From: Pristiophorus japonicus | Taxonomy: Eukaryota | Assembly (NCBI RefSeq): GCF_044704955.1 | Contig: NC_091999.1 | Span: 6,820,001 to 6,884,000, forward strand | DNA: 64,000 nt | Direction of reading: 5' to 3' | Part shown: one piece after another, positions 1 through 64,000 of the stretch | How the letters are laid out: each line of letters opens with the position of its first letter | Numbering within the stretch: position 1 is the first letter of the stretch | Made by a program: the position numbers and the translations under genes | Notes under the pieces: model-generated | Database searches by the model: none | What the model was told of the DNA's origin: nothing | What the model saw: only the letters and a program-made list of their open reading frames with translations

Positions 1-118
1 GCGCCGCACTGTCGGAGGGGCAGTACTGAGGGAGCGCCGCACTGTCGGAGGGGCAGTACTGAGGGAGCGCCGCACTGTCGGAGGGGCAGTACTGAGGGAG
101 CGCCGCACTGTCGGAGGG

Positions 119-521
119 TGCAAGGGCAAGATTGATTAAATGGCTATTATGTCGGCCCGGATCTGGCTAAACAGAAGGTATGCTTAAAACTGCATGTACA
201 CAAGATGACCACTCATTGACCTTAGGCTCAAGGCAGCAATATAATATAAGGTGAGTGACACTTGGAAGGAGAGACCAAATGGGTATCTGGCCATGGGTTG
301 GAACAACCAATCACGCCACGGTTCGGGAGGACACCCATGCGCTAGCCCTGTATAATTAAGGTGCAATTTGAACAGCTCGTTGGAGATTGTCGCTCAGGCG
401 GCTGAGAATTGAGATACCCCCCCCTCCCCGTGTTGGAATTAAAGTCATTGAAAGTTGCCCAAGGTGTCGATCTGTTGAATGCGGGGTTGTTGAGAGAGGA
501 GAAGGGCGATGCTCCCCATCA
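119..521 (+). mobile_element. 5' LTR
   Basis: Starts TGCAAGGG and ends CCCCATCA; homologous to 10623-11061; TATA-like at about 351, ATTAAA at 438-443; PBS immediately downstream. Confidence 0.85.
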
Positions 522-523
522 GC

Positions 524-541
524 TGGCGTAGTCGGCAGGAT
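524..541 (+). promoter_or_regulatory. Primer-binding site complementary to the tRNA-Ser 3' end
   Basis: TGGCGTAGTCGGCAGGAT is the reverse complement of ATCCTGCCGACTACGCCA (vertebrate tRNA-Ser 3' end); 2 nt after the LTR end. Confidence 0.85.
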
Positions 542-1370
542 ACAGGCTCGCTGACCCGAAAACGACGTGAGTACGTTTCAAATACCACCTGCCAGTTTGA
601 GATGTTACACTCTTTACGGGAAAAGCGGAAGTCGGTAGATAGATCAAATTAACGGGCCACAGAGCGAACAGAGACCACGGCATAAGGATCCGAGTCGGCT
701 CTAGCGTGGTCAACGTACGAACGAACACGGATCGGTCAGGAGACGCGACGGAGGTACAAGAGAAGCCCACTAAGGGAAAGGTGGCCCCTTAGGGATCGTA
801 GAAGCGGCCGGCGAACATGACCGGGGACCCGAGGGATCTGTCGGGAAAACGCAAGCAGATAAAAAGATGAAACTGATTGAGGGAATGAAGACAAAAGGGG
901 ATGGCAACCAGACAGCCCACCGGAGAGGCAGGCAAAGTGGTGGGGGAGTGGGGGGTGCCAGCCAAGAAATAAAGGGGTCCGGGCTGTTGTGGTAATATTA
1001 GCCTGCTATCGGGAACAAAACAACGAGACAGAAAGAACAAATCAGATAATACAGGAAAGGTGTGATTGCACTGGAAAGGGTGCAGAGATTTACAAGAAGG
1101 TTGCCTGGGACTGGAGAATTTTGGCTGTGCGGAAAGATTCGAGATGCTGGGACTTTTCTTTGGAGCAGAGGAGGCCTGAGGGGAGACGTTATTGAGGCGT
1201 GTAGAATTAGGTAGTGCCTCGATAGAGTGATAGGAAGGCCCTGTTTCCTTTGGTGGAGAGGTCAACAGCCGGGGAGCATAGGTTTAAAGTAACTGAAGGG
1301 AGGCTTAGAGGAGATATGATAGCGATCAGAAATTGTAAATGATTTAAGGAATAATGGATAAATAGTTACA

Positions 1371-1793
1371 GAAACATAGAAAACATAGAAAATAGCTGCA
1401 GGAGTCGGCCATTCGGCCCTTCGAGCCTGCACCACCATTCAATGAGTTCATGGCTGAACATGCAACTTCAGTACCCCCTTCCTGCTTTCTCGCCATACCC
1501 CTTGATCCTCCGAGTTGTAAGGACTACATCTAACTCCCTTTTGAATATATTTAGTGAATTGGCCTCAACTACTTTCTGTGGTAGAGAATTCCACAGGTTC
1601 ACAACTCTCTGAGTGAAGAAGTTTCTCCTCATCTCGGTCCTAAATGGCTTACCCCCTTATCCTTAGCCTGTGACCCCTGGTTCTGGACTTCCCCAACATC
1701 GGGAACATTCTTCCTGCATCCAACCTGTCCAGTCCCGTCAGAATTTTAAACCTTTCTATGAGGTCCCCTCTCATTCTCCTGAACTCCAGTGAA
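1371..1793 (-). mobile_element. CR1 LINE 3' fragment
   Basis: (GAAACATA)n tail and CR1 ORF2 C-terminal / 3' UTR sequence. Confidence 0.85.
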
Positions 1794-2119
1794 TCAAAAG
1801 GAGAAAAGGGAGGATCAAGGTTTCTTTCTTACTGTTCTCGTGTTTTCCTTTGATGTTTCGGTAAAGTTTTAGGAAAGCATGTTCCTTTGTTTGGCTCCTC
1901 CCCCTTTTCCAAGTGGCATTGGGAAGTTTAATATCGGAGTTACTGGGGTTAATTAACCTATTACAAACCAGACTTTTATTATGGCCATGATGAAATTCTG
2001 GTTGATTTGAATTGTGTGGAGAGTCTTTAGTTCCGGACAAAAGGCATTTCACTTTAATAATTGGTATGGTTTTAAAATAAAAACATTCTGACCAATGTGT
2101 AACTGGGGAGAAAAGGATG

Positions 2120-2905
2120 AAACATAAAAACATAGAAAATAGGTGCAGGAGTAGGCCATTCGGCCCTTCAAGCCTGCACCACCATTCAATAAGATCATGG
2201 CTGATCATTCACCTCAGTACCCCTTTCCTGCTTTCTCTCCATACCCCTTGATCCCTTTAGCCGTAAGAGCCATATCTAACTCACTTTTGAATATGTCCAA
2301 CGAACTGGCCTCAACAACTCTATGCGGCAGGGAATTGGGAATTCCATAGGTTCACAATTCTCTGAGTGAAGAAGTTTCTCCTCATCTCGGTCCTAAATGG
2401 TTTACCCCTTATCCTTAGATTGTGTCCCCTGGTTCTGGACTTCCCCAACATCGGGAACATTCTTCCTGCATCTAACCTGTCCAGTCCCGTCAGAATTTTA
2501 TATGTTTCTATGAGATCCCCTCTCATCCCTCTAAACTCCAGTGAATACAGGCCCAGTCGATCCAGTCTCTCCTCATATGTCAGTCCAGCCATCCCGGGAA
2601 TCAGTCTGGTGAACCTTCGCTGCACTCCCTCAATAGCAAGAATGTCCTTCCTCAGATTAGGAGACCAAAACTGAACACAATATTCCAGGTGAGGCCTCAC
2701 CAAGGCCCTGTACAACTGCAGTAAGACCTCCCTGCTCCTATACTCAAATCCCCTAGCTATGAAGGCCAACATACCATTTGCCTTCTTCACCGCCTGCTGT
2801 ACCTGCATGTCAACTTTCAATGACTGATGAACCATGACACCCAGGTCTCGTGGCACCTCCCCTTTTCCTAATCTGCCGCCATTCAGATAATATTCTGCCT
2901 TCCTG
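2120..2905 (-). mobile_element. CR1 LINE 3' fragment
   Basis: ORF2 C-terminus [19 protein letters not shown]...RTRGH...FFTQR; microsatellite tail. Confidence 0.9.
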
Positions 2906-3577
2906 TTATGTGCAAATTATTATGTGCAAAGGTGTTTTCCTGAGTGTTTATTGTAAGAATAAAAACACGGAGACTTTATAAAAGTAACATTTTTAACTGG
3001 AGAGTTTAAACTGACAAAGTCTGTAGGCTGAATTCGACATTGATCGATGGTGTCTGTGTCTGTCAGCTTTCGAAACAAAGGACGTTAACCCTTTCACGGG
3101 CAGCTGTGAACTCTGTTTTAACTCAGTGGCTGATACCTTTTGAATTTTGGAAATCTTCTTAATTTGGAGAGAATCACCAGAGATTCTGTTTCTTTTGTTT
3201 TAAGAAGGTGACCATCGGGAAGAAGCCATGTTGTTTAAAGGGGCTAGTGGGTTGCGCCCGAGGGGTCAGCAGGGCACACCTCTGTAACCGACTACATCTG
3301 GGAGCAAATCTCAGAAGCGGGATTCGTCCTTTCCAGGGGGATGAGGAAGAAGAGGTGCCTAATGGGATACCCCCACCTAATCAGGTGCAGTATGATCCAA
3401 GGGGAAGTGGACAGGACACGGGAGCTGGAAGAATCGCCTCGGCTCCCAGATTTGGAACTACCTCCTGTCCACAGACATACCTCACAAACCTCGCCAATCT
3501 CACAGAGTAGTAAGAGGTATATCGTGAATGCTAGCAGTAGGGACGGCAGAGGGTGTAGGATACCGTGCCATGGCAAT

Positions 3578-3787
3578 TGTTATGGATGTGGACTTGTATT
3601 TACTCTGTACAGCCACCAGAGGGCTCTTCCCCTGGAGTCCCAAGTGATCCCATAATCCCTTGAGAGCACAAGTATTTAAGGAGGCCTCACAGGTTGGAGA
3701 GGCGCTCTGGAGACCTGCACTAAAAGACTACGGTCACACTTCACTTTGAGCTGACAGCTGACTCTGACTCTTTCTCCACACACTACA
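3578..3787 (+). mobile_element. Solo LTR (probably Gypsy-type)
   Basis: TGT...ACA ends, near-TSD GCAAT/GTAAT, TATA-like tatttaa. Confidence 0.65.
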
Positions 3788-4446
3788 GTAATCATACCGC
3801 TGCAACCGTCCATTATATCAAGGACGGGAGCGTGGTTGTACAAGCAGGTAGTGTTTTAAGAAAGGCTCATCCAAAAGGCTCCTTCTCCAGCGAAGAAACA
3901 GGTTTGTGGGGAAAGTGAATTGTTTGTCATGAACCCATCCCGGGGCCAACAAATGGGCTAATGGTAATCTCAGCTCAGGTGATATTGGACCATGATGTGC
4001 GTCACAAAGTGGTACCTGTAACATTGAATCTGACCAGAGTGGGACTACCGGGGTGATGCAAGCTTAAAACAGCGCGGCTACATAGGAGAATGATCGAGGG
4101 ATGTTGGCAGAGGGCCTGTACACCCTGTACTGAATTCAGGGGGAGCGATGGGCTTGACGGTACCTTGACGAGAATGGTGCCGAGACTCGTGGGGGGAATC
4201 ATAACAGAAGGCGGTGAGGCCTGATTAATATATTGCAACTGGTTTTAATGATCAAGAGGGAGCAAACCAGATAATAGAACTGGTTCAAAAATGACACAAT
4301 ACAGGAGCTCCGTCTGGTCAAGGCAAGAGAGATAAGATAACATTCCAATGTGCTAATGAACTGTTGGGACGGTGAGGTTTGTGGAAACAATTGCGATCGG
4401 TTATATCGAAGTGTGCCTATGTAACGTTGTGATTGATAATTGATAA

Positions 4447-5177
4447 AAAACATAGAAACATAGAAAATAGGTGCAGGAGTAGGCCATTCGGCCCTTCGAG
4501 CCTGCACCACCATTCAATAAGATCATGGCTGATCATTCACCTCAGTACCCCTTTCCTGCTTTCTCTCCATACCCCTTGATCACTTTAGCCGTAAGGGCCA
4601 CATCTAACTCCCTTTTGAATATATCCAATGAACTGGCCTCAACAACTCTCTGCGGTCGGGAATTCCACAGGTTAACAACTCTCTGAGTGAAGAAGTTTCT
4701 CCTCATCTCGGTCCTAAATGGCTTACCCCTTATCCTAAGACTGCGTCCCCTGGTTCTGGACTTCCCCCAACATCGGGAACATTCTTCCCGCACCTAACCT
4801 GTCCAGTCCCGTCAGAATTTTATATGTTTCTATGAGATCCCCTCTCATCCTTCTAAATTCCAGTGAGTATAAGCCCAGTCGATCCAGTCTCTCCTCATAT
4901 GTCAGTCCTGCCATCCCGGGAATCAGTCTGGTGAACCTTCGCTGCACTCCCTCAATAGCAAGAACGTCCTTCCTCAGATTAGGAGACCAAAACTGAACAC
5001 AATACTCCAGGTGAGGCCTCACCAAGGCCCTGTACAACTGCAGCAAGACCTCCCTGCTCCTATACTCAAATCCCCTCGCTATGAAGGCCAACATGCCATT
5101 TGCCTTCTTCACCGCCTGCTGTACCTGCATGGCCCACTTTCAATGACTGATGTACCATGACACCCAGGTCTCGTTGC
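4447..5177 (-). mobile_element. CR1 LINE 3' fragment
   Basis: Same ORF2 C-terminal motifs and tail. Confidence 0.9.
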
Positions 5178-6149
5178 CAGTAATGGTCTCGCTGGTGAGG
5201 AATAAGTAAAGGGATGTTACCGCTGACAGCCAATAAGGTTGCAGGTATTAGTCTCATTCAGGGCGAGTAAGTAAAGGGACGTACCGCTGAAGACCTTTAG
5301 CCATGGGAAGTGAGAAACTCGAGTGGGTACCAGTGGACTCTGGCACGGTACCCAGCAGACAAAAAGTCGAAAAGGAATTGCAATAATGATTAAATTAAAA
5401 TTGGAAACCAGACAACCCACCCGCTGAACAAAGCAAATGGAAGTCGGAAAAGAAACACAAGGGGGAGGAAGTTCTCATTTCAGTCACTCGTGCGTATTAC
5501 GAATTAAGCAAAGGGGCTAGACGATTGACTGAAAAAGTGACGAAATAAACCGACAGTGTATGGGATGACGACAGCGTCCATTAGGACCATACAAAGGGTC
5601 AAGTACCAATAGCCGCCATCAATTAGAGACAGTGAGGGGGGGGGTCACGGGGGTAGAGCACTTGAAGTCTGTTATAACTGCAACAGACTCTGACAAACGT
5701 GGTGGAATTGTAGGGAGAGAAAGGCTCTTTGTAATGCAGGAAATGAGGAGGGGAGGGGGGGCAACGTAGTTGCTACGGTGACCGTTTTTTAAAAAAAAAA
5801 GCAGGAAGCAATTCAAAAAGGGAGATGTTTCGTGGGAATCCAAAACCATGAAGTGTAAGCATAGCAGCAAAAAAGTGCTAAAAACTACAGAGTCAGCAGA
5901 TCCTGGTGCAGATTATAAGACAAACATTAAATGGTCGGACACTGAAAAGAGTAGAGGAACAGAGGGACCTGGGAGTGCAGGTTCCACAGATCCCTGAAGC
6001 TGTCAGGCCAGGTGGATAAGAAGGCATCCGGAATACTTGCCTTTATTAGTCGAGGTATGGAATACAGGAGCTGAAAGGTCAGGCTTGAACTGTAGCAAAC
6101 TCTAGTTGGCTCATCACATTACAGGAAAGGGATGGGTAGATATGGATTT

Positions 6150-6560
6150 TAATGAAGCTAAGGGCAACCCCAAACCCGGATGACTGGACCCACGCCTTTC
6201 GAACTAATGACCGGGAGGGCGACGAGATTACCTGATGCCCCAGTGACGGGAAGCGCTGACATAGGACCCCTGCCGGGAAGCGAGCAAGGAGATTTGTGAT
6301 GGAGTTATGTGAACAATTACACGACCTGCAGGCAGACGCCAGGGATCAGCAAGTGACCGAGGAAACTGCGAAACTGGCACCAAGGAACAAAAGGGCTCCG
6401 ACACCACAGGTTGGGAGCAAGGTGATGGTTAAAAAGTAAACCCCGAAAAGCCAGGGGGTCTCACCAAAATGGACAGGCCCTCACCAGGTAACAATGGTCA
6501 GTGACACGTTGCGTGTGCGTGGCAATAGGTTGGTGGAAACATTGGACGCAGTTAAAAACG
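6150..6560 (+). pseudogene. Retroviral integrase C-terminal remnant (frameshifted)
   Basis: MKLRATP / MTGPTPFELMTGRATRLP, PQVGSKVMVKK, SPKWTGPHQV (GPY/F-type motif) and WKHWTQLK in shifting frames. Confidence 0.75.
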
Positions 6561-7272
6561 TTATGAGTAACATGAGACCCTAACTGACCGGTGATGCCCG
6601 GGGAAAACATGTTGTGCTTTACAGAACCCTAGTCCTAGTCGGAGGAATACTGCGTAACCTCATCTTATACCACGACCCAGCGGGAAGTTGCCCGGACGGC
6701 TATCAAGGAAACATTTCAACTCCAAACCCAATCTTTTTGCGGAAAATGCCAACGGGGGCGACTTGAAGGGGAATGGACAAGCCATAAGGGACACTCAATG
6801 GCAGAACCAAGCGTGGACACGCATGAATAGCTCGGACCAAGGAAATCCACACAAAGTGTGTGCGGCTAAGATGTAACCTCGCCCGAGAGGCCGAGGGGAC
6901 TACCCCCGAGCCCATCAGGGAATCGCAATGTGGTGACGGTTCCTCATGGGGACTGTCCGTGTTTAAGATAGAGATCCCAACCAGCGCAATAGCCCCAACC
7001 ACAAGGACCCCAGAACCCCCAGGATGCCCACAGGGGGTAAGCGGAGGATTAGTAATAAAAAGATCTCAAGACAAAATCCACGTCGGGGTACGCCAAAGGG
7101 TAATTACGGTATTGTTAAACCTAACGGATATAACGATCCCGCTGTTTTGCGGTAAGGAAACTATAAGCTTACAGAAAAACCTAACCCTAAGAGCCCTTGA
7201 GGGGCCCGAATCCAAGGCTACAAAGTTCAGCGTAAAAAAGCCGAATAAAAAAGGGAAAGGTGGAAGGAGAAA

Positions 7273-8064
7273 CATAGAAACATAGAAACATAGAAAATAG
7301 GTGCAGGAGTAGGCCATTCAGCCCTTCTAGCCTGCACCGCCATTCAATGAGTTCATGGCTGAACATGAAACTTCAGTACCCCCTTCCTGCTTTCTCGCCA
7401 TACCCCTTGATCCCCCGAGTAGTAAGGACTTCATCTAACTCCCTTTTGAATATATTTAGTGAATTGGCCTCAACTACTTTCTGTGGTAGAGAATTCCACA
7501 GGTTCACCACTCTCTGGGTGAAGAAGTTTCTCCTCATCTCGGTCCTAAATGGCTTACCCCTTATCCTCAGACTGTGACCCCTGGTTCTGGACTTCCCCAA
7601 CATTGGGAACATTCTTCCTGCATCTAACCTGTCTAAACCCGTCAGAATTTTAAACGTTTCTATGAGGTCCCCTCTCATTCTTCTGAACTCCAGTGAATAC
7701 AAGCCCAGTTGATCCAGTCTTTCTTGATAGGTCAGTCCCGCCATCCCGGGAATCAGTCTGGTGAATCTTCGCTGCACTCCCTCAATAGCAAGAATGTCCT
7801 TCCTCAAGTTAGGAGAGCAAAACTGTACACAATACTCCAGGTGAGGCCTCACCAAGGCCCTGTACAACTGTAGCAACACCACCCTACCCCTGTACTCAAA
7901 TCCCCTCGCTATGAAGGCCAACATGCCATTTGCTTTCTTCACCGCCTGCTGTACCTGCATGCCAACCTTCAATGACTGATGTACCATGACACCCAGGTCT
8001 CGTTGCACCTCCCCTTTTCCTAATCTGTCACCATTCCGATAATAGTCTGTCTCTCTGTTTTTGA
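7273..8064 (-). mobile_element. CR1 LINE 3' fragment inserted in the env furin site
   Basis: ORF 7373-8008; flanked by GAGAAA at 7267-7272 and 8065-8070. Confidence 0.9.
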
Positions 8065-8441
8065 GAGAAAGAGGGGAATATTAGAAATGGTGGGCGCGGG
8101 ATACGCAGCTGGCGTTGCGATGGTTAATACAATAGATCTTCAAACAATTGAAGAGCTGGTCATCACCCTCACACAGACCTTGAAAGGACTGCTTGAAAGA
8201 GGAGATGATAACGAGGAAATGCAGGCCCAACTAGGGGACGGGGCGGAACGGGAACTGCTACAGGTTGCCCATACTTTGCGGGACCATGCAAAAACGATAA
8301 ATCTGGTAAACCAGGCTGGACAAACTATGAGTAAAAGAATGGCGGCCGAGATAGTTTCTGCAGGATATGGGCCTTGGCTGCTCACTGCGGTAGAACAGAA
8401 CCGAGAACAACTCCAGAATGGGGAGGTGCCGAATTGGATAA

Positions 8442-8731
8442 TGTCATGTATCTCACACCCACTGTAAAGTCCTGTCCCTGCAGTACAGACTCACACGAGG
8501 CACATGCCGAAGTCAAGCTCACTCAGGACCTGCACCTTTATTTCACAGCTCTCGAGTGCCACACTTGCCTGAGACCTGCCTTTATATACCTGTGTGGGAC
8601 AGGTGTGCAGTGTCTCCTGCACATGCACCCCCTGGTGGTAAGGTATGCTTGTGGTTACAGGTCACATCTAGTTACAGTCGTGTATAGCATGGTAAGATAC
8701 AGTTGTGCACAGTAGTGTGAGATGCATGACA
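8442..8731 (-). mobile_element. Solo LTR inserted in env
   Basis: 16-bp terminal inverted repeats (15/16 match), perfect 5-bp TSD GATAA, TATATAAA and AATAAA on the minus strand. Confidence 0.85.
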
Positions 8732-9302
8732 GATAACCAATGATGTATTTGCTGAATGGACATTGGGCAAGAATGATACACAAGCCTGTGAGGTCCGGAG
8801 GAATAGCCATGCCTGGGCCCCCAAGAACAGGTGTGTAACCAGACATCAGAATGCGATCGGCTTTGTGTTATCAATACCACAATACCACGTGACAAAGGGA
8901 AACAGATTGTGCCAAGTAAACAGTATAGGAGAAATAAGGAATCAGACCCGTGTGCAGTGTCACAAGTCGCACCCGTACGTAATTAAAAAGGGAATCACTA
9001 CTAAAGGTGACTATATTAAAGATTGTTGTCAGAATAACCAAGTTGTTTTATGCCGAGAGCACCCAGACCTCGATAGCAACGACTGTGGATCTGGCCGAAC
9101 AGAAGGATGTGTGTTGCGTGTCACACCGCTGGCACTGGACTCCGAAATTACCGCAGCCTCACACGGAAAGGGAGGAGGGTGTGTGAGCACCACGGCGGTC
9201 AACATGACGGTGGGGGTGGGGGGGGGATTACCCACTGCCCCAGTCGCGACCACCGACTTCTGTTTTGCCCCAGGGATGTATCATATATCCGGAATTGGGA
9301 CA

Positions 9303-10049
9303 ATGCTGAGATGCAGAGGGACCTGGGGGTCCTTGTGCATGAATCCCAAAAAGTTAGTTTGCAGGTGCAGCAGGTAATCGGGAAGGCGAATGGAACGTTG
9401 GCCTTCATTGCGAGAGGGATGGAGTACAAAAGCAGGGAGGTCCTGCTGCAACTGTATAGGGTATTGGTGAGGCCGCACCTGGAGTACTGCGTGCAGTTTT
9501 GGTCACCTTACTTAAGGAAGGATATACTAGCTTTGGAGGGGGTACAGAGACGATTCACTAGGCTGATTCCGGAGATGAGGGGGTTACCTTATGATGATAG
9601 ATTGAGTAGACTGGGTCTTTACTCGTTGGGAGTTCAGAAGGATGAGGGGTGATCTTATAGAAACATTTAAAATAATGAAAGGGATAGACAAGATAGAGGC
9701 GGAGAGGTTGTTTCCACTGGTCGGGGAGACTAGAACTAGGGGGCACAGCCTCAAAATACGGGGGAGCCAATTTAAAACCGAGTTGAGAAGGAATTTCTTC
9801 TCCCAGAGGGTTGTGAATCTGTGGAATTCTCTGCCCAAGGAAGCAGTTGAGGCTGGCTCATTGAATGTATTCAAGTCACAGATAGATAGATTTTTAAGCA
9901 ATAAGGGAATTAAGGGTTACGGGGAGCGGGCGGGTAAGTGGAGCTGAGTCCACGGCCAGATCAGCCATGATCTTGTTGAGTGGCGGAGCAGGCTCGAGGG
10001 GCTAGATGGCCTGCTCCTGCTCCTAATTCTTATGTTCTTATGTTCTTAT
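9303..10049 (+). mobile_element. CR1 LINE 3' fragment inserted in env
   Basis: ORF2 C-terminus, (TTCTTATG)n tail, flanking GACA duplication. Confidence 0.9.
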
Positions 10050-10610
10050 GACAGCGGTGGACACTATCAAAGCAGCTTATAAAGGTTTCGAGGAACCACA
10101 AGGACAACATATACCCAGACTTTGTGGAGAACAAACTAAGTTGGAACAGGACCTCCATGAACAACGGCAGAAGTACATCATCCTGATGAAGAAGAGCGGC
10201 AAACTCCAGAAGGACACTGAAGAAATATTGGCAAACCAACCCTGGTACGCCAGGCTTTGGAACTCTGGATGAAACGCGCAGGTGGATAAGAATAATATCC
10301 CATGTATTGGTGATTGTGCAATGCGTGGTTTTAATGGTAATGTTGATTGAATGATGTTGGAGATGCAAACAACGGGCAAGGAAAGCCATAGCTCAGGCCC
10401 CCATAAAAAGCCTTCGAAGAAATGAAACCGAAGGAAACATCTGTAAAACAGGTAAATGGTGCGCAAGGGGAACGAGATACGAGAAGCCATCTGAAAGTAA
10501 GAGCGTGGCCACCCAGACGGACGGGTTAAGCTGACAATATCACTTCCCCTCCGGATGAAATAATGAGGGGGCTGTACTTTGGCCTATCTTGGGGTATCTA
10601 GCCAAGGGCC

Positions 10611-10620
10611 AAAAGGGGGG
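10611..10620 (+). promoter_or_regulatory. Polypurine tract
   Basis: AAAAGGGGGG followed by AT and then TGTAAGGG, the start of the 3' LTR. Confidence 0.8.
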
Positions 10621-10622
10621 AT

Positions 10623-11061
10623 TGTAAGGGTAAGCTTGATTATCAAAGATGTTATCTGGCTAGGATGGAGGCCCTGAGCTTGCTAAACGGAAGGTATGCT
10701 TGAAACCGCACGTACGCATTGAGCCACGAGATGACCGCTCGTCGAAGGTAGGCTTAAAACTGCACGTACACAAGATGACCCCTCGTTGACCTCGGGCTCA
10801 AGGGAGCAATATAATTGAAGGCGAGTGACACTTGGAAAGTGGGAAAAACCAATCACGTCACTGTTCAGGTCTGCCCAGGAGGATTACCACGCAATAGCCC
10901 TGTGTCATTAAGGTGCGATTTGAACAGCTCGTTGGGGATCGCCTCTCAGGCGGCTGAGAATTGAGATGCTCCCCCTTGTTGGAATTAAAGTCATTGAAAG
11001 TTGTCCAACTTCTGTTGAATCCAGGCTTATTAAGAGAGGAGAATGGCGATGCTCCCCATCG
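10623..11061 (+). mobile_element. 3' LTR
   Basis: Homologous to 119-521, including the shared end gagaggagaa.ggcgatgctccccatc; carries an internal duplication at about 10690-10790. Confidence 0.85.
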
Positions 11062-11124
11062 CTAACATTGGTGCTTCTGTCCTCCCAGGGGATTTGCAGG
11101 ATCTTGCGGAGATTCTGGTCAAGC

Positions 11125-11710
11125 TCCCCTTCACCTTCTCTGCCCAGAATTGGACACAATACTCCAGTTGGGGCCGAGCCAGTGTTCATCATCACGTCCC
11201 TCGCTTTTGTGCTCTGTGTCTCTATTTATGAAGCCCAGGATCCCGTTAGCTTTAACCGCTTTCCCAACCTGCCCTGCCACCTCCAATGATCTGTGCCCAT
11301 ATACCCCCAGGTCTCTCTGTTCATGCACCCCCTTTAGGATTGTACCCGTCAGTGTATATCGCCTCTCCTCGATCGTACGACTAAAATGCATCAATTTGCA
11401 CGTTTCTGCGTTAAATTCCACCTGCCACGAGTCCGCCCGTCCCAGCAGCCTGTCTGTGTCTTGTTGAAGTCGATCCCCTGCCCTCCTCACTGTTCACTAC
11501 ACTTCCAAGTTTTGTGTCATCCGCACATGTTGAAATTGTGCCCTGTACACCCAAGGCCAAGTCATTAATGTATCTCAGGAAAAGGCAGTGGTCCCAGTAC
11601 TGACCCCTGGGGAACACCACTGTACACCTTCCTCCAGTCCGAGAAACAACCGTTCACCCCTACTCTCCGTTTCCGGTCACTCAGCCAATCCCGTATCCAC
11701 GCTGCCCCTG
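11125..11710 (-). mobile_element. Old CR1 RT fragment
   Basis: Degenerate GVPQGS, YINDL, ADDTKL and RDLGV motifs. Confidence 0.8.
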
Positions 11711-11884
11711 CCACGTTAATCGGAGAGTTCGATAAAGTCAGGCGAGAGCTGGTTCTGGTGGGGTGCAGAGGGTATAACTAATAGATCGTAGACACACCGG
11801 CAGCAGGAAGGAGTTTAATGGATTACCAGTTACAGGAATAGTGCACAGATTGTTAATGACGGGAACAGATCTTAGAAAGGAGGT

Positions 11885-12425
11885 TAGAAAGACAGACTTG
11901 CATTTATATAGCGCCTTTCACCACCACCGGACGTCCCAAAGCGCTTTACAGCCAATCAAGTACTTTTGGAGTGTGGTCACTGTTGTAATGTGTGGGAAAC
12001 GCCAATTTGCGCACAGCAAGCTCCCACACACAGCGATGTGATAATGACCCAGATAATCTGTTTTTTGTCATGTTGATTGAGGGATAAACATTGGCCCCAG
12101 GACCCCGGGGATAACTCCCCCTGCTCTTCTTCCAAATAGTGCCCTGGGATCTATTACGTCCGCCCGAGAGAGCAGACGGGGCCTCGGTTTAACGTCTCAT
12201 CCGAAAGACGGCCCCTCCGACAGTGCGGCGCTCCCTCAGTACTGCCCCTCCGACAGTGCAGCCCTCCCTCAGTACTGCCCCTCCGACAGTGCGGCACTCC
12301 CTCAGCACTGCACTGGGAGTGTCGGCCTGGATTTTTGTGCTCAAGTTCCTGGAGTGGGACTTGAACCCACGACCTTCTGACTGCGAGCGAGAGAGAGAGA
12401 GAGAGAGTGCTGCCCACTGAGACAT
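11885..12425 (-). mobile_element. tRNA-derived Deu-domain SINE (SacSINE1-like)
   Basis: tRNA-like head with A/B boxes, core GCCGTCTTTCGGATGAGACGTTAAACCGAGGCCCC and L2-like tail; internal 33-bp repeat. Confidence 0.8.
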
Positions 12426-12677
12426 GGCCGGCACTGTGGTGAGACAGCTGGCATAACATTTGGCATTGGCACTGGGTTAGTTGTTGGATTGGGTGGGTGA
12501 GAGAGTGGGTGAGGGGGTGGGTGAGTGAGTGGGTGGGGGGGAGGGGGTGAGGGGGTGAGGTTGAGGAGATGGGGGTGAGGGGGTGGGGAGTGAGGGTGAG
12601 GGTGAGGGTGTGAGGTGGGGAGTGAGGGTGAGGGGGTGAATTAGACCTCGGCTGGGTCAGTTACATTACAAGGACAG

Positions 12678-12683
12678 TTTAAT
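12678..12683 (-). promoter_or_regulatory. Polyadenylation signal ATTAAA of the IgSF gene
   Basis: tttaat on + strand, about 90 nt after the predicted stop, near the end of the unique island. Confidence 0.55.
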
Positions 12684-12774
12684 GGTCTGCACAGTCGATT
12701 GTTGAAGCATTCTCTGTCTCCAAATGAGGAGTCAATGGGAATCCGGGAATCACTGAACCTTCATTGTTGACACT

Positions 12775-12790
12775 TCATGAGACTTGTTGA
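12775..12790 (-). CDS. Coding part of the terminal exon (S-QQVS-stop); 3' UTR runs to about 12660
   Basis: Acceptor ctcatttcttttcatttcAG; phase-2 entry gives (AG)T CAA CAA GTC TCA TGA; unique non-repeat sequence with a downstream poly(A) signal. Confidence 0.65.
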
Positions 12791-12859
12791 CTGAAATGAA
12801 AAGAAATGAGGTTAGAAATCAGCTGGAGACCCGGACAGGTAAAAGTGTTGCTCAAAGTG

Positions 12860-14010
12860 TCTCCGTATTTAAGGAGGGATATACTTGCTTTGGAGGCAGT
12901 TCAGAGAAGGTTCACTCGGTTGATTCCGGGGATGAGGGGGTTGACTTATGAGGAAAGGTTGAGGAGGTTGGGCCTCTACTCATTGGAATTCAGAAGAATG
13001 AGAGGTGATCTTATCGAAACGTGTAAGATTATGAGGGGGCTTGACAAGGTGGATGCAGAGAGGATGTTCCCACTGATGGGGGAGACTAGAACTAGGGGGC
13101 ATGGTCTCAGAATAAGGGGCTGCCCATTTAAAACTGAGATGAGGAGGAATTTCTTCTCTCAGAGGGTTGTAAATCTGTGGAATTCTCTGCCCCAGAGAGC
13201 TGTGGAGGCTGGGTCATTGAATATGTTTAAGGTGGAGATAGACAGATTTTTGAGCGATAAGGGAGTGAAGGGTTATGGGGAGCGGGCGGGGAAGTGGAGC
13301 TGAGTCCATGATCGGATCAGCCATGATCTTATTGAATGGCGGAGCAGGCTCGAGGGGCCGAATGGCCGACTCATCTCAGTTTTAAATGGGCGGCCCCTTA
13401 TTCTGAGACCATGCCCCCTAGTTCTAGTCTCCCCCATCAGTGGAAACATCCTCTCTGCATCCACCTTGTCGAGCCCCCTCATAATCTGATACGTTTCGAT
13501 AAGATCACCTCTCATTCTTCTGAATTGCAATGAGTAGAGGCCCAACCTACTCAACCTTTCCTCATAAGTCAACTCCCTCATCCCCGGAATCAACCGAGTG
13601 AACCTTCTCTGAACTGCCTCCAAAGCAAAGTATATCCTTTTGAAAATACGGAGAGCAAAACTGCACGCAGTACTCCAGGTGTGGCCTCACCAATACCCTG
13701 TATAACTGGAGCAAGACTTCCCTGCTTTTATACTCCATCCCCTTTGCAATAAAGGCCAAGATACCATTGGCCTTCCTGATCACTTGCTGTACCTGCAGAC
13801 TAACCTTTTGTGTTTGATGCACAAGGAACCCCCAGGTCCCGCTGTACTGCGGCACTTTGCAATCTTTCTCCATTTAAATAATAACTTTGATTTTTTTCTG
13901 CCACAGTGCATGACCTCACACTTTCCAACATTATACTCCATCTGCCAAATTTTTGCCCACTCACTTAGCCTGTGTATGTCCTTTCGCAGATTTTCTGTGT
14001 CCTCCTCACA
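12860..14010. mobile_element. Two CR1 3' fragments in inverted tail-to-tail arrangement (12860-13365 +, 13370-14010 -)
   Basis: Near-identical ORF2 C-terminal peptides on opposite strands (ORFs 12806-13303 + and 13273-13623 -). Confidence 0.88.
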
Positions 14011-14129
14011 CGTGAGCTGGGGTTTTATTGCGAATGTCAGGTGACTGGGTTAACCACCCACAGTGCAACAGTTCTACAACTATTTGAAGCAGAACTTTAA
14101 ATCAAGTGTCCGCCTTTGGTAAGGGCACT

Positions 14130-14545
14130 CGAAACCTCAAATTTCCCCAAAAAACTTTCACGGAAATTTAGATCTAATTAAAATTTGGGTGCCGGGGTTG
14201 ATGATGCACTCCAGTCCCTCCGGCGCCTACCTCTGGCGGAAGGCCGCGAGCGTACCGGTGGACACCGCCTGCTCCATCTCCAGGGACACCCTGGCTCGGA
14301 TGTAACCGCGGAAGAGAGGCGGGCAGTCGGGCTGAACGACCCCCTCGACCCCCAGGAGCAGGCCCACGAGGAGGCCCTCCGCACAGGGTGCCCAAAGATC
14401 AGGAGCGAGGGACGGAGGTGCAGGCAGAATTTGAGGAGCAGCCCCTTCAGATATTGAAAGAGGGGCTGCAACCTCGCACACTCAACCTACACGTGGAATA
14501 CGGACTCCCCCAGACCACAGAGAGCGTCGCTCCCAGAAACCCGTG
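14130..14545 (-). mobile_element. Tx1/L1-clade LINE 3' fragment
   Basis: LQPLFQYLKGLLLKFCLH..PSLLIFGHPV and DCPPLFRGYIRARVSLE..AVSTGTLAAFRQRW resemble the ORF2 C-terminus of Tx1-like elements. Confidence 0.6.
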
Positions 14546-14549
14546 AGCA

Positions 14550-16180
14550 TGCGCGCGGACACGCGCTCTGCGGTCTCTAAATTGTCAGACGGCTTGTCCG
14601 ACATCCAGTACCGGAGGGGCAGAACTTTTCTCCAACTGAATATCGGGAAGGCCGAAGCCATTGTCTTCGGTTCCCACCACAAACTGCGTTCCTCAGCCAC
14701 CGACTCCCTCCCTCTCCCTAGCATCAATCTGCTGCTGAACCAGACTGTTCCCAACCCAGGCGTGATATCTGACCGCGAAATGAGCTTCTGACCACGTATC
14801 CATAGCCGAACTAAGACCCGCCTATTTCCCCCTCCGTAACGTCGCCCGTCCCCGCCCCCTGCCTCAGCTCATCCGCTGCTGAAACCCTCACCCGTGCCTT
14901 TGTTACCTCCAGACTTGACTATTCCAACGCACTCCTGGCCGGCCTCCCACATTCTACCCGACGTAAACTCGAGGTGATTCAAAACTCGGCTGTCCCCGTG
15001 TCCTAACTCGCACCCAGTCCCGCTCACCCATCACCCCCTGTGCTCACTGCCCCCGTGTCCTAACTCGCACCGAGTCCCACTCACCCATCACCCCCTGTGC
15101 TCACTGCCCCGTGTCCTAACTCGCACCGAGTCCCACTCACCCATCACCCCCTGTGCTCACTGCCCCGTGTCCTAACTCGCACCCAGTCCCACTCACCCAT
15201 CACCCCCTGTGCTCACTGCCCCGTGTCCTAACTCGCACCCAGTCCCACTCACCCATCATCCCCTTTGCTCGCTGCCCCGTGTCCTAACTCGCACCAAGTC
15301 CCGCTCAGCCATCATCCCCTGTGCTCGCTGCCCCATGTCCTAACTCACACCCAGTCCCACTCACTCATCACCCCCTGTGCTCACTGCCCCGTGTCCTAAC
15401 TCGCACCGAGTCCCACTCACCCATCACCCCCTGTGCTGACTGCCCTGTGTCCTAACTCGCATCAAGTCCCGCTCAGCCATCACCCCCTGTGCTCGCTGCC
15501 CCATGTCCTAACTCGCACCCAGTCCCACTCACTCACCACCCCCTGTGCTCACTGCCCCGTGTCTTAACTCGCACCCAGTCCCACTCACTCATCACCCCCT
15601 GTGCTCACTGCCCCGTGTCCTAACTCGCACCCAGTCCCACTCACTCATCACCCCCTGTGCTCACTGCCCCGTGTCCTAACTCGCACCGAATCCCGCTCAC
15701 CCATCACCCCCTGTGCTCGCTGCCCCCGTGTCCTAACTCGCACCAAGTCCCACTCACTCATCACCCCCTGTGCTCACTGCCCCGTGTCCTAACTCGCACC
15801 GAATCCCGCTCACCCATCACCCCCTGTGCTCGCTGCCCCCGTGTCCTAACTCGCACCAAGTCCCACTCACCCATCACCCCCTGTGCTCGCTGACCTACTT
15901 TGGCTCCCGGTTAAGCAACGCCTCGATTTCAAAATTCGCATCCTTGTTTACAAATCCCTCCATGGCCCCTCCATATCTCTGTAACCCCTCCAGCTCCATA
16001 ACCCCACTGAGATGCCTGCACTCCTCTCATTCTGCCCTCCTGACCATCCCTGATTATAATCGCTCCACCATCGCTGGCTGTGCCTTCTGTTGCCTGGGCC
16101 CCAAGCTCTGGAACTCCCTCCCTAAACCTCTCCGCCTCTCTACCTCTCTCTCCTCCTTCAAGACGCTCCTTAAAACCTCG
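14550..16180 (+). mobile_element. L2-like LINE 3' fragment containing an internal tandem array
   Basis: FLQLNIGKAEAIVFG, AFVTSRLDYSNALLAGLP and GPKLWNSLP...SFKTLLKT motifs. Confidence 0.8.
14990..15890 (+). repeat. About 57-bp tandem array derived from the L2 element (about 15-16 copies)
   Basis: Unit ccccgtgtcctaactcgcaccgagtcccactcacccatcaccccctgtgctcactg. Confidence 0.92.
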
Positions 16181-16184
16181 TCCT

Positions 16185-16700
16185 CGACGTGGACCAGGCC
16201 CAACATCCCCAGCATCGAAGCACTGACCACACACTCGACCAGCTCCGCTGGGCAGGGCCACATTGTCCGCATGGCCCCCAGACACGAGACTCCCAAAGCA
16301 ACGCTCCACTCGGAACTCCTTCACGGCAAGCGAGCCAAAGGTGGGCAGAGGAAACGTTACAAGGGACACCTTCAAAGCCTCCCTGATAAAGTGCAACATC
16401 CCCACCGACACCCGGGAGTCCCCGGCCCAAAGACCAGTCCCGGCCAAAGTGGAGGAAGTGCATCCGGGAGGGCGCTGAGCACCTCGAGTCTCGTCGCCGA
16501 GAGCGCGCAGAAAGCAAGCGCAGGCAGCGGAAGGAGCGTGCGGCAAACCAGTCCCACCCTCCCCTTCCCTCAACCACTGTCTGTCCCACCTGTGACAGGG
16601 ACTGTGGTGCTTGTATTGGACTGTTCAGCCACCTGAGAACTCACTTTTAGAGTGGAAGCAAGTCTTCCTCGACTCCGAGGGACTGTCTATGATGATGATT
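16185..16700 (+). mobile_element. RTE-clade LINE 3' fragment (related copies at about 21795-22380 -, 31550-31830 +, 46700-47200 +, 52755-53280 +, 62375-63070 +)
   Basis: QLRWAGHIVRM..TRLPK..LYSEL..GKR..GGQRKRY and terminal C2H2 finger CPTCDRDC.SRIGLFSHLRTH; (GAT)n tail. Confidence 0.8.
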
Positions 16701-16755
16701 ATTGGCTCCCTCCTCTCCTGTTGGGGGTGAGCTGGATATTAAATCACTAACCTAC

Positions 16756-16837
16756 CTTTTCTCGTCCAGACATGGGATGGTGTCCATTTCAAGACCCCTC
16801 TGTTGCCAAAGGCTGTCTCTCTGCTTCCGGTAAATGC
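16756..16837 (-). CDS. Cytoplasmic exon 1
   Basis: Unique island between repeats. Acceptor ccctttctcttcctgcAG, donor AG|gtaggt; 82 nt, phase 1-2; open frame GIYRKQRDSLWQQRGLEMDTIPCLDEK. Confidence 0.72.
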
Positions 16838-17219
16838 CTGCAGGAAGAGAAAGGGTGAAATAAATCAGCCTCACACTAAAATGGCCTTGATCCACCTATC
16901 TGTCTGCCTGGGCTCCGATCATACGAACATCAGAAATGGGAGCAGGAGTCGGCCATTCGGCCCCTCGAGCCTGCTCCGCCATTTAATACGATCATGGCTG
17001 ATCCGATCATGGACTCAGCTCCACTTCCCCGCCCGCTCCCCATAACCCTTCACTCCCTTATCGCTCAAAAATCTGTCTATCTCCGCCTTAAATATATTCA
17101 ATGACCCAGCTTCCACAGCTCTCTGGGGCAGAGAATTCCACAGATTTACAACCCTCTGAGAGAAGAAATTCCTCCTCATCTCAGCCCCTTATTCTAAGAT
17201 TATGCCCCCTAGTTCAAGT

Positions 17220-20200
17220 AGAAATGTAGAAAATAGGTGCAGGAGTAGGCCATTCAGCCCTTCGAGCCTGCACCACCATTCAATGTGATCATGGCTGATC
17301 ATTCCTTCATTAACCCTTTCCTGCTTTCTCTCCATACCCCTTGATCCCTTTAGCCGTAAGGGCCACATCTAACTCCCTTTTGAATATATCTAATGAACTG
17401 GCCTCAACAACTCTCTGCGGTAGAGAACTCCACAGGTTAACAACTCTCTGAGTGAAGAAGTTTCTCCTCATCTCAGTCCTATGTGGCTTAATCCTTATCC
17501 TTAGACTGTGTCCCCTGGATCTGGACTTCCCCAACATCGGGAACATTCTTCCTGCATCTAACCTGTCCAATCCCGTCAGAATTTTATATGTTTCTATGAG
17601 ATCCCCTCTCATCCTTTTAAACTCCAGTGAATACAGGCCCAGTTGATCCAGTCTCTCCTCATATGTCAGTCCAGCCATCCCGGGAATCAGTCTGGTGAAC
17701 CTTCGCTGCACTCCCTCAATAACAAGAACATCCTTCCTCAGATTAGGAGACCAAAACTGAACACAATATTCAGGTGAGGCCTCACCAAGGCCCTGAACAA
17801 CTGCAGTAAGACCTCCCTGCTCCTCTACTTAAATCCTCTCGCTATGAAGGCCAAAATACCATTTGCCTTCTTCACCGCCTGCTGTACCTGCATGCCAACT
17901 TTCAATGACTGATGAACCATGACACCCAGGTCTCGTGGCACCTCCCCTTTTCCTAATCTGCCGCCATTGAGATAATATTCTGTCTTCGCGTTTTTGCCCC
18001 CAAAGTGGATAACCTCACATTTATCTACATTATACTGCATCTGCCATACATTTGCCCACTCACCTAACTTGTCCAAGTCACCCTGCAGTCTCTTAGCATC
18101 CTCCTCACAGCTCACACCGTCACCCAGCTTAGTGTCATATGCAAAATTGGAGATATTACACTCAATTCCTTCGTCTAAATCGTTAATGTATATTGTAAAT
18201 AGCTGGGGTCCCAGCACTGAACCCTGCGGCACTCCACTAGTCACTGCCTGCCATTCTGAAAAGGATCCGTTTATCCCGACTCTTTGCTTGCTGTCTGCGA
18301 ACCAGTTCTCTATCTACGTCAGTACATTACCCCCAATACCATGTGCTTTAATTTTGCACACCAATCTCTTGTGTGGGACCTTGTCAAAAGTCCAAATATA
18401 CCACATCCACTGGTTCTCCCTTGTCCACTCTACTAGTTACATCCTCAAAAAATTCCAGAAGATTTGTCAAGCATGATTTCTCCTTCATAAATCCATGCTG
18501 ACTTGGACCAATCCTGTCACTGCTTTCCAAATGCGCTGCTATTTCATCTTTAATAATTGATTCCAACATTTTCCCCACTACTGATGTCAGACTAACTGGT
18601 CTATAATTACCCGTTTTCTCTCTCCCTCCTTTATAAAAAGTGGTGTTACATTAGCTACCCTCCAGTCCATAGGAACTGATCCAGGGTCGATAAACTGTTG
18701 GAAAATGACCACCAATGCATCCACTATTTCTCGGGCCACTTCCTTAAGTACTCTGGGATGCAGACTATCAGGCCCTGGGGATTTATCGCCCTTCAATCCC
18801 ATCAATTTCCCTAACACAATTTCCTGCCTAATAAGGATATCCTTCAGTTCCTCCTTCTCACTAGACCCTCGGTCCCCTAGTATTTCCGAAGGCTATTTGT
18901 GTCTTCCTTCGTGAAGACAGAACCAAAGTATTTGTTCTGCTGGTCTGCCATTTCTTTGTTCCCCATTATAAATTCACCTGAATCTGACTGCAAGGGACCT
19001 ACGTTTGTTTTCACTAACCTTTTTCTCTTCACATATCTATAGAAGCTTTTGCAGTCAGTTTTTATGTTCCTGGCAAACGTCTTCTGGTACTCTATTTTCC
19101 CCTCTGAATTAAACTCTTTTTCCTCCTCTGCTGAATTCTAAATTTCTTCCAGTCCTCAGGTTTGCTGCTTTTTCTGGCCAATTTATATGCCTCTTCCTTG
19201 GATTTAACACTATCCTTAATTTCCCTTGTTAGCCACGGTTGAGCCACCTTCCCTGTTGTATTTTTACTCCAGACAGGGATGTACAATAGTTGAAGTTCAT
19301 CCGTGTGATCTTTAAATGTTTGCCATTGCCTATCCACCGTCAACCCTTTAAGTATCATTTGCCAGTCTATTCTAGCCAATTCACATCTCATACCGTCGAA
19401 GTTATCTTTCCTTAAGTTCAGGACCCTAGTTTCTGAATTAACTGTGTTGCTCTCCATCCTAATAAAGAATTCTACCATATTATGGTCACTCTTCCCCAAG
19501 GGGCCACGCACAAGATTGCTAATTAGTCCTTTCTCATTACACATCACCCAGTCTAGGATGGCCAGCCCTCTAGTTGGTTCCTCGACATATTGGTCGAGAA
19601 AACCATCCCTAATACATTCCAGGAAATCCTCCTCCACTGTATTGCTACCAGTTTGGTTAGCCCAATCTATATGTAGATTGAAGTCGCCCATGATAACTGC
19701 TGTACCTTTATTGCACACATCCCTAATTTCTTGTTTGATGCTGTCCCCAACCTCACTACTACTGTTTGGTGGTCTGTACACAACTCCCACTAGCGTTTTC
19801 TGCCCTTTGGTATTCCGTAGCTCCACCCATACCGATTCCACATCATCCAAGCTAATGTCCTTCCTTACTATTGTGTTAATTTCCTCTTTAACCAGCAATG
19901 CCACCCCGCCTCCTTTTCCTTTCTGTCTATCCTTCCTAAATGTTGAGTACCCTGGATGTTGAGTTCCCAGCCTTGGTCACCCTGGAGCCATGTCTCCGTG
20001 ATGCCAATTACATCATATCCATTAACTGCTGTCTGCGCAGTTAATTCGTCGACCTTATTCCGAATACTCCTCGCATTGAGGCACAGAGCCTTCAGGCTTG
20101 TCTTTCGAACACACTTTGCCCCTTTAGTATTTTGCTGTAATGTGGCCCATTTTGCTTTTTGCCCTGAGATTTCTCTGCCCTCCACTTTTACATTTCTCCT

Positions 20201-20287
20201 TTCTATCTTTTACTTCTGCCCCCATTCTACTTCCCTCTGTCTCCCTGCATAGGTTCCCATCCCCCTGCCATATTAGTTTAACTCCCC
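17220..20287 (-). mobile_element. CR1 LINE with nearly complete but disrupted ORF2 (APE endonuclease plus RT)
   Basis: NARSI, GITETW, MGDFN, SDH endonuclease motifs; [29 protein letters not shown] motifs; frameshifts present. Confidence 0.93.
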
Positions 20288-20594
20288 CATCAGTGGAAAC
20301 ATCCTCTCTGCATCACCTTGTCAAGCCCCCTCATAATCTTATACATTTCGATAAGATCACCTCTCATTCTTCTGAATTCCAATGAGTAGAGGCCCAACCT
20401 CCTCAACCTTTCCTCATAAGTCAACTCCCTCATCCCCGGAATCAACCGAGTGAACCTTCTCTCAACTGCCTCCAAAACAAGTATATCCTTTCGTAAATAT
20501 GGCAACCAAAACTGCACGCAGTACTCCAGGTGTGGTGTGTCTGCCTGTGTACCTGGACTCCAATCTACCTGTCACTCTCTGTGTCTGACAGTGT

Positions 20595-21215
20595 CAGCTG
20601 TGGCTCAGTGGGAAGGACACTCAACCACAGAAGGTCGTGGGTTCAGGTCTCACTCCAGAGACTTCAGCACATAAATCTAGGCCGACACTCCCAGTGCAGT
20701 ACTGAGGGAGTGCTGCACTGTCAGAGGGGCAGTACTGAGGGAGTGCCGCACTGTCGGAGGGGCAGTGCTGAGGGAGCGCCGCACTGTCAGAGGGTCAGTG
20801 CTGAGGGAGCGCTGCACTGTCGGAGGGCCAGCACTGAGGGATTGCAGCACTGTCGGAGGGGCAGTACTGAGGGAGTGCCGCACTGTCGGAGGGGCTGTCT
20901 TTCGGATGAGACGTTAAACCGAACCCCATCTGCCCTCTCAGGTGGATGTAAAAGCTCCCATGGCACTATTTGGAAGAAGAGCAGGGGAGTTATCCCCGGT
21001 GTCCTGGGGCCAATATTTATCCCTCAATTAACATAACAAAAAAACAGACTATCTAACTCATTATCACGGTGCTGTGTGTGGGATCTTGCTGTGCGTGAAT
21101 TGGCTGCTGTGTTGCAACAGTAACTACACTCCAAAAAGCACTTCATTGGCTGTAACGTGCTTTGAGACGTCTGGTGGTCATGAAAGGCGCTATATAAATG
21201 CAAGTCTTCCTTTCT
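20595..21215 (+). mobile_element. Deu-domain SINE with internal 33-bp expansion
   Basis: TGGCTCAGTGG A box, GGTTCAGGTCT B box, Deu core and tail. Confidence 0.8.
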
Positions 21216-22747
21216 TTCACGTGGAATAGGACAGCTCGGTGTAATTAGCTGACGGTAATCGCTCCCAGAGTGCACGGCGATTTCCTCTGGTCCATTCCCG
21301 TGTAAGGGTACGTACCTATTTTCTTGGAACAAGGCACAGGAAGAGGCCACGACTAAACTGTTTTCGAGTAAAAAAACTTGTGGACTACCTGGGCGGGGGA
21401 AAAGGCACCAGCCTGAGGCTAGTGGTGACTCATCACCCATTAAGAACAATCTCTATGGTCGAGGACTAAACGTGGTTTTGCGTACAGACAAAGACATTGA
21501 TACTGTCTCTCAGCAGAGTCCTGGCATTGGTTGGCCATAGGGGCAGTAAAACAAGTCACTCCAGAGACTACAAGTCTGCAAGAAATCAGGAGCACAAAGG
21601 AACCCTACAAAATGCACATTTTTGGATAACGGGGCATTAAGGATAAGGAGTTATCTTTTGCACTGTCGACTCCATGTGCAAATTAGTAGCCATTTAAACT
21701 CTCCACAGCCAGTTACACAAATCAACACAGCAATCCAGATGCATTCATCGGAACCTGGCCCAGCAGGAAAATTATTCATACGATGGATATAATTATCATC
21801 ATAGGCAGTCCCTCGGAATCGAGGAAGACTTGCTTCCACTCTAAAAGTGAGTCCTCAGGTGACTGAACAGTCCAATACGAGAGCCACAGTCCCTGTCACA
21901 GGTGGGACAGACAGTGGTTGAGGGAAGGAGAGGGTGGGACTGGTTTGCCGCACGCTCCTTCCGCTGCCTGCGCTTGCTTTCTGCACGCTCTCGGCGACGA
22001 GACTCGAGGTGCTCAGCGCCCTCCCAGATGCACTTCCTCCACTTAGGGCGGACTGGTCTTTCACCAGGGGCACCCAGGTGTCGGTGGGGATGTTGCACTT
22101 TATCAGGGAGGCTTTGAGGGTGGTCCCTTGTAACGTTTCCTCTGCCCACCTTTGGCTCGTTTGCCGTGAAGGAGTTCCGAGTAGAGCGCTTGCTTTGGGA
22201 GTATCGTGTCGGGGCATACGGACAATGTGGCATGCCCAGTGGAGCTGGTCGAGTGTGTGGTCAGTGCTTCGATGTTGGCCTGGTCGAGGACGCTAACGTT
22301 GGTGCGTCTGTCCTCCCAGGGGATTTGCAGGATCTTGCGGAGGCATCGTTGGTGGTATTCCTCCAGCGACTTGAGGTGTCTAACGAACACAAGAAGACAA
22401 AGACAGAGAAACAGAACGTACACAGTAGGAACTGCACTGCAGAGAACGGACAGAAGAAGAATCAACCGCACACAGAATCAACAACCACAAACCTACAATA
22501 ACTACAGCCAGGAATGGTGATTGTATGTCTTCAGTCAATTTCTCTCAGAAGTCTAGTCCTGTAGTTTTTAGTCATTTTTTGTTGCGTGATAAAACGGACA
22601 CTGGGTTAAGCCTAAATTTTGTGCCACAGGTTGTCCTTCTCCCACTATAAGTTCCGAGGTCTATGGATTAGGGTAGAGTATAAAACAAATACACACCTTA
22701 CACCCGTTAACCAATCCCCCCACCTCCCCACCACCTTGTGCACGTAC

Positions 22748-22885
22748 CTGTTCTCTTCTGCCTGCAGGTCCTGATGCCGTGGGAGACGCAGAGGATGATG
22801 ACAGTGTAGACGAGTAGCCCGCAGACTGCGTAGAGAATCCAGTGCCAGGCCGAGACCCCATGACCGTTGATGAGTATCCAAGACC
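22748..22885 (-). CDS. Connecting peptide plus transmembrane exon
   Basis: Long pyrimidine tract ending ccgcacAG, donor AG|gtacgt; 138 nt, phase 1-1. Translation GSWILINGHGVSAWHWILYAVCGLLVYTVIILCVSHGIRTCRQKRT is a hydrophobic span followed by a basic stop-transfer stretch. This frame is not in the ORF track. Confidence 0.85.
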
Positions 22886-23269
22886 CTGTGCGGGGGGGAG
22901 GAGCGAGGGGGGAAAGCAGAGGGTTTGAGAGCTCAGCCTGTTCCTCGTACCGAAATTACCTTCGCTCTCGGCAATCCGCCCTGGGTTATCTTCAGCCACA
23001 GAGTGGGGAGCTGTTCAACCGTGGTGGGGTGGCGGAGATGGTGGGACGCATCGCCCACCCCACCCCCGCCCCCAATTCAGAGGCGTGGGTGGGAGGAACA
23101 TTCACCTCAGCAGCACATAGCCAACCCCCCTCCCCCCACCCCCCAGGGGGCGATGTTGGTCAGTGCGGAAAGATGCTGAAAATAGGACGACAAAAATCTT
23201 CAGAAGCCCATAACGAGCCCGACTGTCCCAGGGATCGTGTCCGTACTTACGGGGAGGATCGATGAGGGC

Positions 23270-25625
23270 AGTGCGGTAGATGTCATATACATAGACTTTC
23301 AAAAGGCAAAGGCAAAAAGCAAAATTGAAGCCCGTGGGGGTTTAAGGGACATTGGCAGTGTGGGTACATGATTGGCGAAGGGACAGAGAGCAGAGAGTAG
23401 TGGTGAACGGGTGTTTATCGGACTGGAGGAAGGTATACAGTGATCTCCCGCAGAGGTCGGTGTTAGAACCACTGCTCTTCCTGATATATATTAATGACCT
23501 GGACCTGGGTAGACAGGGCATCATTCCAACATTTGCAGATGACCCGAAACTCAGAAATATAGTAAACAGTGAGGAGGAAACATAGACAATAGGAGCAGGA
23601 GTAGGCCATTCGGCCCCTCGAGCCTGCACCGCCATTTAATATGATCATGGCTGATCCTCTCTCTCAACACCATATTCCCGCTGTCTCCCCATATCCCTTG
23701 ATGCCTTTTGTGTCTAGAAATCTATCCATCTCCCTCTTAAATATATTCAGTGACTTGGCCTCCACAGCCTTCTGTGGTAGAGAATTCCACAGGTTCACCT
23801 CCCTCGGAGTGAAAACATTTCTCCCCATCTCGGTCCTAAATTTCCTACCCCATATCCTGAGACTGTGTGACCCCTTGTTCTAGACTTCCCAGTCCCGGGG
23901 AAACATCCTCCCCACATCCAGTCTGTCCAACCCCGTCAGAATTTTATACGTTTCAATGGGATCCCCTCTCATTCTTCTAAACTCCAGTGAATACAGGCCC
24001 AGTCGACCCAATCTCTCCTCATACCACAGTCCTGCCATCCCAGGAATCAGTCTGGTGAACCTTCGCTGCACTCCCTCTGTGGCAAGTATATCCTTCCTTA
24101 GGTAAGGAGACCAAAACTGTACACAATACTCCAGGTGCGGTCTCACCAAGGCCCTGTGTAACTGTAGTAACACATTCTTGCTCCTGTACTCAAACCCTCT
24201 TGCAATGAAGGCCAACATACCATTTGCCCCTAACTGCTTGCTGCACCTGCAGGTTTGCTTTCACTGACTGGTGTACAAGGACACCCAGGTCCCTCTGTAC
24301 ATCCACACTTCCCGAGCCATCACCATTTCAATAACACTTTGTCCTTATGCTTTTCCCTACCAAAGTGGATAACTTCACATTTATCCACGTTACACTGCAT
24401 CTGCCATGTGTTTGCCCACTCACTCAACTGATCTAAATCGCCTTGCAGCGTCATTGCATCCTCCTCACAACTCACAATCCCACCTCGTTTTGTGTCGTCA
24501 GCAAACTTGGAAATATTACATTTGGTTCCCTCATCCAAATCATTTATATATATTGTGAATAGCTGGGGCCCCAGCACTGATCCCTGTGGTACCCCACTAG
24601 TCACTGCCCGCCACCCTGAAAAAGACCCGTTTATCCCTACTCTCTGTTTCCTGTCAGTTAACCAATTCTCAATCCATGCCAATACATTACCCACAATCCT
24701 ACGTGCTTTAATTTTGCACACTAACCTCTTATGTGGGACTTTGTCAAAGGCCTTCTGAAAATCCAAATACACGACATCCACTGGTTCTCCCTTATCTACT
24801 CTATCAGGTACATCCTCAAAAAACTCCAGTGGGTTTGTCAGACGTGATTTTCTTTCCATAACTCCATGTTGACTGATAGTAGCGGACTTCAGGACTTGTG
24901 GAACGGGCGGACACGTGGCAGATGGAACTTAACGCAGAAACGTGCAAAGTGATGCATTTCGGTCGTACGAACAAAGAGAGGCGATATAAGCTCAAGGGTA
25001 CAATGCTAAAGGGGGTACATGAACAGAGAGACCTGGGGGTATACGGGCACAGATCGTTGGAGGTGGAGGGCAGGTTAGGAAAGCAGTTAAAGCTAATGGG
25101 ATCCTGGTCTTCATAAGTAGAGGCACAGAGCACAAAAGGGAGGGAGTTATGAGGGACCTTTATACAACACTGGCTGGGCCCCAACTGGAGTATTGTGTCC
25201 AATTCTAGGCACCGCACTTTAGAGAGGATGTGAAGGCCTTGGAGAAGGTGCAGAGGGAGATTGGCCAGAATGGTCCCGGGGATGTGGGACCTCAGTGACG
25301 GGGAGAGACTGGAGAGGCTGGGGCTGGGTCTCCGTGGAGCAGAGAAGGTTAAGGGGAGATTTAATCGAGGTGTTCAGAATGATGAGGGATCTGGACAGAG
25401 GAGACAGAGAGCAACTGTTCCCACTGGCGGGAGGGTCGGGAACCAGAGGGTCACAGATTGACGATAATCGGCGAAAGAACTTGTGGCAATAGAAGGAAAC
25501 GATTCTTTACACAGCGAGTTGTTGTGATCAGGAACGCGCGGCCTGAAAGGGCGCTAGGAACGGACTGAAGAGTAACGTTGACGAGGGAATTGGAGAAATA
25601 CGAGAAGGAGAAATGTTTACAGGGC
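23270..25625. mobile_element. Nested CR1 fragments (old + strand copy interrupted by a - strand copy at about 23580-24870)
   Basis: RT motifs on both strands in the ORF track. Confidence 0.85.
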
Positions 25626-25659
25626 ATTTTCGCAGGTTGGGTTGAGGAGACAACAACAA

Positions 25660-26855
25660 ATTGCGTTTATATAGCGCCGTTAACGTAGTGAAACGTCCCA
25701 AGGTGCTTCACAGGAGCGTTACGCGATAAATAAATTTGGCACGGAGTCACAGCAATAGAAATTAGGGACAGGTGACCAAAAGCTGGGTCAAAGAGGTGGG
25801 TTATAAGGAGCGTCTTGTAGGAACAAAGAGAGGTAGAGAGGTTAAGGGAGGGAGTTCCAGAGCTTGGGGCCCAGGCAACAGAAGGCACGGCCACCGATGG
25901 TGGAGCGATTATAATCAGGGATGGTCAGGGGGGCAGAATTAGAGGAGTGTAGACATCTCGGGGGGTTGTGGGGCTGGAGGTTACAGAGATAGGGAGGGGT
26001 GTAGGGGGGGAGGGGGTTACAGAGATAGGGAGGGGTGTAGGGGGGGAGGGGGTTACAGAGATAGGGAGGGGTGTAGGGGGGAGGGGGTTACAGGGTTAGG
26101 GAGGGGTGTAGTGGGGGAGGGGATTATAAAGATAGGGAGGGGTGTAGGGGGGAAGGGATTACAGGGATAGGGAGGGGTTTAGGAGGGAGGGGGTTACAGA
26201 GATAGGGAGAGGTGTAGGGGCTGGAGGGGTTACAGAGATACGGAGAGGTGTAGGGGGGGAGGGGGTTACAGAGATAGGGAGTTACAGGGATAGGGAGGGG
26301 TGTAGGGAGAAGGGGGTTACAGGGATAGGGAGGGGTGTAGGGGGGAGGGGGTTACAGGGATAGGGAGGAGTGTAGGGCAAGGGGGTTACAGGGATAGGGA
26401 GGGTTGTAGGGGGAGGGGTTTACAGGGATAGGGAGGGGTGTAGGGGGAGGGGGTTACAGGGCTAGGGAGGGGTGTAGGGGGGAGGGGTTTACAGGGATAG
26501 GGAGGGGTGTAGGGGGAGGGGGTTACAGGGATAGGGAGGGGTGTAGGGGGGAGGGGTTTACAGGGATAGGGAGGGGTGTAGGGGGAGGGGGTTACAGGGA
26601 TAGGGAGGGGTGTAAGGGGGAGGAGTTACAGGGATAGGGAGGTGTGTAGGGGGGAGGGGTTTACAGGGATAGGTGGTGTGTAGGGGGGAGGGGTTTACAG
26701 GGATAGGGAGGGGTGTAGGGGGGAGGGGGTTACAGGGATAGGGAGGGTTGTAGGGGGGAGGGGGTTACAGGGATAGGGAGGTGTGTAGGGGGAGGGGTTT
26801 ACAGGGATAGGGAGGGGTGTAGGGGGGAGGGGGTTACAGGGATAGGGAGGGGTGT
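25660..26855 (-). repeat. L2 3' end (25660-25975) running into a G-rich about 35-bp tandem array (25975-26855)
   Basis: Unit gggttacagggatagggaggggtgtaggggggag. Confidence 0.9.
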
Positions 26856-26919
26856 ACGGGTTGAGGGGAGGGGGCGAGAGGCAGCACTCCCTCAGCGGGG
26901 GGAACGGGAGCTCCTTTAC

Positions 26920-27226
26920 CTGACTCCTTTCTCAGCTGACCCTCGACCAGCCCCGGCCAGGACTGGTGACCCACCACGCAGGAGTAGTTGTGGCCACTGT
27001 CCCAGGCGGACGAGGGGACGGAGAGCTGGCTGACCGCCCGGAAGGTCCCCTGGCCGTCGGGGGTCACGGGGAAGGTGGTGGTTGTGTCCGTGACCTCTCC
27101 GGCCGGGGCCCTCCAGCCCAGGTACAGGTCCCCGGGTAGAACCCAGACACGAAGCAGGCAAGGGTGGTCATTCCGTCGTCGCGGGAACCCTCCGGCCATT
27201 CCACCTTCGCCGTGCGTATCTTCGGG
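26920..27226 (-). CDS. Last visible C1-set constant domain exon (5' end lost in the gap; apparent 1-nt frameshift at 27130-27133)
   Basis: PKIRTAKVEWPEGSRDDGMTTLACFVSGFYPG in one frame continues as DLYLGWRAP...GTFRAVSQLSVPSSAWDSGHNYSCVVGHQSWPGLVEGQLRKES in the next frame; one extra G restores the frame. Donor AG|gtaaag, phase 1. Confidence 0.88.
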
Positions 27227-27426
27227 NNNNNNNNNNNNNNNNNNNNNNNNNNNNNNNNNNNNNNNNNNNNNNNNNNNNNNNNNNNNNNNNNNNNNNNNNN
27301 NNNNNNNNNNNNNNNNNNNNNNNNNNNNNNNNNNNNNNNNNNNNNNNNNNNNNNNNNNNNNNNNNNNNNNNNNNNNNNNNNNNNNNNNNNNNNNNNNNNN
27401 NNNNNNNNNNNNNNNNNNNNNNNNNN
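27227..27426. other. Assembly gap (200 N)
   Basis: Run of N; the round size suggests a scaffolding gap of unknown true length. Confidence 0.99.
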
Positions 27427-27429
27427 CCT

Positions 27430-29990
27430 GTCTCCCTCTTCAACCTATCTACCTTCCCCTTCAATGTATCTTTAATATTTGCCTTAATCACTCCGTGTGG
27501 GAACGAGTTCCACATCCTCACACTCTCTGGATAAAGCAGTTTCTCCTGAATTTTCCATTGGTGTTATGAGTGAGTGTCTCATAGAAACACAGAAACATAG
27601 ACAATAGGAGCAGGAGTCGGCCATTCGGCCCCTCGAGCCTGCACCGCCATTCAATATGACCATGGCTGATCCTCTATCCCAACACCATATTCCCACTTTT
27701 TCCCCGTACCCCTTGATGCCTTTTTGTGTCTAGAAATCTATCGATCTCCCTCTTAAATATATTCAGTGACGTGGTCTCCACAGCCTTCTGTGGTAGAGAA
27801 TTCCACAGGTTCACCTCCCTCGGAGTGAGAACGTTTCTCCTCATCTCGCTCCTAAATTTCCCTACCCCGTATCCTGAGACTGTGACCCCTTGTTCTAGAC
27901 TTCCCAGCCCCCGGGGAAACATCCTCTCCGCATCCAGTCTGTCCAACCCTGTCAGAATTTTATACCTTTCAATGGGATCCCCTCTCATTCTTCTAAACTC
28001 CAGTGAATACAGGCCCAGTCGACCCAATCTCTCCTCATACCACAGTCCTGCCCTCCCAGGAATCAGTCTGGTGAACCTTCGCTGCACGTCCTCTGTGGCA
28101 AGTGTAAGAACATGAGAACATAAGAAATAGGAGCAGGAGTCGGCCATTCGGCCCCTCGAGCCTGCTCCGCCATTCAATAAGATCATGGCTGATCCGATCA
28201 TGGACTCAGCTCCACTTCCCCGCCCGCTCCCCATAACCCTTCACTCCCTTATCACTCAAAAATCTGTCTATCTACGCCTTAAATATATTCAATGACCCAG
28301 CCTCCACAGCTCTCTGGGGCAGAGAATTCCACAGATTTACAACCCTCCGAGAGAAGAAATTCCTCCTCATCTCAGTTTTAAATGGGCGGCCCCTTATTCT
28401 AAGACCATGCCCCCTAGTTCTAGTCTCCCCCATCAGTGGGAACATCCTCTCTGCATCCACCTTGTCGAGCCCCCTCATAATCTGATACGTTTCGATAAGA
28501 TCACCTCTCATTCTTCTGAACTCCAATGAGTAGAGGCCCAACCTCCTCAACCTTTCCTCATAAGTCAACCCCCTCATCCCCAGAATCAACCGAGTGAACC
28601 TCTCTGAACTGACTCCAAAGCATGTATATCCTTTCGTAAATATGGAAACTAAAACTGCACGCAGTACTCCAGGTGTGGCCTCACCAATACCCTGTATAAC
28701 TGGAGCAAGACTTCCCTGCTTTTATACTCCATCCCCTTTGCAATAAAGGCCAAGATACCATTGGCCTTCCTGATCACTTGCTGTACCTGCATACTAACCT
28801 TTTGTGTTTCATGCACAAGTAACCCCCAGGTCCCGCTGTACTGCGGCACTTTGTAATCTTTCTCCATTTAAATAATAACTTGCTCTTTGATTTTTTTTCT
28901 AACTCTATATTGATGGCGCGCCCAGTTCCAGTCTCCAACCACCCAGCCTCCTCCCCCCGCACGTGTAAACATCTTCTCTACGTCTACCCTGGCTGGGAAG
29001 TCCAGAACAAGGGGTCACACAGTCTCAGGATACGGGGTAGGAAACTTAGGAGAGAGATGAGGAGAAATGTTCTCACTCCGAGGGTGGTGAACCTGTGGAA
29101 TTCTCGACCACAGAAGGCTGTGGAGACCAAGTCACTGAATATATTTAAGAGGGAGATAGATAGATTTCTAGACACAAAAGGTATCAAGGGGTATGGGGAG
29201 AAAGCGGGAATATGGTGTTGGGATAGAGGATCAGCTATGATCATATTGAATGGTGGTGCAGGCTCGAGGGGCCGAATGGCCTACTCCTGCTCCTATTTTA
29301 TAAGTTTCTATGTTTCTATGAACCCCATCATAGTTTCACAACCTTCCCAACCACAATGTTGCCGGGACTGGAGAATTTTTAGTGATGAGGAAAGATTGGA
29401 TAGGCTGGGGTTGTTGTCTCTGGAACAGAGGAGGCTGAGGGGAGACCTGATTGAGGTGTATAAAATGATGAGGGGCCTGGATAGAGTGGATAGGACGGAA
29501 CTGTTTCCCTGGGCAGAGGGGTCAACAACCAGGGGGCAGAGATTGAAAGTAATTGAGGGGAGGTTTTGAGGGGATTTGAGGGGAAATGTCTTCACCCAGA
29601 GGGTGGTGGGGGTCTGGGGTGGAACTCACGGCCTGAAAGGGGGGTAGAGGCAGAAACCCTCACCACATTTGGATGTGCACCTGAAGTGCCGTAACCCACA
29701 GGGCTACGGACCCAGAGCGGGAAAGTGGGATTAGGCTGGGTAGCTCTTGGTCGGCCGGCGGGACACGCTGGGCCGAAATGGCCTCCTTCCGTGATTCTAT
29801 GATTCTATGAATCTTAAAGACCTCTATTAGATCCCCCCCTCCTTGGCCTTCTCTTTTCTAGGGAAACGAGACCTCAGACTGTCCAGTCTTTCCTGAGAAG
29901 TATATGCACTCAGTACTGGTATCATCCTTGTAAATCTGTTTTGCACCTTGTCCGGTGCCTCTCCGTCATTTTTTATAATGTGGAGAACAG
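27430..29990. mobile_element. Cluster of CR1 3' fragments on both strands
   Basis: Repeated [14 protein letters not shown] and NLWNSLP peptides and microsatellite tails. Confidence 0.85.
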
Positions 29991-30875
29991 AACTGTGTAC
30001 AGCACTCCAAGTATGATCTAACCCAGGTATATGGAGACCAGAACTGTGCACGGTGCTCCAAGTGTGGTCTAACCAAGGTATATGGAGACCAGAACTGTGC
30101 ACAGTGCTCCAAGTATGATCTAACCAAGGTATATGGTGACCAGAACTGTGCACAGTGCTCCAAGTGTGGTCTAACCAAGGTATATGGAGACCAGAACTGT
30201 GCACGGTGCTCCAAGTGTGGTCTAACCAAGGTATATGGAGACCAGAACTGTGCACAGTGCTCCAAGTGTGGTCTACCCCAGGTATATGGAGACCAGAACT
30301 GTGCACAGTGCTCCAATTCTGGTCTACCCCAGGTATATGGAGACCAGAACTGTGCACAGTGCTCCAAGTGTGGTCTAACCCAGGTATATGGAGACCAGAA
30401 CTGTGCACAGTGCTCCAACTGTGATCTAACCCAGGTATATGGAGACCAGAACTGTGCACAGTGCTCCAAGCGTGGTCTAACCCAGGTATATGGAGACCAG
30501 AACTGTGCACAGTGCTCCAACTGTGATCTAACCCAGGTATATGGAGACCAGAACTGTGCACAGTGCTCCAAGCGTGGTCTAACCCAGGTATATGGAGACC
30601 AGAACTGTGCACAGTGCTCCAACTGTGATCTAACCCAGGTATATGGAGACCAGAACTGTACACAGTGCTCCAAGCGTGGTCTAACCCAGGTATATGGAGA
30701 CCAGAACTGTACACAGTGCTCCAAGCGTGGTCTAACCCAGGTATATGGAGACCAGAACTGTGCACGGTGCTCCAAGTGTGGTCTAACCCAGGTATATGGA
30801 GACCAGAACTGTGCACATGCTCCAAGTGTGGTCTAACCCAGGTATATGGAGACCAGAACTGTGTACGGCGCTCCA
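29985..30875 (-). repeat. 51-bp tandem array derived from CR1 ORF2 (VRPHLEHCAQFWSPYTW)n, about 17 copies
   Basis: Unit ggagaccagaactgtgcacagtgctccaagtgtggtctaacccaggtatat. Confidence 0.95.
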
Positions 30876-30941
30876 GGTGTGGGCTGAATGGATGATCTAG
30901 CCTGTAGACGCTCAGTTGTCTATCAATCGCATGTCACTGAC

Positions 30942-31259
30942 CTGCTCTGCGGACCTGTGTCCTGATTGGCTCAGTCAGTGTCCGGTGTGATACCAGGCAG
31001 GTGTAGCTTGACCCTGATGCCCACAGCGAGCTGGGCGTGCTGAGCCTGCCGATCAGGGTATAACTCCCATCCGGTTGGACGGAGGGACCCGTGTTGGAGA
31101 GGCCTGTGCTGACCGGCTGATTATCCATCTCCCAGCTCAGCGAGATTTCCCCGGGGTAGAATCCGGTGGCTCCACAGATGAGCTCAACGTTGGTCCTGGT
31201 CGCGTTCTCCTCAGGTGGTGGCTGACGGAGGAAGACGGAGGGAGCCTGTAGGGGGCGCA
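30942..31259 (-). CDS. C1-set Ig constant domain exon 3
   Basis: Acceptor ccttctcctttgcAG, donor AG|gtcagt; 318 nt, phase 1-1. VRPLQAPSVFLRQPPPEENATRTNVELICGATGFYPGEISLSW...DGSYTLIGRLSTPSSLWASGSSYTCLVSHRTLTEPIRTQVRRA. Confidence 0.95.
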
Positions 31260-32899
31260 CTGCAAAGGAGAAGGTTAAACATTGTGAACGTTGTCTGGTG
31301 CCATCCTTATCTAGCTCATCGTAGCCAGAGAATCTCCTGCAATGGCTTCTCCTCCTGCCCCCACACCATTACCTCTGGTGTACCCCAAGGCTCGAGCCTC
31401 GGTCCCCTCCTATTTCTCATCTACATCTTGTCCCTTGGCGACAAGGAGTCAGTTTCCACATGGACCCTGATGACCAGCTCGACCTCTCCCCCACTTCTCT
31501 CCACTCTCTCTCAAGTGTCAGATTGCTTGTCCGACATCCAGTTGTGGACACCTGGGAGTCCCTGGCCAAACACCAGTCCGCCCCAAGTGTGCCCAGGAGG
31601 GGCGCTGAGCACCTCGAGTCTCGTCGCCGAGAGCGCGCAGAAACCAAGCGCAGGCAGCGGAAGGAGCGTGCGGCAAACCTGTCCCACCCTCCCCTTTCCC
31701 TCAACCACTGTCTGTCCCACCTGTGACAGGGACTGCGGCTCTCGTATTGGGCTGTTCAGCCACCTGAGGACTCATGTTCAGAGTGGAAGCAAGTCTTCCT
31801 CGATTGCGAGGGCCTGCCTACGGTGATGATCTGGATGAGCAGAAAGTTCCTCCGAGTGAATTATCGGGAAGACCGAAGCCATTGTTCTCGGTCCCCGCCG
31901 CAAACTCCGTTCCCCAGCCCCCGACTCCCTCCCTCTCCCCAACTCCTGGTCTGGGGGCTGAACCAGACTGTTCGCCACCTCGGGGTCGTATTTGCCCCAG
32001 GAATGAGCTTCCGGCCACATATCCGCGGCATAACTAAGACCGCCGATTTTCCTGTCCCCCCCGTAACATCGCCCGTCTCCGTCCCCCGCCTCCGCTCATC
32101 CGCTGCTGAAACCCTCACACAAGTTGTTGATGTAGAAGGTTCTGGATCATTCTCCAGCTCGAAACAGAGAAACAGAGAAATTTCCAGCGCAGAAGGAGGC
32201 CATTCCGGCCCATCGTGTCCGCCCCGGCCGACAAAGAGCCGCACGGCCCTCGGTCAGCAGGTTACATATAAACCTGTGAACAATGACGGAAAGGCAAAGA
32301 GCATCCAGCCCAACCAGTCCGCCTCACACAACTGCGACACCCCTTACACCGAAACATTCTATACTCCACCCCAACCGGAGCCATGTGATCTCCTGGGAGA
32401 GGCAAAAACCAGATAAAAACCCAGGCCACTTTAGGGAGATAAAAATCTGGGAAAATTCCTCTCCGACCCATCCAGGCGATCGACACTAGTCCAGGAGATC
32501 ACTCTGGCCGCATTCTATTCCCTGCGGTACTTACCGTTATATCTGCACCGTCCAACAAAAGGTCATCCAGTCTAATCCCAATTACCAGCTCTAGGTCCGT
32601 AACCCTGCAGGTTACTGCACTTTAAGTGCCCATCCAACCATCTCTTAAAAGTGGTGAGGGTTTCTACATCCATCACTCTTCCAGGCAGCGAGTTTCAGAT
32701 CCCCACAACCCTCTGCGTAAAGAAGCCCCCCCTCAAATCCCCTCTAAACCTTCCACCAACCACCTTAAAACGATGCCTCCCTCGTAATAGACCCCTCCAC
32801 CAATGGAAATAGACCCTTATGTCCAGGTCCCTCAATAATTTGTACAGCTAGTATCACTTTGAACCAACTCCCATTGATACAGTGCCTTGAGCAGAATAA

Positions 32900-34095
32900 A
32901 ACGTCCCAAGATTCTTCACAGGAGCGATTATCAAAAACAAATTTGACACCGAGCCACGTGAGGAGAAATTAGGGACAGGTGACCAAAAGCTGCGTCAAAG
33001 AGGGAGGTTTGAAGGAGCGTCTTGAAGGAGGAGAGAGAGGTAGAGAGGCGGAGAGGTTTAGGGAGGGAGTTCCAGAGCTTGGGGCCCAGGCAACAGAAGG
33101 CACGGCCACCGATGGTGTAGCGATTATAATCAGGGATGCTCAGGAGGGCAGAATTAGAGGAGCGCAGACATCTCGGGGGGTTGTGGGGCTGGAGGAGGTT
33201 ACAGAGGTAGGGAGGGGTGTAGGGGATGGAGGAGGTTACAGAGATAGGGAGGGGTGTAGGGGATGGAGGAGGTTACAGAGATAGGGAGGGGTGTAGGGGA
33301 TGGAGGAGGTTACAGAGATAGGGAGGGGTGTAGGTGCTGGAGGCGGTTACAGAGATAGGAAGTTGTGTAAGGGCTGGAGGAGGTTACAGAGATAGGGAGG
33401 GGTGTAGTGGTTGGAGGAGGTTACAGAGATAGGGAGGGGTGTAGAGGCTGGACGAGGTTACAGAGATAACAAGGGTTGTAGGGCCTGGAGGAGGTTACAG
33501 AGATAGTGAGGGATGTAGGGGCTGGAGGAGGTTACAGAGATAGGGAGGGATGTAGGTGCTGGAGGCGGTTACAGAGATAGGAAGTTGTGTAAGGGCTGGA
33601 GGAGGTTACAGAGATAGGGAGGGGTGTAGTGGTTGGAGGAGGTTACAGAGATAGGGAGGGGTGTAGAGGCTGGAGGAGGTTACAGAGATAACGAGGGACG
33701 TAGGTGCTGGAGGAGGTTACAGAGATAGGGAGGGGTATAGTGGCTGGAGGAGGTTACAGAGGTAGGGAGGGGTGTAGGGGCTGGAGGAGGTTACAGAGAT
33801 AGGGAGGGGTGTAGGGGTTGGAGGAGGTTACAGAGATAGGGAGGGGTGTAGGAGCTGGAGGAGGTTACAGAGATAGGTAGGGGTGTAGGGCCTGGAGGAG
33901 GTTACAGAGATAGGGAGGGGTGTAGGGGCTGGAGGAGGTTACAGAGATAGGGAGGGGTGTAGGGGCTGGAGGAGGTTACAGAGATAGGGAGGGGTGTAGG
34001 GGCTGGAGGAGGTTACAGAGATAGGGAGGGGTGTCGTGGCTGGAGGCGGTTACAGAGGTAGGGAGAGGTGTAGGGGCTGGAGGAGGTTACTGAGT
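32900..34095 (-). repeat. L2 3' fragment with a 37-bp tandem array (33185-34095, about 24 copies); same family at 63400-64000
   Basis: Unit gggctggaggaggttacagagatagggaggggtgtag. Confidence 0.92.
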
Positions 34096-34169
34096 TCGGG
34101 AGGGGCGAGGGCCATGGAGGGATTTGTAAACAAGGATGAGAATTGTGAAAGGCTTGTGTTCAGATCAAT

Positions 34170-35515
34170 CCAAAGCTGAGGCTTCAGGAACCAGAGCAAG
34201 GGACTGCGGCGTATTGGAGGGATATCAGGAAAGAGATCGTGGATACATTGGTTGTCATCTTCCAAAATTCCACAGATTCTCGGACGTTTCCCGCAGGTTG
34301 GAAGGTGACAGATATAACCCGGCTATTTGAGAAAGGAGGGAGAGAGAAAACAGGGAACTACAGAGCAGTTAGTCTGACATCAGTCGTCGGGAAAATAATA
34401 GAATCTATTATTAAGGACGTGGTAACAGGGCACTTAGCAAATAATAATAGGATTGGGGAGTCCACGGGATGAAAAGGGAAATCATATTTGTCAAATCTGG
34501 TTTGAGGTTGTAACAGCAGAAGAGATAAGGGGGGAACCAGTGGATGTGATATATTTGGTATATTTGTATTTCAGAAGGCAGTCAAGAGAAGGAATAAACA
34601 GGTTATTTTTGGGTGGGCAGGCTGTAGCGAATGGGGTGCCGCAGGGATCAGTGCTGGGGCCCCAGCTATTTACAATCTATATCAAGGATTTGGACGAGGG
34701 GACCAAATGTAATATATCCAAGTTTGCTGATGGTACAAAACTCGGTGGGAATGTAAGTTGTGAGGAGGATGCAAGGAGGGTGCAAGGGGATGGAGACAGG
34801 CTCAGTGAGTGGGCAAGACCATGGCAACTGGAATATAATGTGGAGTAATGTGAAGTTATCCACTTTGGTCGGAAAACTAGAAAAGCAGAGTATTGTTCAA
34901 ATGGCGAGAGATTGGCAAATGTTGGTGTTCCGAGGGACCTGGGGGGTCCTTGTACACCAATCACTGAACGTTAACAGGCAGGTACAGCAAGCAATGCAGA
35001 AAGCAAATGGTATGTTGGCCTTTATTACAGGAGGATTTGAGTCGAAGAGTAAAGACGTCTTACTGCGATTATATCGGGCCCCGGTGAGACCACACCTGGA
35101 GTATTGTGCACAGTTTTGGTCTCCTTACCTAAGGAAGGAGATACTTGCCACAGAGGGAGTGCAGCGAAGGTTCACCAGACTGATTCCTGGGATGGCGGGG
35201 ATTGTCCAATGAGGAGAGATTGGGTCGACTAGGCCGATACTCTCTAGAGTTTAGAAGAATGAGAGATGATCTCATTGAAACATTCTCACAGGGCCTGACA
35301 GGGTAGATGCAGGGAGGGTGTTTCCCCCTGGGCTGGGGAGTCTAGAACCAGGGGTCACAGTCTCAGGATAAGGGCTCGGCCGTTTAGGACTGAGATGAGG
35401 ATATGGGGATCGGGGGGGAAAGTGGAGTTGAGGTCAATGATCAGCCAGGATCTTATTGAATGGCGGAGAAGGCTCGAGGGGCCGAATGGCCGACTCCTGC
35501 TCCTACTTCTTATGT
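34170..35515 (+). mobile_element. CR1 RT / 3' fragment with internal deletions
   Basis: [24 protein letters not shown] and FADGTKL motifs. Confidence 0.88.
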
Positions 35516-35589
35516 AAGTCAGTGCCAAACAAGACCAGTAACACAAACCAAATCTTTCGAATATACCACAACAACCATTGTACCGGATC

Positions 35590-38500
35590 GCTGTACCTGC
35601 CCTGGGAGTGTTTGATGGGACAGTGTAGAGGGAGCTTTACTCTGTATCTAACCCCCTGTACCTGCCCTGGGAGTGTTTGATGGGACAGTGTAAAGGGAGC
35701 TTTACTCTGTATCTAACCCCCTGTACCTGCCCTGGGAGTGTTTGATGGGACAGTGTAGAGGGAGCTTTACTCTGTATCTAACCCCCTGTACCTGCCCTGG
35801 GAGTGTTTGATGGGACAGTGTAGAGGGAGCTTTACTCTGTATCTAACCCCGTGCTGTACCTGCCCTGGGAGTGTGTGATGGGACAGAGTTGAGGGAGCTT
35901 TACTCTGTATCTAACCCTGTGCTGTTCCTGCCCTGGGAGTGTTTGATGGGACAGTGTAGAGGGAGCTTTACTCTAGATCTAACCCTGTGCTGTACCTGCC
36001 CTGGGAGTGTTTGATGGGACAGTGGAGAGGGAACTTTACTCTGTATCTAACCCCGTGCTGTTCCTGCTCTGGGAGTGTATGATGGGACAGTGTAGAGGGA
36101 GCTTTACTCTGTATCTAACCCCGTGCTGTACCTGCCCTGGGAGTGTTTGATGGGACAGTGTAGAGGGAGCTTTACTCTGTATCTAACCCTGTGCTGTACC
36201 TGCCCTGGGAGTGTTTGATGGGACAGTGTAGAGGGAGCTTTACTCTGTATCTAACCCTGTGCTGTACCTGCCCTGGGAGTGTTTGATGGGACAGTGTAGA
36301 GGGAACTTTACTCTGTATCTAACCCCGTGCTGTTCCTGCTCTGGGAGTGTTTGATGGGACAGTGTAGAGGGAGCTTTACTCTGTATCTAACCCCGTGCTG
36401 TACCTGCCCTGGGAGTGTTTGATGGGACAGTGTAGAGGGAACTTTACTCTGTATCTAACCCCGTGCTGTACCTGCCCTGGGAGTGTTTCATGGGACAGTG
36501 TAGAGGGAACTTTACTCTGTATCTAACCCTGTGCTGTACCTGTCCTGGGAGTGTTTGATGGGACAGTGTAGAGGGAGCATTACTCTGTATCTAACCCCAT
36601 GTACCTGCCCTGGGAGTGTTTGATGGGACAGTGTAGAGGGAGCATTACTCTGTATCTAACCCCCTGTACCTGCCCTGGGAGTGTTTGATGGGACAGTGTA
36701 GAGGGAGCTTTACTCTGTATCTAACCCCCTGTACCTGCCCTGGGAGTGTTTGATGGGACAGTGTAGAGGGAGCTTTAGTCTGTATCTTACCCTGTGCTGT
36801 ACCTGTCCTGGGAGTGTTTGATGGGACAGTGTAGAGGGAGCTTTACTCTGTATCTAACCCTGTGCTGTTCCTGCCCTGGGAGTGTTTGATGGGACAGTGT
36901 AGAGGGAGCTTTAATCTGTATCTAACCCTGTGCTGTACCTGTCCTGGGAGTGTTTGATGGGACAGTGTAGAGGGAGCATTACTCTGTATCTAACCCCCTG
37001 TACCTGCCCTGGGAGTGTTTGATGGGACAGTGTAGAGGGAGCTTTACTCTGTATCGAACCCCGTGCTGTACCTGCCCTGGGAGTGTTTGATGGGACAGTG
37101 TAGAGGGAGCTTTACTCTGTATCTAACCCCGTGCTGTACCTGCCCTGGGAGTGTTTGATGGGACAGTGTAGAGGGAACTTTACTCTGTATCTAACCCCCT
37201 GTACCTGTCCTGGGAGTGTTTGATGGGACAGTGTAGAGGGAGCTTTACTCTGTATCTAACCCGTGCTGTACCTGCCCTGGGAGTGTTTGATGGGACAGTG
37301 TAGAGGGAGCTTTACTCTGTATCTAACCCCGTGCTGTACCTGCCCTGGGGGTGTTTGATGGGACAGTGTAGAGGGAGCTTTACTCTGTATCTAACCCCGT
37401 GCTGTACCTGCCCTGGGAGTGTTTGATGGGACAGTGTAGAGGGAGCTTTACTCTGTATCTAACCCCCTGTACCTGCCCTGGGAGTGTTTGATGGGACAGT
37501 GTAGAGGGAGCTTTACTCTGTATTTAACCCCGTGCTATACATGCCCTGGGAGTGTTTGATGGGACAGTGTAGAGGGAGCGTTACTCTGTATCTAACCCCC
37601 TGTACCTGCCCTGGGAGTATTTGATGGGACAGTGTAGAGGGAGCTTTACTCTGTATCTAACCCCCTGTACCTGCCCTGGGAGTGTTTGATGGGACAGTGT
37701 AGAGGGAGCTTTACTCTGTATCTAACCCCCTGTACCTGCCCTGGGAGTGTTTGATGGGACAGAGTAGAGAGAGCTTTACTCTGTATCTAACCCCCTGTAC
37801 CTGCCCTGGGAGTGTTTGATGGGACAGAGTAGAGAGAGCTTTACTCTGTATCTAACCCCCTGTACCTGCCCTGGGAGTGTTTGATGGGACAGAGTAGAGA
37901 GAGCTTTACTCTGTATCTAACCCCCTGTACCTGCCCTGGGAGTGTTTGATGGGACAGTGTAGAGGGAGCTTTACTCTGTATCTAACCCCCTGTACCTGCC
38001 CTGGGAGTGTTTGATGGGACAGTGTACAGGGAGCTTTACTCTGTATCTAACCCCCTGTACCTGCCCTGGGAGTGTTTGATGGGGACAGTGTAGAGGGAGC
38101 TTTACTCTGTATCTAACCCTGTGCTGTACCTGCCCTGGGAGTGTTTGATGGGACAGTGTAGAGGGAGCTTTACTCTGTATCTAACCCGTGCTGTACCTGC
38201 CCTGGGAGTGTTTGATGGGACAGTGTAGAGGGAGCTTTACTCTGTATCTAACCCCGTGCTGTACCTGCCCTGGGGGTGTTTGATGGGACAGTGTAGAGGG
38301 AGCTTTACTCTGTATCTAACCCCGTGCTGTACCTGCCCTGGGAGTGTTTGATGGGACAGTGTAGAGGGAGCTTTACTCTGTATCTAACCCCCTGTACCTG
38401 CCCTGGGAGTGTTTGATGGGACAGTGTAGAGGGAGCTTTACTCTGTATTTAACCCCGTGCTGTACCTGCCCTGGGAGTGTTTGATGGGACAGTGTAGAGG

Positions 38501-39490
38501 GAGCTTTACTCTGTATCTAACCCCCTGTACCTGCCCTGGGAGTATTTGATGGGACAGTGTAGAGGGAGCTTTACTCTGTATCTAACCCCCTGTACCTGCC
38601 CTGGGAGTGTTTGATGGGACAGTGTAGAGGGAGCTTTACTCTGTATCTAACCCCCTGTACCTGCCCTGGGAGTGTTTGATGGGACAGAGTAGAGAGAGCT
38701 TTACTCTGTATCTAACCCCCTGTACCTGCCCTGGGAGTGTTTGATGGGACAGAGTAGAGAGAGCTTTACTCTGTATCTAACCCCCTGTACCTGCCCTGGG
38801 AGTGTTTGATGGGACAGAGTAGAGAGAGCTTTACTCTGTATCTTACCCCCTGTACCTGCCCTGGGAGTGTTTGATGGGACAGTGTAGAGGGAGCTTTACT
38901 CTGTATCTAACCCCCTGTACCTGCCCTGGGAGTGTTTGATGGGACAGTGTACAGGGAGCTTTACTCTGTATCTAACCCCCTGTACCTGCCCTGGGAGTGT
39001 TTGATGGGGACAGTGTAGAGGGAGCTTTACTCTGTATCTAACCCCCTGTACCTGCCCTGGGAGTGTTTGATGGGACAGTGTAGAGGGAGCTTTACTCTGT
39101 ATCTAACCCCGTGCTGTACCTGCCCTGGGAGTGTTTGATGGGACAGTGTAGAGGGAGCTTTACTCTGTATCTAACCCCCTGTACCTGCCCTGGGAGTGTT
39201 TGATGGGACAGTGTAGAGGGAGCTTTACTCTGTATCTAACCTCCTGTACCTGCCCTGGGAGTGTTTGATGGGACAGTGTAGAGGGAGCTTTACTCTGTAT
39301 CTAACCCCCTGTACCTGCCCTGGGAGTGTTTGATGGGACAGTGTAGAGGGAGCTTTACTCTGTATCTAACCCCCTGTACCTGCCCTGGGAGTGTTTGATG
39401 GGACAGGGTAGAGGGAGCTTTACTCTGTATCTAACCCCCTGTACCTGCCCTGGGAGTGTTTGATGGGGACAGGGTACTTTACTCTGTAAC
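35590..39490 (+). repeat. 65/68-bp satellite array, about 3.9 kb (about 58 copies); smaller copy at 52230-52755
   Basis: Unit ctgtacctgccctgggagtgtttgatgggacagtgtagagggagctttactctgtatctaacccc(gtg). Confidence 0.96.
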
Positions 39491-39513
39491 TAAGGGTTTA
39501 AGGTGTGACTCAC

Positions 39514-39834
39514 CGTCTTGTTTGCTGAGGGTGTGTGTCAGCGGGCTTGGTGAGGAAAGGTGTTTGACCAGACAGGTGAAGACTGAGCCCGAATCCCATT
39601 CCCGTACGGAGACCCTTAACGTGCTGCTGGAACTGAAGGTCCCATTCTCATGTTGTGTTGTGCGGCCGAGCTCCCAGGCGAAGGCTGACTGACGCCTGTT
39701 GATGAGCCAGGCGAAGGAGATGTTCCTGGGGTAATGACCGATGGCCTGACACTCCAACGTGGCAGTCCCATTAGTGTCCATCTCATCGTAGGTGGGCGCT
39801 CGGAGGTAGAGGCTTGGAACTGTCGGGTATCGGG
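39514..39834 (-). CDS. C1-set Ig constant domain exon 2
   Basis: Acceptor ctttctctctcaccAG, donor CG|gtgagt; 321 nt, phase 1-1. ARYPTVPSLYLRAPTYDEMDTNGTATLECQAIGHYPRNISFAW...NGTFSSSSTLRVSVREWDSGSVFTCLVKHLSSPSPLTHTLSKQD. Confidence 0.95.
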
Positions 39835-39844
39835 CTGGTGAGAG

Positions 39845-40995
39845 AGAAAGTCAGACTTGCATTTATATAGCACCTTTCACCACCACCGGACGTCCCAAAG
39901 CGCTTTACAGCCAATGAAGTACTTTTGGAGTGTAGTCACTGTTGTAATGTGGGAAACGCGGCAGCCAATTTGTGCACAGCAAGCTCCCCCACACAGCAAT
40001 GTGATAATGACCCAGATCATCTGTTTTTGTTACACTGACTAAGGGATAAATATTGGCCCCAGGACACCGGGGAGAACTCCCCTGCTCTTCTTCAAAATAG
40101 TGCCCAGGGATTTTTTACGTCCACCTGAGAGAGCAGACGGGGCCTCGGTTTAATATCTCATCCAAAAGAGGGCACCTCCGACAGTGCAGCACTCCCTCAG
40201 TACTGCCCCTCCGACAGTGCGGCACTCCCTCAGTACTGCCCCTCCGACAGTGCGGCGCTCCCTCAGTACTGCACCTCCGACAGTGCAGCACTCTCTCAGT
40301 ACTGCCCCTCCGACAGTGCGGCGCTCCCTCAGTACTGCCCCTCCGACAGTGCGGCGCTCCCTCAGTACTGCCCCTCCGACAGTGCGGCGCTCCCTCAGTA
40401 CTGCCCCTCCGACAGTGCGGCGCTCCCTCAGTACTGCCCCTCCGACAGTGCGGCTCTCCCTCAGTACTGCCCCTCCGACAGTGCGGCGCTCCCTCAGTAC
40501 TGCCCCTCCGACAGTGCGGCGCTCCCTCAGTACTGCCCCTCCGACAGTGTGGCACTCCCTCAGTACTGCCCCTCCGACAGTGCGGCACTCCCTCAGTACT
40601 GCCCCTCCGACAGTGCGGCGCTCTCTCAGTACTGCCCCTCCGACAGTGCGGCGCTCTCTCAGTACTGCCCCTCCGACAGTGCGGCGCTCCCTCAGTACTG
40701 CCCCTCCGACAGTGCGGCGCTCCCTCAGTACTGCCCCTCCGACAGTGCGGTGCTCCCTCAGTACTGCCCCTCCGACAGTGCGGCACTCCCTCAGTACTGC
40801 CCCTCCGACAGTGCGGCGCTCCCTCAGTACTGCCCCTCCGACAGTGCGACGCTCCCTCAGTACTGCCCCTCTGACAGTGCGGCGCTCCCTCAGTACTGCC
40901 CCTCCGACAGTGCGGCACTCCCTGGAGTGGGACTTGAACCCACAACCTTCTGACTGAGAGGCGAGAGAGCGAGACCACCCACTGTGCCACAGCTA
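39845..40995 (-). mobile_element. Deu-domain SINE with its 33-bp internal unit expanded to about 23 copies (40170-40925)
   Basis: Unit ccctcagtactgcccctccgacagtgcggcgct between the SINE head and Deu core; the same unit occurs at 1-118. Confidence 0.9.
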
Positions 40996-41120
40996 ACTCC
41001 CAAATCCCTGCCCGCACTCCTCCCGCTAATGCCCACCCCCCCCCCGTTCCCCAGCCGACCGTCTCCCAATGCCGCCCAGCCCCCTCCCCTCCCCCCCCCC
41101 CCAGCGATCCAGACACTTAC

Positions 41121-41438
41121 CGCTGGTCCTGATCTCCTTGACGATGGGCTGGGTCAATGCCTGGTGGGCGACGGCGCACTGGTACGTGTCCGCAGCCACC
41201 CAATCGCGGCCCGCGAGCTCCAGCTGGCTGACGATGGTGTAGCGGTCCCCGGGGTCCCTGGACAGAGGCCTCTCGGTGATCCCCGCCGTCAACCTCCTCC
41301 CGTCCGAGTACCAGGAGATCTGCACCATGGGTGGGAAGAATCCAGTGACGAGGCAGAGCAGGGAGGTGGAACCCTCCTCTGTCACCTCCCCTGGGGGCGG
41401 GTAGTGAAGCTGGACCAAGGGAGGAGAGGACGGAGGCA
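41121..41438 (-). CDS. C1-set Ig constant domain exon 1
   Basis: Acceptor tttctgcttacAG, donor CG|gtaagt; 318 nt, phase 1-1. VPPSSPPLVQLHYPPPGEVTEEGSTSLLCLVTGFFPPMVQISW...YTIVSQLEL...WVAADTYQCAVAHQALTQPIVKEIRTS has the CxVxGF(F/Y)P, W and YxCxVxH C1 motifs. Confidence 0.95.
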
Positions 41439-41874
41439 CTGTAAGCAGAAACAGGGGGTGGGGGGGGGGTCAATCACTGGCCGGAGACCCTCCCTCCCAC
41501 AATCGAGACATCCCCACCACCCTCTCGCAATTGTCACACTGCTTGTCCGACATCCAGTTCTGGAAGGGCAGAAGTTCTCTCCGACTGAATACGGAATACT
41601 TGCCTTTATTAGCCGAGCCGAGGGGCCCATTGGGAGACATGGGCCCAGCCCCACACTGTGCGATATGTGTGGGCATTGGGTCCGTGCAGCAGAGCTGGTC
41701 TCCAGTCCTCCTGGTTAACCCTCGCCCCTGGACCAAGTCCTCGCTCTGTCAAGCCCCGTGTGGTGGGCTGGTGTACAACGGTCACCCCACGTTAAACAAA
41801 CCCACCCACAGGCATCTTCCACCCTTCAGGATGTAGTTCTGGATCTCGAATATTGGGTCCTTCATTGAAACACC

Positions 41875-44800
41875 AATATACCTGAATGATTTAGATGAAG
41901 GAATTGAGTGTAATATCTCCAAGTTTGCAGATGACACTGAGCTGGGTGGTGGTGTGAGCTGTGAGGAGGATGCTAAGAGGCTGCAGGGTGACTTGGACAG
42001 GTTAGGTGAGTGGGCAAATGCATGGCAGATGCAGAATAATGTGGATAAATGTGAGGTTATCCGCTTTGGTGGCAAAAACAGGAAGGCAGAATATTATCTG
42101 AATGGCAACAGGTGAGGAAAAGGGGAGGTGCAACGAGACCTGGGTGTCATGGTACATCAGTCATTGAAAGTTGGCATGCAGGTACAGCAGGGGGTGAAGA
42201 AGGCAAATGGTATGTTGGCCTTCATAGCGAGAGGATTTGAGTATAGGAGCAGGGAGGTCTTACTGCAGTTGTACAGGGCCTTGGTGAGGCCACACCTGGA
42301 ATATTGTGTTCAGTTTTGGTCTCCTAATTTGAGGAAGGACATTCTTGCTATTGAGGGAGTGCAGCGAAGGTTCACCAGACTGATTCCCGGGATGGCAGGA
42401 CTGACATATGAGGAGAGACTGGATCGACTGGGCTTATATTCACTGGAGTTTTGAAGAATGAGAGGGGATCTCATAGAAATAAATAAAATTCTGACGGGAC
42501 TGGACGGGTTAGATGCAGGAAGAATGTTCCCGATGTTGGAGAAGTCCAGAACCAGATGTCACAGTCTAAGGATAAGGGGTAAGCCATTTAGGACCGAGAT
42601 GAGGGTGAGAGCGGTGAACCTGTGGAATTCCCGACCACAGAGAGTTGTTGAGGCCAGTTCTTTAGATATATTCAAGAGGGAGTTAGATATGGCCCTTACG
42701 GCTAAAGGGATCAAGGGGTATGGAGAGAAAGCAGGAAAGGGGTACTGAGGTGAATGATCAGCCATGATCTTATTGAATGGTGGTGCAGGCTCGAAGGGCC
42801 GAATGGCCTACTCCTGCACCTATTTTCTATGTTTCTATGTTTCTAAATGGTGGGATACTGAGAAGTGTGGAGGAACTGAGGGACCTGGGAGTGCAGGTCC
42901 ACAGATCCCTGAAGGTAGCAAGCCAGGTGGATAAGGTGGTTAAGAAGGCATACGGAATACTTGCCTTTATTAGCCGAGGCGTAGAATACATAAGAACATA
43001 AGAACATAAGAAATAGGAGCAGGAGTTGGCCATACGGCCCCTCGAGCCTGCTCCGTCATTTAATACGATCATGGCTGATCCGATCATGGACTCAGCTCCA
43101 CTTCCCCGCCCGCTCCTTTATTCCCTTATCGGTTAAGAAATTGTCTCTCTCTGTCTTAAATATATTCAATGTCCCGGCTTCCACAGCTCTCTGGGGCAGA
43201 GAATTCCACAGGTTTACAACCCATTGAGAGAAGAAATTCCTCCTCATCTCAGTTTTAAATGGGTGGCCCCTTATCCTAAGACCATGCCCCCTAGTTCTAG
43301 TCTCCCCCATCAGTGGAAACATCCTCTCTGCATCCACCTTGTCAAGAGCAGGGAGGTTATGCTTGAACTGTATAAAACACTGGTTAGGCCACAGTTGGAG
43401 TACTGCGTGCACAGTTCTGGTCACCACATTACAGGAAGGATGTGATTGAACTCAGGCAGAGTCAGCATGGATTTATGAAGGGGTAGTCATGTTTGACAAA
43501 TTTGCTGAAGTTCTTTGAGGATGTAACGAACAGGGTGGATAAAGGGGAACCAGTGGGTGTCGTGTATTTGGATTTCCAGCAAGCATTTGACAAGGTGTCA
43601 CATAAAAGGTTACTGCACAAGATAAAAGTTCATGGGGTTGGGGGTAATATATTAGCATGGATAGAGGATTGGCTTACTAACAGAAAACAGAGAGTCGGGA
43701 TAAATGGGTCATTCTCGGGTTGGCAACCAGTAACTAGTGGGGTACCGCAGGGATCAGTGCTGGGACCCCAACTATTTATAATCTATATTAACGACTTGGA
43801 AGAAGGGACTGAGTGTAACGTAGCCAAGTTTGCTGACGATACAAAGATGGGGGGAAAAGCAATGTGTGAGGAGGACACAAAAAATCTGTAAAAGGACACA
43901 GACAGGCTAAGTGAGTGGGCAGAAATTTGGCAGATGGAGTATAATGTTGGAAAGTGTGAGGTCATGCACTTTGGCAGAAAAAAATCAAAGAGCAAGTTAT
44001 TATTTAAATGGAGAAAGATTGCAAAGTGGCGCAGTACAGCGGGACCTGGGGGTTACTTGTGCATGAAACACAAAAGGTTAGTATGCAGGTACAGCAAGTG
44101 ATCAGGAAGGCCAATGGTATCTTGGCCTTTATTGCAAAGGGGATGGAGTATAAAAGCAGAGAAGTCTTGCTCCAGTTATACAGGGTATTGGTGAGGCCAC
44201 ACCTGGAGTACTGCGTGCAGTTTTGGTTTCCGTATTTACGAAAGGATACATTTGCTTTGGAGGCAGTTCAGAGAAGGTTCACTCGGTTGATTCCGGAGAT
44301 GAGGGGGTTGACTTATGAGGAAAGGTTGAGGAGGTTGGGCCTCTACTCATTGGAATTCAGAAGAATGAGAGGTGATCTTATCGAAACGTAGAAGATTATG
44401 AGGGTGCACATCCAGGTACTTTTTAAATGTGGTGAGGGTTTCTGCCTCTAGCCCCCTTTCAGGCCGTGAGTTCCGCCCCAGACCCCCACCACCCTCTGGG
44501 TGAAGACATTTCCTCTCAAATCCCCTCTAAACCTCCCCCAATTACTTTCAATCTCTGCCCCCTGGTTGTTGACCCCTCTGCCCAGGGAAACAGGTCCGTC
44601 CTATCCACTCTATACAGGCCCCTCATCATTTTATACACCTCAATCAGCTCTCCCCTCAGCCTCCTCTGTTCCAAGGAAAACAACCCCAGCCTATCCAATC
44701 TTTCCCCATCGCTAAAACTCTCCAGTCCCGGCAACATCCTGGTAAATCTCCTCTGTACCCTCTCCAGTGCAACATCCTGGTAAATCTCCTCTGTACCCTC

Positions 44801-46620
44801 TCCAGTGCATAAGAACATAAGGACATAAGAAATAGGAGCAGGAGTCGGCCATTCGGCCCCTCGAGCCTGCTCCGCCATTCAACAAGATCATGGCTGATCC
44901 GATCATGGACTCAGCTCCACTTCCCCGCCCGCTCCCCTTATTCCCTTACCGTTTAAGAAACTGTCTATCTCTGTCTTAAATATATTCAATGTCCCGGCTT
45001 CCACAGACAGCTCTCTAAGGCAGCGAATTCCATACATTTACAACCCTCTGAGAGAAGAAATTCCTCCTCATCTCAGTTTTAAATGGGCGGGTCCCTTATT
45101 CTAAGACCATGCCCCCTAGTTCTAGTCTTCCCCATCAGTGGAAACATCCTCTCTGCATCCACCTTGTCAAGCCCCCTCGTAATCTTATACGTTTCGATAA
45201 GATCACCTCTCATTCTTCTGAATTCCAATGAATAGAGGCCCAACCTCCTCAACCTTTCCTCATAAGTCAACCCCTTCATCTCCGGAATCAACCGAGTGAA
45301 CCTTCACTGAACTGCCTCCAATGCAAGTCTATCCCTCCTTAAATACGGAGGCCAAAACTGCACGCAGTACTCCAGGTGTGGCCTCACCAATACCCTGTCC
45401 AGTTGTAGCAGGACTTCCCTGCTTTTATACTCTATCCCCCTTTGCAATAAAGGCCAACGTTTGGGGGGGGGTGAGGGTCCCACAGTTTGTGGGATGAGGG
45501 GTCCCACTGTTTGGGGGGGTGAGGAGACCACAGTTTGGGCGGGTGAGGGTTCGGACACCCTTATTCTAAGACCATGCCCTGTAGTTCTAGTCTTCCCTCT
45601 CAGTGGAAACATCCTCTCTGCATCCACCTTGTCAAGAGCAGGGAGGTTATGCTTGAACTGTATAAAACACTGGTTAGGCCACAGGTGGAGTACTGCGTGC
45701 ACAGTTCTGGTCACCACATTACAGGAAGAATGTGATTGAACTCAGGCAGAGTCAGCCTGGATTTATGAAGGGGAAGTCATGTTTGACAAATTTGCTGGAA
45801 TTCTTTGAGGATGTATCGAACAGGGTGGATAAAGGGGAACCAGTGGATGTGGTGTATTTGGACTTCCAGCAAGCATTTGACACACAAAAGGTTATTGCAC
45901 AAGATAAAAGTTCACGGGGTTGGGGATAATATATTAGCATGGATAGAGGATTGGTTAACTAACAGAAAACAGAGAGTCGGGATGAATGGTTAATTCTCGG
46001 GTTGGCAACCAGTAACTAGTGGGGTGCCGCAGGGATCAGTGCTGGGACCCCAACTATTTACAATCCACCTTGTCAAGTTCCCTTATAATCTTATACGTTT
46101 CGATAAGATCACCTCCCATTCTTCTGAATTCCAATGAGTAGAGGCCCAACCTCCTCAACCTTTCCTCATAAGTCAACCCCCTCATCCCCGGAATCAACTG
46201 AGTGAACCTTCTCTGAACTGCCTCCAAAGCAAGTATATCCTTTCGTAAATATGGAAACTAAAACTGCACGCAGGATATACAGCACAGAAACAGGTCATTG
46301 GGCCCAACCAGTCCATGCCGGCGTTTATGCTCCACTCGAGTCTCCTCCCGTCTTCCCCCATCTAAATCTATCGGCATAACCCTCTATCCCCTTCTCCCCC
46401 ATATACTTGTCCAGCCTCCCCTTAAATGCATCGATACTATTCGCCTCAACCCCTCCCTGTGGCAGCGAGTTCCACATTCTCACCCCTCTCGGGGTAAAGA
46501 AGTTTCTCCTGAATTCCCCATTAGATTTCTGGGTGACTATCTTATATTAATGGCCTCTAGTCATACTCTACCCCACAAGTGGAAACATTCTCTCTCTATC
46601 CACACTTTCACAATGTAAGG
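41875..46620. mobile_element. Dense mosaic of CR1 fragments on both strands
   Basis: Multiple RT and C-terminal ORF2 peptides in the ORF track. Confidence 0.88.
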
Positions 46621-47744
46621 TTACACATTTTCCAGATGGCACAGAAAGAGGGCACAAACTAAAAACTGATTAAAGTGAGTTAATGCAAGCTTTTTCAACA
46701 CCCCCAGCATCGAGGCACTGACCACACACTCGACCAGCTCCGCTGGGCGGGGCCACATTGTCCGCATGGCCCCCAGACACGAGACTCCCCAAAGCGAGCG
46801 CTCTACTCGGAACTCCTTCACGGCAAACGAGCCAAAGGTGGGCAGAGGAAACGTTGCAAGGGACCACCCTCAAAGCCTCCCTGATAAAGTGCAACATCCC
46901 CCACCGACACCTGGGAGTCCCTGGGCCCAAAGACCAGTCCCGCCCCTAAGTGGAGGAAGTGCATCCGGGAGGGCGCTGAGCACCTCGAGTCTCGTCGCCG
47001 AGAGCGTGCAGAAAGCAAGCGCAGGCAGCGGAAGGAGCGTCCGGCAAACCAGTCCCACCCTCCCCTTCCCTCAACCACTGTCTGTCCCACCTGTGACAGG
47101 GACTGTGGCTCCCGTATTGGACTGTTCAGCCACCTAAGGGCTCATGTTTAGAGTGGAAGCAAGTCTTCCTCGATTCCGAGGGACTGCCCATGATGATGAA
47201 GGATGAAAACAATGGGGTTGTTACATTTTAATAAGCTAACTGAAGAGGCCCTGAACTGATCGGCCAGAGGGGGAATCAAATTTCTCTGGAGACCCCAAGT
47301 CTGCAAGGAACCAGAACAACAAAGGGACCCCACCAGGTGCACAGTTTTGGAGAACGAGGTGATTCAGATGAGGACTTAGCTTTGGCCTTGTAAACTCAAC
47401 TTGCAAATTGGGGACATCCAGGTCAGTCAGTCAAACAAGGTCACCACAAACATCATCACAGGCAGGCCCTCGGAATCGAGGTTAAGCCTAAATGTTGTGC
47501 CACGTGTTGTCCTGTTTCCCATAATTCCCAAGGTCTCCGAATCGAGGGAGAGTGAAAACACAAACACCCGACAATAATTTTAATGACCTCTATTAGGTCA
47601 CCCCTCAGCCTTCTTTTTTCAGAGAAAAGAGACCCAGCCTGTTCATCCTTTCCTGATTATGTATACCCTCACATTTCTGGTATCGTCCTTGTAAATCTTC
47701 TCTTCACCCTCTTCAGTGCCTCCATATCCTTTTTATAATAAGGC

Positions 47745-48612
47745 GACCAGAACTGTGCACAGTGCTCCAAGTGTGGTCTAACCCAGGTATATGGAGACCA
47801 GAACTGTGCACGGTGCTCCAAGTGTGGTCTAACCCAGGTATATGGAGACCAGAACTGTGCACAGTGCTCCAAGTGTGGTCTAACCCAGGTATATGGAGAC
47901 CAGAACTGTGCACGGTGCTCCAAGTGTGGTCTAACCCAGGTATATGGAGACCAGAACTGTGCACGGTGCTCCAAGTGTGGTCTAATCCAGGTATATGGAG
48001 ACCAGAACTGTGCACGGTGCTCCAAGTGTGGTCTAACCAAGGTATATGGAGACCAGAACTAAGCACAGTACTCCAAGTGTGGTCTAACCAGGAGACCAGA
48101 ACTGTGCACGGTGCTCCAAGTGTGGTCTAACCCAAGTATATGGAGACCAGAACTGTGTACCCTCTCCAGTGTAACATCCTGGTCAATCTCCTCTGTACCC
48201 TCTCCAGTGCGAGCGACATCCTGGTAAATCTCCTCCGTACCCTCTCCAGTGCAACATCCTGGTAAATCTCCTCTGTACCCTCTCCAGTGCAACATCCTGG
48301 TAAATCTCCTCTGTACCCTCTCCGGTGCAACATCCTGGTCAATCTCCTCTGTACCCTCTCCAGTGCAACATCCTGGTAAATCTCCTCTGTACCCTCTCCA
48401 GTGCGACATCCTGGTAAATCTCCTCTGTACCCTCTCCAGTGCAACATCCTGGTAAATCTCCTCTGTACCCTCTCTAGTGCGACATCCTGGTAAATCTCCT
48501 CTGTACCCTCTCCAGTGCAACATCCTGGTCAATCTCCTCTGTACCCTCTCCAGTGCAACATCCTGGTAAATCTCCTCTGTATCCTCTCCAGTGCAACATC
48601 CTGGTCAATCTC
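47745..48612 (-). repeat. 51-bp CR1-derived array (47745-48155) fused to a 38-bp CR1-derived array (48155-48612)
   Basis: 38-bp unit gtaccctctccagtgcaacatcctggtaaatctcctct, corresponding to the LERVQRRFTRM region. Confidence 0.92.
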
Positions 48613-48835
48613 CCGTTGCTGCTCCGTCCTGTTGCCAGGCTGCTGACCCTCTCCCCCTCCCCCAGTCCCCCTTACCTGTCAGTCCAGTTCCCCCTGCTCC
48701 CCCAGCGTCCGCTGACCCTCCGTCCACGCTGACTGACCATCCGTCACTCGGTCAGTTTGGACCCAGAACTTGACCATTGGTCAGCTTCGACCCGTCCATG
48801 CACTGTAGGCGGTCAGCTTGAGATGCACGACAGCC

Positions 48836-51685
48836 AGGTTAGAGGTCGGAGGGAGGTTAGAGGTCGGAGGAAGGTTAGAGGTTGGAGGGAGGTTAGAGGT
48901 TGGAGGGAGGTTAGAGGTCAGAGCCAGGTTTGAAGTCGGAGGCAGGTTAGAGGTCGAAGGGAGGTTAGAGGTCGCAGGGAGGTTAGAGGTTGGGGGCAGA
49001 TTAGAGGTCGGAGAGAGGTTAGAGGTGGGAGGGAGGTTAGAGGTTGGAGGGAGGTTAGAGATAGGAGGTAGGTTCGAGGTCGGAGGGAGTTTAGAGGTGG
49101 GAAGTAGGTTAAAGGTGGGAGGGAGGTTAGAGGTTGGAGGGAGGTTAGAAGTTGGATGGAGGTTAGAGGTTGGAGGGAGGTTAGAGTTAGAGGGAGTTTA
49201 GAGGTGGGAGGGAGGTTAGAAGTTGGAGGGAGTTTAGAGGTGGGAGGGAGGTTAGAGGTCGGAGGGAGGTTAGAAGTTAGAGGGAGTTTAGAGGTGGGAG
49301 GGAGGTTAAAGGTAGGAGGGAGGTTCGAGGTCGGAAGGAGTTTAGAGGTCGGAGGGAGGTTAGAGGTCGGAGGGAGGTTAGAGTCGGAGGGAGTTTAGAG
49401 GTGGGAGGGAGGTTCGAGGTCGGAGGGAGTTTAGAGGTGGGAGGGAGGTTAGAGGTTGGAGGGAGGTTAGAGTCAGAGGGAGTTTAGAGGTCGGAGGGAG
49501 GTTAGAGGTTGGAGAGAGGTTCGAGGTCGGAGGGAGGTTAGAGGTTGGAGGGAGGTTAAAGGTGGGAGGGAGGTTAGAGGTTGGAGGGAGGTTAGAGGTC
49601 AGAGCCAGGTTTGAAGTCGGAGGCAGGTTAGAGGTCGAAGGGAGGTTAGAGGTCGCAGGGAGGTTAGAGGTTGGGGGCAGATTAGAGGTCGGAGAGAGGT
49701 TAGAGGTGGGAGGGAGGTTAGAGGTTGGAGGGAGGTTAGAGATAGGAGGTAGGTTCGAGGTCGGAGGGAGTTTAGAGGTGGGAAGTAGGTTAAAGGTGGG
49801 AGGGAGTTTAGAGGTTGGAGGGAGGTTAGAGGTTGGATGGAGGTTAGAGGTTGGAGGGAGGTTAGAGTTAGAGGGAGTTTAGAGGTGGGAGGGAGGTTAG
49901 AAGTTGGAGGGAGTTTAGAGGTGGGAGGGAGGTTAGAGGTCGGAGGGAGGTTAGAAGTTAGAGGGAGTTTAGAGGTGGGAGGGAGGTTAAAGGTAGGAGG
50001 GAGGTTCGAGGTCGGAAGGAGTTTAGAGGTCGGAGGGAGGTTAGAGGTCGGAGGGAGGTTAGAGTCGGAGGGAGTTTAGAGGTGGGAGGGAGGTTCGAGG
50101 TCGGAGGGAGTTTAGAGGTGGGAGGGAGGTTAGAGGTTGGAGGGAGGTTAGAGTCAGAGGGAGTTTAGAGGTCGGAGGGAGGTTAGAGGTTGGAGAGAGG
50201 TTCGAGGTCGGAGGGAGGTTAGAGGTTGGAGGGAGGTTAAAGGTGGGAGGGATGTTCGAGGTCGGAGGGAGGTTAGAGTTGGAGGGAGTTTAGAGGTGGG
50301 AGGGAGGTTAGAGGTTGGAGGGAGGTTCGAGGTCGGAGGGAGTTTAGAGGTCGGAGGGAGGTTAGAGTTGGAGGGAGGTTCGAGGTCGGAGGGAGTTTAG
50401 AGGTCGGTGGGAGGTTAGAGGTCGGAGGGAGTTTAGAGGTGGGAGGGAGGTTCGAGGTCGGAGGGAGTTTAGAGGTGGGAGGGAGGTTAGAGGTTGGAGG
50501 GAGGTTAGAGTCAGAGGGAGTTTAGAGGTCGGAGGGAGGTTAGAGGTTGGAGAGAGGTTCGAGGTCGGAGGGAGGTTAGAGTTGGAGGGAGGTTAGAGGT
50601 GGGAGGGAGGTTAGAGGTTGGAGGGAGGTTCGAGGTCGGAGGGAGTTTAGAGGTCGGAGGGAGGTTAGAGGTTGGAGGGAAGTTCGAGGTCGGAGGGAGT
50701 TTAGAGGTCGGAGGGAGTTTAGAGGTGGGAGGGAGGTTAGAGGTCGGAGGGAGGTTCGAGGTCGGAGGGAGTTTAGAGGTCGGAGAAAGTTTAGAGGTCG
50801 GAGGGAGTTTAGAGGTCGGAGGGAGTTTCGAGGTCGGAGGGAGGTTAGAGGTCGGAGGGAGGTTAGAGTCGGAGGGAGTTTAGAGGTGGGAGGGAGGTTC
50901 GAGGTCGGAGGGAGTTTAGAGGTGGGAGGGAGGTTAGAGGTCGGAGGGAGGTTCGAGGTCGGAGGGAGTTTAGAGGTGGGAGGGAGGTTAGAGGTCGTAG
51001 GGAGGTTAGAGGTCGGAGGGAGGTTAGAGGTCGGAGGGAGGTTCGAGGTCGGAGGGAGTTTAGAGGTCGGAGGGAGGTTAGAGGTCGGAGGGAGTTTAGA
51101 GGTCGGAGGGAGGTTAGAGGTCAGAGGGAGGTTAGTGGTCGGAGGGAGGTTAGAGGTCGGAGGGAGGTTCGAGGTCGGAGGGAGTTTAGAGGTCGGAGGG
51201 AGGTTAGAGGTTGGAGGGAGGTTAGAGTCGGAAGGAGTTTAGAGGTGGGAGGGAGGTTAGAGGTCGGAGGGAGGTTAGAGGTCGGAGGGAGGTTCGAGGT
51301 CGGAGGGAGGTTTGAGGTCAGAGGGAGGTTAGAGGTCGGAGGGAGTTTAGAGGTGGGAGGGAGGTTAGAGGTCGGAGGGAGGTTAGAGGTCGGAGGGAGT
51401 TTAGAGGTCAGAGGGAGGTTCGAGGTCGGAGGGAGGTTAGAGGTGGGAGGGAGGTTAGAGGTCGGATGGAGATTTGAGGTCAGAGGGAGGTTCGAGGTCG
51501 GAGGGAGTTTAGAGGTGGGAGGGAGGTTAGAGGTCGGAGGGAGGTTTGAGGTCGGAGGGAGTTTAGAGGTGGGAGGGAGGTTAGAGGTCGGAGGGAGGTT
51601 AGAGGTCGGAGGGAGGTTAGAGGTCGGAGGGAGGTTCGAGGTCGGAGGGAGTTTAGAGGTCGGAGGGAGGTTAGAGGTCGGTGGG
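48836..51685 (+). repeat. 18-bp purine-rich minisatellite, about 2.85 kb (about 158 units), with a 681-bp higher-order duplication
   Basis: Unit gggaggttagaggtcgga; identical variant strings at 49156 and 49837. Confidence 0.96.
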
Positions 51686-51912
51686 AGGGATCTCAGAGAG
51701 CCCTCACTCACACCACGGCCGGGGGAGAGAGAGAGATGGGCTCAGTTCAGTCCCCAGGACCCCTCGCCAAGCCAGGACCCCCACTGGGCAACCACCGACT
51801 CCCAGAGAGCGGCCACAGGGACGATCGAGGCGACGGAGGGGCATCTCCGATCACCATCGCTCCTTCTGCTCCCATACACACTTCACATCCGCTGTTCTCT
51901 GAGGGCAGTGTG

Positions 51913-51941
51913 TTTCGGGAATCACCAGAACTTTCAGTTTC
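51913..51941. promoter_or_regulatory. Candidate ISRE with adjacent GAS-like and kappaB-like motifs
   Basis: ACTTTCAGTTTC at 51930-51941 (GAAACTGAAAGT on - strand), TTTCGGGAA at 51913-51921 and GGGAATCACC at 51917-51926, in a unique island. Motif match only. Confidence 0.4.
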
Positions 51942-53819
51942 GCTCAAAGAGGGAAGCGATTCACGACAGAAGTGGGTGGATGTAGAGAGGATGTTGCCAC
52001 TGATAGGGGAAACTAACACTAAGGGGTCGCCCATTTAAAACTGAGATGAGGAGGAATTTCTTCTCTCAGAGGGTTGTAAATCTGTGGAATTCTCTGCCCC
52101 AGAGAGCTGTGGAGGCTGGGTCATTGAATATATTTAAGGCGGAGATAGACAGATTTTTGAGCGATAAGGGGAGCGGGCGGGGAAGTGGAGCTGAGTCCAT
52201 GATCAGATCAGCCATGATCGTATTAAATGGCCTGTGCTGTACCTGCTCTGGGAGTGTTTGATGGGACAGTGTAGAGGGAGCATTACTCTGTATCTAACCC
52301 CGTGCTGTACCTGCCCTGGGAGTGTTTGATGGGACAGAGTAGGGGGAACTTTACTCTGTATCTAACCCCGTGCTGTACCTCTCCTGGGAGTGTTTGATGG
52401 GACAGTGCAGAGCGAGCTTTACTCTGTATCGAACCCCGTGCTGAACCTGCCCTGTGACTGTTTGATGGGACAGTGCAGAGGGAGCTTTACTCTGTAACTA
52501 ACCCTGTGCTGCACCTGACCTGGGAGTGTTTGATGAGACAGTGTAGAGGGAGCTTTACACAATATCTAACCCGTGATGTACCTGCCCTGGGAGTGTTTGA
52601 TGGGACAGTGCAGAGGGAGCTTTACTCTGTATCTAACCCCGTGCTGTACCTGCCCTGGGTGTGTTTGATGGGACAGTGTAGAGGGAGCTTTGCTCTGTAT
52701 CTAACCCCGTGCTGTACCTGCCCTGGGAGTGTTTGATGGGACAGTGTAGAGGGAGGACAGACGCACCAACGTTAGCGTCCTCGACCAGGCCAACATCCCC
52801 AGCATCGAAGCACTGACCACACACTCGACCAGCTCCGCTGGGCAGGGCCACATTGTCCGCATGGCCCCCAGACACAAGACTCCCAAAGCGAGCGCTCTAC
52901 TCGGAACTCCTTCACGGCAAACGAGCCAAAGGTGGGCAGAGGAAACGTTGCAAGGGACCACCCTCAAAGCCTCCCTGATAAAGTGCAACATCCCCACCGA
53001 CACCTGGGAGTCCCTGGGCCCAAAGACCAGTCCCGCCCTAAGTGCAGGAAGTGCATCCGGGAGGGCGCTGAGCACCTCGAGTCTCGTCGCCGAGAGCGCG
53101 CAGAAACCGAAGGAGCGTGTGGCAAACCAGTCCCACCCTCCCCTTCCCTCAACCACTGTCTGTCCCACCTGTGACAGGGACTGTGGCTCCCGTATTGGAC
53201 TGTTCAGCCACCTAAGGGCTCATGTTTAGAGTGGAAGCAAGTCTTCCTCGATTCCGAGGGACTGCCCATGATGATGAAGGATGAAAACAATGGGGTTGTT
53301 ACATTTTAATAAGCTAACTGAAGAGGCCCTGAACTGATCGGCCAGAGGGGGAATCAAATTTCTCTGGAGACCCCAAGTCTGCAAGGAACCAGAACAACAA
53401 AGGGATCCCACCAGGTGCACAGTTTTGGAGAACGAGGTGATTCAGATGAGGACTTAGCTTTGGCCTTGTAAACTCAACTTGCAAATTGGGGACATCCAGG
53501 TCAGTCAGTCAAACAAGGTCACCACAAACATCATCACAGGCAGGCCCTCGGAATCGAGGTTAAGCCTAAATGTTGTGCCACGTGTTGACCTGTTTCCCAT
53601 AATTCCCAAGGTCTCCGAATCGAGGGAGAGTGAAAACACAAACACCCGACAATAATTTTAATGACCTCTATTAGGTCACCCCTCAGCCTTCTTTTTTCAG
53701 AGAAAAGAGACCCAGCCTGTTCATCCTTTCCTGATTATGTAAACCCTCGCATTTCTGGTATCATCCTTGTAAATCTTCTCTTCACCCTCTTCAGTGCCTC
53801 CATATCCTTTTTATAATAA

Positions 53820-56800
53820 GGCGACCAGAACTGTGCACAGTGCTCCAAGTGTGGTCTAACCCAGGTATATGGAGACCAGAACTGTGCACAGTGCTCCAAG
53901 TGTGGTCTAACCCTGGTATATGGAGACCAGAACTGTGCATGGTGCTCCAAGTGTGGTCTAACCCAGGTATATGGAGACCAGAACTGTGCACGGTGCTCCA
54001 AGTGTGGTCTAACCAAGGTATATGGAGACCAGAACTGTGCACGGTGCTCCAAGTGTGGTCTAACCAAGGTATATGGAGACCAGAACTGTGCATGGTGCTC
54101 CAAGTGTGGTCTAACCCAGGTATATGGAGACCAGAACTGTGCACAGTGCTCCAAGTGTGGTCTAACCCAGGTATATGGAGACCAGAACTGTGCACAGTGC
54201 TCCAAGTGTGGTCTAACCCAGGTATATGGAGACCAGAACTGTGCACGGTGCTCCAAGTGTGGTCTAACCAAGGTATATGGAGACCAGAACTGTGCACAGT
54301 ACTCCAAGTGTGGTCTAACCAAGGTATATGGAGACCAGAACTGTGCACAGTTCTCCAAGTGTGGTCTAACCAGGAGACCAGAACTGTGCACGGTGCTCCA
54401 AGTGTGGTCTAACCAAGGTATATGGAGACCAGAACTGTGCACAGTACTCCAAGTGTGGTCTAACCAAGGTATATGGAGACCAGAACTGTGCACGGTGCTC
54501 CAAGTGTGTTCTAACCAAGGTATATGGAGACCAGAACTGTGCACAGTGCTCCAAGTGTGGTCTAACCAAGGTATATGGAGACCCGAACTGTGCACAGTGC
54601 TCCAAGTGTGGTCTAACCAAGGTATATGGAGACCAGAACTGTGCACGGTGCTCCAAGTGTGGTCTAACCAAGGTATATGGAGACCAGAACTGTGCACGGT
54701 GCTCCAAGTGTGGTCTAACCAAGGTATATGGAGACCAGAACTGTGCACAGTGCTCCAAGTGTGGTCTAACCAAGGTATATGGAGACCAGAACTGTGCACA
54801 GTACTCCAAGTGTGGTCTAACCAAGGTATATGGAGACCAGAACTGTGCACGGTGCTCCAAGTGTGGTCTAACCAAGGTATATGGAGACCAGAACTGTGCA
54901 CAGTGCTCCAAGTGTGGTCTAACCCAGGTATATGGAGACCAGAACTGTGCACGGTGCTCCAAGTGTGGTCTAACCCACGTATATGGAGACCAAAACTGTG
55001 CACAGTGCTCCAAGTGTGGTCTAACCCAGGTATATGGAGACCAGAACTGTGCACAGTACTCCAAGTGTGAAAAGGGAGGGTGAACAGCCAGTTGTCGTGG
55101 TGCACATAGGTACCAACGACATAGGTAAAAAACGGGATGAGGTCCTACAAGACGAATTTAGGGAGCTAGGAGTTAAATTAAAAAGTAGGACCTCAAAAGT
55201 AGTAATCTCAGGATTGCTACCAGTGCCACGTGCTAGTCAGAGTAAGAATCGCAGGATAGCTCAGATGAATACGTGGCTTGAGGAGTGGTGCAGAAGGGAG
55301 GGATTCAAATTCCTGGGACATTGGAACCGGTTCTTGGGGAAGTGGGACCAGTACAAACCGGACGGTCTGCACCTGGGCAGGACCGGAACCAATGTCCTAG
55401 GGGGAGTGTTTGCTAGTGCTGTTGGGGAGGAGTTAAACTAATATGGCAGGGGGATGGGAACCTATGCAGGGAGGCAGAGGGAAATAAAAGGGAGACAGAG
55501 GCAAAAGATAGAAAAGAGAATAGTAAAATTGGAGGGCAGAGAAACCCAAGGTAAAAAACAAAAAGGGCCACATTATAGCAAAATTCGAAAGGGGTAAAGT
55601 GTGTTAAAAAGACAAGCCTGAAGGCTCTGTGCCTCAATGCGAGGAGGATTCTGAATAAGGTGGACAAATTAACTGCACAGATAACAGTTAATGGATATGA
55701 TGTAATTGGCATCACGGAGACATGGCTCCAGGGTGACCAAGGCTGGGAACTCAACATCCAGGGGTATTCAACATTTAGGAAGGATAGACAGAAAAGAAAA
55801 GGAGGCGGGGTGGTGTTGCTGGATAAAGAGGAAATTAACACAATAGTGAGGAAGAACATTGGTTTGGATGATGTGGAATCGGTATGGGTGGAGCTACGGA
55901 ATACCAAAGGGCAGAAGATGCTAGTGGGAGTTGTGTACAGACCACCAAACAATAGTAGTGAGGTTGGAGACAGCATCAAACAAGAAATAAGGAATGTGTG
56001 CAATAAAGGTACAGCAGTTATCATGGGTGACTTTAATCTACATATAGATTGGGCTAACAAAACTGGTAGCAATACGGTGGAGGAGAAATTCCTGGAGTGT
56101 ATTAGGGATAGTTTTCTTGACCAATATGTCAAGGAACCAACTAGAGGGCTGGCCATCCTAGACTGGGTGATGTGTAATGAGAAAGGACTAATTAGCAATC
56201 TTGTGCGAGGCCCCTTGGGGAAGAGTGACCATAACATGGTAGAATTCTTTATTAGGATGGAGAGTGACACAGTTAAATCAGAAACTAGGGTCCTGAACTT
56301 AAGGAAAGGTAACTTCGACGGCATGAGGCATGAATTGGCTAGAATAGACCGGCGAATGATACTTAAAGGGTTGACAGTGGATAGGCAATGGCAAACATTT
56401 AAAGATCACATGGATGAACTTCAACAATTGTACATCCCTGTCTGGAGTAAAAAATAAAATGGGGAAAGTGGCTCAACCGTGGCTAACAAGGGAAATTAAG
56501 GATAGTGTAAGATCCAGGGAAGAGGCATATAAATTGGCCAGAAAAAGCAGCAAACCTGAGGACTGGAAGAAATTTATAATTCACAGAGGAGGACAAAGGG
56601 TTTAATTAGGAGGGAGAAAATAGAGTATGAGAGGAAGCTTGCTGGGAACATAAAAACTGACTGCAAAAGCTTCTTTAGATATGTGAAGAGAAAAAGATTA
56701 GTGAAGACAAACATAGGTCCCTTGTAGTCGGACTCGGGTGAATTTATAATGGGGAAAAAAGAAATGGCAGACCAATTGAACAAATACTTTGGTTCTGTCT

Positions 56801-59070
56801 TCACTAAGGAAGACACAAATAACCTTCCAGATGTACTCGTGGACCGAGGGTTTAGTGAGAAGGAGGAACTGAAGGATATGCTAATTAGGCGGGAAATTGT
56901 GTTGGGGAAATTGATGGGATTGAAGGCCGATAAATCCCCGGGGCCTGATAGTCTTCATCCCAGAGTACTTAAGGAAGTGGCCCTAGAAATAGTGAATGCA
57001 TTGGTGATCATTTTCCAACTGTCTATCGATTCTGGATCGGTTCCTATGGACTGGAGGGTAGCTAATGTAACACCACTTTTTAAAAAAGGAGGGAGAGAGA
57101 AAACAGGTATACACCAGTTAGCCTGACATCAGTAGTGGGGAAAATGTTGGAATCAATTATTAAAGATGAAATAGCAGCGCATTTGGAAAGCAGTGACAGG
57201 ATCGGTCCAAGTCAGCATGGATTTATGAAAGGGAAATCATGCTTGACAAATCTTCTGGAATTTTTTGAGGATGTAACTAGTAGAGTGGACAAGGGAGAAC
57301 CAATGGATGTGGTGTATTTGGACTTTCAAAAGGCTTTTGACAAGGTCCCACACAAGAGATTGGTGTGCAAAATCAAAGCACATGATATTGGGGGTAATGT
57401 ACTGATGTGGATAGAGAACTGGTTGGCAGACAGGAAGCAGAGAGTCGGGATAAACGGGTCCTTTTCGGAATGGGAGGCAGTGACTAGTGGGGTGCCGCAG
57501 GGCTCAGTGCTGGGACCCCAGCTATTTACAATATACATCAATGATTTGAATGAAGGAATTGAGTGTAATATCTCCAAGTATTCAGATGATACTAAACTGG
57601 GTGGAGGTGTGAGCTGTGAGGAGGATGCTAAGAGGCTGCAGGATGATTTGGACAGGTTAGGTGAGTGGGCAAATGCATGGCAGATGCAGTATAATGTGGA
57701 TAAGTGTGAGGTTATCCACTTTGGGGGCAAAAATCATGAAGGCAGAATATTATCTGAATGGCGGCAGATTAGGAAAAGGGGAGGTGCAATGAGACCTGGG
57801 TGTCATGGTTCATCAGTCATAGAAAGTTGGCATGCAGGTACAGCAGGCGGTGAAAAAGGCAAATGCTATGTTGGCCTTCACAGCTAGGGGATTTGAGTAT
57901 AGGAGCAGGGAGGTCTTACTGCAATTGTAAAGGGCCTTGGTGAGGCCTCACTTGTAATATTGTGTTCAGTTTTGGTCTCCTAATCTGAGGAAGGACATTC
58001 TTGCTTTTGAGGGAGTGCAGCGAAGGTTCACCAGACTGATTCCCAGGATGGCAGGAGTGACATATGAGGAGAGACTGGATCAACTGGGCCTTTATACACT
58101 GGAGTTTAGATGGATGAGAGGGGATCTCATAGAAACGTATAAGATTCTGACGGGACGGGACAGGTTAGATGTGGGAAGAATGTTCCCGATGTTGGGGAAG
58201 TCCAGAAATAGGGGACACAGTCTAAGGATAAGGGGTAAGCCATTTAGGACCGAGATGAGGAGAAACATCTTCACTCAGAGAATTGTGAACCTGTGGAATT
58301 ACCTACTGCAGAGAGTTGTTGATGCCAGTTCATTGGGTGTATTCAAGAAGGGAGTTAGATGTGGCCCTTACGGCTAAAGGGATCAAGGGATATGGAGAGA
58401 AAGCAGGAAAGAGGTACTGAGGTGAAGGATCAGCCATGACCTTATTGAATGGCGGTGCAGGCTCGAAGGGCCGAATGGCCTACTCCTGCACCTATTTTCT
58501 ATGTTTCTATGTTTCTACATGGAGACCCAAACTGTGCACAGTGCTCCAAGTGTGGTCTAACCCAGGTATATGGAGACCAGAACTGTGCACAGTGCTCCAA
58601 GTGTGGTCTAACCCAGGTATATGGAGACCAGAACTGTACACAGTGCTCCAAGTGTGGTCGAACCCAGGTATATGTTGACCAGAACTGTACACTGTGCTCC
58701 AAGTGTGGTCTAACCCAGGTATATGGAGACCAGAACTGTGCACGGTGCTCCAAGTGTGGTCTAACCCAGGTATATGGAGACCAGAACTGTGCACAGTGCT
58801 CCAAGTGTGGTCCAACCCAGGTATATGGAGACCAGAACTGTACACAGTGCTCCAAGTGTGGTCTAACCCAGGTATATGGTGACCAGAACTGTGCACGGTG
58901 CTCCAAGTGTGGCCTAACCAAGGTATATGGAGACCAGAACTGTGCACAGTTCTCCAAGTGTGGTCTAACCCAGGTATATGGTGACCAGAACTGTGTACAG
59001 TGCTCCAAGTGTGGTCTAACCCAGGTATATGGAGACTAGAACTGTGTACGGTGCTCCAAGTGTGGTCCAG
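53820..59070 (-). repeat. 51-bp CR1-derived array split into 53820-55070 and 58520-59070 by a CR1 insertion
   Basis: Same unit and orientation on both sides of the element. Confidence 0.92.
55070..58515 (+). mobile_element. Long CR1 LINE: 3' part of ORF1 (SGNH esterase) plus disrupted ORF2
   Basis: VVVHIGTND and DGLHL esterase motifs, followed by APE and RT motifs with stops; (TTTCTATG)n tail. Confidence 0.94.
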
Positions 59071-59634
59071 TTTTAGCATAACTTCCCTTTTTTCAATGTT
59101 ATCCCTCTACAAATAACCCAAGTGTTTTTTATAGCATTTTGTTATGATTCAGGCTGCAATTTTCCATTTCCTCAGTGGAGCTGACTTTGCTGAACAGCAG
59201 GATCGGTGATGAACATTTACAATACATTGTGAAACAAAGCAGCCTAGCCAAGTCTTGAGTTCGGAAAAGGGACTGACTCGTGGTGATTAGTTGCGTGATT
59301 AACGTTAAACACGTGAGCTTCTCATTTCTGGGGACATTGTGCGCAATAACGATGATCACAGCAAAGACATTGTGCGTGACTAGAGGGCTAGAAATATCTT
59401 GAATTTTGCTTTTAGTAGAGAGACACAAGGATGAAAGTTTCGATGGTGGGATAAACGGGGTTAATTGTCTTTATTTCCCTGTTTGGTCAAGGGAGAGGGC
59501 ATGGTGGAGGGGGCTGAATTTCTGCCCTGTGTGCTGTAAAATTCACTCATTTTATGATCTGAGAGGCGCAGATATCAACAAACTCTGGGCTACTTGGAAA
59601 TTCCACTACAGGTTGATCCTCTGCGGGAATCATC

Positions 59635-59920
59635 ACCCCCCCCCCCCCAACTGTGGGACCCTCACTCCCAAACTGTGGTCTCCTCACCCCCCCAACTGTG
59701 GGACCCTCACTCCCAAACTGTGGTCTCCTCACCCCCCAAACTGTGGGACCCTCACCCCAAAACTGTGGTCTCCTCACCCCCCAAACTGTGGGACCCTCAC
59801 CCCCCCAAACTGTGGTCTCCTCACCCCCCAAACTGTGGGACCCTCACCCCCCCCAAACTGTGGGACCCTCACCCCCAAACTGTGGCCTCCTCACCCCCCA
59901 AGCTGTGGTCTCCTCACCAG
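59635..59920 (+). repeat. About 22/45-bp C-rich tandem array
   Basis: Alternating ccccaaactgtgggaccctca and ccccaaactgtggtctcctca units. Confidence 0.9.
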
Positions 59921-59929
59921 CCCCACTCC

Positions 59930-60762
59930 CCCGGCCCAGGTACAGGGTATAGACAACCCCCCGCCCTCCCCCCCGGCCCAGGAACAAGGTATAGACGAGC
60001 CCTCCCCTCTCCCCCCCGGCCCAGAAACAGGGTATAGACGACCCCCTGGGCCAGGAACAGGGTATAGACGACCCCCCGGCCCAGGAACAGGGTATAGACC
60101 ACCCCCCGGCCCAGGAACAGGGTATAGACGATCCCCCGGCCCAGGAACAGGGTATGGATGACCCCCCGGCCCAGGAACAGGGTATAGACGACCCCTCGGC
60201 CCAGGAACAGGGTATAGACCACCCCCCGGCCCAGGAACAGGGTATAGACGATTCCCCGGCCCAGGAACAGGGTATAGACGACCCCCCAGCCCAGGAACAG
60301 GGTATAGACGACCCCTCGGCCCAGGAACAGGGTACAGACGACCCCCCGGCCCAGGAACAGGGTATAGACCCCCCCCCAGCCCAGGAACAGGGTACAGACC
60401 ACCTCCCGGCCCAGGAACAGGGTATAGACGACCCCCCGGCCCAGGAACAAGGTATAGATGACCCCCCGGCCCAGGAACAGGGTATAGACGACCCCCCGGC
60501 CCAGGAACAGGGTATAGACCACCCCCCGGCCCAGGAACAGGGTATAGACCACCCCCCGGCCCAGGAACAGGGTATAGACGACCCCCCGGGCCAGGAACAG
60601 GGTATAGACCACCCCCCGGCCCAGGAACAGGGTATAGACCACCCCCCCCGGCCCAGGAACAGGGTATAGACGACCCCCCGGCCCAGGAACACGGTATAGA
60701 CCACCCCCCGGCCCAGGAACAGGGTATAGACCACCCCCCGGCCCAGGAACAGGGTATAGACG
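59930..60762 (+). repeat. 30-bp tandem array (about 27 copies) abutting the V exon donor
   Basis: Unit ggcccaggaacagggtatagacgacccccc. Confidence 0.95.
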
Positions 60763-60774
60763 AGGCCCACCTAC

Positions 60775-61155
60775 CAGCTTGGACTCTCAAAGTTGATCCA
60801 CAGCCACACCAATCGGTCGTATTCTTGTCGCCCTGCTGATCCGTCATTTGGCAGAAGTACCTTGTGGAGTCGCGCCGCGTGGCGTTGGTGATCCGCAGAG
60901 CGATGAACCTCCGCCGAAAGTCCTTCTCCGCCAGGTAGCGGTGGGAGCCCGGGACCACGTAGTTGGGGACCCCCGAATTGGGGCTCCAGAAAACCAGCTG
61001 CTTGATGGCATTGCTCCCCGGGGGCACGTAACCCCAGATCAGGTAGCGGTCGTCGGTATTGCGGGAGAACCGGCACTCCATCCGGACCGACTCACCCTCC
61101 CGGACGCTCATCAAGGTGGACGAGAATCGGAAGTTGCCCCCACCGGAGGTCAGCC
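60775..61155 (-). CDS. Exon encoding leader part 2 plus a complete germline-joined V-J (V-set) Ig domain of an antigen-receptor-like gene
   Basis: Acceptor tctctctcgttattttcAG and donor GCTG|gtaggt; 381 nt, phase 1-1. Translation GLTSGGGNFRFSSTLMSVREGESVRMECRFSRNTDDRYLIWGYVPPG...ALRITNATRRDSTRYFCQMTDQQGDKNTTDWCGCGSTLRVQA has the B-strand Cys, C-strand Trp, DxxxYxC motif and a J-like GxGSxLxV G strand. Confidence 0.93.
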
Positions 61156-61279
61156 CTGAAAATAACGAGAGAGAGAGACGCACTTTGTGAAAACCACGTG
61201 AAACTAACTCAGCAAATGCTGGACCAAGGTAGCTTAGACCTGCTCTGTGCCATTGGTCAAGGTAAACCTGGGGACAGAA

Positions 61280-62035
61280 CCTGGGTTAGACCACACTTGG
61301 AGCACTGTGCACAGTTCTGGTCTCCATATACCTGGGTTAGAACACACTTGGAGCACCGTGCACAGTTCTGGTCTCCATATACCTGGGTTGGACCACACTT
61401 GGAGCACCGTGCACAGTTCTGGTCTCCATATACCTGAGTTAGACCACACTTGGAGCACCGTGCACAGTTCTGGTCTCCATATACCTGGGTTATACCACAC
61501 TTGGAGCACTGTGCACAGTTCTGGTCTCCATATACCTGGGTTAGACCACACTTGGAGCACCGTGCACAGTTCTGGTCTCCATATACCTGGGTTAGACCAC
61601 ACTTGGAGCACCGTGCACAGTTCTGGTCTCCGTATACTTGGGTTAGACCACACTTGGAGCACCGTGCACAGTTCTGGTCTCCATACACCGGGGTTAGACC
61701 ACACTTGGAGCACTGTGCACAGTTCTGGTCTCCATATACCTTGGTTAGACCACACTTGGAGCACCGTGCACAGTTCTGGTCTCCATATACCTGGGTTATA
61801 CCACACTTGGAGCACTGTGCACAGTTCTGGTCTCCGTATACCTGGGTTAGACCACACTTGGAGCACCGTGCACAGTTCTGGTCTCCATATACCTGGGTTA
61901 GACCACACTTGGAGCACTGTGCACAGTTCTGGTCTCCATATACCTGGGTTAGACCACACGGAGCACTGTGCACAGTTCTGGTCTCCGTATACCTGGGTTA
62001 GATCACACTTGGAGCACTGTGCCCAGTTCTGGTCT
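61280..62035 (+). repeat. 51-bp CR1-derived array (about 15 copies), opposite orientation to the other four blocks
   Basis: Unit ctgggttagaccacacttggagcactgtgcacagttctggtctccatatac, continuing into a CR1 3' fragment to about 62375. Confidence 0.95.
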
Positions 62036-64000
62036 CTGTAATTATTAGACGGATATTGAGGCATTGGAGAAGGTGCAATAATGATTGACAAGGATGATGT
62101 CAGAACTGGGAGGTTTTAACTATCAGGAAAGATGGGTCTCTTTTCTCTAGAAAGGAGAAAGCTTGCGGGAGGCCTGATAGAGGGCTCTATAATTATGAAG
62201 CGGTTCGATAGGGTAGACATAGAGAGGATGTTTCCACTTGTGGGGAAGACCAGATCTAGTGGATATAAATAGAAGTTATTCACTGAGGTGATTTGCACAA
62301 GAACGTGAGACGACAGGAGGAAAGACAATTTTGCGCAGTGAGTGGTGAGGGTTTGGAACCTGCTGCCTGAGAGGGTGTGGGACCAGGCCCTCAAATCCAC
62401 CACCAAGCTCATGGTCCACAGGGCTGTAGTGATACCCGCCCTCCTGTATGGCTCAGAGACATGGACCATGTACAGTAGACACCTCAAGTCCCTGGAGAAA
62501 TACCACCAACGCTGTCACCGCAAGATCCTACAAATCCCCCGGGAGGACAGACGCACCAACGTTAGCGTCCTCGACCAGGCCAACATCCCCAGCATCGAAG
62601 CACTGACCACACTCGATCAGCTCCGCTGGGCAGGGCCACATTGTCCGCATGGCCCCCAGACACGAGACTCCCAAAGCAAGCACTCTACTCGGAACTCCTT
62701 CACGGCAAACGAGCCAAAGGTGGGCAGAGGAAACGTTACAAGGGACCACCCTCAAAGCCTGCCTGATAAAGTGCAACATCCCCCACCGACACCCGGGAGT
62801 CCCCGGCCCAAAGACCAGTCCGCCCTCAGTGGAGGAAGTGCATCCGGGAGGGCGCTGAGCACCTCGAGTCTCGTCGCCGAGAGCGTGCAGAAAACAAGCG
62901 CAGGCAGCGGAAGGAGCGTGCGGCAAACCAGTCCCACCCTCCCCTTCCCTCAACCACTGTCTGTCCCACCTGTGACAGGGACTGTGGCTCCCGTATCGGG
63001 CTGTTCAGCCACCTGAGAACTCACTGTTAGAGTGGAAGCAAGTCTTCCTCGATTCCGAGGGACTGCCTCTGATGAGGAGATGGTGGATACAGATTCAATC
63101 GCAGCCTTCGAAGGGGAATTGGAAAATGAGTTGAAGGAGGAGGAAATTGCAGGGGTCCGGGGAACGAGCGGGGAGGAGAGGGACTGACTGGATTGGTCTT
63201 CGAAAGGGTTGGCGTGGACTCGATGGGCCGAATGGCCTCGTGCCGAGCTGCACAATTCTCTGATTCTAACGTACCCAATGGGGAATTCAGCAGCAAACTC
63301 AGTGGCCAGAGAGCGGTGAGAATGTGGTTCTCGCTGCCACAGGGAGTGGTTGTGGCCAATTGTATCGATGCATTTAAGGGGCAGCGAGAGGGAGAACGTA
63401 ACAACAACATCGTGCATTTATATAGCACCTTTAAGGCAGTGAAACGTCTCAAGGCGCTTCACAGGAGTGTTAGGAGATAAAATATTTGACACCGAGCCAC
63501 GTAAGGAGAAATTAGAGCAGGTGACCAAAAGCTGGGTCAATGAGGTGGGTTTTAAGGAGCGTCTTGAAGGAGGAAAGAGAGGTAGAGAGGCGGAGAGGTA
63601 TAGGGAGGGAGTTCCAGAGCTTGGGACCCAGGCAACAGAAGGCACGGCCACCGATGGTGGAGCGATTATAATCAGGGATGGTCAGGAGGGCAGAATTGGA
63701 GGAGTGCAGACGTCTCGGGGGGTTGTGGGGCTGGAGGTTACAGAGATAGGGGAGGGTGTAGGGGCTGGAGGAGGTTACAAAGATAGGGAAGGGTGTAGGG
63801 GCTGGAGGAGGTTACAAAGATAGGGAGGGGTGTAGGGGCTGGAGGAGGTTACAGAGATAGGGAGGGGTGTAGCGGCTAGAGGAGGTTACAGAGATAGGGA
63901 AGTGTGTAGGGGCTGGAGGAGATTGCAGAGATAGGGAGGGGTGTAGGGACTGGAGGGGGTTACAGAGATAGGGAGGGGTGTAGGAGCTTGATGAGGTTAC

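Follow-up and report, generated by a model that had tools for sequence, protein, structure and literature searches.

The window, a 64,000-nucleotide stretch of Pristiophorus japonicus contig NC_091999.1 (C23 in the coordinates below), carries on its minus strand a gene with the exon order L-V-C1-Cx-Cy-(C2-C3)n-TM-tail and at least five types of C domain, in which we infer the join from Cy to C2 and the tail exon. The leader lies beyond the window end, and the following features were assigned:

C23:6888158-6888230: leader exon, phase 1, 4.2 kb past the window end and 7 kb upstream of V; spliced to V.
60775..61155, minus strand: VJ exon, assigned to UrIg2 (Pfam, PDB match, splice contigs, RSS scan).
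60797..60808, minus strand: CGCG of the G strand, with Cys117 and Cys119 (alignment to Cys112/Cys114 of 9DMX).
60809..60850, minus strand: germline CDR3 of 14 residues (translation, orthologue alignment).
60815-60823, minus strand: N-x-T sequon of CDR3; the same sequon is marked in fig. S2 of PMC12227049.
41121..41438, minus strand: C1 exon (V spliced to C1; 9DMX match).
39514..39834, minus strand: Cx exon, a C2-type C1-set domain (C-domain tree, 99/91).
30942..31259, minus strand: Cy exon, a C1-set domain (C-domain tree, 95/89).
27227..27426, no strand: assembly gap of 200 N, where near-identical C2-C3 repeat exons are missing.
26920..27226, minus strand: last C3-type exon, its start hidden in the gap (translation, run contigs).
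22748..22885, minus strand: transmembrane exon, the membrane core without a charged residue (C3 spliced to TM in run X5).
16752..16837, minus strand: likely exon for the cytoplasmic tail, including a stop codon (splice site and stop; similarity to the tail of Heptranchias weak, E 0.028; genomic sequence only).

The V exon (381 nt) is bounded by an acceptor, ttttcag, at 61155 and a donor, gtaggt, just past 60775, is in phase 1 at both ends, and holds the last five leader residues and the whole VJ domain. Its translation opens with GLTS and has cysteines at residues 28, 102, 117 and 119, the framework 2 WGYVPPGSNAIKQLVF, the CDR3 QMTDQQGDKNTTDW, and sequons at residues 91 (NAT) and 112 (NTT, in CDR3). 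The G strand contains WCGCG, and its two cysteines occupy the F/W and x positions of FGxG, counting backwards from the final Val. The coordinates of the exon, WCGCG, the length of CDR3, both sequons, framework 2 and GLTS had been read exactly in an earlier note on this DNA. The domain matches the Pfam V-set family (E 7.6e-11), and an AlphaFold2 monomer adopts a V fold with a mean pLDDT of 78.7 (the best of five models, the other four reaching 31-70). As the same note had held, strands C' and C'' are retained, since the Trp-to-Cys spacing is 61 residues versus 53-59 in three ordinary Ig/TCR V exons.

The best PDB match of this domain is 9DMX, deposited as ‘UrIg2 V-C1-C2-C3’ (E 3.7e-51; second-best match, 6.7e-10), the nurse-shark structure of the UrIg2 described by Flajnik et al. 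2025, Sci Adv (PMC12227049). The C1 exon, 20 kb downstream of V, likewise has 9DMX as its best PDB match, and the same entry is the top fold match of the AlphaFold2 model (58-61% identity). Orthologous proteins were recovered by sequence searches in Heptranchias, Pristis, Rhincodon, two Scyliorhinus species and Hemitrygon. The window V is 70% identical to that of Heptranchias and 62-63% identical to XP_038644097.1 and XP_048449493.1, both given as UrIg2 in the accession list of PMC12227049, and the latter value falls inside the interspecies range published there; identity is 34% to the UrIg of the same genome and 16-22% to seven other V exons of this genome. In a V tree of 20 rows, whose outgroups were other V-set exons of the same genome (IgL-, TCR- and NCR3-like by look, with no VH or VNAR rows), the window V falls inside the UrIg2 clade with a support of 100/99. 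An earlier tree of 24 rows with long-branch outgroups gave weaker support (UrIg2 84/99, third branch 90/92, see below), and four outgroup rows were then dropped. One UrIg2 V was found in the genome, among four matches from 108 candidates. The exon is thus almost certainly the V exon of an UrIg2 orthologue, a further shark member of the published family. The odd cysteines are real, but they have, like the gene and its dimer, already been described in print together with a crystal structure. Taken as a whole, the locus very probably holds a single, never-rearranged UrIg2 gene, two chains of which would likely be linked tip to tip by the CGCG disulfides in what is probably a non-lymphoid cell-surface receptor for innate capture or for adhesion.

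With published UrIg2 the gene shares the single VJ exon, the split leader, the C-x-C of the G strand, the length and sequon of CDR3, several C1-set exons with near-identical C2-C3 repeats, a TM exon, linkage to IgM and TCR-like V exons, and a V identity of about 60%. It differs from it in having two extra domains, Cx and Cy, between C1 and the C2-C3 repeats, in reading CGCG where the published motif is CSCG, and from the nurse-shark protein in lacking Cys182, which catshark UrIg2 also lacks. Among extant genes, UrIg2 is proposed to stand nearest to the one that was split by the RAG transposon at the start of adaptive immunity, which makes each orthologue useful.

The crystal structure of nurse-shark UrIg2 shows V domains that pair via their A and G strands, not via the GFCC' sheet, with inter-chain disulfides joining Cys112 to Cys112 and Cys114 to Cys114 (PMC12227049). 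Because the crystallised construct carries five leader residues, these are Cys117 and Cys119 of the window protein; the offset in numbering is confirmed by the C1 Cys182 of 9DMX, and the G-strand cysteines of the two proteins align residue for residue. The conservation of CGC, which the earlier note had named as a check, holds for its two cysteines in an alignment of eight UrIg2 proteins from seven species of sharks and rays (two rows being from Hemitrygon), all of which keep both G-strand cysteines and the Asp, as well as a CDR3 of 14 residues with the N-x-T sequon; the pattern D[WF]C[GS]CG is likewise present in 8/8. By analogy with the nurse-shark protein, a V-V homodimer with inter-chain CGCG disulfides is therefore highly probable for the window protein. 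The note had envisaged an autonomous or homodimerising V: the homodimer stands, as in nurse-shark UrIg2, while a free-standing domain does not, since V caps a long membrane protein with multiple C1-type domains. Similarly, of the two kinds of disulfide it had suggested for the extra cysteines, the inter-chain kind agrees with 9DMX, and an intra-domain bond would find no partner Cys in FR2 or CDR3.

[quoted passage not shown] The shift of pairing to the A/G edge may have freed the VH/VL contact residues of FR2 to change, and the GFCC' face and the C'/C'' loops would be exposed and likely form the ligand surface. Five differences in the exon were seen in other sequencing runs, three of which change an amino acid (S58N, Y66F and V67A, window 60957-60984); all three lie in the C'/C'' region (residues 58-67), CDR3 and the G strand being free of them. 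Their location fits an exposed C'/C'' surface, these small numbers being too little for proof.

The third inter-chain disulfide of the nurse-shark protein, the C1-C1 bond of Cys182, is less constant: the window C1 has Ser at this site, whale shark keeps the Cys, published catshark UrIg2 lacks it, and in Heptranchias it is displaced by two positions. No C1-C1 disulfide is thus expected in the window protein, where the V-V bonds would be the sole covalent link among the readable ectodomain exons, and the patchy distribution of Cys182 across species makes the V-V bonds the constant link of the family and the C1-C1 bond an optional one. CDR3 shows another pattern, being constant in length and glycan and not in sequence. 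The invariant binding site claimed in the earlier note holds in that CDR3 is germline-fixed, and its length and sequon are kept in 8/8 proteins; what did not hold is the conservation of the sequence, as just 4 of the 14 positions are identical in all eight orthologues and the tip of the loop varies freely. CDR3 may rather serve as a spacer that carries a glycan next to the seam of the dimer, its sequon adjoining the dimer strand.

The protein would then be a long, covalently dimeric surface rod acting in innate capture or in cell adhesion in gill and liver, where the UrIg2 orthologue is expressed, and not in lymphocytes (PMC12227049). The uncharged TM segment and the plain tail, in which no ITAM or ITIM pattern was found, point to binding or tethering, not direct signalling. 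The ligand and function of UrIg2 are only speculated upon by the authors of PMC12227049, and we consider the capture or adhesion role about evenly poised between right and wrong. An alternative is that UrIg2 is an invariant antigen receptor, with the fixed CDR3 as its binding site and signalling via a partner chain. Its V is structurally closest to VH, according to PMC12227049 and to the fold matches obtained here, the length and several residues of CDR3 are constant, and the TM segment is described as partly like that of IgM (PMC12227049). Such a receptor is nevertheless unlikely in view of a CDR3 whose tip is species-variable and which carries a conserved glycosylation sequon, of the TM segment without a charged residue and the lack of ITAM or ITIM in the tail, and of an expression in gill and liver instead of lymphocytes.

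The assembly of the 3' half of the gene requires some caution, as the last C3 exon is frameshifted, adjoins an assembly gap and has an inverted partial copy next to it, features that might suggest a decayed or misassembled copy, i.e., a pseudogene. Near position 27133, however, all three sequencing runs that cover C3, out of four compared, carry one extra base relative to the assembly, and since the missing base is present in 3/3 covering runs the frameshift is an assembly error. Furthermore, spliced contigs connect the leader, V, C1, C2/C3 and TM exons. Those of run X5, identical to the genome across the final 62 nt of V, depart from it exactly at the edges of this exon and pass on to the leader and C1 exons, which bears out the split leader that the earlier note had read from GLTS. 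In runs X5 and X7 the C3 exon is joined to a C2-type exon in a cycle of 645 nt, so that near-identical C2-C3 repeats must be present and collapsed into the gap, and in run X5 C3 is also joined to the TM exon. These C3 joins were read by hand from loose contig ends, the kind and tissue of runs X5 and X7 being unrecorded; run X6 has no cover of V and run X3 none of C3. With this read evidence against the C3 frameshift, a pseudogene was rejected and is very improbable.

The inverted copy lies at C23:6804518-6820000, is about 95% identical to the window from 27074 downwards (the end of C3, the TM exon and introns) and begins at another 200-N gap; it is likely an assembly fold-back or the second haplotype, and possibly a real duplication. 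Beyond this copy and the leader, the flanks at C23:6.76-6.82 and 6.884-6.964 Mb showed no other Ig exon. Tandem minisatellites stand directly beside the V exon, and the introns are full of LINE reverse-transcriptase fragments and simple tandem arrays (window 59640-60770, 61270-62030 and 48780-51600), where long meaningless open frames occur.

No RSS was found within the V exon or in the 300 nt downstream of it, and no CAC follows the second Cys, whereas the same scan recovered an RSS in 3/3 rearranging V exons used as controls; it found none at three related V exons of the same genome either. The V is therefore non-rearranging, as had been claimed, with V and J in a single exon. A joined exon could also be the outcome of a recent event, in which an antibody V of the IgM, IgL or IgNAR type was fused by RAG in germ cells, with intra-domain disulfides like those of type I VNAR. 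Sharks do possess germline-joined V genes (PMC12227049), and the window gene lies on an antigen-receptor contig. The same 14-residue CDR3 is, however, found joined in all eight UrIg2 proteins of sharks and rays, so that the split V, D and J segments that had been looked for in orthologues did not appear, and the nearest relatives of the window V, by identity and in the V tree, are all joined VJ exons. Identity to the other V exons of the genome is just 16-22%, and the bonds in the structure of the orthologue are inter-chain (PMC12227049).

The likeness to IgNAR, which had been raised from the G strand, was a false lead. A Cys at the F/W position of J and the lack of a light-chain pairing signature do recall the type I IgNAR V. 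IgNAR rearranges and lacks most of C'/C'', and the type I cysteines of FR2 and FR4 bond to CDR3 cysteines within the domain; the window V does not rearrange, has no RSS, keeps C'/C'' and has no partner Cys in FR2 or CDR3. On the eight joined orthologues, the V tree and the missing partner Cys, we reject a recently joined antibody V, the probability of which is minimal.

The contig that carries this UrIg2 gene also holds other antigen-receptor genes. Among 150 scored C1-set exons, 27 lie on C23, and the three inspected are all IgM-like; IgM C exons occur at 14-17.7 Mb and other C1-set exons as far as 66 Mb. About 30 of 150 scored V-set exons lie at 9.8-11.7 Mb of the same contig, and the one tested is TCR-alpha-like with an RSS. 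The linkage to IgH and TCR alpha/delta genes that is typical of UrIg2 is thus found here as IgM C exons and a TCR-like V cluster, with no IgW, IgNAR or TCR C exon identified. PSMB5 is a marker gene for UrIg2 linkage in PMC12227049; a proteasome search for it gave no row on C23 among 59 matches of 100 scored, these exons being short and their subunits not identified. Elsewhere in the genome, large IgL-like clusters with some joined V exons were seen at C8:143-149 and 178-179.5 Mb, a much expanded family of joined VJ exons at C9:4.4-6.1 Mb and on many unplaced contigs, a small NCR3-like cluster at C19:15.9-16.0 Mb and two joined V-set exons at C4:77.0 Mb.

UrIg, the MHC-linked paralogue, resembles UrIg2 in its non-rearranging VJ, its C1-set domains and its disulfide-linked homodimer, and differs from it in being MHC-linked and secreted, with three C domains and one extra Cys in the G strand (PMC12227049, PMC10751288). 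The UrIg of this genome was located at C19:9.898-9.925 Mb (V, C1, C2 and C3 exons), on a contig with MHC class II, BET and NOTCH matches. That the window gene is itself this secreted paralogue has next to no chance of being true, even with the same family, 34% identity and a common W.GCG pattern in the G strand, as the V tree and the separate C19 locus refute it, the G strand of UrIg has SGCG and a single extra Cys, matching the UrIg row of PMC12227049, and the window gene has a spliced transmembrane exon.

The two extra domains of the window UrIg2 connect the shark and ray forms of the protein. In a C-domain tree of 37 rows, from which one IgM row was left out, Cx groups with domain 2 of Heptranchias and the first C domain of ray UrIg2 (99/91), and Cy with domain 3 of Heptranchias and the second C domain of ray UrIg2 (95/89), whereas whale-shark UrIg2 passes directly from C1 to C2, without Cx or Cy. 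Since Cx and Cy match ray-type domains, the window gene and that of Heptranchias combine the domain set of rays with that of carpet sharks. Rays are reported to have lost C1, and the epaulette shark to have two more domains (PMC12227049); the Cx/Cy domains of other sharks may already be present in fig. S1A of that work.

The search with the window V also matched a head-to-head pair of UrIg-like, non-rearranging genes at C4:117277425-117306730, which belong to a third branch of the family. Gene B comprises a leader, an intact V in which DWCGCG is present, two C exons, a TM exon and a tail with SAYENV, which we take to be an ITIM-like motif; gene A has three C exons and TM, has lost the tyrosine, and in the assembly sequence carries a V whose reading frame breaks in CDR3. 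Relatives were found in five other sharks, i.e., Mustelus, two Scyliorhinus species, Chiloscyllium (a single scaffold with two adjoining gene models) and Rhincodon, XP_078087760.1 and GCC32115.1 being annotated loci of the branch, giving the following feature:

C4:117.28-117.31 Mb; P0003, P0004, P0013, P0015, P0024, P0156, P0157: members of the third branch.

Like the window UrIg2, these genes have a VJ exon with DWCGCG or a close variant, a WGY FR2, C1-set domains and a TM exon; they differ from it in a V identity of about 35%, a CDR3 of 9-12 residues without sequon, just two or three C domains, the head-to-head arrangement, the ITIM-like tyrosine motif in one tail and a contig without the tested MHC-paralogon markers. 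In the V tree of 20 rows they form a clade with a support of 94/94, slightly below the starred bar, which is sister to UrIg2 (98/94), and their C3-type domains form a clade in the C-domain tree (100/99). A grouping that unites the third branch with shark UrIg2 and leaves out ray UrIg2 was rejected (p-AU 0.002), this group having been chosen after the tree was seen. No member from rays or chimaeras was among the matches returned by our searches, which were not exhaustive. We found no name for this branch in the literature searched, ‘urig3’ being absent from the available text of PMC12227049, and it is apparently unnamed. The PBX, BET and NOTCH markers lie on C8, C19, C20, C24 and unplaced contigs, with one weak PBX row on C18 and none on C4.

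We lean slightly towards a scheme in which the UrIg family comprises three ancient branches, and the covalent CGCG V-V dimer is ancestral to UrIg2 and its unnamed sister branch. The sister branch would be a head-to-head pair of short V-C1-(C2)-C3 membrane receptors, the tail of one being ITIM-like; it would have diverged before the separation of sharks and rays and would today be placed outside both the MHC paralogons and the antigen-receptor complex. The window gene would preserve in its C1-Cx-Cy-(C2-C3)n the complete ancestral arrangement of UrIg2, the ray (Cx-Cy) and carpet-shark (C1-C2-C3) forms each having arisen from it by loss. If this is true, the target gene of the RAG transposon needs a third candidate, one already resembling a signalling receptor. 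A third branch that keeps CGCG is the larger lead of this analysis and, if it holds, leaves the account of antigen-receptor origins with just two paralogues incomplete.

As for the surroundings of the C4 pair, Pfam searches with 150 out of the 585 candidate frames within 540 kb revealed retroelement domains, a single P450 exon and a weak match that fell below the cut-off, and Atlas searches named just generic Ig and P450 clusters. The frames around the pair include pol and gag of LTR retroelements (RT, RNase H, integrase, protease and zinc knuckle), and cytochrome P450 exons stand some 80-100 kb away, at C4:117.387-117.406 Mb, presumably CYP26-like, with CYP120A1 as the closest solved match.
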